From: Monocercomonoides exilis PA203
Lineage: Eukaryota; Protista; Preaxostyla
DNA length: 64,000 nt
Direction of reading: 5' to 3'
NCBI GenBank assembly: GCA_001643675.2
Contig: LSRY02000030.1
Coordinates: 1,054,001-1,118,000, forward strand
Below, piece by piece: positions 1-64,000 of the stretch (within the stretch, counting starts at the first letter, position 1; each line of letters opens with the position of its first letter). A program made the position numbers and the translations under genes. The notes under the pieces are model-generated. The model had not been told where the DNA came from. It did no database searches and saw only the letters and a program-made list of their open reading frames with translations.

Positions 1-3000
1 GGAGGAGGAGGATGTTTGAATGTGGAGATGGGTGTGAATGGGGTTGTGAACATTGAAGAATGCAATTTGTCATCAGTGTGTTCAGGGGGGAGTGGGATGA
101 AAGGGGGAGGGATGAAGATATCAGTGAGGAAGGGAGGGAGTTTGGAAATGAAGAATGTGAAATATTCAGGGTGTGAAGTGCCAAGAGAGGATGTTGAGGA
201 AGGAGGGAGAGGAATGGGAGGAGGGATGTTTGTGAAGCTGGCAGATGAGATGGGAACATTTGTGATGGAAGGAATGGAATTTGAGAGATGCAATGCCTGG
301 AAAGGGAAGAACATGTTTGTGTCAGGATGGGATCTGAGAGAGATTGTGAATGAGGAGCACCTGAAATGGGAGATGAGTTTGGATGAGTTGGGATCATTGG
401 ATGAGCTGTGTGGATGGGAGAGGAAGACAACAGGAGAGGAGGGATATGTGATTCCGCTGGTTGTGTATTTGTGGAGGAACTGGAGTGGGGATGGGTTTGT
501 TTCAGTTGAGAAAGGAGGAGACTTCAGTGGGTGTGGGTATTCAGAAGCACCATGCTCATCGATTGACCACTTGATATCACTTCGATATCCAACACTTGGA
601 GGAGGGGAAACTCATATTGCCATTGTGGGGTCAGGGTTGCTGAGCCATTCCATATCATTTTCATCATCAATTTCAGATTCACCAAAAGTGGTGATTGAAG
701 GGACAAAGAAAGGGACAGGAGTGACGATCAGTGATGAAGATGAGAATGATTTGTCTGATGATGGTTCAATGATCTCCTCGAATGTGAGTCTGTCATTTGT
801 GAATGTGTCATTCACCAAGCCAGCCATCACAACCCATCATTCAGTGTTGATTGAATCATCTGGAGCAAACACATTATTGTCAGTTTCAGATTGTTCATTT
901 GGCCCAGGGAGAGGGGTGACAGAAAGTTTTGGATATTGTGTGATGAGGGTGGATGGGGGGAGTGTTGTGATTGAGGGGTGTTCGTTGAGTTTGATTTCAG
1001 AGTTGAAAGGGTTAATTGCCTTCAGTCCAAATGCACATGAGGTGACTATTCAGAATGTGAACATCTCATTTGCCGATGTGACAGAAAGAAGCCTGATTTC
1101 GATGATGGAAGAGGAAAACCAGATGAATGGAGAAAAGAAGGTGTTTTCAAATGGGAACAAACCAGTTTTGAGGGTTGTTGGATGTTCATTTGCGAACATC
1201 ACAAATGAAGGGATTGGAGTGAGTGTTGTTGATGTGGGGTCATTTGAGGATGGAGTGGAGTGTGTGATGGATGAGTGTTCGATGTCAAATTGCAAGAGTG
1301 GTTTGAGCATCGAAGGAGGGGGGATGAAAGTGGTGCTGAAGAGTGGGGAGTCAGTGTTGAAAGTGAATGGCAGCTCGTTTTCGATTTGCAAGTGCTCGAG
1401 TGAGACAGGGTGTGGAGGAGGGCTGTTTATTGATGGATCTGACCCACATGCGAATTATGGAAATGAGAGTCAGATTCCACCTCTGAATTTCAAGATTGTG
1501 AACATCCTGTTTGTGATGAATGAGGCACATGTGGGGAAAGACGTGTTTGTCAGATGCCACTCGATTGCTTACCAGATCAATGAAACACTGTTTGCACTGA
1601 ACTACAACCAGGAGTCACTGAACTCGAACAACTCGATCTGTGGGAGGGATGTTTTGAGCGAGGGAGATGTTGATCTGATTCCGCTGATCACATTCTATTA
1701 TTCGGCACAGGTGTTTGTGAGTGGGAGAGGAAGTGATGGGAGGGGGTGTGGGGCACAGAGCAACCCTTGTTCCAGTATCAACTGTGGGGTTGAGCACATC
1801 CAGGAAGGGGTGATGAATGCGATTCTGATTGATGGGGAAGGGTTTGTGAGGAAGGAGTGTGTGATTGGGGATCTGGTTGTGAATTCATTGAAAAAGACAC
1901 AGGGGATTGTTCGGTTGAATTCCAAGATTGAGATATCAGGTGAGAAGGATTGTGTGATGGAGTTTGTGAACGAATGTTCAGTGGAGAGATGCTCATTCCA
2001 GCTTGAAGATGGATTTGAATCAACTCACAATTATCTCATGAAAGTGAAGAATGGAATGACGAAAATACAAGAATGTGAATTCTTCTCTTCTTCAACAACA
2101 TTTGAGGATATGAAGTTGAACAGTTCAATTGTGAGTGTGGAAAGTGGAGAGCTGAAGATATCAGAAACAACATTCAAAGATATTCATTCAACAATGTCGG
2201 TGCTTTCATTCCATGAAGAATCGAATGTGACAATTGTTGAAACAAGAATATCAAATCTCAGATGTGAGGGAGATGTTGTGAGTGTTGGAGGGAAAGCGAA
2301 AGTGGAGATGAAAGAGATGGGAGTTGAGAATGTGACATTGTTGTTGGAGGGGTGTGTGATTGGGATGGAAGATGCTGAACAAGAGGTGAGTGTGCTGAAC
2401 AGCTCATTTGGAAGATATGTGAATTCAGTGAACAAGGGAAGAATGATGCAGATCAGGAATTCCAAGAATGTGAGGGTTGAGGCATGTGTGTTTGATGGAG
2501 AAAGAGAAGATGAAATTGTCAAGGAAGAAAACAATAGAAAAGAGGGATTGTGCAAATGGAATGGGTCATTGGTTGATGTTGAGAAGAGCAATGCGGAGAT
2601 GAGGGAAACAACGATTATGAAGAGCAAGGGAGGTGGGCTGTGGGTGAGTGGAGGGAATGTGAAGATTGAGAAGGGAGAGTTTGAGAACAACAACCCATCG
2701 ATTGAGGGATATCCATCAGCTCGAAGGAATGTGATTTGTGAAGGGAATGGGGAGTTGAATGTTGTGAGTGTGAAAGGGGGAGATGGGTTGAAAGATAACT
2801 CATCATTGTGGATATTGGATGAGGGATGCGAATTGGGAGGGATAGCTTCAGAAAGAGGATCATCATTTTTCATCCCCATTTTGGAAGATGTGAAGAACAT
2901 TTCTCAACCAAATGAAAATTTGGAGTTGATGATTCATGGAAAGCTGCTTCTGCCATGCGATTTGTCAGTGAAGATGAGCATGAAAAATGGGGATGAAGAG

Positions 3001-4593
3001 GAGATTGTTAGAAAAGGGATTGAAGAAGAAGGGTTTGTGTCAGAGAATGAGATTCACTCAGTTATTTCATGTTCAGAATTGGAGAAAGTGAGAGAAGAGA
3101 CGGAAGTGAGTGTGTGGATTGTGTTTGGGAAAAGAGATTCTCATTCATCAACAGATTCGGTTATTGTGAAGAACAGGAGTGAAAGTGCTGGAAAAGGAGA
3201 TGAAAGGATTGTTGAAGGAGGGAAAGAAGGGAAGTCTTATTGGTTGTTAATAGTTATAATCATGGCAGTTATTCTATTTATTGTTCTGATTGGATTTGTT
3301 TTGTTTGTTGTCAGATGGAGAAAGCAGAAGAGAAGAACAAAGGAATTGGAGGAGATTGTGAATGACACAGTGAGGAAGGATCCGAAGGCATTTGAGATGG
3401 TGACGATGGAGATGTCACCAGAGGAGCAGTGGAGAAGAGCAGAGAAAGAGGCAGAGAAGAAGAACGAAGAGAGGATAAAGAAGAGAGTGTATGAGACGAA
3501 TATGGAACATTCAGAATCATCAGAACATCTTCTTTCTGAGAGCGGATCGACTGAATACATCCTTGGAAGAGACTCAGACAAGATTCCCGATTGGATGCTG
3601 GAGAAGGTTGATGAAAAGGAAATTGAGGTTGAGGAGACAAGAAAGAGAACACCATCACCATCAATTTCATCACGTTCAACAACAGACAGTTCAGACACAG
3701 AATCAACATTTGTTCGATCAGAGAGTCTGTGTCCAACCACTTCATCGATGTCGAATCTGGTGGATGCAATGGCCTGTTCGTCTCCTCATGAGAAGCTGAT
3801 TGTTGACTTGAGGGATTCATTGTTCATGCTACTTCATGGGCTGAATAAGACAAAGGAGATGGCAATTGGCACTCTGCAGGAGAGGGAGCAAACAGCTGCT
3901 CAGATCCTGTTCTGGGTGGCTAATCTTGCTCTCCACTCCTTTGATGAAATGGAAAATCCACTTTCTTCCCTCTCCACTCTGAGTCCTCACATTGTTCTGT
4001 TCTCCGAGCACATGGTGATCTGCATCGTGATGCATTCTGATCTCCTTTCTTCTGATGATTCAGACTCATCATCCATATCTTCATCAACAGTTGTGACATC
4101 TGCTAGCGATGATGATGATGACTCACTTCCTTCATCAGCATTTGAGGATGAGAGCCTTTTCAAAAAAGAGTGCCTGAGGTGGAAGGCGCCAGAGCTGCTG
4201 ATCAACAAGAAGATGGGAGCAACGAAGGAGTCGGTGGTGTTCTCGATTGGGATGATGCTGTGGGAGTGTTTGACACTGGAGATCCCGTTTGGGGAGTATG
4301 AAGGGGAGGTGGCAGGGCAGAAGATTGTGAATGGAGAGAGACCAAGTGCGAATGAGGGAAGAGGGAGTCCGTTGATGAATTATGCTGAGATGTGCCTGTC
4401 AGGCGATGCATCGAAACGGCCAACTCTTGTGAACATAAAGCGGCAGTTCATTTCACGCTTTCCAGGAGGCGGACCAACAATGACGATGAGCGATGCAATC
4501 GAGATTGAAGACAGCTCGGATGAGGAGGAAGCAGAAGAATGCATCACAAGGAAGAAGGACAAAAGCAGAGGATCAGAGTTGCTGAAGATGTGA
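1..4593 (+). CDS. 5'-truncated type I membrane receptor-like protein: beta-helix/GGG-repeat ectodomain, TM helix, C-terminal TKL-type pseudokinase
   Basis: 1525-aa ORF open from the window start. Repeated GGG-I/L-F and CG...PCSSI motifs; TM segment WLLIVIIMAVILFIVLIGFVLFVV followed by RWRKQKRR. Kinase C-lobe motifs LRWKAPE, VFSIGMMLWECLTLEIPF and KRPTL are present; HRD and DFG are absent. Confidence 0.85.
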   Translation, partial: GGGGCLNVEMGVNGVVNIEECNLSSVCSGGSGMKGGGMKISVRKGGSLEMKNVKYSGCEVPREDVEEGGRGMGGGMFVKLADEMGTFVMEGMEFERCNAWKGKNMFVSGWDLREIVNEEHLKWEMSLDELGSLDELCGWERKTTGEEGYVIPLVVYLWRNWSGDGFVSVEKGGDFSGCGYSEAPCSSIDHLISLRYPTLGGGETHIAIVGSGLLSHSISFSSSISDSPKVVIEGTKKGTGVTISDEDENDLSDDGSMISSNVSLSFVNVSFTKPAITTHHSVLIESSGANTLLSVSDCSFGPGRGVTESFGYCVMRVDGGSVVIEGCSLSLISELKGLIAFSPNAHEVTIQNVNISFADVTERSLISMMEEENQMNGEKKVFSNGNKPVLRVVGCSFANITNEGIGVSVVDVGSFEDGVECVMDECSMSNCKSGLSIEGGGMKVVLKSGESVLKVNGSSFSICKCSSETGCGGGLFIDGSDPHANYGNESQIPPLNFKIVNILFVMNEAHVGKDVFVRCHSIAYQINETLFALNYNQESLNSNNSICGRDVLSEGDVDLIPLITFYYSAQVFVSGRGSDGRGCGAQSNPCSSINCGVEHIQEGVMNAILIDGEGFVRKECVIGDLVVNSLKKTQGIVRLNSKIEISGEKDCVMEFVNECSVERCSFQLEDGFESTHNYLMKVKNGMTKIQECEFFSSSTTFEDMKLNSSIVSVESGELKISETTFKDIHSTMSVLSFHEESNVTIVETRISNLRCEGDVVSVGGKAKVEMKEMGVENVTLLLEGCVIGMEDAEQEVSVLNSSFGRYVNSVNKGRMMQIRNSKNVRVEACVFDGEREDEIVKEENNRKEGLCKWNGSLVDVEKSNAEMRETTIMKSKGGGLWVSGGNVKIEKGEFENNNPSIEGYPSARRNVICEGNGELNVVSVKGGDGLKDNSSLWILDEGCELGGIASERGSSFFIPILEDVKNISQPNENLELMIHGKLLLPCDLSVKMSMKNGDEEEIVRKGIEEEGFVSENEIHSVISCSELEKVREETEVSVWIVFGKRDSHSSTDSVIVKNRSESAGKGDERIVEGGKEGKSYWLLIVIIMAVILFIVLIGFVLFVVRWRKQKRRTKELEEIVNDTVRKDPKAFEMVTMEMSPEEQWRRAEKEAEKKNEERIKKRVYETNMEHSESSEHLLSESGSTEYILGRDSDKIPDWMLEKVDEKEIEVEETRKRTPSPSISSRSTTDSSDTESTFVRSESLCPTTSSMSNLVDAMACSSPHEKLIVDLRDSLFMLLHGLNKTKEMAIGTLQEREQTAAQILFWVANLALHSFDEMENPLSSLSTLSPHIVLFSEHMVICIVMHSDLLSSDDSDSSSISSSTVVTSASDDDDDSLPSSAFEDESLFKKECLRWKAPELLINKKMGATKESVVFSIGMMLWECLTLEIPFGEYEGEVAGQKIVNGERPSANEGRGSPLMNYAEMCLSGDASKRPTLVNIKRQFISRFPGGGPTMTMSDAIEIEDSSDEEEAEECITRKKDKSRGSELLKM

Positions 4594-5836
4594 TGTGCTC
4601 AGAATAGACATGAGGATGGTAAATTCACAATGGAGGAAATGAAGCGATCTTTCAGGGGAGCAAATCCAGTGGTGCTTGGAGCGTGAAAGCGATGATGAAG
4701 AAGAGCAGAAGAGACCAGATGAATGATGAATGGATTGGATGAAAAGCCTGAAACTCTTTTCTTTCTTTTCTTTTCATTTTTTTCATTTCTTTTTATTATT
4801 GTTTTTCTTCTCCTCTCTTATTGCTTTTTTGAGTGAAAGTGTTTCAATATACCATTGTGTTCAAACATTTCTCTGGAAGAGGAGCCGATGCAACAACAAG
4901 GCAAGGGATATGTTGCAATGGATGAGTCGTCTTCATTTGTGATATTGCTGTCACACCTTTGTGATATGTTATTTTTGATGTTTATAAATAGTGAATTAAA
5001 AGTTCGAACGAAAATCGATAATGTATATTTGAGTATTGTATTTTATTGGGAATGAAGAGATTAGTTTCATAATTTTCATTATGTTTTTTTCCAGATTTTC
5101 AAATGATTGGTATATTTTGGACATATCCCTCAGACATTGAACATGTTTGTTATGTGAGAGATTACACTTCAAAATAATTCTTTTTTTCATGCTTTTGAGA
5201 AATATGAGAAGAAATTTTTGGAAAAGATGGGCTCACTGAAACAAAAAACATATCAGTTATTTTTCATAATTCAATTATTCCAAGAAAAAGCAGAAGTTTA
5301 TTGAGTTAATTATAAGCCTATTTTTTATGAAAGCAGGAAAATATTTCGTTGAAAAGTTTTTATTTGGTAAGAAAAAATTTTAACACAAAAAATGCAGAAT
5401 AAATTATCATTTTGATCAGAAACTTTCAAATAAAAATTTTTCTCTAAAAAGAGTATTTTTGAACAAAAGATAGTCCTATTTTGTGGAGAACCTTAACGAA
5501 AATTCGTATCAATTGCAAAATTGAGACTTTTTTTGAGAATAAAAAAATTGGATCTGCTTTTAATTTCAAAAGTCAAGTCTTTTTTTTCCTTTTTCTTTTA
5601 TAAGAGCATCATAGGAAATTAATCCACATGTTTCATACACAATAACGATTCTTCATTAAAAAGAAATAAGAATAATAAGATTTGCAAAAAGGAGTGATTA
5701 TTTTAGGTTTCATTGATATCCTTTTTGTTTCAATAAGCCAAAGATAGTTATGTTTAGGATTATTTCAAAATAAATTTCGATTTGGTGAAAAAATGCAAAA
5801 TTTGATCATCTCCTAACCAATATTTACATATTAAGA

Positions 5837-7955
5837 ATGTCTTGGGATAAAGCAATAAAAAAAGACATTGAAAAAACTTTGGAAAGCGATAATATATTAA
5901 TTGGAGGTGCAGCACGTTTATATCAATTTCAAAATAGTCAGTGGAGCTTTACTGGAATTTATGGCATTGTGTGTGTATTTGGAAAAGATGAATTACCATT
6001 TCTGGGTGTTATCAACATAGATTCGGCAACCCCTGTTCTTACTTATCAATATGAATGTTTGTATTTTTTTGCAATAATAAGTTGATGTTTCAATTCCATC
6101 AATTTCTTTTTAAAAAACAAAGGTTACCAAAATATGAAGCTCACTCCTTCAAACGATCAATTCCTTCATTATTTTGGAGACAATTGCTTCTTTGGATTAT
6201 TGTTTGTTGACCCAAAAGAATGTAAGGTCTTTGCTAAAGAATTTAGCTCGTTTAAGCCAAAAAACAAAGGAGGGCTGTTTAGTAGATTTAGATCAAAAAA
6301 AGAAGATATAGTTATCGGTGCTCCTCAAGACTTTTCGCATGGGCTTGGATTTTCTTCCCAAACGAGATCAATTCAGGGAATTAAACCTGAATTAAAGGAA
6401 GTGGCGAAATCTGGTGGTCTTACCGATGATGATCTTCTTACTGACAAAGATTTATTTTCATTTCTCATAATGCTTTCACAAAAATATGGACCAGATGATG
6501 AAGTGTCACAAGAGGATGCAATGCGCTATACAGATCTTGTGATGCAATGCGAAAAGAAGAAGAAAAAGAAGGAACATAGAGCAAGTAAAGCTGCTGCATC
6601 TGCAAGTGCTTCTATTCCTTCTTCTGGTACGCCAAATGCCCCACCAGGACCTCCGTCGCAAAGGGCATTGCCTTCAGCTCCTGCAAAACCTCCACGCATT
6701 GGAGGTGCAGCGGGCACCGGAAACCAAAGTGTGGGAGGTGTGAAAAATATGTATATTCAATTGTATTTTCTTCATTTGTGCTTGAAATAAATTCTTCAAA
6801 TATTTTTCTGCCATTCTGACACATGGCAATCGTCATGCCTGTTTTGAATGCCTCAATTGGGCTGCAGGAGGCCCACCAGTTCCTCGCATGCCTCCGCCAC
6901 AGCCAAAGAGCAAGCCTCCTTTCCCGTCTCCTTCGCAGCACTTCACTGGAAACGGGGCGCCAACACGGCCACCACCTCTGAATGCTCCGCCCGCTCCTGC
7001 AGGCGGAAGACCAAGCCCGTCTTCGTCGGCGTATTCGTCCCCAACGCAGTCACCTGCTCCTTCTTCGTCTTCTTCTCCTTCATCATCGGCCCAGCCAATG
7101 CAGCCGCCTGCTGGCTTTGGATCACTTGACACATCCGCATCGACGCCTTCTTCGTCTTCCATTCCAGTCGCCCCGCCGCTTCCTTCCGCCACGTCTTCTC
7201 CTGCCTCTTCTTCCATCCCTGTTGCTCCGCCTCTCCCGTCTCCATCCGCTGTTCCTTCTGGCAGCGTTCCCGTTGCCCCGCCGCTTCCCTCTCCCACACA
7301 AACCTCTCCTGCACCAGCCACAAAGCCTGATGTGCCTCGTTTTTCGTCTGCTACTCTGCCTGCTGCTGGCCTCTCCTCCACCACAAAGGAGCCCGGACGA
7401 GCACTTCCTGTCTCGCCTGACGTGCACTCCAGCTTCCTGGCGGGTATTCAGACATTCGACCCCCGCAAGCTGAAGAAGATACAGCCGAACGAGCGGCCGA
7501 AGGCAGCAGACACGATGCCTGCGAATAAACTGGCGTCTTCGCTGTATGCCGTTTTGCAGCAGAGAAGAAGGTGTGTGAATATGAACTTGATTGTGGAGGG
7601 ATGAGAAAGTTGTTGTTTTGGAGGGGGGAAAATGAAAAGAAAATAGAAAAATATAGAGGATAAAGATTGAAATAAATGAATCGTTTGAAAGAGATAAACA
7701 ATGAAAATGAAATATGTTGAATCCTCTTTGTAATACAAAATGAGAGAATTTTGTTAAATATATACATTGTGCTGTGATTTGTATTTTGTATCTTTTTTAC
7801 CCATGTTTATTTTTTTCATTTTTTGTTATAAACCGCCTTTTTTATAATTAACATATTGCATTTTCTATTGATACAGAGCAATCATTCCAGACGATGACGA
7901 CAGCTGCAGTGACAGCGACAGCGATAGCGATAGCGACTCTTCAGATGGAAAATAA
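5837..7955 (+). CDS. WASP-like actin nucleation-promoting factor (WH1-CRIB-polyPro-WH2-C-A), 4 exons
   Basis: GT-AG introns 6057-6122, 6738-6867 and 7571-7876 join in frame. WH1 (ARLYQFQNSQWSFTGIYG...HYFGDNCFFGLLF), CRIB (IGAPQDFSHGLGF), Pro-rich tracts, WH2 (FLAGIQTFDPRKLKK), C helix (LASSLYAVLQQRR), acidic tail DDDDSCSDSDSD. Confidence 0.85.
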
Positions 7956-9035
7956 ACATATTTTTTTAAAAAAAATAATGCAATTGTTATTTACTTCATT
8001 TTGTCTTCTGGTTGAACAGTTCTTGTTTATATACTTATTATTCTTTTTTTTTCTTTTTTTTAAATACTTTTTTTGCCATTTTTATCTTCGTCTTCTGCTG
8101 CTTCCTATTTCGTGCGATTGTGTGTGTAGAGTTGAAATTCAGCTGTTTCTACATTTCTATTTGTTATTTTTTATTAAATTTAAAAAAAAGAAAAAGCCTT
8201 TCTTTGTTTAGCTATCTGAACTGCTCGAGCACGCTTAGGGGATTTTATATGCGCCCTAATAGTGAGCTTGTTTCTTCATTTCAAGAATTCAGTTTCGTCT
8301 GATTTTTCTTCGCTTCAACCAAATTATGTCTTGTTCTGTTGACAAATATTTTTTTTCAAATGATTATTTTCTTTGCTCTATTTTAATTCTTTCAAACTTT
8401 TATCTTTTGTTGGAAGGCACTTTATCTTTGAATTTCACAATTTATCAACCAAATTTTTATGTATGCTCTTTTCAGCTTTTACACATTGTTACAATACATT
8501 TTTTCAGGTTCTCGGTTTTTGAGAGTTTGAAAGCGTTTTTTTGACTTCTGTTGTTCGAGTTCCTTCAAAAAGTACTTTTGTATAAATGGCAATTTGTGAC
8601 TATGGAGTGGATGTTTGAAATGAAAGAATGAAAGAAGACATCTGTCGATTTGCGATTTTAAAAGAAAAAATACAGTCATTGAAAGCAATAAAAAGAAAAA
8701 TAATCTCATGGATAAGACAAAATTATTGAAATTTCTCAGAAAGGAAAAAACAGAATGTTTCATTGCATTTTTGAAGGACTTATTTTTTCTAACAAAACAA
8801 ATTCACTCAAAAAATTAAGATTTATGTTCAGTATTTTAATTTCAATGAAGCGCAAATGAAAGGAAAAAACTGATAGATTTTTAATCTATATGAGTTGAAT
8901 GGTTGTAATGTGTTCAAAAAAGATGCACAGAAGTGAATAATGAAGATAAGCAAAGTGATGTTGAAGAATAAAAGAACACTAAATTTCAGCAAGTGAGATG
9001 AAGTTTTTTAAAGTGGAATTAAAAGTTTGTTTTAA

Positions 9036-10945
9036 TTACTGCGATGATCCTTCTTTGATAAGATCATCAATCTTCAAGATCATTCTGACCACCTGTGTCG
9101 CCAACAGAATTTGTTGTTTCTTTCCAATCATCGTCTCAAACACGTTGTTCTTCTTCATATCGCAAGATCCTGTTTCCAGGCAATCAATACCCAAAAATGG
9201 ATTCTTCTCTTTAACTTGCATGGCCTTCACTCTTCCCACCTCAGCCATTGCATCCAGCCCAGAGTTATCAGCAAGAGCAATCGGAATGCTCTCCAAGGCA
9301 TCGGCAAATGCTCGCATAGCATATTGCATCTGAGACTTCTCACGGTCAGCCACTTCCTGCACATGGAGTGACATGGCTATCTCAGCTGCACCTCCACCGT
9401 AGATGATACGATGGTCTCTGATAAGGTTGCGAGTGACACACACTGCATCGTGGATGGAACGCTTTGTCTCTTCAATCATCATCTTGTTGCTTCCGCGGAT
9501 GAAGATTGTCACTGTCTTTGTGGATGGGCATCCTTCAATGCATGTCATTTCGCCATCTCCTGTGGTGCCTCCAAGCTTCATTTCTCTAACAACTCCGGCT
9601 CTTCCAAGCTTATCTGGTGTGATGTCTTCGAATCGAGGGATGATCTTGGCACCTGTCGCCATTGCAACAAGCTCAATATCTGGTCCTCCGACCCAGCGAA
9701 TTGCAGGGAGTTCATTTTTCATCAGAAGATAGTTTGCCTCATCGTCAAATCCCCACTATATTGCATCAGAGGAAGAAATTTGAAGAAGGATTGTTATGAT
9801 GTTGTTTGTGAAATATAAATAAGAGAATGCAATAAAGATAAATAGTGAGAGAGGGGTGGAAAACAACAAATAAGCATGACACAAAAGAGTTAACAGTATA
9901 AGAAAAGCAAACTTGACATATAATGAGATTTGCTCCGCTGTTCTTGCACAGCTCGACCATTTTTCTGTAATATTCTTTTTCTTCTTGTGCAAGACGCTCG
10001 TATTTCTCCTTTGTGTCAATTTCCAACTAATTCAACAAAAATAATAAAACAATTTAATATGATCAAGAAAAAAAACGATAGATCCACACATGATATGTTG
10101 TTTTTGGTTTGGGACATTCAAAAGGACATGTAAGAATTGCAATTTTTGCATTTTCGATAACTTTTGACATCTGAGGATGCGAAATTCCCTTGTCAATGAT
10201 AATGCCATGCACTAATTGAGTGTCTTCCAATCTCCCTCCAGGCTGTAAAAAAATAATTTTTAAAAATATGGAATGGAGAACAGAAAATTGAAAAAATGAT
10301 AAAAACCTTGCTTTCAATTTTGATGTGATCGAAATGAACATCTTTACGACTCCAATCACAAACAGAACACACAGCATCCACAGCAATAGATGCCATTTGC
10401 ATGCTTTGTCTATTAATGATTTTTGATGAAATGCAAGATTGGGCAGGTTTCAAAAGTGGCTCAATATGGTCTTTGTCGAATTCAATTGTATCCGCAATAG
10501 TTTCAAGATACTTGCACGCTTCTTCTGCAGCAGATGCATATCCTTCAGCAATTCTAATTGGATGAATACCTTTATCCAGTAAATGGCTTGCTTGTTCCAA
10601 TAATGAGCATGCCAAAATAGCAACTCCTGTTGTTCCATCTCCAACTTCATCATCATGAGCCATACTTAATTCCACAATTAAACGAGCAATTTCATTATCA
10701 ATATCCATTGATTCCAAAATTGTTCTTCCATCATTTGTAATTGTAACATCTCCGTCTTTTGAAATTAATGCCTTGTCCATTCCTCTAGGCCCGTAAGATG
10801 TTCTGATTGTCTGACCAAGCGCCATAGCAGAAAAGATATTGTTTTTCAGAGCGTCAATACCAGTGACTCGCTCGGAGGATGTTTGATCCTTGAGGATAAT
10901 GAATGGTTGCCCTGTTTCATCAATAAGCATTGGAATTTTTGCCAT
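9036..10945 (-). CDS. CCT5: T-complex protein 1 subunit epsilon (chaperonin CCT5), multi-exon
   Basis: [14 protein letters not shown]-terminus, [35 protein letters not shown]|[36 protein letters not shown]. Introns split the ORFs. Confidence 0.95.
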
Positions 10946-11100
10946 GTTTTACCGTCAAATTCCTTAGAATTTTTAAAAGTTTTGAGGATCAATTATTGAT
11001 CTTAACCTTTATTTGAATATAATTTTGTTGAAATGAAAATACTTAAAAATATAAAAGTTACTAATTTATATATGAAATGAATGAATGAAATGATTGTGAA

Positions 11101-12171
11101 TTATATAACATGTTTTTCTCTTTCGGCGTCTTGCTCCATTTCTTCTTTTAACTTTCTTTGCTTTTCCCTTTCAACCTTTTGTCTTGCTTCATTGTAAGCT
11201 TTTTCCAATTCCTCTCTAAATTTGGCCTGCGTACGATTTTCCTTTGCCATTTTTAGCTCATATTCGTATTGAGCCAAGGCTTTCTTTTCTTCTGCACTAT
11301 AGACTTGATTTTCTTTCCTGATACGAACTGCATTCATCTTTCTATGCCGCGATCCGCTCATCACAAATCCAACTGCCTCAAAGTGCTCGATTTGCTCGGG
11401 CGTCAATCCAATTTCTCCTCTTCGAGGAATACGCTTTCCCTTTTGAACAAATTGAGCCATTGCAGTACCTTCACCAGCCAAAAGACCATAACCATAATCA
11501 GACTCGGAAAGTTCACCACTGGCAAGTGTAGGTGCAGGCATGGGCCCAATGATAGCATCATTTTCTTCTTCAGCTTTTGCTAATCTCTTTAATTCATATC
11601 CACTTACAGCAAGAGGTTTTTGCTTAATTCTCAACGGGGGAGGAGACACTATTTCATTTGAAATGATATCTTCACCGCCATCTTTTTCTTCATTGTGCGA
11701 TTCTTTTGAATTATCATCTGGATAAAGTTTTGAATTGTTACTTTTTTCTGATTGATCATTTTCTTGCTGTTTCTCCGTAACATCGAAACGCTTTTTTGGA
11801 TGAACTTCGGAAGCAGATTTTATTGCATCATTTTGTTCAATCTGCGTTAAATTATTTGAATTATTGGTTTTTTCTTTTATGTTATGTTCTAATTGAGAAT
11901 CTTCGCCTTTTTTATTTCTTAATCAAAAAATGCAGAATTATGAATATAAGTTATTTAACAATATTTACAAATGTATAAATTTGTTTGAAAATACGATGGT
12001 AATCAGTTTCAAGATCTCTATAAATCAAGCAAACAATTTTTCAGCTTTCTTTGCTTTTTCTCGTCTTTGAAAAGCAAGAGGAGGTGATGGCGATCGAGCC
12101 CAAATATTTGGTATTTTTGCTTCTGAGCGAAGTCGAAGTCGATGCTCTCTAAAAGTCTCTGATTGAATCAT
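11101..12171 (-). CDS. NKAP: NKAP-like spliceosome-associated protein
   Basis: Conserved C-terminal block [31 protein letters not shown]...[30 protein letters not shown]. First exon from ATG 12171 carries IWARSPSPP; one intron near 11920-12035. Confidence 0.9.
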
Positions 12172-12328
12172 TAAGTGAAAAAAAATTAAATTGATTTTTT
12201 TACCATATTTTTTTATTTTTCGATTTTCAAAACAGATGTTCTTTTCTAATTGATATTGCTAATTTGAAAAATTGATTAAATTTCAACTATCCAAAAATAT
12301 TCGATTATTATCGATCTTTACCAAAAAA

Positions 12329-13747
12329 ATGTCAACAAAAAGCAATGATGAATCATCAACAAAGAAAAAAATCCCTCTTATAAGTTAACGATTTTTTGTA
12401 AATATTTTTTCTTTTATAAAATTTGTTTTTTAAAATGTAGGAACTTATCCAATTGTTCTTTGCCCTGGGATTGCTCGCTTTGATGTTGTTTTTCAGAAAG
12501 TTTTACGCACTGATAAATCAAAGACATTTGAGAATTTAAGTTACTTTAAAAGAATGAAGGGATATCTAGAACAATATGGTTTTCAAGTTGAACATTCAAC
12601 AGTTGGATTTGCTAACTCAGTGGAAGAAAGAGCTCAGGTGTTCTTATTCTACAATTATTTTTTTTTTTCATCTTGAAAAATTTTATCTTTATTGATTTTA
12701 ATGAAGCAAACAAGAGTTAACATCGAAAAAGTTCTTGAAAAATATGATACTGATAAGGTTCATGTTATAGGTCATTCAATGGGAGGTTTTTCTAAATTTT
12801 GCAAATTGTTATTTAAATGCTTATGAAAACTTAATCAGGTCTTGATGTTAGACATTTGATTTGGAATTCTCGTGATGATGGATTTTATAAAGTTTGAAAT
12901 TGAAATAAAAAATAAAATATTTTTCTTGATAGTATTTTTGAAACAATAATTTCTGTTCTAGCACATCGCCAGCTTGACAACTATTTCAACTCCACATCAT
13001 GGCTCTTTGGCAGCTGAATTTTTTTTGAGCAAAACGCCCATTGGAATGTCATATCGAAAAAAGTTGAAGCAAGTTCAGAAAGAAATGGAATCTCAAAGAT
13101 CAGAGATGCCTGAAAAGTCATCGTCCAGTCAGCCCAGCAGTGAATCTTCTTCTTCCAAAGCTACTGAAGGTGAACATAAAACGGAGTCATTGGAGCCAAA
13201 AAAGGAAAACGAGAACGAAAAGAAGAATGAAAAAGAGAAAGAAAAAAAATCCAAAAATCCCAAGTTAGATATCGATATGAATATCTCAGCCATAGCGAAT
13301 GTGAAAAAGCTTGGCAACATCAAGTTTTTAGGTATCGATGCCAACGGCGTGGTTGACCTGCTTCCCGAGCTGTGTGAAGAATTCAATGCGAAAGTGCGCG
13401 ATTTTGAGCTTCATTGTGGAATAGTCTTCAGAGCGGTTGCAGCTAAACGGGAGAAGAAAGGAGTGTTCAGCGTGATGAAGCCAGCGAGTGTGATGGTGAC
13501 GAAAGGTGAAGGAGAGAACGACGGGTTTGTGTCTGTGATGTCTGCGTCGTGGTTCCCCGAGTTCTTCCACCCTCCTGTTTGGGACGCAGACCATCTGAAC
13601 CAGGTTGGGTGGGGCACATTCTCAGGGTGGATGACAGGGAGGGGGAACACAGAGGCACAGGAGGCAAACATCAGAGAGAAGTGGCGCAGGCTGTGCGACG
13701 AGCTGGCGGAGATGTTCCCTGTGGTGTGTGCTGTTGAGGGAGAATAG
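12329..13747 (+). CDS. Alpha/beta-hydrolase triacylglycerol lipase (LipA/Tgl2-like), multi-exon
   Basis: YPIVLCPG, nucleophile elbow VHVIGHSMGG|LDVR, LTTISTPHHGS, catalytic Asp in NDGFVS, catalytic His in DADHLNQVGW. Several short introns. Confidence 0.85.
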
Positions 13748-13997
13748 AATGTTGTTGTTGCATCTTATTCATTCATCCATTCCGTGTTATTGGGATGAAA
13801 AATGTTATGTATTTTTAAAAAAAAAAAGAAATCGTTATGTGAAATGTATATTTTTTATAAATGCATTTGTTTTTTTATTTTTTTTATCTTTTTTTCAATG
13901 TTTGGTTCAATTCACAATGTTTTTGTATCACTTTCAATGAATTCATGAATGCATTTTTAATTTTTTTATCTTTTTTTGTTTCATTCAGCGGAGCATT

Positions 13998-14681
13998 TTG
14001 AGCATTCCAGAAAGCTTTTCGATTGCAACAGTGCATGCTTCCTTCCCCAACGATCCAAACAATCAGACACATTCTGTTGAGATACAGCGGATGAACCAGC
14101 CACAGATAGATCATTTGCAAGATCCTTCTGATCAATGTGCAGTTGAATCGATGGAGGCAAAGGAGGAAAAGAAGGAGGAAAAAAAGGAAGAAGAGAAGGA
14201 GGAGGAAGATGAAGAGGAAAGTGAAGAAGATGAAGAAGAAGAAGAGGATGAAGCGAAGAAAGAGGCGATATTTTTGGAAAAGGTGAAGAAAGAACTTGAG
14301 GAATGTGGTGATGAAATGGGGGCTGAAATGAAATTGGGAGCAGCGGAAGAAGAAGAAGAAGGGGAAGAGGAGAAAAAAGGTGAAGAGAAAGAGGAGGTGA
14401 AGACAGAGGAAACGAAGGGGGAAGCAAAAGAGAAAGAGAAGGAAGATAAGGAAGATAAGGAAGAGAAGGAAGATAAGGAAGAGAAGGAAGAGAAGGAAGA
14501 GAAGGAAGAGAAGGAAGAGAAGGAAGAGAAGGAAGAGAAGGAAGAGAAGGAAGAGAAGGAAGAGAGGATGGAAAAGAATGAGAAAGTAGAAGAGAAGGCT
14601 GAAGAGAAGGCTGAAGAAAAGGCTGAAGAGAAAGAGGAGAAAGAGAAAGAAGCGAACAAGATAGATTCAGCTTCCTTTTAA
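13998..14681 (+). CDS. Glu/Lys-rich low-complexity ORF, possibly a terminal exon or gene fragment
   Basis: 227-codon ORF with no ATG at the predicted start and mostly EEK repeats; no recognisable domain. Confidence 0.35.
   Translation: MSIPESFSIATVHASFPNDPNNQTHSVEIQRMNQPQIDHLQDPSDQCAVESMEAKEEKKEEKKEEEKEEEDEEESEEDEEEEEDEAKKEAIFLEKVKKELEECGDEMGAEMKLGAAEEEEEGEEEKKGEEKEEVKTEETKGEAKEKEKEDKEDKEEKEDKEEKEEKEEKEEKEEKEEKEEKEEKEEKEERMEKNEKVEEKAEEKAEEKAEEKEEKEKEANKIDSASF
14440..14566 (+). repeat. 9-bp tandem repeat (GGAAGAGAA)n encoding EEK
   Basis: Directly visible tandem array. Confidence 0.9.
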
Positions 14682-15463
14682 GTTGACTGAATTGCTTTAA
14701 TTTGCATTCTCAGCGAAGTTAACGGCTTTCCTTTATTTCACTCGAAATACACATTAAAACTGAATAAGTTTAGTTCACTTAACTATTTCTTCATTGTAAG
14801 TGACACTTGCAAATGAGTAATACGTTAGGTGTTTAGAAAGTTGAAAGGTGCTCAAATGCTTTTTCAATGTTTATTTTTTTTTATTTTTTGTATTTTTTTA
14901 ATAAGTGATTTTTTATGTTATATTTGCGGATTAAAGAGAAAAAAAGAATATTTTGATATTCGGAGAAAATTGCAACGCTTGTTTTGTCCAAAAGTTGTGT
15001 TTCTGGGGATTGCGATTTTTGAATAATGTTTATTTTGAAATATTTAAATATATTCTAAAAACAAATAAATGAAATGGTGAATATTTGAACTATTTGCACA
15101 AAAGTTAATCACAAATGAAAAAATGTTAGGTGATTTATATGAATAACTGCGAATGAAAAGAAGAAATGCATCAAAATCCTTCCAGATTTTTTATTGAAAA
15201 CAACAGGATTTGTATTGAACTACATGCATTTGACATGGCAAGAATCAAAAAGCTCAAAAAGATACCACTTTGCTTGACATTTCAGCCCAGCTAAAAATAG
15301 GCAACCGAATCTACTTTTAAAGATTGTATTATTTTCCAAACAGTTTCTGATTGATTTATCAAGTTTTATTAAAACATGCCTCAAGACAATCTAAATGGCA
15401 CACAATATCTTTGCAAAAATCTAACTAATATTCTTTTTCCTCTTCAACTCTTCATCACTTCGG

Positions 15464-18400
15464 TCACTTCCTGTTTTGCTTCACAATATGATACGCTCTG
15501 ATAAAATGCTTTTTTTTAACCACAGCTGCATCCACATCCTCTCTTAGTGCACACATCGCTGCTTCTCTCGCAACATTCTGTATTTCAGCTCCTGACCACC
15601 CAACCATTCCCTCTTTGTTTGTGCTGCCTAATTCCAACTTCATCGTTTGGAACTGCTTCAAAAACGGATTTTCAAATAATATTTTGTTTGATTCTTTATC
15701 TTCTTCAAGTTGAGCTTTTGATTCAGTTTTAATATTTATCTCCTTTTCTATTTTCTTATGATCATCATGATCTTCCTCTTCCTCTTCTTTATCTTCCTCT
15801 TCTTCAGCTTCTCCTCTTACAAGCTTGAGGAAAAATCTTCTCCACTCTTGTGAGTCTGAAGAGGCTGGCGATGTATTTATAGTCTTTCTTTCAGAAGACG
15901 ATAGAGAAGAAGAAGAAGAAGACGATGCCGAAGATGCTGAAAACACATCAACTTTTGAATCCTTATTCTTCGCTTTTATCTCATCCAATGGCATTTTCTG
16001 TGTCGCATCCACCAAAATCTGCACCAGCGCCATTTCGTCTGGATACTCCAGCTCAACCACAACCTCCAACCTTCCACTCCTCCTAAGCGCTTTGTCAATG
16101 CTGCTTTTGCTGATGGCTGTGCCTACAACAACAACAGGCTTGGCAAACGAGTTCAGAAAGGAGAATGAAATCGGAGGAGGATATAATGAATGACTTGTTT
16201 GTTCTGCGGTATCATTTGTCTCTTGTTTTCTTTCCTTTGCGTTGCCTTGATCTTCTTCTTTAGCTTCTTCTTTCTTTGGGCTTTCTTGATTTGAAAGTTG
16301 TTTCACTTCTGCTCTTTCTTCTATTTCCGAAGGATTATTCTCCTTTTTACCAGCACTTTCACCCAATTTGAAGTCTTCTTCTTTCTTTCCTTCCATTTCT
16401 TCCTGTTTCCTTCTCCTTTCCTTCTCTTCCTCTTCTTCAATCCACCCCACCAACCTCTCAAGCTCCTCATCCACCATCCTCCTCGCCCTCTCCCTCTCCT
16501 CCGCTTTTGCTTTCTCCACTCTGTCCATCTCTCCGCACAGCGTGTTCACTGCCCTCCCAAACGCTCTCGTGCTGCTCCTGTCGCTCTTCACATCTCCTGC
16601 CACATTTGCCAAGTCATCCAACACAACCACACACGGAGCCAGGCGCTGGGCAGCGGAAAACAGACGCCGAATCTCCTTTTCGGTGTCTCCGACTGCTTTT
16701 GACAGGAGAGATGACAAAGAACCAGAGAGAATGTGACATCCGCTGAAGGGGTGGGAGACAGCGTTGGTGACTGCGGTGCGGAGGAGAGTGTGAATAAAAG
16801 GTGAAAGAGAAGGAGGAATTGGATCTGATGTTGATGAGGAAGAAGAAGCAGAAGAAGGGAAAGAAGGACTTGAAGAAGAAGAAGTTTTTGATGATGAAGA
16901 GGAAGATGACGAAGCATTTTTCAAACGCCTTTCTTCTTTCATTTTGCACAGATGATTGTACAAAACATTAGTAAGCCATTCGATTTCTTTTCTTTGTTCT
17001 TCTTTTGCTTTTGATGAAAAGTTTACAGAAGTATTTGATTTTCCGCTAAGTTTATCTTCTTCACCGCTTTCCAGCACTTTCCCCATTCCTGCTGCTTCTG
17101 CCACTGCCAGTGCAAGTGTTGTCTTGCCAGAACCGGATGGACCGCAGATGAGCAAGCCAGACGAAGGAGAAGTGCCACAGAGAAGAGAAGAGGCGAATGA
17201 AGACAGCTGAGAAAGAAGATGCGTGTTGATGACAGAAATGGCACTGGAAAGCCCGCGTAGCAGGTGAGGAAAGCGAGAAGAGGATGAAAGAGACTTCGAG
17301 GCGTTTGACGATAAAGCGGAAGAAAATGAAGAAGAAGAAGAAACGGAAGAAACGGAAGAAAAAGTGGATGCGGTGCGAAATGAAATTGTTGTTGCAGCTA
17401 TTTCTTCAAAGGCTCTTTCGAAGTCAGAAAGCGAAAGACCTTCGAATGGCTGCAAATTTTGAGAATCTTTATTTTCGTATTTTCTTTCTTTCTTCTTTTC
17501 TTTTTCTGAAGACTCAATTCCTTCATCGTTTGTAATGTTAATTGTTGAATGAAGCGAAGAAGTCCTCCTTTTCCAGCAGATAAGCGCTGCCTGGCACAAT
17601 CGAGTGAGATCAGAGGCAGACAATCCGATGCTCAGTGCTGCTACTCTTTGAATTATTTTCTCTGTATTTGACTGAGTGTTCTCTGAAGTTTGTTCCAAAC
17701 AATTGAAATTTGAAGAAGATTCAGAAAGAAATGTTTTTTCCTTGTCAGGTTTCTTCTTTTTCTTTTTCTTCTTTTGATTTTCATTTTGTATATTTTCAGC
17801 TGATGTTTCATCAAAAGGCAGAGTCTTTGAAATTTGAGTAAGAATATTCAGTCTGTGTAAGTAACTTGTTCCATCAATTCTGTGAATAAAGCCAAAGCGC
17901 GTTGGAATCAAGAGCGATTCACAGAGTGAATCAAGACTTGGAGCAATTCCAATTACGTGTATAAAAGATGGTTTCCCATTTGATTGTGTTTGAGTGGATG
18001 AAGTGATTGATTGAAATGAAGTTGAGAGAGCTTGAGAGAGATTTATGTGAAATGTTTGATCGAGAAGCTGACATAACAGTGCTGTTACGCATCTTTCCGC
18101 TATTGTTTCTTGCGCTTTGCCTTCTAGGACTTCCATATCATCCTCTTTATCAGTTGAAATCATAGAAATATTTTGTGTCATAATGTGAGAAGGAGAGATC
18201 GCGTGAAGATTATCTATTACAATCAAGTAATCTGAATGTTTTTTTGATGGAGAAATTCTTATATGGGCAAATGCACTCTCAAAAGCTTGTTTTAGGATTT
18301 TTTCACTTTCAGAAATGTCTTTCATAAAAAACAAATAAAAAAATATGAAATAAAAAAATAAATTATCATCAAACATTTTCTGTAAATTTTCGTCCCGTCT

Positions 18401-18709
18401 ATATATTGGACATTTTCTTTAAAATGTGAAAAAGCTAATTCTTTAACAAAGCGAGTTTTTCCGCATCCGGCATCTCCTAATAAAAGATGAAGACCTAAAA
18501 ATTTTTAAAGCAATGCATAGGAAAGCAACATCAATTGAATCAAAATTTATAACAATACCATTTGTTCTCAGTAAGTCATTTTTAATTTCATCCATTAAAA
18601 AAATTATGGATCACATAAAATCTTGTGCTCATAAGAAAAAATCAATTTTTGTTCTTTGATATCAAAAATATAACCAATGAATTTTCTCATAAAAATAATT
18701 TTGATCCAT
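15464..18709 (-). CDS. Divergent CDC48/AFG2(SPATA5)-like double AAA+ ATPase with long low-complexity insertions; start approximate
   Basis: D1 Walker A LLLGDAGCGKT in an upstream exon (~18420-18495); D2 GLLICGPSGSGKT; LLSKAVGDTEKEIRRLF; SRH IDKALRRSGRLE; C-terminal GWSGAEIQNVAREAAMCALRE. Confidence 0.75.
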
Positions 18710-19085
18710 TTAAAGCTGGAACTTTCAAGTGACCTTTTTGTAAGTTAAATTGAAGTTGATTTTCTTTTCATGGCAATATTACACTATTTAAGTTTTTTCA
18801 ATTATTAATTTGACAAATAACGAGAATTACCAAAAAATAAACGCGAAAAAATGGATTCTATTTTGAAGTATCAAACAGAAAAGCACTCAACCGTATGTTA
18901 CAGCCTTGATAACGAACAAAAATGAAAAAATTACAATTTTGACACGAAAAAGATTGGAAATGAAAATGAAAATGAAAAAATGAAATGCTTATTATAAACG
19001 TCCATGAACTGAAACATCATTTACATTTTGTATTAAAATAAAAATAAATTTTTTTTCATAAAAAAAAATATTTTGTTTTTAATTG

Positions 19086-21985
19086 TCACTTATCTAAATA
19101 TCTCCGGCAGAATCTCAAAAACAGCTCGACATCAGAAAATGTTGTTTGATCCCCAAAAGAAATACGAATGGCTTTTCTTTCAGAAGAATGCTCATTTGAA
19201 GATGAGGAAGTGGTAGAAGAAAGAGAGAAAGAGGAAGAGGAAGAAGAAGAAGATGAAGATGATGATGATGAATGAGAAGATGAATGAATTGGATGGCTAA
19301 TACTGTTTGGAGATGTAATGTGAGGAGAAGAAGACGATTTGTTTTTCAATGAGAAATCATCAGAAGTGGAAAGAGGAGTAGAAGAAGAGGAGGAGGAAGA
19401 AGAGGAAGAGGAAGAATTATTATTTCTATTATTATTATTATAACCAGAAATAGAATTATCCGAAGCTGAAATGAGAAGAGGTGATGTGGAAGATGCAAAT
19501 GAACATTTCGTTTTCTTTTCTGTTTTTGGGTGTGGAACCAATCCGATGCTGATGTGCTCCTTCGCAGCCTCAGCCACAAACACAGCTGGATCAAAAACAT
19601 CTTCATTCTTCTTCAGAACATCGGCCGTGATGAATGGGGCACACAAAACAGAAGAAGAAAGAGAAGAAGAAGAAGAAGAAGAAGAAAGAGGAGAATGCAA
19701 TCGAAACAAGGGGTTATTGTTTGAATGGAGCATTCCTGCTATCTCATTCGCACACCAACTGCGCAGTGCATCTGTCTGCTTCCACACAGCTGCCATCGTC
19801 TTTCGGAGGTTGATTCTCTTCCTCTCTGACACATCTCCATTCTCATCTGCAACCAAAAGAGAAGAAGGATTGCCTTGTCTTCTCTTCCCATCCCCCACAA
19901 AATATCGAATGTACTTCCGCACAGACGGAATCAGAAGAAGACGCTCAATTTCTCTTCGCCTCTCCTTTCTCTCTGCTCTTGATTCACGTTCTCCTGTTAA
20001 TAAACTGTTTTTCCCTTCTTTTTCTTTCTCTTTCTCTTCTTCTTCATATTCATATTCATATTCATCTTTATCTCCAAAGTCATCATCGTATGGTGGCATA
20101 TCAAAAAACAGCCCAACACGCTTGTCTATTTCTTCTATCTTGTCCTTCATGTCTTCCCATGACATCAAATCCTCCTCCTTTTTCTCCCCTTCCTTTTGAT
20201 TCTGTCTCTGCCTCTGTTTCTTCTTCTCCTCCTCCTCCTTTAATTTCTCCACTCCTCCCTTCTCCTTCTTCTCCCTCCTCTCCATCTCTTCAGCATCCTC
20301 CATCATCTCCACCACATCTGCCATCCACCTCATCCCGCACTCCACCCCAACTGCATCCAGAAATGGCACTGTGCCATCCTCAAAGCGTGTGCACTTCAGA
20401 GGCATCCATTGAATGAAGTGCTCATCTGCCAGTGACAAAGAAACTGTCCCACCGCCAAAGAACTTCTTGCTTGATGAAAGCAGAGCCAGGGCAGACTCAC
20501 TTGCGACGACGGCATACAGCGAGGAGAGGAGAGGAGACACGCCAAAGGAGAAGGAGAGGGGGAGGATGAGGATGTCAGCATTGAGAGGGAAGGGGTGGGT
20601 GAGGGAGACGGAGGAGAAGGATGGGAGAAATGAAGAAGAGGAAGAAGAAGAAGAAGATGATGATGATGATGTTTTTGAATCTGTTTGTGGATGCAAATCA
20701 GGTTGTGTTTTTGACTTTGCTGTTTTCGCTGCTCTTTCGGGTGTTCCAGGGGGAATGGTGTCTGAATAAGGCGAAGTGATTTTGATTGGAAGTGATATAA
20801 CTTCGGGCTCAATATCTACTGCAATAATGCAATGCTCTCGATAACGCTTTTCTTTGGCATTCCTGTTTTTGCTGATTTTCTCGTTTTCACTCTGTTCTTT
20901 ATCATAATCAAGTGAAGATGTCTCGCTTTCTTCTTTCTCATTTTGCTGTTTTGTTGAAGTTTTTGCTGCTTCTTTTCCAACCTCTGAGATGTTCTTCTTC
21001 AAATCAATGCGTTTTGCTGAAGGAAAAGTCGTTGCGCGCGAAAACGCTTCCGGTGGAAGGATTTCTCCGGTCGAAGGGATAAACATGGGAAGGACGGACA
21101 AATGGTACAAGTCTTCAGCTTCACTTTCATCTTCTTCGGTTTCATCAAGCGCTGCTTCTGTTTTTGTTGAATGCATATTTTGTTTGGAGTGAGAAGCAAC
21201 CTCTTTCAAGTAGTCGGTTGCAGAATACTCGCAAACAGATGCTCCTTTGCTGACTGCATGCGATTTGATGAATTCGTCTTCATAGTTCTTCTCTTTGATT
21301 GTTAATAGCAAGGATTCTGAGGTGAAAGGAAAGGCTTCTCCCTTTTCAATTTTTTATATAAAAAAAAAGATAAAAACAATAAATTAAAAATAGCATGGCA
21401 AAAACAAAATTCATACAATGAGTTTAAATGCAGCTTCCCTGCTTCCTGTCAAAATTACTTCATGATCCATAAGATCTCCTCCGATATATTCAATAATTCT
21501 GTCTTTAACTATTCTTATGATGGTATCAGATTTTTTCGAAGAAGGATTAATACTGTGGGGGTTTCCAAATTGATACGTTGATAAAGAATCAAGATAGTAA
21601 TTAATTTTTGCATTTGTCACAGGCGGTTTTTCGAAACTATTTAGATTCACAGATACTGGAATAAATTAAAAATAAATTTCGAAGTTTTTCGCTCTTAATC
21701 CTGAAAAAAGTGTTTGATTTACGTCATACATTTATTAGTCGGATCGTCTAATTTTTGAATTGCATCCTTTAGCATCCACAATGAAGGTGAAGAATGAGTA
21801 AAAAAGGTGAAAAGCTTGAAGCGCTTTTGAGAAAAACTCGAACGTTGAACAGCTTTATCCACATTTCTGTAAAGAGGTCCATCACTTTTGTTTACTCCGA
21901 GAAATTGCAACAGCAATCCAACAACAAAAATCGTTATTAGAACAATTACGAATACTCTCAAAAAATTAAATCTTTTAGAACGCAT
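19086..21985 (-). CDS. Class-V PLP aminotransferase fold, molybdenum-cofactor-sulfurase-like, with N-terminal TM anchor; multi-exon
   Basis: Exon 1 TM VFVIVLITIFVVGLLL; FGNPHS; VILTGSREAAFKLI; FFGGGTV; RFEDGTVPFL; C-terminal AIRISFG...FSDVELFLRF. Motif order matches MOCOS/ABA3 NifS-like domains. Confidence 0.65.
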
Positions 21986-23178
21986 CAAGATATTGGCCTT
22001 TTCAAATAACGAACAAATAGAAAATCCTCAATGAATATAACTTTATGAGTAGTTATTAAATGAACGATTAATTTCTGATGAATGATCTGTACCTTAAATA
22101 ATTTTTCAAAATATGCTTTTTAAAAAAATTTCATTATTCTCGTTTTATTTTCTTTGATAACCACACATAAATAAACTTTCAAATTAGCCTGGGTGACGGA
22201 TTGAAAAATTGATGGTTTCGTCAGTCAGTAGTATTTTTTTCTCGTCAGTGGAAAGTTATAACTTAAGTCTTAATTTTGAAGATAACAAGACATAATGTTT
22301 ATTTCAATATATTATTTCAGCTGGCTTCAATAATTATTTATGAACTTTATCATTTTTCTTTTTTTGAAAAGATAATGAACTTTTATAATTAATCTTAATT
22401 TGAGAAATGATTTAATTTCAATTTCACATTCACTTTGAATGATAGTTGCTCGGTTTGCATTATGTTGTTTAACCTAATAAATGTGTGTGTTTTCTTACAG
22501 AGCAACAGGATGAAATTGAAGAAAATTAGTTCAAAGTGGAATATTCTTTTAATCAAGGATGAATATCGAATAAGGAAAGCGAATTCAAATAGAGACTTAG
22601 CGGGAAAAGAGATTTGGATGAAAAATTGATGAATCTATTGCATAAACTCAAAAAAAGAGACAATAAATTTTTGTTGAAAAAACCGTTGCATTTTAAACAA
22701 AGTGTTGATATTATTTTCAAAATATGTTTGTATTAGGTGGGTGATTATTTTTGAAAGCAATTATGATTACTTTGATTTATGAATACGCTGAGGAAACCAG
22801 AGATAATAATATTAAAAGAAGAAAAGTGTGAAAAGAAAATGAAAAATTAATGAAAGTTAATTTATTTCGAAAAAGCCTTTTTAGGCTTTAGCAATTAATT
22901 ATTTTTGAGGAAAAATGCTTTTTGTGAAAGAAGAGAATTGAAAGTGGAAGAGATGTTATATAAAAGGGATTAATATGTATTTCCAGTTTGAAGATGGTAA
23001 AAAGGATAAGTTCGAGTGAATTGTGTGATGGATTTGGGTTTCTCCCCAGCAGAACATAGAAGCAAAATACAAGAGCCAAAAGATAAGAATTTCTGTGAAT
23101 ATCTCAGTTGATATTTATTGGCTCCAGAGATATGTTTTATCAGCTAAAAATCCATCTTTATAAAGATCAATCAAAATT

Positions 23179-24606
23179 ATCGTTTTATGTATATCTGATG
23201 GTAGTAGTCATTTAGTGTAATAAGCTGGAATAGGTGATGATAATAAGATAGAGATCATGAGGTAATTGCTGATGCTCTTAGGGGTTTCTCATGATTAGAT
23301 ATTCAATGATGTTCTATAAAGATGGAGTTGTTGATAGGTGTAATCGATATGTATCTATAGCTGATATACCATATCTCCGGGAAGGAGAATTAGCTAAAAG
23401 ATCAACTGAAAGTGTTCGCAACGAAGTTGCTCAGGAGACTTTGTCTCCGTTCAAGTTGGTAAATTAATGGTGAAATTGTGTGAAAATTGATGTTATCGTT
23501 GATGAAATACATGTGTTGTATGTTGAACGTGTTATGTGTTGAACCTGTCGGTGTTATCGTTGGTGGAGGCGTCGAAGATGGTGAATTGGTGGTGAAAATT
23601 GATGAAATCGTAGGTGTTATCGTTGGTGTGATCGTTTGTGAAATCGCAAATAAAAATAATTGATTTTGTTTTTTTGTTTTATCGTAAATGGGTCGAAAGA
23701 AGATATACGCAACTGTGGAAGAAGCGAAAGAGGCTCAACAGAAACAAATTAAACAGTTTCAGGAAAAACGTAAAGAAGAAACAAAGTATTACAACGAACA
23801 TGTAACTGAGAAACAGAAGAAATTGATTAAGATAGTGAGGAGAAAGCTTATCGAAAGTGATGAGTTGTTAGATGAGTTGATGGAAAAAGTTAATGGGTAT
23901 TGCCTGTGCAGGCTTGATTGGGCAAAATGTGTTAATTGACGAAATATAACAGACTACACACGTTATTTGAATCGTAGATTAAATCAAACAGTAGTCACGA
24001 TGGCATTATAGTTGATTGCCAACATCTATATTTTTCGAACAAATGGCATTATGGTGGATTGCCACATTGATGTTTTTCACTTGACTTGGGGTTTATTTTG
24101 GTGTATTTAGCTTGAAAAAGTGTCAACCGGTAGTCAGGATACCGAATTGTGGCAATATCGAGATGCTTGGGGAAGGGAAATATTAACTATAATCTCCGTG
24201 CTGGAAGCGTAGTCAGGTAGTCAGGTAGTCAGGATCTTTTAAGTTCATCTGAAAAGAGCTGCCAACATGCCATTTCTGCCAACATGAGCAATTTACCTCT
24301 AATTTACCATGATTTTGAGGGTTTTTATTTATTTTCGACTGAATCATCATTCTGCCACATTGCCACATGGTATCGTTGGTGGCACATATTATTTATTCGT
24401 TGGTGGCACACACTTTTTGTATCGTTTGTTGTTCCAAACAGATGTTTTGCCTGCACAGGATAAGCTGGTCAGGTAATGTGAGCGATTCTGTGGCGTGGAA
24501 ATATTGAGTTAAATCTCCGTGCTTTTCACCTGCACAGGGTGCACAGGATAAATTAAATTCTCTAAAATATGTGGGCAAACGGGCAAACGGGGCAAATGGG
24601 CAAAAT
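23179..24606 (+). repeat. Left long terminal inverted repeat (1428 bp)
   Basis: Begins ATCGTTTTATGTATATCTGATGGTAGTAGTC; its reverse complement ends at 28471. Confidence 0.95.
23688..23939 (+). CDS. 83-aa basic/coiled-coil TIR-encoded protein, copy 1
   Basis: ATG start after a T-rich leader; MGRKKIYATVEEAKEAQQKQIK...; identical copy in the right TIR. Confidence 0.7.
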   Translation: MGRKKIYATVEEAKEAQQKQIKQFQEKRKEETKYYNEHVTEKQKKLIKIVRRKLIESDELLDELMEKVNGYCLCRLDWAKCVN

Positions 24607-24640
24607 GTGAAAAAATTAAACTGTAGCATTTCTGTGATTA

Positions 24641-26904
24641 TTAATAATCTTCATCCTCAGATACAGTTTGTTTGTACAACAGTTTTCATTCATCTTTCAA
24701 TATATAATGCCATGAACGTTTTACGTTTATAGATTTCTGTTTATGCTCACATTTATCTTTCAGTTGCAATTGGAAGTTTCTATCTTTAATTTCAACAGGT
24801 TTGCAGAGGGGAGCATCTGTACAATTCATTCCAACACATAGCTCATCGTAATGATTGCATATCCACATTTCCAACGGACTTTTTTCCTCGCTTCTATAAT
24901 ATCCATTTTAGCCTCTGTCATTGGTATTGATCTAACGTTAAATGATGAAAGATCTTTGTTCATCAAATATGTGAGCAAATTGTCATAAAACTTTGTCGTG
25001 AATGAAGAACATAGTTGTTTGAAATAATCGAAATTGTTCTTGTATTTACCATTGCATGCAAGAACAACATATCTCCTATCACCTGTTTCAATCTTTACTG
25101 GAAATGCGTGGTTTGTCACAAATATAAAATTAGCTACATTCTCGGCGGTTCTACGAGGTTGATTCTTCTCGTTTATCCTAATAATGTTTTCTGTTATTAC
25201 AGACTTCAACGCATTGAAATTTGCCAGTCTGTCGTCTCCACAATTTTTCAGTTCATTAAAAACAATCAACATTTTGCTTTCAACAACAGAGTTGAAGTTT
25301 CCAGTCAATTCTCCAATTTCTGTGACATTTCTGCTTGAATAACCAGCGAATAGTTCAGATATAACATCTGTGAATCTGTTTTTCCCAATACTTTGAATAC
25401 TTTTCAATATCAATGCTGTTTCATTTTTTATTCCAGGGTGTTGAACAATTTTGGCAATTCAGTTAATAACATATTCATATACATCGTTGTTGGAATCAGC
25501 AATTACCTCACGAACAAAGTCCAGAAACATTGAGATTGTGTCCATATCAACACTTTCACGAAAATTGTACTTGAAACCTTGAAATATCGAGAATACATTA
25601 GCTGTATCTTTTGCGTTAAACATAACACCCTGCCATGTTAGTTTCAACAAACAAGATAGTAGAATGTCATATGCTGTTGTTGTTTGATGTTCAGTTTTCC
25701 ACAGTTTAAGCATCTTTAAGTTACGTGTCATATTTGTTTCTGTAACAAATGTTATCCCCCAAAATTTATCGAATATATTGAAATCTTTTTGTATAAACAT
25801 CGACCCTGTTTCGATAAATCTAATAACTCTCGACAAATCACTAATAACATCATCAGCTTTTTTTTATTGTTTTGTCTTAGCTTTTCTTCGAATATCAGTC
25901 ATGGAAAATGAATCAGACATATCTAATGGTCTTTCAACATTGATATCGTTTCTCAGCAACGGTAATATCTCGTTTGTGTAATAGTCATTATTCCATATTT
26001 TGTACATCTTAACTAACACAAATGGCGATGATCTCAAACATCTGTATCGTTGTTTTGCTACATAATTGTTATCACGAGCGTTAGCTGTCAAATTGTCACT
26101 GTTTTGTACTCTGTCGAAAGCTAATTCGATATGCTCATTCGGTAATGAATTAATCGCTTGAAACAGTGCGAAAAACGTGACTTCTCTGTTGATTGGCATA
26201 TTTCCCCCATCGTTATGAATGACAAAACACTCCAACCCGTTGACAAAAACATTCGCTAATTCGTCACTGATGCTGTCATTGTCGTTATCTAATTTAACAA
26301 TATTATCTATTTCATCAGATGTTTTAATATACAGTTTCAAGGAGAGATCATTCAATATATCATTAACATTTCGTGTAATTGCTGAGTCAAATGAACCTCT
26401 AACAAGCTGATAAACATTTGTTTTTGATCGATGATCCTTACGCACTTTACTGTTTGGTAATACTATTAATGATCGTTTGCTCTCATCCAACGATGTCATG
26501 ATATCTACATCAAATTCATCGCAAGTGCAACATTTAATCATTTTGTTGGAGTTGGCGTAAAAGTCATCGGTATTTGCATAAATGTGAAATCCCCCAGAAG
26601 CTGTTTGAATAACAGCATCGTCTTCGTCAAGTTTGTTTAATATCTTTGATCTTATAGATTGTTTAGACTCGTCGTCTAACGATTTGTTAATGTCAATGTC
26701 GATAAAAGTTAAATTTGACACTTTGTTTACCAATACTGCTCTTCCTGTAACAACAGAGCCACTGCCTCCATCATTCTTTTGATAATTGTTAAAATAAACA
26801 ACGTTTGAATCAATTCTTTCATTCAATGTTTTTTCTTCCATGCTAATAAGCAGTTGTTCCGTTTGACTGTTTTTAACGATTGTTTCTGTAATGCTTTTGC
26901 TCAT
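24641..26904 (-). pseudogene. AEP primase-polymerase (Prim-Pol) fused to D5/NrS-1-like (DUF5906-type) SF3 helicase, ~750 codons, disrupted
   Basis: AEP motifs FIDIDI, QTASGGFHIY, DVDI and LIVLPNS; helical PriCT-like region. Helicase FSIFQGF...YVIN*IAKIVQHPG, Walker A LKSIQSIGKN, Walker B LIVFNEL, INEKNQP, FIFVTNH, GDRRY. ORFs 26904-25864, 25836-25459 and 25413-24826 share one frame, split by TAA (25866-64) and TGA (25461-59). Frameshift in an A-run near 24880 and another TGA at 24688-86. No introns. Confidence 0.85.
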
Positions 26905-27042
26905 GGTTGCTAATTTTATTCAAGTTAAAAAAACAAATTTTTTTTGAAACAGAATTATTTTTGAAACGAACATTTTGGGGAAAATGATGTTGAGGTTAAT
27001 GTCGAACTTTGACGGGGAACAGTTAATTTTCACAGAAAATGT

Positions 27043-28471
27043 ATTTTGCCCACTTTGCCCCGTTTGCCCGTTTGCCCACATATTTTAGAGAATTTAATTT
27101 ATCCTGTGCACCCTGTGCAGGTGAAAAGCACGGAGATTTAACTCAATATTTCCACGCCACAGAATCGCTCACATTACCTGACCAGCTTATCCTGTGCAGG
27201 CAAAACATCTGTTTGGAACAACAAACGATACAAAAAGTGTGTGCCACCAACGAATAAATAATATGTGCCACCAACGATACCATGTGGCAATGTGGCAGAA
27301 TGATGATTCAGTCGAAAATAAATAAAAACCCTCAAAATCATGGTAAATTAGAGGTAAATTGCTCATGTTGGCAGAAATGGCATGTTGGCAGCTCTTTTCA
27401 GATGAACTTAAAAGATCCTGACTACCTGACTACCTGACTACGCTTCCAGCACGGAGATTATAGTTAATATTTCCCTTCCCCAAGCATCTCGATATTGCCA
27501 CAATTCGGTATCCTGACTACCGGTTGACACTTTTTCAAGCTAAATACACCAAAATAAACCCCAAGTCAAGTGAAAAACATCAATGTGGCAATCCACCATA
27601 ATGCCATTTGTTCGAAAAATATAGATGTTGGCAATCAACTATAATGCCATCGTGACTACTGTTTGATTTAATCTACGATTCAAATAACGTGTGTAGTCTG
27701 TTATATTTCGTCAATTAACACATTTTGCCCAATCAAGCCTGCACAGGCAATACCCATTAACTTTTTCCATCAACTCATCTAACAACTCATCACTTTCGAT
27801 AAGCTTTCTCCTCACTATCTTAATCAATTTCTTCTGTTTCTCAGTTACATGTTCGTTGTAATACTTTGTTTCTTCTTTACGTTTTTCCTGAAACTGTTTA
27901 ATTTGTTTCTGTTGAGCCTCTTTCGCTTCTTCCACAGTTGCGTATATCTTCTTTCGACCCATTTACGATAAAACAAAAAAACAAAATCAATTATTTTTAT
28001 TTGCGATTTCACAAACGATCACACCAACGATAACACCTACGATTTCATCAATTTTCACCACCAATTCACCATCTTCGACGCCTCCACCAACGATAACACC
28101 GACAGGTTCAACACATAACACGTTCAACATACAACACATGTATTTCATCAACGATAACATCAATTTTCACACAATTTCACCATTAATTTACCAACTTGAA
28201 CGGAGACAAAGTCTCCTGAGCAACTTCGTTGCGAACACTTTCAGTTGATCTTTTAGCTAATTCTCCTTCCCGGAGATATGGTATATCAGCTATAGATACA
28301 TATCGATTACACCTATCAACAACTCCATCTTTATAGAACATCATTGAATATCTAATCATGAGAAACCCCTAAGAGCATCAGCAATTACCTCATGATCTCT
28401 ATCTTATTATCATCACCTATTCCAGCTTATTACACTAAATGACTACTACCATCAGATATACATAAAACGAT
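27043..28471 (-). repeat. Right long terminal inverted repeat (1429 bp)
   Basis: Mirror of 23179-24606; the TIR ORF translations are identical. Confidence 0.95.
27711..27962 (-). CDS. 83-aa basic/coiled-coil TIR-encoded protein, copy 2
   Basis: Translation identical to 23688-23939. Confidence 0.7.
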   Translation of the reverse strand: MGRKKIYATVEEAKEAQQKQIKQFQEKRKEETKYYNEHVTEKQKKLIKIVRRKLIESDELLDELMEKVNGYCLCRLDWAKCVN

Positions 28472-28598
28472 CTCTATCATATTTTAATTGCCTATCCAAC
28501 TTATTATTGAAGATGATAAAACCCATCAGATATTCATAAATAGATAATATTGATTGACCTCATAAAGATGGATCCATAACGGGTATACCATATCTCTG

Positions 28599-29452
28599 AA
28601 GAAAAGATGCAGAATGCAACTTTCGTAAGTGGAATCTCTGCTGATGGTTTCTCACTTCCGTCTGTCGTGCTGTGGCCGAGTGCAACTCTTCCGAAAGAAC
28701 TGATAACACTGTAAACGCAGTTTCTTGACATTTGACCAAACACAAACGGCTTAATGGACAAAACATCATTCAAAAAATACGCCTTTTCAGTCCTGCTGCC
28801 AGCTATCATTGACAGAAGAAAGCGAATTCCAAAAGAATCTCATCGTTGCCTTTTTCTCCTGGATTTCCACTCATCACGCGCAGATCCAACTGAATGGAGA
28901 CAGTTCAAGGAAGCGGAAATTGACGTCATCACCTTCGTTCCACACACAACACACATATCGCAGCCGCTGGACAGATGCGTATTTGCAGTGTTGAAGTCAG
29001 AGCTTTCAAACAGATACAGCTCCCCATCATCCACCTCCTCATCTTCAAAAAGAACAGCTGTTGCATATGTGTAACCACAAGCCCTGCACACCGCGTTCAC
29101 CCCATCAGTCATCAAAAAAACCTTCATCAACAGCGGGGTCCTCAGCAATGGATCTGGATCTGTGCTAATGAAACTTCCTCAGTCTTCTCAATACTTCATT
29201 CCTTCTCATTCTCATTGTTTCGATTTCTTCGGAAAAGAAATAACAAAAGAAAAGCTTCTTGATGAATGGGATGAATATAATGAAAAAAACAAGATGAAAA
29301 TTGAAGAAATTGAAGATAAAGAAAAGGAAATGAAAGAAGAAGGATTGCCTTCGGAGAAAAAAGTGAAACGAGCATTCAGAAAAATTAAGAAAGATGACGA
29401 TGAAACAAGTGATGAATTTGACCCCTTTGAAATTGAAAATGGAAAAAGATAA
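28599..29452 (+). mobile_element. 5'-truncated pogo/Tc5-type (DDE_1) transposase relic
   Basis: ATFVSGISADGFSLPSVVLW, NGLMDKTSFKKY, CLFLLDFHSSR, VITFVPHTTHISQPLDRCVFAVLKS. In-frame stops are present and the HTH and first catalytic Asp region are missing. Confidence 0.8.
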
Positions 29453-29689
29453 GTGAAAAGAGTTATTGATTCGAATTTTGTATCATTTTCATCATTTTTT
29501 TTAACTTTTTTCATTTCTAAAATTATTGGTGCCAATAAAGAAAAAAGAACCAATAAAAAGATGACCCTATCAACAAAGTTTCCAAAAAATACGTCAACGA
29601 ATAGAAATAGAAAAAAAAGGAAAAGAAAAAAAGATAGAAAGAAAAAAGAAAAGAAAGCTAACTTGAAGCTGATCAAATTGAATTTTCAG

Positions 29690-31200
29690 AGGAACTGCAG
29701 CGGCAATGCTTGACCAGTCATTAAAACCTGCCTTTTTCAAATCTCTATTCTCTTTTTCTCGCGCGTGCTTTTCATAAGCCCACTTCTTAGCCCAGCCAGC
29801 CTCACCAGCGCTGTCCCTCTTGTCACAGCCCCGTTCTCTCCATACACCAGCTTTTCCATCATTTTCTTGTCTTCCCAGCTCAGGACAGAAACAAACGCAC
29901 AGTGCAGCATCTTCACTGCAACCTTCTCCAGCACTCGCGCTGCTGTCCGAACAGCAAGCTCCACAGACCGCTTGCATGCAACAAACCCCACAACCCCGCT
30001 TCGAGATGCGCCTCCAACTGGAACAGAACACCGCACTTCCCCTCAAAGTCAAACGTGATGTTGTGCTCTCGGCAGTTCGAAAAATATAACCCGTTAGGAA
30101 CACGTGACAGCTCTGGCTGGTTGAATAGTCGAACTATTTCATAGCAGAGATCTGACACTGGAGAGAGGAAGGCACGCACCTGTGCTGGGACGGCAGCTCA
30201 ACCAGGTGCCAGCTGAGGAAACACTCTCAATGAATGCCTCACCTGGCGCAGTGAGGTCGACCTGTGAACTCAGCTAGAAGAGCCCTGAGTCCGAGCAGAT
30301 GCAGAATACGCAGATTCAGAAGAAGGAATGTATCAATTAGAAACGACGGAACCAGAAATGCATTGGATGAGGTTGTTTATTAAGACAATCTTTTAGCAGT
30401 TATAAGGAAGATGAGACATTCATTTTTTAACTGATTTTTCCTCCTACGGATCCATCGAGAAATCTACTGCTCCCATAAAACATAAACATTTCATCCAGGT
30501 TATCAACTTATTCACCTGAGGAAATGACTTAATAATCTATTTTTCGAAGAGCATTTGCCCTATAACATGCATTTCATCCTCCAATACCATTGACATTTCA
30601 TATTCAACGGAACAATCTTCACAGGCGCTCCAAATTTGACTATCATCTCTGTCTCCCTCCACGTACCAAAATGATTCAATATTCCATCTGATGCAAATTA
30701 TCTACTTCAATTCCCATTTTTGTTTGCGCTGACATTTCATCTCATTTTCTTATCTCTTATCTCTTTTCTCTTTTTCTGCACGCCTCTGCTCCACACAAAA
30801 TTTTTCTCTCTCCGCAACTCACTATCCACACAAACTCTTTACTCTCTTCCACTTCTTCCATTTTTCCCTCTTCTCAAAAGGACTCTCCCCAGCGGTCATG
30901 ATACTCGTCATTCAATCAAACAACAACATCACATTCGCAGTCAGATTCCCCAAATCTCTTCTCTTGATCCTCCCACAGTTCCAACTGCATTCCCTTCAAT
31001 CTCATCCTCACATATTTTTTCAGCAAACAAAAAAGCGTCCTTATCAACCAGAGTCAAACTTCCAGTGTTCTGTGACCATTCATTCACAACTTTCCATTCT
31101 TCTTCTTCTTCTTCTTCATATGGGGAAAAATATTTTTCTTCAGGCATTTTCATTGAAAAATTATGCACTTTTCATGGACTTTTTGAGATCAAAAAACTTA
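29690..31200 (-). pseudogene. GC-richer decayed coding fragment, possibly a kinase-like relic
   Basis: Broken frames. LYFSNCREHNITFDFEGKC loosely resembles a kinase catalytic-loop region. Confidence 0.25.
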
Positions 31201-32853
31201 ATAAAACAGTGATCATTTTTTGACAGACGTGAAATGACACAAAACATTTTGTTATTATATCAATGATGCCTGTTAACTAGATATGTAAATCAAATTTTTT
31301 TTGAATTCTGAGAAAGTGAAATAAAGTTATGTGTGAAGCAATTTTTCAATGACTAGTGCAAAAAAAGCTTGAAAGTCCGTATTTTCCCCCATATTCTTTT
31401 TCTATTACTTTCTTTCTTTCTTTCTTTCTTCCTATCTTTTTCCACCTTATTCTCTATGCTTCATTGGAAATCCTCTTGCATTATCATTTCTTATTTAAGT
31501 TCACAATCATGCCATTCCAAGATTAAGATTGCAGCACCACTTACACTGTTACCAAAAGCGATATCGTTGGACCAAAATGTTTTTTGATTCATTGAATCGC
31601 ATCCAATATTGTCTGAGAAAAGATCCTCTTGGAAATATCATCAGCACTCGAAGAAGCTTCTGTCAACAGAAGCGGAGAAAGTTCAACAAAAGAGGGCATT
31701 GTTTAAAAGGTATGCATTGAACAACAATGTTTCATTCTTTTGTGAAGAACAGCGAAGCATAACAACAAAAATATTAATTGATCTGTTTAAATGGTTGATG
31801 CTTGATCTGTAATAAAAGTTCACAAAAATGATTGAAGTACCTTCAATGAAAGCAATACGGTCATTCTCGTATAACTCTTATTGAAGTCCTTATTCACTGA
31901 CAAAGCATTCTAATATTCAATTGCAAGTCCCAATTAAGATTAAGTCGATGATAAAGATTGCAAGTCAACTTCACTTCTTTTTTGTCTGTGAACCGAATTG
32001 GAGCAGACAACAGCTTTTGAAAAGGGAGATCATGAAGTTTGAAAAAATAAAAGGAAAAAAGCTAAGAGCGAAGAGAGAAGGGAACATTGCTGAAGTTCTT
32101 TGACTTTTGTTGCTTTTCACAAAAATGTCTTCGCAAACATAGGTGACTCTAAAGCAATTCAAACGCAATAATCACATTTCCATCATGCAATGAAAGGATA
32201 GTGAGCTGCAAAAGTCTGATGTTTCAATGAAATGAAAATAAGATGCAATAGAGATATATTGAAAACAGATTTGTGGAAATGAGAAAAAGAAATGTTGAAG
32301 AAGAAAAGGAAGATGATAATTGAAACAGTTATGATGACAGCAGTGTATTTTGTTTGAGCAGACATGAGATGTTTCAAATGACAGCAAAACGAAAAGATCA
32401 ATTACAGAAACAGAGAATGCTGTGATTGTCGCTTTCGACCCATTATGGTGATACAAGAAAAATAAGTTTTCATTTCATCTCGTTTCACGTTTCTTTGCAT
32501 CTTTATTAGAGCACAGGCAATTGTGCTAAATATTTTGATAGATCATTTCCCACTAATTATTCATGCTTGCACTTAAACTTAATTTCCAAACTTTTTGAAT
32601 CTTTTTTGTGATATTCAATAGAATTAATAAGTTTCTAAATTGAGGATTTAATATTTTCTTCTTTTTGAGAAGGAATGAAGTTTTTGATCTTTTGTGGGAA
32701 ATGATCAAAACTTATAAAAGTTTAATAACATTTGAACAAAGAATAATTCGGACGAAAAAAGTGGATATTCATGTTAAACTTATCAAACACAATGAAAATA
32801 GGCAATTAAAATATTTTTTTATATGTCGAACATAAAAAGCTTGAAAGACCATA

Positions 32854-33250
32854 CAGTTTGTGCAAAAAATACCGGACATCGCAAAAAATACCGGACAAGA
32901 TCGATATCTCAATTACCGCAAGAGGAATAATTCTGACAATTTTCCTCAAAATATATCTCATCAATGCAAACTCATTTGATATACCAAACTTTCAAAACTT
33001 CCTTATTTGTGATCGGAGAAAATTATTTTGAAAATCTTGGAGAAACTCAAAATTTTATTTCTCCTTGATTTCAATGATTAATTTTTTCTGAACACAAATG
33101 AAGCTATTTTGAAAGTCGTGTATTTCAAATGAGTTTGCATTGATGAGATATATTTTGAGGAAAATTATCAGTATTTTTCTTCTTGCGGTTATTGTGATAT
33201 TGATCTTGTCCGGTATTTTCTGCGATGTCCGGTATTTTTTGCACAAACTG
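32854..33250. mobile_element. Tc1/mariner-type MITE family A (397 bp, long imperfect TIRs, TA TSD)
   Basis: TA|CAGTTTGTGCAAAAAATACCGGACATCGC ... GCGATGTCCGGTATTTTTTGCACAAACTG|TA; arms are complementary over ~130 bp. Confidence 0.85.
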
Positions 33251-33492
33251 TATTTTCCCCCAAATTAATAAAATAACGAAAGTCAATTTCGTTTTCCGGT
33301 CGTTATCTGCCCACTTGCCCATTAAATCTGTTTCTTATCAGAAGATTTTGATTTTTATATGTTTATTAATAATGAATATTTTTTTCACATAAAATAACAA
33401 ATTATGAACATTTCAAAAATATTTGTATTTTGCAAATTCAACAATGCATATAACTCATTTTCTGAAAAAAAAAATAATATACGATTTTGATA

Positions 33493-34538
33493 CACCAAAA
33501 ATAATTCTAATTCGAAAAATAATAATAATACATTTTCCATAAAAAATAATTCATTTACGAAAATTTATATTTCTATTTCGTAATTTATTAATACGATTTC
33601 TTAAAAGAATAAATCAATGTCAAAAATAAAATTTTTTCAATTTTAAAAAATTCGTTCCTTTTTATTGAAAATTTTATAATTGAAGTCAATTAAAAAAGAA
33701 AATGAATTCATTTTCATATAAAAATTGATGTTTTTCAATTTTTTTACCAAAGAAATTTCAAAAAATAATTGGTGAAAAAATTCTTTTTTTTGTTATTCAA
33801 TAAAATGTGATTGAAATTTAAATATTTTTATTTTGATATTCAATTGAATGAATATTTTTGAAATTTCTATCATTTCAGTGATGATTTTCGAAAATGAAAA
33901 AAATCAAAAAATTGATTTGATTCATATTTATGTTAAAAAATATGTTATTTGAGTAATAATATTTGATTGGTTAAATAAAAACTTGAAATTTTCTGAAATC
34001 CATTCACGAGATAAATTAGAATTTTCATTTATAAAAAAATTTCGAAATTGAAATTTTATTTTTCGAAAACGAATTATAGTAACTTTCATAATAGGCGGAC
34101 ACTTTCCTAATGGCCGGACAGCAGCCTTTTCTCAGCAGCTTATGAACGTAGAATTTTGATTTTTTTCCACATCAATCGTAAGGTGAATATGAATATATGA
34201 AGCATTCTGAGAATACTTCATTCTTGTGTGTTCATTTTTTTAAAATTTATTTTGTTTTTCGGAGAAACACGGTGTTATTAGTTTATCCGAATTTCTCATA
34301 AAAAAACAAAATTAATTTTAAAAAAATGAACACACAAGAATGAAGTATTCTCAGAATGCTTCATATATTCATATTCACCTTACGATTGATGTGGAAAAAA
34401 ATCAAAATTCTACGTTCATAAGCTGCTGAGAAAAGGCTGCTGTCCGGCCATTAGGAAAGTGTCCGCCTATTATGAAAGTTACTATAATTCGTTTTCGAAA
34501 ATGAATAATATTTTTCCGTATTTGAATCATTTTTGATG
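33493..34538. mobile_element. AT-rich fold-back MITE family B copy (inverted relative to 49139-50179) hosting a nested insertion
   Basis: TA|CACCAAAAATAATTC start and degenerate GAATCATTTTTGATG|TA end. Internal blocks match the reverse complement of 49320-49390, 49710-49745 and 49870-49920. Confidence 0.7.
34070..34491. mobile_element. 422-bp palindromic MITE with ~190-bp near-perfect TIRs and a 10-bp TSD (MULE-like)
   Basis: CGAATTATAGTAACTTTCATAATAGGCGGACAC... mirrored at the right end; flanked on both sides by TTTTCGAAAA (34060-69, 34492-501). Confidence 0.85.
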
Positions 34539-35099
34539 TAGAAGTTTAAACAAATATTTTGATACGATAAGACTATTTTCACTTTTTATATTATTTATGT
34601 TCTTCTGCAAAGAGTCATTTTCATGAGGTTATTCAAAAAAGAATGAAATATTCATTTTTAATTTGTCATAAGATTGACGATATTTGAAATTTAAATAATC
34701 TTCAAATAATTGAAAAGTAATTTGTTTCAATCAACTAATAATTATTATAAAAGTGACAGCGCGTCAAAGATTGAATGATCGCTTGAATTTTAATTATATT
34801 CATCATCAAGAAAAGTTGAAAAATTCTGTGAAATTAAAAATCTTTTTAACGAAATTGAAATATTAATATCGAAATTGATTAATTTTTGGTGTATTAATTT
34901 TGATAAACAAACAGCAGCAGTAAATACTACAACGACGAATATCATAATAGTAATCATAATTATTTTATTAATTATTAAAAGATTGAAGTGTGAACCATTA
35001 ATGTTAAATGAGATGAAAATACAAATGTGGATTAGGAAAGAGATTGAAATGGAAATACATTGAAGAGAGTCCGACTCATATCGATGCATATGAAGATAC

Positions 35100-35230
<131 letters not shown>

Positions 35231-35360
35231 ACATGAAACGCAACATGGATTCTGTATAATTGCAACGGAACCTAAATTCGATGCTTTGATAAAATTTTAA
35301 TTCAGAATAAACATCGAAAATGTTTTCAATATCCTAAAACTAACAAATGAAATGATAATT

Positions 35361-37184
35361 TCAACCTTTCATCCAAAGTGGCGGTTCAGTCTCAACAATA
35401 TGTTTCCATAGATCTGACATTGTCATTCCACTCTTGTCTTCAAGTGAATTGTAGTGTCTCATCCATTCTGGTGGCTCTGTCTTGACTTCCCTTATCCAAT
35501 GCATGGCCATTGTCCTTCCGTTCCTGTCAGAAAGCGCAATTCTATGCCTCATCCATTCTGGTGGTTCTGTTTTGACACTTTCAATCCAGATCATAGCCAT
35601 TGTGGGCCCATTCTTATCAGTAAGTGAAGCATCATGTCTCATCCATTCTGGTGGTTCTGTTTTGACACTTGCAATCCAGAACATAGCCATTGTGAGCCCA
35701 TTCTTATTGCCAAATGTTATATCGTGTCTCATCCACTCTGGTGGCTCTGTCTTCACATAGTAAATCCAATGCATAGCCATCGTTGACCCTTTTTTGTTGC
35801 AGAGTGTAATGTAGTGCCTCATCCATTCTGATGGCTCTTTTTTCGCAAATCTTATCAAATGCATAGCCATTGTACATCCATGCTTATCTTCTTTCGCATT
35901 TTCATGTCTCATCCATTCTGGAGGTTCTGTTTTTACAGATTGAATCCAATGCATCGCCAACGTGAATCCTTCTTTATCACCAAGCGTAATGTTATGTCTG
36001 ATCCGTTCTGGCGGTTCTGTCTTTGCATGTCTTATCCAATGCATTGCCATTGTTTGTCCATTCTTATCAGAAAATGAACTTCCATGTCTCATCCACTCGG
36101 GTGGCTCTTTTCCGACGTGAATAATCCATATCATAGCCATTGTCCACCCATCCATGTCTATAAACGTCGTGTCATGCCTCATCCAGACTGGTGGCTCCAT
36201 TTTTGCCTCCATAATCCACAGCATCGCCATTGTCTCCCCGCTGCTATCGCGAAGTGCAATGTCGTGTCTCATCCATGATGGTGGCTCTGTATTCACATTT
36301 TTGATCCACAGCATTGCCATTGTTCGTCCAAACTTATCGGCAAGCGTGTTGTTGTGTCTCATCCATTCTGGCGGTTCTGTCTTGTTCTCAATAATCCACC
36401 TCATCCCCGCCGTCTGTCCATTTTCATCTTTCAATATTTCATCAAATTTCATCCATTTCGGTAATTCAGTTTTAACAAATATTCTCCAATAATCTGCCAT
36501 TGTCCATCTGTACGTATCTTTCAATGAATTGCAATGCCTTATCCATTCCGGTGGCTCTGTCTCTATATTCTCTATCCACAACATTGCCATTGTTCTGCCG
36601 TAGTTATCAGAAAGTGTAATATCGTGTCTCATCCACTTGGGAGGTTCTGTCTTGACATGTGAAATCCATATCATTGCCATTGTTCTCCCTTCCTTATCAG
36701 TAAGCGAAGCATCATGTCTCATCCATTCTGGTGGCTCTGTCTCTATATTCTCTATCCACAACATTGCCATTGTTCTCCCTTCCTTATCAGTAAGCGAAGC
36801 ATCATGTCTCATCCATTCTGGTGGCTCTGTCTCTATATTCTCTATCCACAACATTGCCATTGTACATCCTTTATAATTGGTAAGAGTTATATCGTGTCTC
36901 ATCCACTCTGGTGGCTCTTTTTTTGCAAATCTTATCAAATGCATAGCCATTGTATATCCATGCTTATCTTCTTGCGCATTTTCATGTCTCATCCATTCTG
37001 GAGGTTCTGTTTTGACATATGCAATCCAGAACATAGCCATTGTCCATCCTGTGCTATCAGCAAGAGTAATATCATGTCTTATTTTCTCAGGTGGTTCAGT
37101 ATGATTCTCCATAATCCATCGCATCGCTCTTGTGTGTTGACGTTTATTATCCTGTGGCTTTATCGCCTCCGAGTTATTGCCCAT
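35361..37184 (-). CDS. Intronless 607-aa protein of ~19 tandem 31-aa Trp/Met-rich repeats (ankyrin-like spacing)
   Basis: Repeat consensus DKxGxTMAMxWIxxxKTEPPEWMRHDxxLx; 93-bp DNA period; intact ORF; N-terminal MGNNS. Confidence 0.85.
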   Translation of the reverse strand: MGNNSEAIKPQDNKRQHTRAMRWIMENHTEPPEKIRHDITLADSTGWTMAMFWIAYVKTEPPEWMRHENAQEDKHGYTMAMHLIRFAKKEPPEWMRHDITLTNYKGCTMAMLWIENIETEPPEWMRHDASLTDKEGRTMAMLWIENIETEPPEWMRHDASLTDKEGRTMAMIWISHVKTEPPKWMRHDITLSDNYGRTMAMLWIENIETEPPEWIRHCNSLKDTYRWTMADYWRIFVKTELPKWMKFDEILKDENGQTAGMRWIIENKTEPPEWMRHNNTLADKFGRTMAMLWIKNVNTEPPSWMRHDIALRDSSGETMAMLWIMEAKMEPPVWMRHDTTFIDMDGWTMAMIWIIHVGKEPPEWMRHGSSFSDKNGQTMAMHWIRHAKTEPPERIRHNITLGDKEGFTLAMHWIQSVKTEPPEWMRHENAKEDKHGCTMAMHLIRFAKKEPSEWMRHYITLCNKKGSTMAMHWIYYVKTEPPEWMRHDITFGNKNGLTMAMFWIASVKTEPPEWMRHDASLTDKNGPTMAMIWIESVKTEPPEWMRHRIALSDRNGRTMAMHWIREVKTEPPEWMRHYNSLEDKSGMTMSDLWKHIVETEPPLWMKG

Positions 37185-40100
37185 GTTGCTTGGTTTTTTA
37201 AGTTTGATCCGAAATATAATAAAACAAAAAAATTATGGAATGAAAAACTTGATCATTCTTTAATGCAAATTTTCTGATATTAAAAGTTGAAATGAGAATT
37301 ATTATATCAGAGAAAAAATACATATGTTTGTCCCAATATTGCAATTGCATTGTTTTTCTTCTCACAAAAAATATTCAAAATTCAGCAAACGAAGGTTTTC
37401 TTTGGGTATATTGCTCTTTTTTTATTGTTTGTGTTTGTCCATGATTATTAAAAGGCCATCTATTTGAATGCTTCAAACTTTCTAAATATTCTGCTTTTTC
37501 CCGATTTTTTGTGATTTAAACAGAACTTGATTATAACCGAGCTTCACAAGACTATAATGGTTGTCGAACACTCATTTGTCATTTCAATAATCCCCATAAG
37601 CAGTTGAGAAAGGGGTTTTTGCTTTTTATTGCATTCTGAACGTGGTTTATTCATTTCCATTTCGAAAATGTTTTGATCCAAAGATAAATGCAATCACTTG
37701 TGATAACACGAGTTATTATGAATGCTTTGATGTCTTGAAGAGAGTTTGTTAAAGCCTTTTGTGATGGAAATGAGTATGTTGACAAAAAAGAGAAGAAGAA
37801 CAGTCTGGTCTTTATTAATTTTTCTATATATGAATATTAACATGTTGAATGTTTTTGTGTTGTTTTCAGGGCAGGAGGTGGAAATGAATGAAAATGAACT
37901 AAAGCGGGACATCTCGTTATGCAGGCTGACCATCGAGTTGGGAGAGCGAATTCATATGGAAAGTGCCCAGGGTGAAGGGATTGAAAGGGAATTGGAGATG
38001 ATCTTTTCAGACGCAAAAACAGGACATTTTTCAATGATGAGAATGGAATCTGGGCAGAAAACATGAATTTCACATTTTTCAGAAGGACCAGAAATCGATG
38101 CACTTGATGGAGAAACAACTGATGGAAAGGATGGTTGGCAAATCAGATGATGAAACACTTGAAAAAGGAAGGAATAATGAATTTTTATTGGAGGGAAACA
38201 GGCGCCGACAGAATAAAAAACAGAAAATTGCTTGTAAAAATGTTTGGAAGGTTTGCTGCTGTTGTTATTTTTTTTTTTTTTGAAGTGATTATTTTAATTC
38301 AGAATGCTGAAAGAGAGAAGGATTAGATGGCTTTGAAGAAGAAGAAAGGCGAGGAAGGAAGAATAAAGACGGACAGATGAAATGCGAGATATTTCGAAGA
38401 TGCTTGGCATTGGGCTTTTGCAAAGAATTATTTTTGACGAAAGAAGATTTTTTGTGAAAGAGGGGAAGTTAAAGAAGAAAAGATGGAATGAAAAAGAGAT
38501 TGACGCGTGCTTTGTATTTATTGTTAGAAAGAGAGAAAGAGGATTGAGCTGAAAGCGAAAAAGATTCAGAGGTTACATCTCTGCAGAAGAAAAAGAAACA
38601 GAAGAAGAGAATTTCAATGAATTTCTCCGTTGGCATAAATTGACACTCATCTTCTCAATATTCAACAATTAATCGTTTTATTCAATCCATTCATCATCAT
38701 CATCTTCTTCTTCATCAAATATATAAACATCATATCAATCAATTTCTGCTTCTTCTTTTTTTCTCTTTCTCTTCCCCACCCTCTTCATCTGCCTAATCCT
38801 TCTCTTTCATTCTATTCATTTTTCATTCTCCGTCTTCTCTCAACCAGCAGATCCTTCTTTGTTTCTTCTTCATTAGCTCTTCAATACTCTTCTTTTTCTC
38901 CTCTTTCCTCTTCTTTCCATTTCCATTTCGCCACTCAACTCTTTTCCCCTTCTTCTGTTCTATTCATCATCTTTATCCAACAGGCATTTACTCATTAAAC
39001 ACATCACATGTTCTTTCTTATTCTTCTCATTCTCATTTTCTTCATCATCAACATCAACATCAACATCCTAATCAACATCATAACATCAAAACCTCCCTCA
39101 AACCTTCTTCTTTCTCTTCTGTCATTCTTTCTCTGTCAACGCCTTCCATCTCCACCTCTTCCTTATCATTTTCCCTTTCTCCGCTTTCTGCTTCTTTCCC
39201 TTCTCTCTCTTCTCTCTCACACATCCCTTCTCTCCCTCATTCTTTTTTCACTCAACAGCTTCTTTCTCATTCAATTTCACCTGAATTTCCTCCTCCTCCT
39301 CCGCCTCTTTTTGACGAAAACAATGAATTTTCAAGCATTCACACAAGAAAACTTCAATTGAGACAGAACAGACTGAGATGGGGGCAGAGAAACAAACAGA
39401 TGCCGAACAAAGAGCAGAGGATGCTGGCTATTTTCACTGGAATGTATGAGAATGGGAATGATGGGAAAGATGGAAAAGGAAAAAAAGGAAATGTTGTGAG
39501 AGGAATGATAGGAATAACAGCGATGAGGGAGAGAGAGAAGGAGAAATGGAAAGAAGAACTGAAAGAGAGAGAAAAAGGAAAAGGAAAAGAGAAAGAGAAA
39601 CGAGAGAAATTTCCTGGTTTAAGCTGTTGGATGATTGGGTGGAGCTTCTTGATGCAGACGAGGCAGTCGATGAATGTGGAGTCAACGCATTGACACCCGA
39701 AAACTACTCATCTTCCCACACAATCAACACATTTGATTTTCCTGGCTATGCAACCAATCTTATTGACGACTTTCTCTTTGAGCAATTACTGAACAATGGC
39801 GATGACATTCTGCGAAGAAGATTCGGTTCGCTTGCAAACAGCCTCATTTCGAGCAGAGAATTGTCTGCTTTTCAGTCAGATGCGATCAGAAGGGAATTTG
39901 TGGCTGGAGCTGTTAGAGAGGGCTTTGGAGATCCATTGTGGCTGTGTGAAAGAGGAGTTTCCGTTCAGAAGCTAGTGAGATTGGCTCGGGCGTGTTGTTC
40001 GCTGAATACAAAAGCAGCGTTTGTTGAGGCAATGGCGAATCTGCAGAGATTTGTGAGTAATACAAACATATTTGAGAACCTTTCTGTTTGTAAATCCGAA

Positions 40101-40798
40101 GGAAATATTTCGAACTTGATCAAAACTTGTTCAATGAAAGTGCTGAATAAACTGCAGACATTTGCGATGAATTCACCTTGTTCATATAAAAGCTCTTTAT
40201 TTCCTGTGTGCAGACACCTGATACGAGCTCTTGAGCTATCGAAAATCAAAACAGAAGTCGAAAAATACCTTCAAAATGAATCAAACTCTTCAAGTATTCC
40301 TTTTTCTTCTTTCTCTTCCAGTTCGGAATCACTTTCAAGCTCCTCTTCATCTTCCTCTTCCTCTTCTTCCTCCTCCTCCTCCTCTTCTTCTCCAAATTCT
40401 GTTCTGAAGCTACTATTACATCAATCCATAGCATTCACCACTTCTCAGCTTCAATCAGCAAACACACGAGCATTTGGTATTTGGCTGCAGATTGTTATGA
40501 TGACAGACGATTTAACAGAAGAAGACGTGTTTCCGGTGGGCGAATGTTTGTGTGGTAGATACAGATAGATGAAACAGAACGGACATAAACATAGACATAT
40601 TCATTGAAATAAACATAAACATAGACTTCAATGCAGAAATCATCATCATCATCATCAGTATGCTTCAGAGAAGAAGAAAACGAGAGATGAAAAAGAAAAA
40701 GGGAATGAAAATGGATAAGATAGCAAAGAAGGAACAATTGAAACGGAATCTGTATTCTCAACTTGTGGTGAGTATTCTTGTTCTTGTTTTTCATCATG

Positions 40799-40912
40799 TT
40801 CTTCTTCTTCTTCTTCTTCTTCTTCTTCTTCTTCTTCTTCTTCTTCTTCTTCTTCTTCTTCTTCTTCTTCTTCTTCTTCTTCTTCTTCTTCTTCTTCTTC
40901 TTCTTCTTCTTC
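40799..40912 (+). repeat. (TTC)n microsatellite
   Basis: Directly visible pure tract. Confidence 0.95.
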
Positions 40913-41496
40913 TACTTCTACTTCTTCAACATCATTATCAAAAACAGCAGCAGTCAAATTCTACAAGAAAGAAAACATAGAAAACTTGTCATCTTCATCT
41001 TCCTCTTCTTCCGAACAGTCAGAAGTGAATTCTTCACAAGAAAGAGCAGAAAAAGCAGAAATTGATGAAATCATCGAAGGCTTCAAAAGAAAACATGCTC
41101 CGCGTCTGCCGCTTCCTGTGAACCTTCCGCCACAAGAAGCAACTCTTCAAAATTCATTTTATGTTCCTAGAAGACAAAGGCCAAAGAAAAAATAATCAAA
41201 ATTCAACACAAACCTTTTTGACTCATTCAATTGCTGGAATTGGCGCAGGCGCATCTCCGACTTAGACCAACGATTCCTTGTTTTCTCTTCCTCAGTCATC
41301 TTCTTCTCATTCACTTTCCTCTTCCCCCTCTTCATCCACATCTTCTCCAGCAATGACAGATCTCTCTCTCCATCCAAAACCACCCCACAGCTCTGAGATT
41401 GTCATGGCTTGCCGCATAAGAGCAATGCATCCTCTCCTCCGCCTACGCTATCTCAACCGCTGTGCGCAAGTGGCTGCTGCTTCTGGTGCTTCACGT

Positions 41497-41528
<32 letters not shown>

Positions 41529-42920
41529 TTCTCTTCTTCCTCGTTGCTTCGCTCTTCCAGAAACAGATTTCCGACAGGCAAAGAGCAGCAGATGAGGAGG
41601 ATGAGGCAGCAGTTCGGAAGAAGAAGGAAAAGACAATATTTTGTTTTCCCACCAGATGTGTTTGAGGCGCTGCCGCTGTTTGCAGAGTTTTGGATAATGG
41701 AGCGATATGCGGAGAATCTGGAGAAGAGGGAAAGAGAAAGAAGGAAAGAAGCAAGGAATGAGAGAAGAGAGGGTAAAAAGGACAAGAGAAATGATTAAGA
41801 TGAGGAAGGTATTGAAGCCTGCTAATGAAGGAGATAGCAGTGATGAAGAAAAAGAAAATAAAGTTAAAGAAGAAGAAAACGAGAGTTTATCATTGATTAG
41901 AAGAAATTCTTTGCAGGAAATGAAGAAAAAAGAAGAAAGTGAATGCCTTTCCGATAGCTCCATCATCGGCGATGAAGAAGAGCGAAGAGAGAAGAGGCAC
42001 AAACAGAGAGAGAAACAGAAGTTGATGCGAAGGTATTACCAGGCGCTTGAGCTTCAACGTGATTCTGTTGTGAATGAGGTGCTTTTGATGGTCAGGCCAA
42101 ATTTGCTGCTTTCTCCAGCGCCGATTGATGAATCGATAAAAAGACCAGGAATGAGTGTGAATGCTGCAAAAAGTGAGGGAAATGGCAAAGAAGACGGAAA
42201 AGAAGAGAAAGAAGTGAACAATTCTGTGAATGCAAATGGAAACAAGGAAGAAGTTGAAGGCAATGCAGATGAAGGAAAAGACGAAAATCAAAAAGTGATT
42301 TTGGAGGATTCAATGAACAACCTCAAAGAAGTTGTTTAAAAAGCAAAGATAATCAAACGGAAGCAGAAAAGAATACAAATACCAAAGAATCAATAAGAAA
42401 CGGCAGAAAAGACGAAATACGTTCCAATGAGCCAAAGTCCGAGCCTTTTTCATCGGAAAAGCAGCAAAAACAACTCCCTCTCCCCCACCTTATCCTTTTC
42501 CACAATCTAAACAGTACATTTCAGAACGAGGAGCATTTAGAAAGATACACTTAACACGAGGAAAGCGAATTGACGGTGGATGGAGAGGAGTTGGAGGTTG
42601 TGCATTGATTGTGCACAGCCAAGAGATGGAAATGGGGAGAGGAGCTGTTGGCGCACCTTTAACTCCGCTGTCACATGCTGTTGGAGGAGGTGGAGGTGGA
42701 ATTGGAATTGGAATTGGAATTGGAGGAGGAGGAGGAGGGGTGACGTTGGGTGTGATGGGGATGAAGGATTTGAACAAAGAAGTGACAAGGGCGATGCAAG
42801 ATGAGTTTCAGAATGAGAAAGGGAAAGTGGACGATGAAGAAGCGAAGATCACATTCAGTTCATTAGAATCAGATGATCAGAGAGATAAACTGCTTCGGCT
42901 GATGAAGCTGCAGGAAATAC

Positions 42921-42967
<47 letters not shown>

Positions 42968-43015
42968 AAGTAGTAGTAGAAGTAGTAGTAGTAGAAGAAG
43001 AAGAAGAAGAAGAAG
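42921..43015 (+). repeat. (GTA)n/(GAA)n compound microsatellite
   Basis: Directly visible. Confidence 0.9.
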
Positions 43016-45125
43016 AGCGGGAGCGCAGGAAAATGGAGAAAGAAAAAAAAGAAAAGAATTTGTTCAGCAGCATCCAAGGAATACTACAACCGCACCTTGA
43101 GACAGGCACGCCGACAAACCAGAAAGAGTACAAAATGGCAAGCGAGGCGCAACAAGAGGCGAAAGAAAGCCAAACACCAATTTTGACAAGAGAGCGGAAA
43201 TTGGACTGCATGTTGAATGATTTAGCGAATTCTGACCTGGAAGATTTGAGCGATGAACTGGATGTGCCCTGCCGCTATGTGCGAATCAAAAGCGAGGAGA
43301 ACGGGCAATTTGTGTGGAAGATGCGAAAAGTGCCTGTGTATGCGGCAGTCGACGCGAGGCAGACAAGAACGCGGTTGGATCTGATGAGCGCGCTGAAGAG
43401 CGGGCTGAGGCAGAGTCGGGCGGAGCTGCGAAGAGGAAGAGGGATGAAGTGGAGGGGCTGGTGGCCGTTCAAAGAGGAAGCAGAAGAAACACACAGAAAG
43501 GGAAAGAAAGGAGCAGGGAAAGGATCACCGCTGCTGTTTCAGAAGGAGAAAGGGATTAGAACATTCAGTCAGAGCAGTGTTCCTGGAAGAAGAGATGCTC
43601 TGTCGAAGCTGTTTTCTTCGCTATCGTTCTCAAAGTTGGTATCTTTCTCCGCTTTGCAGAATTCAATGGCGATGGATCTGATGCAGAAATACCCTGCACT
43701 CAATTTGGTTGCGCCTTTTGATTCAGATGCTGATTTTGCTGCAAATGCAAATATTTCTTTTCATCTTCTTTCTCATTACACTTCATCACTTGTCAATTCG
43801 TCCTTGTTAACATTCAACAGCAATCTTCTCCTTCTCTGAGAACATCTCTATCTCCTTCACAGCAATACCACGCTAAACTTTCATCTTCTGCTAGTCCTGC
43901 AGCTCCTGGCTCTCTTTCTCTACTCTCACTTACTGCTCTATCTTCACCTCCTTCTTTTTCATTCAACTCCCCTCAAATTCAGAGTCAGGCGTCATCTTTC
44001 ATTTCTATTCAGAAAGATACGAAGAAAAACTTCTTCAAAAAATGAATATCAGCTGAAATTATATGTCAACGGAAACGATTCTTTTTTAGCATAGAAAATC
44101 GGAGCAGAAGGAATTCAACAGAAAACGGAGATCGAATCTTACTTTTTTAATTTTGAAGATCAAGCATCTGAAGTGAAAAGGAAATAGTATTGAAGCAATT
44201 CATTTATGAAATGGATGTGTTCCTAAATAGCCTTCTACAGATTACACAGATACGAACTGGAGCAAATTGTTGAAAATGAAAAGGAAAGGAAAATTTAGAA
44301 GAGCATGCTGATATGATTGAAGAAATTCTATTTGAAGAGATGAAAGCAATGAATCTTTTTTCTTGAGCTCAATTTATATTTGATGAAAAGAAAAAATTAG
44401 ATGAAGAAATGTGGAAGAAATACTTTTATCTGAGCCAATATCAGACTTCTCGAAAGATAAGCGATGATATGTTCTCTTGTTGAAAAGAAGATGAAAATTC
44501 ATGAATGCAAAGTGAAATGAAAAGCCATCAGAATTAGAAGAAATTTATATGAGAATTAGAAAAATAATATCGCATACAGTGATTTTTGTGTCAACCGCAC
44601 TGAAAGTGAGTGTTTGAGTTGGAACAAATATTGAAGTGAGGAGGGTGAGGGAGGCGTCTTGGAAGAGGGAAATGAAGCCGTTGATGGCATATTCGATAAT
44701 GGCGCAAGTGTTTTGCTATGTTTAACCACAGCCATCAGCATCGGCTCCATTGTTTGCTACAATTTTATTCAGAGTAATGTGAGGGAACAAGCTTTTGAAT
44801 TTGGGTTAATCCAATATTCCACTTTATCTGTTTCTGTTTGATGAATCCGATGAATAGAATAAAATGAACGGATATTTGTTGGCTATGCAAAGGTGAGGAA
44901 AAAAAAGAAAATTAATAATTAATGTAAAATTTGTTAAAAAATTTTTGTTTTCTTTTCTTCTTTTCTGTTCTTCTTTTAAATTTTTTCTTAGCAATGTTTT
45001 GTTTTTCCAGTTTAGAAATATCAATTTTCCTTTTAAAGATTGATTTTTCATTATTTTTTTAAAAACTTGATCAAAATATTCAATTTCACAAAAAAATCAA
45101 AAGGTGTGTTTTTTGTTCTTATAAA

Positions 45126-45181
45126 TAAACCTCTGCGTCACCCTAAAAAATAAATTCATTCGTCTGTCACTCTGTCACTCT

Positions 45182-45272
<91 letters not shown>

Positions 45273-47109
45273 GTTGGTTGGTTGGTTAATTGGCATAATT
45301 ACATAAAAATGATTCATATTATTTTTCTCAAGAGTTTCAACAAAATTATCTCTTGCATGACCCATATTAAATTAATTAAATTTCATCGTTTGACTTTCGA
45401 AAGAATAATACAATAAATACTGTCAAATTTCAAAAGAGATTTATTGAAATGATTATTACATCAAATATAGATTTTAGTAATATATGTATATATTCTGGAT
45501 TCCAAATAGAACAATTACTGCTTTTAAAGCATTTATTACGTTAAAAAGCATGGTGAAATAGTTCATAATCCCCAAAAAGATAAATAGCAACGAACACAAG
45601 TTAAGGAAAAGACATTCTTTTTAACTATCCATTTAATTGTACGTCATCGTTCAGTAATGACAGATTGATTTCTTCATTTTCTTCTTTCACACCAGTTCCT
45701 CAAAGTTTCATTATTGAATATTTGCCTTCTTGTTCTACTATTTTCTCAAAGGATATTTGAGTGAAAATGGGGAAGAAGAGTTTTAATCAACAATACTGAA
45801 ATTGTTTGAGAAATTGGTAAAGAAGAAAAGAGAAGAGGAGAAAGAAGAGGGGCAAGAAGTGAAAGAAAGTGAAAAGCTATCTTCAACATCTGCTTGAGCA
45901 GCCTGAGCATCATCGAAGCTCTGAAATTTTTTCTCCAAACCGATGAGCGGAGAAACTCCGGGAAGAGAGGCGGAGTGACAGAAGCAATGGGAAGTGAGAT
46001 AATTGTCAGGAGAGGGAGAATGAGCTGATGCAGAAGAGGGAGGAGGGATGGTACAATCGTCCTCCCCCCGAAGGTCAGAGGGAGATGGAGCCACACAATG
46101 CGCTGCTGGACAAGCACTGTGTGATAGTCGACCAGCCAGCGATGCAGCGGCATCTGAAGATGATCGCGAAGGAAGAGAACGCGCAGAAAAGCTCTGCAAG
46201 AAAGGAATCAGACACAAAACAAGCACTGAAGAAGCGGAAGGCGATGCGGCGTGAGCAGGACAGGACTTTGGCGCTTGAATTGGAGTAGCTGCTGTAGCTG
46301 GAGGAGAAGCACAGGAGAGCAAGAACGTCCAGTGAAGGCGCAGCATTCACCAAGCAGCCGTCGGGTGGCTCTGTTGCACACTCAGCGATGGGTACGAGGC
46401 AAGGAAGGAAAGGACCAGGGAAGTTGGTGTAGCTGTCGAGGGGTGTGGAGAGAGGAGGGAGATACAGAGATAGTGAGAGATATAGAGATAGAGAGTGACA
46501 GAGAGGGAAAGGCTGAAGGAGAGCTTTAATACGGAAGATGGCGGAAGATATACAAATGGCGAATTCAAAATGATGAATCGGTAACAGCAGCAGCAGCAGC
46601 CAAAGCGGTTATGGCAGCGCTCACGGAAGAAGTTGATGAATTTGAGAGGGAAACGTGAATGGGAATGAGGGAATGGAGGATATGGAGGAGCATATGGAGG
46701 AGGGGCGCAAGGAGGGTACTACGAACGCGGAAGAGAGCCGATGCAAGGGACGATTGTGGGTTATGCACCAGTCTTTAAGAATGTGCCGAGGAATGCTGAG
46801 TATATGTTTCAACCAATAGGAAACATGGGGAATAAGGGGAATATGTGCATGGCAGGCTCCACATACCGCCAGCCGTATCAGCAGCAGTATCAGCCTTCCC
46901 TCCTCAGACACAAGCACAAGTGCAAGCACAAATGCAGATGCAGATGCGGCAGTCGCCAAGATTGCCTCATGCATATCAAAATGCATCGATGAACCCTTGG
47001 TTCAATGCACACGGTAATGGAGTTGATAACCATAACTTAACTTCATCATCATCATCTTCTTCTTCTTCTTCGTCTTCTTCTTCTTCTTCTTCTACTTCTT
47101 CTTCTTCTA

Positions 47110-47147
<38 letters not shown>

Positions 47148-49015
47148 TCTTCTTCCTCTTCTTATTCTTCCTTCTCCTCCTCCTCTTCTTCTTCTTCTTT
47201 AAACGAAAATAATTCATCTTCGGATTCTCTTTTTTTATTACGTTTTCGTAATTGAATTATCAAACAACAATAAGTCTATTTAATACTAATTTGCCACTTC
47301 AACACATGCATTCCAATTTTTCCTTCTATCTGCATTGATCTCTCTGGAAACACCACCGTCTCCCGCTCCGCATTAATCGCTTTCTTCCACTTCTTCCACC
47401 TCTCTTTCTCAAACACTCCACACACACTCCAATCTGGAATTTTCCTTCTTCTCTCTTTCGTCCACATCTTCTGTATAATCAGCTTCTCCAACATCCGAAA
47501 GCAGATTCCAGCCATCTTTCAGCTGAATGCTGAGAACAAAGAAGCATTGTTTATCATTTTTCATTGTGTGGCAAATCTTCTGAAGAAAATTCTTCATCTG
47601 GCGCTTGTCGAAATAGAGAAGAGAGAAGTGCGTATGCTTTTTGAAGCAGCTCCAGCTCTGTCAAAAACCTCATCTTATTGAATTGTAAAAGAAGAGCGTG
47701 TGCAATTTTGGAGATAGCGCTGCTTCAAGACGAAAAAAGGTAAAATGTCCATCGGGAGAGAAATGGTTAGCGCAGGAGAAGAGATAGGTGGAATTATTAT
47801 AATTGACTGAAGAAAGGAAAATCATTTTCATTTAGAAAAAATATGAGATATTACATAAAAAATTCGTATGTTTATTTTAATTAAGAAATGAAAATGATCT
47901 GAAAAAAGATTCTTTTACAATGTCACAGTTATTACAAACAGTTCTTGATCTCAATTGATAAATTCTGACATTTTTCCCCAACTGCTCGGCAATTCCTTGA
48001 AAAAATTAATTATCAAAAAATTCGCTGAACAGAAATTGGATTGGATCATTTAAAAATGTTGAAAATATATTGAAGATATCACTTCCTCTGAAAATATTGA
48101 GTAAGGATTATTTGAAACTTCATCAATCATGCATTTATCCATTTCATTTTTTCAAAAGTAGATAAATACAACAACGAAGAATAATAAGCTCTTTTTTTCT
48201 TGACCGAACAAGTTTAACCAAGGTGCTCTGATGCTGTAAATCAGTCGAAAGTATCAATAGTTGAACACTGTATTATATATTCTGCGAAATGCATTATTAT
48301 CAAAAACTTAAACATAAAAATAGACTCCGTTCACTGGCTGAAAAGAATTCAGGTCTTTCACATTACCATCATCGACGTGTTCCTCCTTCGCTTTATAAGA
48401 ATAATTACTTGCGCACTGCACCATTGTTGCCTTTCTCCAATGAATTCATTCACATTTGATGTTCATTTTTTCATGATAATGAATACCTTCTTTAAAACAA
48501 AACAATTTATCAAAATTAATACTTTAAAAAAAGACCAATATCTATTCATCATTGCTTGCAGCAATGGGTACTGCATTCGATGTTCAAAGCATAAATGAGT
48601 TTGAAAATACCACAATTATCTCATCTATGCTCAAAAAATCTCCATTTATCGAATCCGAGAAACCAATATTATGTTTTACAATAAGAATTGACAAGTGACT
48701 TGACAGTGACGAAAGTGACAAATTCTTGGAAAGTGATAAAAGATCTGAAAAAGTGACGATCATAAAAATCATTTTCTGACTAGATCAAAATTCTTATCCA
48801 AAATTTTAAATTGAAGTCCAAGTTCGGAAAAAAGACTTATTTTTCAAATTTAAAATAAATATTTATGAAAAAAGATATCATATTTTTATTTTCTGAATGG
48901 ATTGAGAAGCAGAAAAAAAACTTTTGATCAAATAAAAAAGTGACAAAGTGATTATCAATTTGTCAGTCACTCATGAAAAAAAAGCTCGTCATTGGCGGGG
49001 TGACGAGGAGGTTCA
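45126..49015 (-). mobile_element. Degenerate MULE-like DNA transposon with short TIRs and 8-bp TSD, carrying internal gene-like sequence
   Basis: TAAACCTCTGCGTCACCC (45126) versus GGGTGACGAGGAGGTTCA (to 49015); CTTATAAA flanks both ends (45118-25, 49016-23). Minus-strand relic EFIN*DQEL...NLFSDHFHFL (~47880-47970) resembles the MULE D..E...CxFH region. Confidence 0.55.
45760..47255 (+). pseudogene. Decayed coiled-coil/Gln-rich gene fragment inside the MULE-like element
   Basis: E/K/R-rich coding-like frames with many stops; poly-Ser tail. Confidence 0.45.
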
Positions 49016-49138
49016 CTTATAAATAAAACAATTATTTTTTACAGAAATAAAAGCTAAATACTCATGAATAATCAATTTATCTCTTTGATCAAAAAATACC
49101 ACAATAGAATTTATGTTTTCGATTTTTGATCTTTTTTA

Positions 49139-50179
49139 CACCAAAAATAATTCAATTTCGATAATTAATAATTCAATTTCGGAATTAATAATTCAAAATC
49201 GAAAAAAAATAATTCAATTTCGGAATCAATAATTCAAAATCGAAAATTAATAATTCGATTTCGAAAAAGAATAATTCAATTTCGAAAATGATTATTTCAA
49301 TTTCGTAATTCATTAAAAACTGAAATTTTTAATTTTTCTCGAGAATAAATTTCAGAAAAGTTCAAGTTATTTTTTAAACCAATCAAATTTTATTACTCTA
49401 TGAAAACTGTTTTTAAAAAATGAAACAATCAATAAATCAATTTGGGTGATTCTTTTTGAAATCATAACTTTTTTCGGAGTATTGATTTTTCTAGTGTTGT
49501 TTGTCATTGAAAAATGATTTTGTTTTAAAATGGAACGTTTGACACAACTGTTTTAATAATTGAAGTTGAAGCACAAACAAAGATGATGATGCCATTTGTT
49601 AGTGTTTTCACTTCTCTGAGCTTTTTTGTTAATATTTGGTTAAAATTTTTAAACAGAAATTTTTGAATGAAAAATTTTAATTTCAAAAATAATCACCCAT
49701 TTTTAAATTTTTTTTTTCATTTTCGAAAATCATCACTCAAATGATAATAATTTTATAAAAATTCATTCTATTTATTAACTAAATAAAAATAGAAAAAATT
49801 TAATCACGATTATTGAATTATTTCTTTCAATAATGTGATAGTCACATTGGTAAAATTTTGAAGAATATCTGTTTTAAACATGAAAATGAATTTATTTCCT
49901 TTTCAAATTAACTTCAATCAATAAATCTTCATTCAAAATGAAAGAAAATTTTTTAATGAAAATGCAACATTTTTCAATTATTGATAACCAAAATTTGCTG
50001 ATGAGATAAAAATTTAAAGAATTTAAAACCCCAGACACAAGTTATTCATTCCACAAATCAAAAAAATTTCCGTTTCGAATTTGAAATATTTTTTTTCGAA
50101 ATTGAATTATTAATTCCGAAATTGTATTATTAATTTTCGAAATTGAATTATTTTTTTCGAATTAGAATTATTTTTGGTG
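49139..50179. mobile_element. Fold-back MITE family B (1041 bp), TA TSD, subterminal ~20-bp tandem repeats
   Basis: TA|CACCAAAAATAATTC ... GAATTATTTTTGGTG|TA, with arrays of AATAATTCAATTTCG at both ends in inverted orientation. Confidence 0.85.
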
Positions 50180-50315
50180 TAATGATCACAAAAAAAAAAA
50201 AAAAAAAAAAACTACCCACATTAACTTATTGTGAAAGTGCTATTCTATTGTTTGTTTGTTTATAAATAGAATTAAGAATTAGGAATGAGTTCGTTTTTTT
50301 GTATTTATCAATATA

Positions 50316-50677
50316 CAGATATCGCAGAAAATACCGGACAAGATCGATATCTCAATTACCGCAAGAGGAATAATTCTGACAATTTTCCTTAAAATATAGC
50401 TCATCAATACAAACTCACACGTCATACAAGACTTTCATGACTTCTTCGTTTATACTCAGAAAATAATAATAATTATTATTATCTCGGAGAAATAGGATTT
50501 TGAGTATCTCCGAAATTTTAATAATAATTTTCTCTGAGCACAAATGAAGCTATTTTGAAAGTTTTGTATATTAAATGAGTTTGCATTGATAAGATATATT
50601 TTGAGGAAAATTGTCAGAATTTTTCCTCTTGCGGTAATAGAGAAATCAATATTGTCCGGTAATTTGTGCGATATCTG
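50316..50677. mobile_element. MITE family A copy
   Basis: TA|CAGATATCGCAGAAAATACCGGACAAGATCG ... TGCGATATCTG|TA; shares internal sequence with 32854-33250. Confidence 0.85.
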
Positions 50678-50717
50678 TATCATTCATTAAAAAAACCACT
50701 TCAAAAATAATCTCTTA

Positions 50718-51211
50718 CACCAAAAATTATTCAAAATGAGAATTTTTTCATTCAAAAAAATAAAAATTGCATTCAAAATAATAATTTTGCAAACAAAATG
50801 AAAACTTTTGCGTTCAAAATGGAAAATTTGCAAACAAATTAATAAGTTTTTCAAACGAAACAATAATTTTTACATTCGAAATAAAAATTGCTCAAAACCA
50901 AACAAAATTTTGTTCACTCTCTCAAGAAATTTTGTGAAAATCATTTTTTCACTTTTGAATCAAAAATAATTTAGTGTTGTTTTTATTTTCATGTTCGTTA
51001 AAAAATTTTTTGAAATGTTTTATTTATTCCTGAAATTTTTAATAATTTCAAAAAATTTTTATTCCTGTGAAAATAAAAGAAATTTTCATTTCGAATTCAA
51101 AAATTTTTATTTCGCTTGAAATTTTTTTATTTCGAACGCAAAAATTATTAATTTGAATGAAAAAATTTTTAATTCTATTGCAAAAATTCTCATTTTGAAT
51201 AATTTTTTGTG
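50718..51211. mobile_element. MITE family B-related short element
   Basis: TA|CACCAAAAATTATTCAAAATGAGAATTTT ... AAAATTCTCATTTTGAATAATTTTTTGTG|TA. Confidence 0.75.
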
Positions 51212-51293
51212 TACCTGTTATTAGATAAAAAAATAAAGAGTAAATGTGTTAACGAAGCCTGTTGGAAAGAATAATCCGGATAAAATTCTTTCA

Positions 51294-51788
51294 GGTAAGT
51301 GGGAACAAAACGTACTGTTCAAAATGTTTTTAAAAAAGTAAATGTTCGTTATCAAAATAAGTTATAAGTCCATGTGGGATATATTTACTGGAAAATTTCG
51401 TCTAATTCAAATAATTGAATTGGTGACACATTTTTGAAATTCTTAATCAACAAAACACATGTTTTTTTATCTTTTTTGAAAAATAAAACCCTAATCAGTG
51501 ATTTAGGTTCCTATTATAATTAATATTATACCCTAATTCACTCGTTGTGAAGGAATTGAAACCAATAGCCTCTCTTAAACCTAATTAGAAATTTTGAGAA
51601 ATAGTATTATTTGGGTTTGATCATAGATTTTTTGATGAAAAAGGCGATTATTTATCGCTTGAATTTTGAATCGAAAATGAATGTTTCAATTTTATTGATT
51701 GCTTTGTATTTATTTAGTCTTGCTTTTTTTTAGAAATAAAACTTTCTTTGTGTTATTTTTTGAACAGTACGTTTTGTTCCCATTCACC
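51294..51788. mobile_element. 495-bp non-autonomous TIR element with GG...CC termini and 8-bp TSD (Merlin- or MULE-like)
   Basis: GGTAAGTGGGAACAAAACGTACTGTTCAAAA versus TTTTGAACAGTACGTTTTGTTCCCATTCACC; TTCTTTCA at 51286-93 and 51789-96. Confidence 0.8.
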
Positions 51789-52225
51789 TTCTTTCAATAG
51801 AAAAAACTTATCATTATAAAAATTGGAAAATGAACATGAGGTCTTTGAAAAAAGATTGATCATTTGGCACATAATGAGATTTTTTCTTTTTTGATAATTT
51901 TTAAATTGCGAATAATAAGGAATAAATTGATATTTATAATATTCAGTATATTTTAAGTTACAGAAAAGCAGAGTTGGTTTAAGCATAACTTTGCAAATCA
52001 TTTCTTTTAACATTGAAAGCATAATAATTAAAGATATATAAATGGCTACTGATGCAATGGAAGTTTGAATTGAAATTTCAAATGCAATTTTCAAAATGAT
52101 TTCAAATTTAGAATGTTATATATATTACTACAGACTGGAATGATAAATCATTTAAGCTGAGTTTAAAAAATAAAAGTGTTTTATCTCAATTGAATGTTGA
52201 AAGAATTCGCAAAACATTATCTCAA

Positions 52226-55200
52226 ATGGTAAAAATAGATGCATCAGGTGTGTACGGTTAGTACAAAATTTGAGCTTTCTTTATTTCTTTTTCATGCAAT
52301 TTATAATTGTGCTTATTTTAAAAAATTTTTAACACGAAACATTTTAAGAAATATATTTATCTTACAAGTCTCAGCTTCTTAAGGATGAAGATATTGTCAA
52401 AAATATAACGAATGGACTAACGCCTGTATTTGTTGCATCTTTAAAGGAAAAAGGAGCTCCAATACATGAAAATGAAGATAATTCAAAGTTCTTGGAAAAT
52501 GAGACTTCAAATCATGATGATGCAATTAAAAAATCTCGCAAAGAATCTTTAGATAATATAACATTAAAGACTGAAAGTATAAAGAAATCCATTGAAAAAC
52601 AAGTGGGGCGCCAAATGGGAACAGGATTGAAAGATAATCTAACAAAAGAAAAAGAAGAGTTGGCACTAAATCAGCTGAAAGGCGAATTGAAATTGCTTCG
52701 AATGGAGGCAGAAGAGAAAGAGAAAGCACTTGAGGATTTTATCAATAGGTCGTACGATGCATACACACTTCCGCATCCATTGATTGATCCGATTGTGCAA
52801 ACATCCCCATCATCAGCAAAAACAGCTGGAGTTTATCCGGAAAATTACGCTAAGATTCTTGCGGAGAAGGACGAAAAGCTGCGCAATGAGACAGAGGAGC
52901 AGAAGAGCCGATGGCTTGACGACCGACTGAAGTGGAAGGAGGAGCTGGAGCAGATGGCGAAGGAGCATGCAGAGCGAGAGAGGGAGAAAGTGGGGCGATT
53001 GAAGAGGGAGAGGGAGAAGAAGAGCAGAATGGGGAGTATTAAGAAGGTGCTGGATGTGATGTGCGAGGCAGAAGACAGGAAGGAGAAGGAGATTGAAAAG
53101 CGATGTGAAATTATCAAGATGATGAAGAGAGAAGAAGAGGAGGAGGAGAGAAGGATGGAGAAGAATATGGAGAAGGGAGAACAAAACTTACCAGAAAAAG
53201 CAAGAGAGAAGGCAAATGCAGATAAAGTGGTGGAAATGATAAGGTGTGTGTTTTTTTGAATTTTTTTCCTGAAAGATTAATTGATGATTTGTTTTGGAAT
53301 AAATATATCGAATCATGCTTATTTGAAATGTCTATTGTTATTTGTCCATTCTTTCTATTTTTTTAACTTCAAATTTATTTTTGATTATCAATACAGATCA
53401 CTTGCCCCTTCACAGACAGAAGAAAGAATCAGACAGATAATTCAACAGAAAACAAAAGTGGCGCATATGCAAATGATGGTTTTTATTTAATTTATTTAAT
53501 GAAAAATTATAACATTTATTTATTTCTGTTATAATATTTTTCCCCCGATCATTAATATTTTTATTTAACTGTATTTTTTTCACCCTCCAATTTTGATGCA
53601 ATCTTCAACTCAGATTGACCGACACCGCCAAACAATCACACATTTGGCATCGTTTGCAGCTGAGTGGAGACAGAAAAGGAAAGCGCAGACAGAACTTGTT
53701 GAGGAAAGAAAGGGCAACATTCGTGTGATTGTGAGATGCAGACCGACTTTGAAGGAAGACCCGCTGGTTTGTGCAAATATTGAAAGAGAGAAAAAAATTT
53801 TTGATTATTTAAAAACTGAATTATTTTTCTTTTCTTTTTTTTTTTTATTAATTTCTTTCCTTTTCTGATAAATATTTCAAATTATAATAATTGTTTTCTC
53901 AAATTATTCTCATTTATTTTCTTCCCCATTCTATTTCTAATCCAATCCCCTTTTCCATCTCAGCACACGCCATCCCCTCTCTCTTTCTCCTCTGACACTG
54001 TCAACCTCGCTTCTCCCAACGGCACCCGCACTTTCTCCTTCTTCCGTGTTCTTCCTCCGATCCCTTCCTCCACACAGAAATGCGCTTTCAGTCTTGTTCT
54101 CCCTGTCATCGCCTCTGCTTTCGAAGGGACAAACGGGTGTGTCATTGCGTATGGGCCAACTGGATCCGGAAAGACGTTCACAATCGTCGGCGGAGAGAGG
54201 AAGGGAGAGGAAGGGGTGCTGCCGAGGGCGATGGAGGAGATATTCCGGATGGTCGAGGAGAAGAACAGGGAAGAAAGAATGAAGGCGCAGAAGACGCTGC
54301 AGCAGAAGAGGGAGAATGCGAAGTTTGGAAGGCAGTTTGAAGGAGAAGGAGAAGGAGAAGATGAGGATGAGGATGAATTCAATGATAGCAGAAGCAACGA
54401 TGATTGGATTCACAGCAGATTGGGAAGAAGAAGAAGAGGAAGAGAAGAGGAAAGCGCATTTTCAGATTCAGATTCTTATTTCCCTCCAGTTGCATACAAC
54501 GAGTGGGTTGTTCAGTGCTCGATGGTCGAAATATACCTGACGCACACAATCGACCTTCTCAAGCCATCTCTTAATATGCCTTCTTCCTCTTCCTCTTCCT
54601 CTTCTTCCCCCTTCCCTTCATCATCGCCTTCTTCCACTTTCTCCTCTTCTCTTTCTCCTCGTTCCTTCACTTCATCATCTCCATCACCTTCACTTCAAAG
54701 CCCTTCTTCTCCGTTCTCGTCGCTCCGTCCTTTTTCTTCTCCACTCCCTCCAACTTCTCCAAAACCTTCGTCTTCTCCCGCCGTCTTTCCTTTCACCTCG
54801 CTTTCTCTTCAATCAACAGCCCGCTCATTCTTCCAGGTGCTTCCTTCTTCTCCTTCATCTTTTTCTTCGTACTCTTCGTTTTCTCCTCCTCCTCCTCCTT
54901 CATCTGCCCGCTCTCCTTCTCCATCGAATGCTTCTAGCACGTCATATTCAACAAACATTCGTTCACCTCGTCCTTCATCATCATCTTCTTCTTCTTCTTC
55001 TTCCTCCTCCTCTTCTTCTTCTGTCTTGTCTTCTCTCTCGATCATTCCGCCTTCCTCTCCTCTTTCCATCTCACTCGGCGTTCGTGTGAGTGTCTCGTCC
55101 TCTTTCGAGGCGATTGAAACGATGCGAATCGGTGAAGGAAACAGACACAAAGCAGAAACAGCGCTGAATGCACACTCGTCGCGCTCGCACTCCATCTTCA

Positions 55201-55994
55201 CCATTTGGCTGGGCTCTCAGCGGAAAGAGATGGAGAAAGAAGAAGCGGACTGGAAGAGAGCAGACGAGGAAAGAAGAGGAAGAAGTGCGAGAAAAGGAGA
55301 AGAGAGAAAGAAGAGGCGAGATTACAAAGACGATTCAGATGATCTGCACTTTTCGACAACAGCTTCTGTGTCCTCGCTTATCATCACTCCATCTTCTCCT
55401 TCCCTTCCTCCATCTCCATTCGACCCTTTGTTTCCTTACTCGTCCTCCCCTTCCCCTTCCCCTTCTTCCTCTTCCTCTTCCTCTTCTCCTATCACACCCA
55501 TTTCATCGCTCACCTTCGTTGATCTTGCTGGCAGCGAACGAACAGCTCGCTCGCAATCGTCTGGGCAGCGGCTGAAAGAGGCACAGGCAATCAACAAATC
55601 GCTGGCAGCTCTGGGAGACGTTGTGGCTGCGCTATCTTCGAACGCTGCCTCGTCTTCAGCACGCACTTCACCATCTCAGTCATCTTCTCCTTCTTCATCA
55701 TCTTCATCTTCATCTTCCTATTCTTCCTCCATTTCACCGTCATCATCATCTTCTTCCTCCTCCTCCTCTTCCTCTTCATCCTCTTCACAAACTCCATTTG
55801 TGCCGTATCGCAATTCTCGGCTGACGTATCTTCTGCAGGATGCAATCGGAGGGAAGTCAAAAACTGTGCTATTTGTGAACATATCGCCTGAAATGTGCTG
55901 CTTCGGCGAGACGCTGAATTCGCTGGAGTTTGGCGCCAGAGTGAAGAAAGTGCGGAACAAAATCGGGATGATCGTGAAAGAGGAAAAAGGATGA
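52226..55994 (+). CDS. Kinesin-14 (C-terminal motor), multi-exon; start approximate
   Basis: N-terminal coiled coil; neck [18 protein letters not shown]; P-loop [10 protein letters not shown]; switch I NAHSSRSH; switch [11 protein letters not shown]; [22 protein letters not shown]. Confidence 0.9.
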
Positions 55995-56358
55995 ACGAAA
56001 TTGTGTTCGCTTTGATTATTCTCGTTTCACGGATAAACATCCACTTCATTATTTCATTTTTTCCGGTATAGTCCTGGAAAGTGTTATATTTATTGCTTTT
56101 TTCTTTTAAAAAATATAATTCCGTTAAACTCTAAAGACTTGTGATGAATTAGTTGATAATATGTCTTTTGGTTTAGTTCTGTTGGAAGTCTTCTTTCAGA
56201 CTTTCACAAATACTGATTTTTTTCCCCCACCTTCCAACAAACAAAAGTGAAGTGTGCATAAAACAAAGAAACTGAAACGGCTCTTGAAATAGGTAGCAGA
56301 AGCATTTCAGCAAAGCGAATCAGAAAGAATGAAATACAGCTGGCAAATCCCAGAATTC

Positions 56359-57657
56359 TCACCTTAACCAGCCAATTTTTTCTCTGAGCGTTTTCGGGCG
56401 ATATGAAACACGTGACGTGGAGGCCTTCATCACAATCTCATCATCGTCCTTTTCTTCAGCGGCGTGTGGTAGATAGAGCTGATAAGGCAGTTGTTGCTGC
56501 TGCTGCTGCTGTCGAAGTGCAGGCTGCCGCACAACTGCGAACTGCTGCTGCGGGACGAGTGGTGGGATTGGCTGCTGCTGTGTCTGCTGTTGGATGATGA
56601 TCGGCTGGGCCTGAGGAGGAGGGCAAGGCGGCTGGGCCTGGCTCGATGGAGTGCATTCGATCACAATGGCAGGCGACTGAGAATAGGGCAGGCAGCCATT
56701 TGGTACTGATGCTGCAGATGAAATGGAACCTAAAAATGGATCACGGTTGGTCTCCTGTGTTTGCGTTTGTGGGATTGATGTGGTAATTGTAAGTGGGAGT
56801 GAAGATTGCTGGAAAGTTCTGGTTGGATAAATTGGATCTGTAATTTGAGTTGTTGAAGAGGGAGTTATTACAGTTGTTGCTGGATATGATTGAGAAGTTT
56901 GCGGGTTTCGCGTTGATATTATGATAGTTGGAGAAGATTGATCATATTGAGCAATTGGCCTATGAAATGAATATGGAGCAGCTAATCCTGATGCAACTGG
57001 CTCGTCTGTTGAAATGGCAATAGATTGGGGCTTATATTGTTGATGAATTTGCGGAGACTCCAGCACTGTTATCTGAGTTAATGGAGTTTGCTGCTCAAAT
57101 TGGGATAAACCTTGATAACCATATGGCAACTCACCAAAATAGGGGGACTTGCCACAGTAAGGAATAAATTGAGAAGGAAAATTTACTGGTAAATTTACTC
57201 TAGTCTGAGGAATTGGAGGAGAGCAACTTCCTTCGAAACCAGGAGCAATAAGTCCGTTTTTTTCTGCAGCATATCTTGTTCCTCCTCTTCTCCAACCTGT
57301 TCTTGCTCCATTTGCTCTTCCAGCGCTGTTTAAAAAATTGATAAAAATCAAAATAATTATCATCATAATAAACAAGTAATTATACACCATAAAACATCAG
57401 AAACAGGATCATCAGCATTCATTAAGTCATCAAAGAAAAGGCTCATTAAATCTGGTATTTGCATCAAAATTGGAGCTTGACCATCAAAATGATTACTCAT
57501 AGACAGATCATTATCATCTTGAATTAAATCTACAAGATTTTCAAAGTTTGTAGAAGAAATATTATCTTCAAAATTATTTGCCAAAATGCTTCGTGGTAAA
57601 ACAACAAGTGCTACAAGCAAAAATACGATCATTAAACCCAAGAAAATGGGAAAACAT
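56359..57657 (-). CDS. Signal-peptide-bearing Pro/Gln/Thr-rich protein, 2 exons
   Basis: ATG 57657, hydrophobic leader LGLMIVFLLVALVVLP; AT-rich intron near 57327-57390; long open second exon. Confidence 0.6.
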
Positions 57658-57837
57658 TTTTCTCTACAATTCTAATTTCATGATGGGTGAAAATAAACTA
57701 AATATGGTTGAGATTTTTTATTTTATTTTTCATTTTTCCTATAATATATAGTAAATATTATGTATTTGGAGTTCGCTTACTAATTCTTTCACAAAACACA
57801 AGGCCTGTTAACATTCTTCTTCACAATTTATAAATAT

Positions 57838-58140
57838 AGGGAGTGTGCAAAAAATATCGGATAAGATCGATTTCTTAATAACTGCAAGAGAGATTATTCT
57901 GATAATTTTCCTCTGAACATATCTCATTGTTACAAACTCATTTGTTATTCAATAGTGTCATTTCCACTTTATTTGTTCATCCAAGATTTCAGTTACAATT
58001 TATTCCATGAACACAAAATGCTATTTCTCTGAGATTCCAACAATTATTAAAATTTTTGAATTGACAAGAGCATGAAAGTCTGGCATGTCAAATGAGTTTG
58101 CAAAGTGAAGATACACAGATATCGCAAAAAATGCAGGACA
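57838..58140. mobile_element. Degenerate MITE family A copy
   Basis: GTGCAAAAAATATCGGATAAGATCGAT...ATATCTCATTG...AAACTCATTTG matches family A. Confidence 0.55.
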
Positions 58141-58640
58141 TGTGTCATTATTTTTGAAATCAAATGTCTTTATTTTTTTGTGAAATTCCTTTTGTTTGAT
58201 TTTCTAATAGAACAAAAATTTCATATTTCAATCAAATTTCTTCTCCCACTCACGAAACTTCACTATAATGAAAGCAATATCTTGATAATGCTATCATTAC
58301 CATTTTTGTGAAATTTCGTGAATGAAAACAAAAATATGATCGAAATGTGAAAATTTCATTCTATTCGAAAATTAAACAAAAGGAACTTTTCAAAAAAATT
58401 TGGACATATCTATTTTCGGGAATTGATTTTTCAAAGATTGTTTGCCTTTGGGAAGAGATTTTGCAGACAAGTGTTTTTATTATCACAACTGTTTTATTGT
58501 CAAATGTTATTTCCGAATCAAAGATAAAAATGTCTTCTATAAGTCTTTTCTCTTTTCAATATTCAAAGGTTAATATTCAAGAGGAATTTTTGAACTGAAA
58601 ATTTTGAATGAAAAAATATTCTTTCAAAAATAATCACCCA

Positions 58641-58975
58641 CATCGCAAATAATATTATTCAAAATCGATTTCACAATAACTGCTAGAAAAATAATTTTGA
58701 CAATTTTCCCCAAAATATATCTCATCAATACAAGCTCATTTGAAATATTATACTTTCAAAACTTCCTTATTTGTGCTCGGAGAAAATTATTTTGAAAATC
58801 TTGGAGAAACTCAAAATCCTATTTCCCCGTAATTTTTATCATTGATTTTTTCTGAGCACAAATGAAGCTATTTTAAAAAACTTGTTTATCAATTGAGTTA
58901 ATATTGATGAGATATATTTTGAGGAAAATTGTCAGAATTATTCCTCTTGTTGTTATTGTGAAATTGATCTCATCA
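58641..58975. mobile_element. Degenerate MITE family A copy
   Basis: GACAATTTTCCCCAAAATATATCTCATCAAT ... ATTGATGAGATATATTTTGAGGAAAATTGTC inverted arms. Confidence 0.7.
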
Positions 58976-59200
58976 TGTTTTTCTTTTTTCACAATCAATA
59001 AATCAAGTGGTTTTATTATCAACATAAGTGGAAATTATTTTTCATCAATTCTTATTGGTTATTGAAAGATTTTTTGTATTTAACTTTTTCACGCTGTATT
59101 TGTCGATGAACAAATGATAAAAAAACAATACAAACAATTATCCTTGCTGTTTCCAATTTTTTTGATAGGATTTCTATAAAAAATTAAAAAATAAAATAAA

Positions 59201-59552
<352 letters not shown>

Positions 59553-59806
59553 AAAACGAACCAACAAAAAGTTATTAGTAAGATCAAAAAGAAACAAAAG
59601 ATTTTCTTTTCTGTCTTCATTCAATCAATACTTGCGGCTTCTTCGCAATATCTTTTACAATTCATTTTTATTAAGCAAAAATTTAACAGTTTGTGTTGCG
59701 AACATTTTTGAACCGCAAGATAATCAATGTTGTTTGTTTTTATCTTTTATTTTGTTTCTTGTCAAATTTTGCCCTTCTTTTTGAAAATTTTTTTGCAATA
59801 AGCAGA

Positions 59807-61257
59807 ATGAGTTTGTCAGGTCATGATATTTCTGAAGACAGAATACAGGTATTAACCAAAACCGAGAAGTTTTCAAGTTTGTTCTTTTATTTGGATTGAA
59901 TAATTCTGAACAAATCTTTTGTTTTTTTGAATCACCTTTGAAGAATTGTTTTCTGAACTGGAGCATTGCAATGAAGAAGAGCAGAGAAAGAAAATTGAAG
60001 AAATGAATGGATTGATTGATGGAATGAATATGGAAGAATTTATATCAATTTTCACAAAAAAACTATTCAACAAAATTCATCAAATGATTGAGAAAAAAAC
60101 ATTATCATTGGAAAGTGCTATTGTGCTGCTGAAACATGTTGGTTATAGCAAAGAACTGAAATTAGTTATTTTTGAAGAATTTGAAGATTCTTTATTAAAC
60201 GAAAGATTTGTGAATATGATTATTGAAGAGGGAGAGAAAAAAGAAAAAAAGAATGAAAAGCTTCTTGCTGATCTTTGTTTATGCTATATTTCTCTTGAAT
60301 ATAACAGCTCGCCTGAAATGATTTCGATTTGTATGCCTTATCTTCTGAAAGTTGCGTTGAAGAAAGTGGAAAACAAGGAAGTTCAAAAGGAAGTGGAAAT
60401 GGCTTTGTTGATTCTGAGCAATTATAATGATCAGGTGTGTCCACCACTTTTTCATTTTTGATTTATTATTTTTCCCCATTCTTTTAACATAGGAATCAAA
60501 CAAAGGAAAATATTTGAAAGCAATCAAAGAGATCATAAAATATCATCAGGAACATCACAACCTGACACGATTGGCTTATCAATCTGCTTTGCAGTTTTTG
60601 ATATACAGGCTACCAAATTACAGTTTGGAAGAAGTTATTGTGAATGAACTGCATTTTGCGAGAGAGGCAATTAGAGAACTGGAAGAGTCGAGTGAATGCA
60701 TTGATTGGAAGAGAGAGAAAGGAAAAGAAGATGGAGGAATAGAAGCAAAAAAAGAGCTAATTTTATTGAGATGGATGCAAACACTCTCTTTTTTCTTTAG
60801 GAACAGTCGGTTGTGGAATGAAGAATGTTCTGAGTTTATCTACATAATTGTTCAGGTGTTTCGAGCAGCAAGAGAAAACGAAAGAGTAATTAGCGATTGG
60901 TGCATTTGTTCCTTGAGGGATGCAGCAATAAACAAAGCTGAGATAGTTAAAGGCTTATTGAAAGGAGGAGCAATTGATCTCTTTTTGGATGAGATTCGTA
61001 GACAAACATTGAAAGACATAACGGCATTTGATATCTTGATGTCTTTTCGCAAAATTCCAAGTCGATTGAAAGAAGAGGAGGATGATGAAAAGGAAAAAGC
61101 AAAAAGAAAAGAAGTGGAAATGGAATTATTTAAAAAGATGGAAGACGAAGGATACGAAGATATCATCATAAGCTTTTATGAAACATTTGATTTTCTTAAC
61201 GAAAAATATCATGATGCATTATCGTTGGATATTTCTGATTATTTTGTGAATATTTGA
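59807..61257 (+). CDS. Member of an expanded lineage-specific helical (ARM-like) protein family, 3 exons
   Basis: Introns 59877-59943 and 60435-60492 restore TEKFSKLFSELEHC...KVALKKVENKEVQKEVEMALL...HHNLTRLAYQSA...EGYEDII...ISDYFVNI. A paralog lies at the window end. Confidence 0.75.
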
Positions 61258-61469
61258 GATAATGAGATATATCTATTTCTGATTTTTCGGAAATTGTTTT
61301 TGTTTAGTCAGAAAAAGAAAGGAAGCAAAAGAAGAAGAAGAAGAAGAAGAGAGGAGGAATTTGATAACAATCCGAAAAGAGTCTTTTTCATCGGTACGGA
61401 CAATGCCAATTCATTCTTCGTCTATCTCCTTCAACAACTTCAACAACAACAACAACAACAACAACAACA

Positions 61470-61500
<31 letters not shown>

Positions 61501-63563
61501 CTTCTTGTTCTTCCTTTTCTTGTTCTTCCTTTTCTTGTTCTTCCTTTTCTTGTTCTTCCTTTTCTTCTTCTTTTTCTTGTTCTTGTTCTTCTTCTTCTTC
61601 TTCAATCACTTCTTCTTTTTATTCTTCTTATTCTTATTCTTCTTCTTCTTCTTTTCTAAATTACTCAAATTTTTGTTTCCCATCATTATCATCAACTGCT
61701 CATATTCAACTTTTCAGTTTCAACAAAGTGTGGCCAAGCTTGCTTCCAATTAAGTCCATCTTTACACAAAAAATTAAAAGTTAAGCAAGCGTTCTGGTCT
61801 GATGGAGTGTCATCTTCTCTGGTTCTTTCATTTTTTTGCTCCACGAATATTTCGTTTCGCCAGGGAGCCCTTTCAATACTGCTATTGTATGTTTACGAAA
61901 AAATTTACAGGTTTATCGATTGACAACTGATTTATCTGAAATCAAAAGAGATGACAAAATTTATCCTTCAAAGTGATAAATGTCTTCAGAAGGAGAAAAA
62001 CGCATGATGTGAAAAGAGGAAGAAAGCTTCTCAGAACTCTGTAGCATCACATCATCTGCGTCATCCACATTCAACATCTTCATCCAGTTGCATCAGGCTT
62101 CGAAGAAGAACGTAATTAGCAACGCTCATGCATTCCTCATGTGTTCTATTTTTGTTGCTCTGCACAGCTGATATGTTAAAAGTGATGAACCACATCGTCA
62201 AAAGCGCTTAAGTTTTCAGATGATTCAGAGAACATTTATCACAGGCCTGTGAAATTTGCCAACTGCAATGGAAATACAAGGAGTTGACCGGCTTTAGTGC
62301 TAAGAAACCTATTCAAATGAAGACAAAGAGACAACGAACAAGAAGCTGAATGAAGCAAGATAAGCGGATGAGGTCGATGAGATAGGCTGTATCAGGTTTA
62401 TTTGGAACAGCAACAGAAAATGAGTCATTACTGGCTGATGAAGGAAAAGGGCAGGGAAGAGATGAAAGGCACGAGCAGCGGAGGCAATGACAGGAATGGA
62501 AAAGGCGAAGACGAAGACGAAGGCGAAGAAAAGAAGAGAAAAGAAAGAATTCAGTTTATTGAGTTATTGTGAACTTTGGAGGAAAGCTGCGGATTAGTGA
62601 AGGCCCACTGTCGTTTGATTGAAGGAAAGCTATTTGAGATATGACAGGCACGCATAATTATTGAAAGGTCATTTCACAATTGGCAGGGCAGTAACTCGAG
62701 GAAGTCCAATATAAGGAGATTTGAAGAGGAAAGAGAGAAGAAGCACCAGACAATTGAAATAAAGAACAGATTTGATACGTTCACAAAAAAACATTAAAGA
62801 GAGCTCCCCCCCAAAAAAGTGTGTTGTTGATTTAGCAGCAGTTGATGGTATTTTCTGACTTCATCCAAATATCGATTTCCCATTTAAAGAGAATACAAAC
62901 TACTATTTTTAACACGTTTCACAAGATCATTCAGATGAACTTTTTTTTCAGAATTACACGATATTTGCAGAATGACATTTATCGATATACTTCTCCAACA
63001 GATTCCTCCATCTCCACTGCCTTCTCCGCATTACCTGCAAGTGCAGGAGACAGGAAAAAAGGAAAAAGCAGGAAAAAAAATATCTCATTCATTTTATTCA
63101 GTCTGTTTATTTTCATCTTTTGTTTCAACTTTTTCGTTTCATTCTGCCTCATTTTCACGCTCTTACTCACATGTTCATACTTTATCTATCTTTATTTCAA
63201 TGATTGTGATTTTTCTTTTCATCTTCATTCTATTTCGACAAGAAAGACAGTATGCAACTCAGATGAATTGGCTTTCTGTCTCTTTCAGGCAATGAATGGA
63301 ATGGAAGTGAAGGGCATTGAAACAAAAAATTTGTTGAACAACAAAAAAAGATTTCTGTGTAAAAGAGAAAGAAGAAAGAGAAAGAAAGAGGGAGAGAGAA
63401 TTCAATTATGATAGAATTGCTTTATATGAGAATTTGATGTAAAAAAAAAAAAAAATAAATAAAATAATAAAAATTTTTCAATTATTTTCTTTATCATTAT
63501 GTGAAATGAATAAAAATGAAAAAGATAGTTTTTGAGATACAAAATAATGTGAGTTTCTTTTTC

Positions 63564-64000
63564 TTAAACATTCACAAAATAATCAGAAATATTCAATGAC
63601 AATCTAAAATGATCATATTTGAAGCTAATTGAAATTACTCCATGAAAGCTTGCAACGATATCTTCGTATCCTTCTTCTTCCATCCTTTCAAATATCTTCC
63701 TTTTTGCTGTTTTTCTTTTCATTTCTTCCATTTCATCTTTATTCTTTTCTTTCAATCTTTCTGAAATATTCGAAAAGAAAAACAAATATTCTCTCGTCAT
63801 AGTGTGATTTAATGTTTGCTGTTGAAGTTCTTCCAAAACAGCAACAACAGCTCCACCTTTCAGTAAGGCATCAATCTTCACAGCTCTGTTTTTCGCTGAA
63901 ATTCTCAATAAATTAATGCACCAGTTGTTAATCCTCTCATTATTCTCCTTTGCTGCCCGATAAATCTGAACAATACAACCAACGAGCATGGTAAATTCTT
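63564..64000 (-). CDS. 3' end of a second member of the same helical family (truncated by the window)
   Basis: IVQIYRAAKEN...LLKGGAV...EEEGYEDIV...ISDYFVNV aligns with the C-terminus of 60514-61257. Confidence 0.75.
   Translation of the reverse strand, partial: EFTMLVGCIVQIYRAAKENNERINNWCINLLRISAKNRAVKIDALLKGGAVVAVLEELQQQTLNHTMTREYLFFFSNISERLKEKNKDEMEEMKRKTAKRKIFERMEEEGYEDIVASFHGVISISFKYDHFRLSLNISDYFVNV

Follow-up and report, generated by a model that had tools for sequence, protein, structure and literature searches.

The window analysed is a 64,000-nucleotide stretch of the Monocercomonoides exilis PA203 genome. It contains a compact unit in which one broken gene lies between two long inverted arms. 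The features of the unit and its right flank are as follows.

23126..28597, no strand: whole element (putative extent), 5472 nt, with ends 5'-AGAGATATG...CATATCTCT-3' and without target-site duplication
23126..23178, + strand: left outer end, 41/53 identical to the right outer end
23179..24606, + strand: left arm of a near-perfect inverted repeat, belonging to a high-copy repeat family
23688..23939, + strand: 83-aa ORF, copy 1, basic and helical, in the left arm
24641..26904, - strand: AEP PrimPol plus NrS-1/D5-like helicase fusion, pseudogene, about 750 codons
24688-24686, - strand: TGA, third nonsense codon
near 24885, - strand: frameshift in the helicase pseudogene
25401 and 25392, - strand: degenerate Walker A, Ser replacing both Gly
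25461-25459, - strand: TGA nonsense lesion, aa 482
25866-25864, - strand: TAA nonsense lesion, aa 347
27043..28471, - strand: right arm of the near-perfect inverted repeat, partner of the left arm
27711..27962, - strand: 83-aa ORF, copy 2, identical, in the right arm
28472..28597, - strand: right outer end, a diverged tandem copy of the arm's last ~75 nt (58/78) plus a terminal fold-back segment
28598..29570, + strand: decayed remnant of a pogo-like DDE_1 transposon, 3' half only (residue ~222 of 519 onward), in the flank and outside the element

The mirrored 1.43-kb arms of the original prediction are real. They are 1429 nt long and 99.93% identical, with one 1-nt indel as the single difference. 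Long terminal inverted repeats are also a feature of Mavericks/Polintons. The inverted pairs next in length within the window have arms of only 200-211 nt, and further foldback repeats are present elsewhere in it. The small ORF is also duplicated as had been described, with identical 83-aa copies in both arms. The sole homologue found for it is M. exilis MONOS_17995 (90%). It matched no curated family, and its Atlas matches were all below 0.9. Besides these copies and the primase-helicase, the unit's ORF inventory contains no further ORF of useful size.

The unit had been placed at 23179-28471. This holds for the perfect arms, but the element reaches past them, to about 23126 and 28597. The left outer end pairs with 23322-23378 in an imperfect terminal palindrome (z -5.4) and is without the additional ~75-nt unit present at the right end. 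An imperfect hairpin of ~250-330 nt is found at each element end (z -5.4 and -2.6). Other copies were explored through contigs of four DNA runs (X1-X4), which represent one sample and are possibly the source of the assembly. Letters like those of the right outer end precede 23179 in three contigs of other copies. On the left, the loose ends of other copies become heterogeneous behind 23377 (8 contigs, agreement 0.52), and on the right the pogo match starts at 28595-28598. The putative ends, AGAGAT//ATCTCT, share 5/6 letters with the Maverick motif (AG)3//(CT)3, which was defined on vertebrate elements, where (AGT)2//(ACT)2 also occurs (PMC8097293). No target-site duplication of 5-8 bp with up to one mismatch was found within 4 nt of either end at 23126/28597, and just 4-nt chance words at 23179/28471. 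The flanks are unmatched, and left and right appear to derive from different sites. An AAV-like T-shaped hairpin at 23413-23449 was rejected as a family feature because 3-4 contigs per run skip it.

Sequence and structure modelling together identify the central gene as a fusion of an AEP Prim-Pol fold, with DxD, H and D motifs, to a P-loop helicase, as had been predicted. The N-terminal model (pLDDT 84.7) matches the Prim-Pol of pRN1 (Foldseek E 1e-5; VIA Z 9.5, rmsd 3.6, 147 aligned) and also that of NrS-1. Residues D69/D71 and D134 are invariant in 22/22 homologues and H107 is present in 21/22. C-terminally, the protein is matched by DUF5906 (E 5e-20) and by the NrS-1 helicase 6K9C (E 2e-26). 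Judged by its letters, the gene is dead. It carries three nonsense codons and a frameshift, both Walker A glycines are replaced by Ser, and 19/194 conserved columns are changed. Thus, the stop correction originally called for would mend the nonsense codons but not the frameshift or the Walker A changes. An alternative genetic code was rejected. The stops sit on columns that are Tyr/His (22/22), Trp (21/21 with a residue) or mostly Cys. The reading frame terminates in TAA TAA. With a broken helicase, the window copy cannot self-prime and unwind.

Homologues of the primase-helicase occur in Trichomonas, Histomonas and Monocercomonoides, and are mostly 45-57% identical. The nearest named homologues of the window's proteins are M. 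exilis proteins (82-90%), in keeping with the anaerobic-protist host that was suggested; the two named M. exilis homologues of the primase-helicase are truncated (386 and 599 aa). The Trichomonas vaginalis relatives, P0004 (57%, 198 cluster members) and P0071 (350 members), are named 'Prim-pol domain family' or 'phage plasmid primase P4 family', and a Histomonas relative (55%) is named 'Poxvirus D5 protein'. Two independent close loci have gene context, although they are few and short. At locus L004 the homologue (51% over residues 19-658) has as neighbours DUF4108 (E 6e-6) and an A32-like ATPase (E 0.002), both scoring just below curated cut-offs. It also adjoins an 837-aa protein that is pPolB-like by its Atlas neighbours, DNA_pol_B_2 (0.92), and has no sequence match in Pfam, PHROG or PDB. 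At the other locus, L001/L002, a helicase-only relative (49%) is flanked by an A32 ATPase (E 2e-6) and an HNH gene. Both loci place the relative among Maverick-type genes. In a FastTree phylogeny the window protein falls in a clade (99) with L004, L001 and T. vaginalis, and the oxymonad proteins form a separate clade (99). A search of 72,556 plasmid records for relatives at 60% identity or 80% coverage found none. Three scans of viral contigs with the primase-helicase gave no close relative and one distant match, L003 (27%); the L004 ATPase had no match in viral contigs.

Of 1705 T. vaginalis class-3 Mavericks (TvMav3), 91.8% have an annotated primase-domain gene, 58.8% have DUF4108 and 24% HNH, and the gene order runs primase, gene 7, DUF4108 (PMC12289875). 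Primase-domain ORFs of Mavericks number 2716 (PMC7845603). From its name, copy number and the synteny at L004, P0004 is probably the annotated Maverick primase. The claim that Polintons do not fit is not supported, and the Maverick-type context at both loci together with the TvMav3 annotation weakens the case for a new class. A virus-like origin was rightly proposed. In the titles and abstracts of literature outside subscription journals and Repbase, no account of such a compact element in oxymonads was found.

The likeness to TvMav3 consists of a primase-domain/D5 gene in the repertoire and of TIR boundaries (PMC12289875). TvMav3 elements are 15-26 kb, with 10-14 genes, TIRs of 100-130 bp and poly(A/T) tips. 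The window unit differs in being 5.5 kb with 1.43-kb arms that hold an internal ORF, and in having no polymerase, integrase, ATPase or capsid gene. Several features of an autonomous Maverick were sought. There is no ORF or room in the unit for a protein-primed PolB, and tblastn of the L004 polymerase against the window gave no match. No rve integrase was found by ORF inventory or Pfam scan, the only DDE match being the external pogo remnant. The A32 ATPase, protease and capsid genes were not found in the unit's ORF inventory, and the L001 and L004 ATPases had no match in the window. The original prediction had already described these absences of integrase, pPolB, capsid and ATPase genes correctly.

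The anatomy, two protein folds, lesions, multicopy state and Maverick-type neighbours of the relatives were observed. From these it appears, with a probability of roughly 0.58, that the 5.5-kb unit is a non-autonomous, internally deleted Maverick derivative, multicopy, whose arms were homogenised after gene decay. It is likely not a new kind of self-replicating element and likely needed full-size helpers for movement. The neighbours of the broken gene's relatives are the reason for regarding the unit as a shrunken, dead Maverick derivative. Against this stand the TvMav3 TIRs of 100-130 bp, compared with 1.4-1.55 kb here, and the absence of a 5-8-bp target-site duplication at the element ends.

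Multiple copies of the gene are present in the runs, where its summed depth is ~330-780 compared with ~40 in the flanks (X1, a rough figure). Gene letters in other copies diverge ~8-10% from the window gene and retain Gly at both Walker A positions. The window gene's own letters have a median depth 1.2 times that of the flanks, so no near-identical sibling of it is seen. Contigs of diverged copies span the junction between gene 3' end and arm at 24559-24742 (X1, X2), 24538-24742 (X3) and 24489-24719 (X4). At least one diverged copy, and probably a second, has the same gene-arm junction. Since at least one copy shares the junction and other copies keep the Walker A Gly, the compact form may once have been a functional family. 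In the survey of Bellas, M. exilis has a count of only 6, in a column taken as capsid-gene matches.

The shared junction also gives some room to a more tentative explanation, a family of minimal linear replicons that acquired a Maverick PrimPol-helicase and replicated themselves, the window copy being a dead member. Priming could possibly start from the terminal fold-backs, and Mavericks or another virus would be needed only for integration and packaging. It is a doubtful but not negligible idea that oxymonads harbour such ~5.5-kb satellites, with hairpin-tipped 1.5-kb TIRs, which copy themselves with no need of a protein-primed polymerase and commandeer the integrase and capsids of Mavericks. 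The multicopy gene with intact Walker A Gly, the hairpins at both ends, the separate oxymonad clade and the low count of Bellas are consistent with it. However, a common 3' junction is equally expected if the primase is the final gene of a full Maverick, and the junctions seen in other copies cover the gene's 3' side alone. The truncated M. exilis homologues and the plasmid and viral-contig searches also argue against it. The original prediction would be refuted by homologues confined to larger known elements, and this is partly the case, as every close relative with context belongs to a larger element. These loci are, however, few in number and of small extent, and the gene-arm junction recurs in at least one other copy of the same organism.

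The arms are far commoner than the gene, with a summed depth of up to 22,000 at the 83-aa ORF compared with ~400 just within the gene (X1). In other copies the arms have undergone numerous internal deletions and rearrangements. These observations, with the other foldback repeats of the window, would suit an independent high-copy foldback transposon family that was moved by some transposase and captured the Maverick primase-helicase as cargo. This is unlikely, as the end motif resembles Maverick ends and the gene is present in several diverged copies, of which one or more have the junction seen here. In addition, the arms have no linked transposase, and the neighbouring pogo end is unrelated.

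It is very improbable that the arm identity arose by assembly or polishing. The four runs are one sample, perhaps the assembly's own source, the right junction has no zero-difference spanning contig among those listed, and published EMALE assemblies contained false stops (PMC8547959). However, zero-difference contigs span the left junction (X3 22651-23236, X4 22677-23236). Arm letters that look private to the window copy are near twice flank depth, with 2.1/1.9/2.3/1.9 at 24036 and 1.7/2.1/2.3/1.8 at 24427. Depth ratios below 1.5 make up 8% of 102 non-zero arm values compared with 72% of 32 in the gene.

In the deletion derivative that is favoured here, the parent, a metamonad Maverick/Polinton, would have been linear DNA replicated by pPolB with the aid of this PrimPol-helicase, and its own rve integrase would have inserted it at AG..CT ends. 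All that the derivative would have kept are the long terminal inverted repeats, the small ORF within them and the primase-helicase gene, now broken. The mini form may have been copied and integrated in trans by the parent's helper proteins. The arms were probably made identical once most of the gene decay had taken place. The likeliest route is chromosomal gene conversion between the arms, the alternative being panhandle copying during a late helper-driven round. If the tandem terminal unit then underwent deletion or recombination, the left tip and flank could have been exchanged, and both the lack of a target-site duplication and the loss of the pogo transposon's 5' half would be accounted for.

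A dead mini-Maverick would carry the family of primase-bearing Maverick genes beyond parabasalids and into oxymonads. It would also put a name to part of the unclassified repeats, which are 35% of the M. exilis assembly (PMC8767320). Long arms kept identical around a decayed gene are a candidate for palindrome gene conversion in a protist. Intact compact copies, if they exist, would offer a one-gene system for PrimPol-helicase-only replication of a eukaryotic linear element, and would raise the question of whether Polintons have their own satellites. Such a satellite would be a parasite of Polintons resembling transpovirons, and would rank as the smallest self-synthesising DNA element in eukaryotes.

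Transpovirons are small TIR-bounded linear elements with a helicase and no capsid. Their helicase is SF1, and they are associated with and reliant on giant viruses. The window unit differs in its PrimPol and NrS-1-like (DUF5906) helicase, and is chromosomal and decayed. It also differs from parvovirus-like HUH-SF3 proteins, as its N-terminal fold is AEP Prim-Pol and Rep domains appear only at E > 0.03. The PrimPol-helicases of phage NrS-1 and plasmid pRN1 have the two folds in common with it, but belong to prokaryotic replicons and are < 20% identical in the structural matches. Among the endogenous mavirus-like elements (EMALEs) of Cafeteria, truncated TIR-flanked forms are known, the smallest complete one being 5.5 kb, with TIRs of 0.2-2.3 kb (PMC8547959). 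They are similar in being short TIR-flanked derivatives of larger integrating DNA viruses, and in having a parent with a primase/helicase gene at one end. They differ in their virophage lineage and as single elements rather than a demonstrated multicopy family.

The DDE transposase remnant touches the right end of the element, yet is no part of the unit, and the pogo end is unrelated to the element end. Its 5' half is absent from the window. The left flank was rejected as the pogo's other half or an inverted copy, as tblastn with 8/33 DDE homologues gave no support. A loose end lies at 29570, which is the end of the pogo remnant.

The element, an inverted-repeat unit of about 5.5 kb in the window, looks like a derivative of a Maverick and not like an autonomous Maverick, the defining features of which it does not have. 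The favored explanation (probability about 0.58) is that a Maverick with long TIRs would have lost its interior, keeping its ends and the primase-helicase gene, and that the shortened form would have been spread by the polymerase and integrase of a helper. The parts of the element and the lesions in its gene are the following.

23179-24606 and 27043-28471: inverted-repeat arms, 1429 nt with a single 1-nt indel, each with an identical 83-aa ORF
26904 to 24641, minus strand: PrimPol-helicase gene, the sole gene between the arms
aa 347, minus-strand gene: TAA; Tyr/His in 22/22 aligned homologues
aa 482, minus-strand gene: TGA; Trp in 21/21 homologues with a residue there
near 24885, minus-strand gene: frameshift
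24688, minus-strand gene: TGA; column mostly Cys, judged by eye from the alignment
Walker A, minus-strand gene: both glycines replaced by Ser

The mirrored 1.43-kb arms with a duplicated small ORF, as first noticed, are real. The fusion of a Prim-Pol to a D5/NrS-1-like helicase is likewise supported. The C-terminal part of the gene matches DUF5906 (E 5e-20), and a 23-sequence profile matched the NrS-1 helicase (E 2e-26). The structure model of residues 1-346 (pLDDT 84.7) matches the pRN1 and NrS-1 Prim-Pol, which account for 10/10 Foldseek rows at E 0.001 or lower and gave Z 9.5 and 7.7 with VIA. The model of a Trichomonas vaginalis homologue matches NrS-1, ASFV PrimPol, and phage PrimPol-helicases.

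The gene in the window is dead. It deviates at 19 of 194 conserved columns. Sixteen of the other 22 alignment rows deviate at 1-8, and six, the most divergent or truncated, at 8-62 (P0059, 8; P0047, 15; P0063, 16; P0064, 27; P0072, 32; P0074, 62). A single codon reassignment was ruled out for the stops, the residues at the stop columns being different. The stop sites are not among the read differences listed, so there may be an assembly error at any one of them.

Of the 7991 candidates scored in a protein search, 76 were relatives, most of them 45-57% identical. These include T. vaginalis proteins (57%, P0004, in a cluster of 198; 53%, P0071, in a cluster of 350), a Histomonas protein (55%), and two truncated M. 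exilis proteins (82% and 43%). The sole homologue found for the 83-aa ORF is an M. exilis protein (90%). Five collection scans with the window protein led to four loci. At L004, the genes next to the relative (51%) are DUF4108, an A32-like ATPase, and one for a protein of 837 aa. This last protein has PolB-like motifs and DNA_pol_B_2 as its Atlas neighbours; Pfam, PHROG and PDB gave no match to it. The contig terminates within the primase gene. L004 (1-9384), whose record title names a sheep-colon Bacilli MAG, resembles a parabasalid-type Maverick fragment and is therefore likely a binning contaminant. L001 and L002 are near-identical, with an A32 ATPase on one side of a helicase-only relative (49%) and an HNH gene on the other. 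The L003 relative is distant (27%). A tree was built with FastTree from 76 rows: the window, L001, L003, L004, and 72 of the 76 relatives, four short ones being dropped. In it, the window groups with the two M. exilis proteins (99), nested in a clade of 69 rows (99) to which L004, L001, and T. vaginalis also belong; the tree gives no order of events.

The original prediction was a new class of replicon, for which the Maverick derivative is substituted here, both independent close loci being Maverick-like and neither compact (2/2 and 0/2). These loci are few and short, and homologues may not be confined to larger known elements, as at least one sibling copy shares the gene-arm junction.

Primase genes occur in 91.8% of 1705 class-3 T. 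vaginalis Mavericks, two genes from DUF4108, and a 'Poxvirus D5 protein' in 8.6%; TIRs are 100-900 bp depending on class (PMC12289875). P0004 is presumably the primase annotated there. Among EMALEs, 3/33 complete ones are truncated though TIR-flanked (PMC8547959), and the element is likewise short and TIR-flanked. In a survey, M. exilis has a count of 6 and Streblomastix one of 820, taken here as capsid-gene hits (PMC10120064). Other sources provide general background only (PMC6431247, PMC3671162, PMC3014272, PMC8767320, and preprints 10.1101/2024.03.23.586382 and 10.1101/2023.08.22.554363). No description of the compact element was met in the titles and abstracts searched, Repbase and subscription journals being outside this scope. 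Non-autonomous Polintons are recorded in Repbase.

Four DNA runs cover the stretch; they are from one sample, non-independent, and perhaps the assembly's own source. Their contigs contain many diverged copies, most pieces listed differing by about 8-10% in the gene (28/297, 20/204, and 16/214; one piece, 5/203). In 4/4 runs, diverged contigs span the point where the 3' end of the gene meets the arm. At least one copy, and probably two, share this junction, which concerns the 3' side of the gene only. Some sibling copies have Gly at both Walker A positions (25401 and 25392). Because the compact junction recurs and the ATPase motif is retained in siblings, a compact family that once replicated itself with its own PrimPol-helicase stays in play as an unlikely satellite explanation. 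If intact compact copies were such satellites, the element would be of greater interest.

Summed depth is about 10x flank in the gene and much greater again in the arms, a rough value that gives no copy number. Alleles were compared at 19 gene and 28 arm places, in some of the rows listed. The window's own gene letters have a median of 1.2x flank depth (32 non-zero of 76 values); its arm letters fall below 1.5x in 8% of 102 non-zero of 112 values. These ratios are no more than compatible with a pair of identical arms and a gene without a near-identical sibling, since the likeness limits differ between gene and arm and third alleles are included in the arm values. That the arm identity is an artefact is a very improbable explanation. 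In X2, one of the runs, many arm-variant contigs of sibling copies have depths of about 200 against about 100 for flanks, in rows selected for high support, hinting that siblings also have paired identical arms.

Beyond the perfect arms, 23126-23178 and 28546-28597 are identical at 41/53 positions, and both fold back onto 23322-23378. A foldback family that captured the primase-helicase gene as cargo is a weaker explanation, and an improbable one. The right end alone has an additional tandem unit of about 75 nt (58/78), apparently also present in sibling copies (3 contigs). Sibling contigs track the terminal motif up to 23377 and are then heterogeneous (8 contigs, agreement 0.52). In the right flank, a pogo-like DDE gene begins at 28595-28598, from residue 222 of 519; its 5' half was not found within the window with the 8 homologues, out of 33, that were used as queries. 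From the diverged end homology, the contig divergence, and the pogo start, the ends would be 23126 and 28597, and the left terminal palindrome may extend about 30 nt beyond 23126. Ends so placed read AGAGAT//ATCTCT, which agrees at five of six letters with the Maverick motif of vertebrates, (AG)3//(CT)3 (PMC8097293). No target-site duplication was found at them.

On the favored explanation, the arms would have been equalised late, as they are 99.93% alike while the gene that they enclose has four disabling lesions and is about 10% from siblings. In-place conversion between the arms would fit the apparent lack of a close sibling of the gene; otherwise the arms may have been equalised by panhandle copying, late, in a round driven by a helper. 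The left tip being shorter, the outer ends being only 77% alike, the lack of a target-site duplication, and the half pogo could all result from a deletion or crossover within the tandem terminal unit.

The window also contains other repeats. The stretch at 28598-29570 is the 3' half of a high-copy pogo-like DDE_1 transposon, 86% to M. exilis proteins; all 33 matches to the DDE gene are from M. exilis. Together with the M. exilis homologue of the 83-aa ORF, these matches make an oxymonad a likely host. A foldback (MITE-like) family of about 400 nt (32851-33253, 50313-50680, 58628-58985, and 57847-57976) has arms of 135-175 nt, 76-89% complementary, with an ATACAG start and a CTGTAT end in two members; by blastn it is unrelated to the element's arms. 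A 200-nt perfect inverted repeat with a 42-nt spacer lies in very AT-rich surroundings (34060-34501). A foldback-like element (49142-50172) has inverted 20-21-nt subterminal repeat arrays about 0.8 kb apart. The minus strand encodes a 607-aa ORF (35361-37184) with a tandem array of about 20 units of 90 nt (30 aa). A dispersed repeat in the element's left flank (22863-22971) is 75% alike to 38390-38501.
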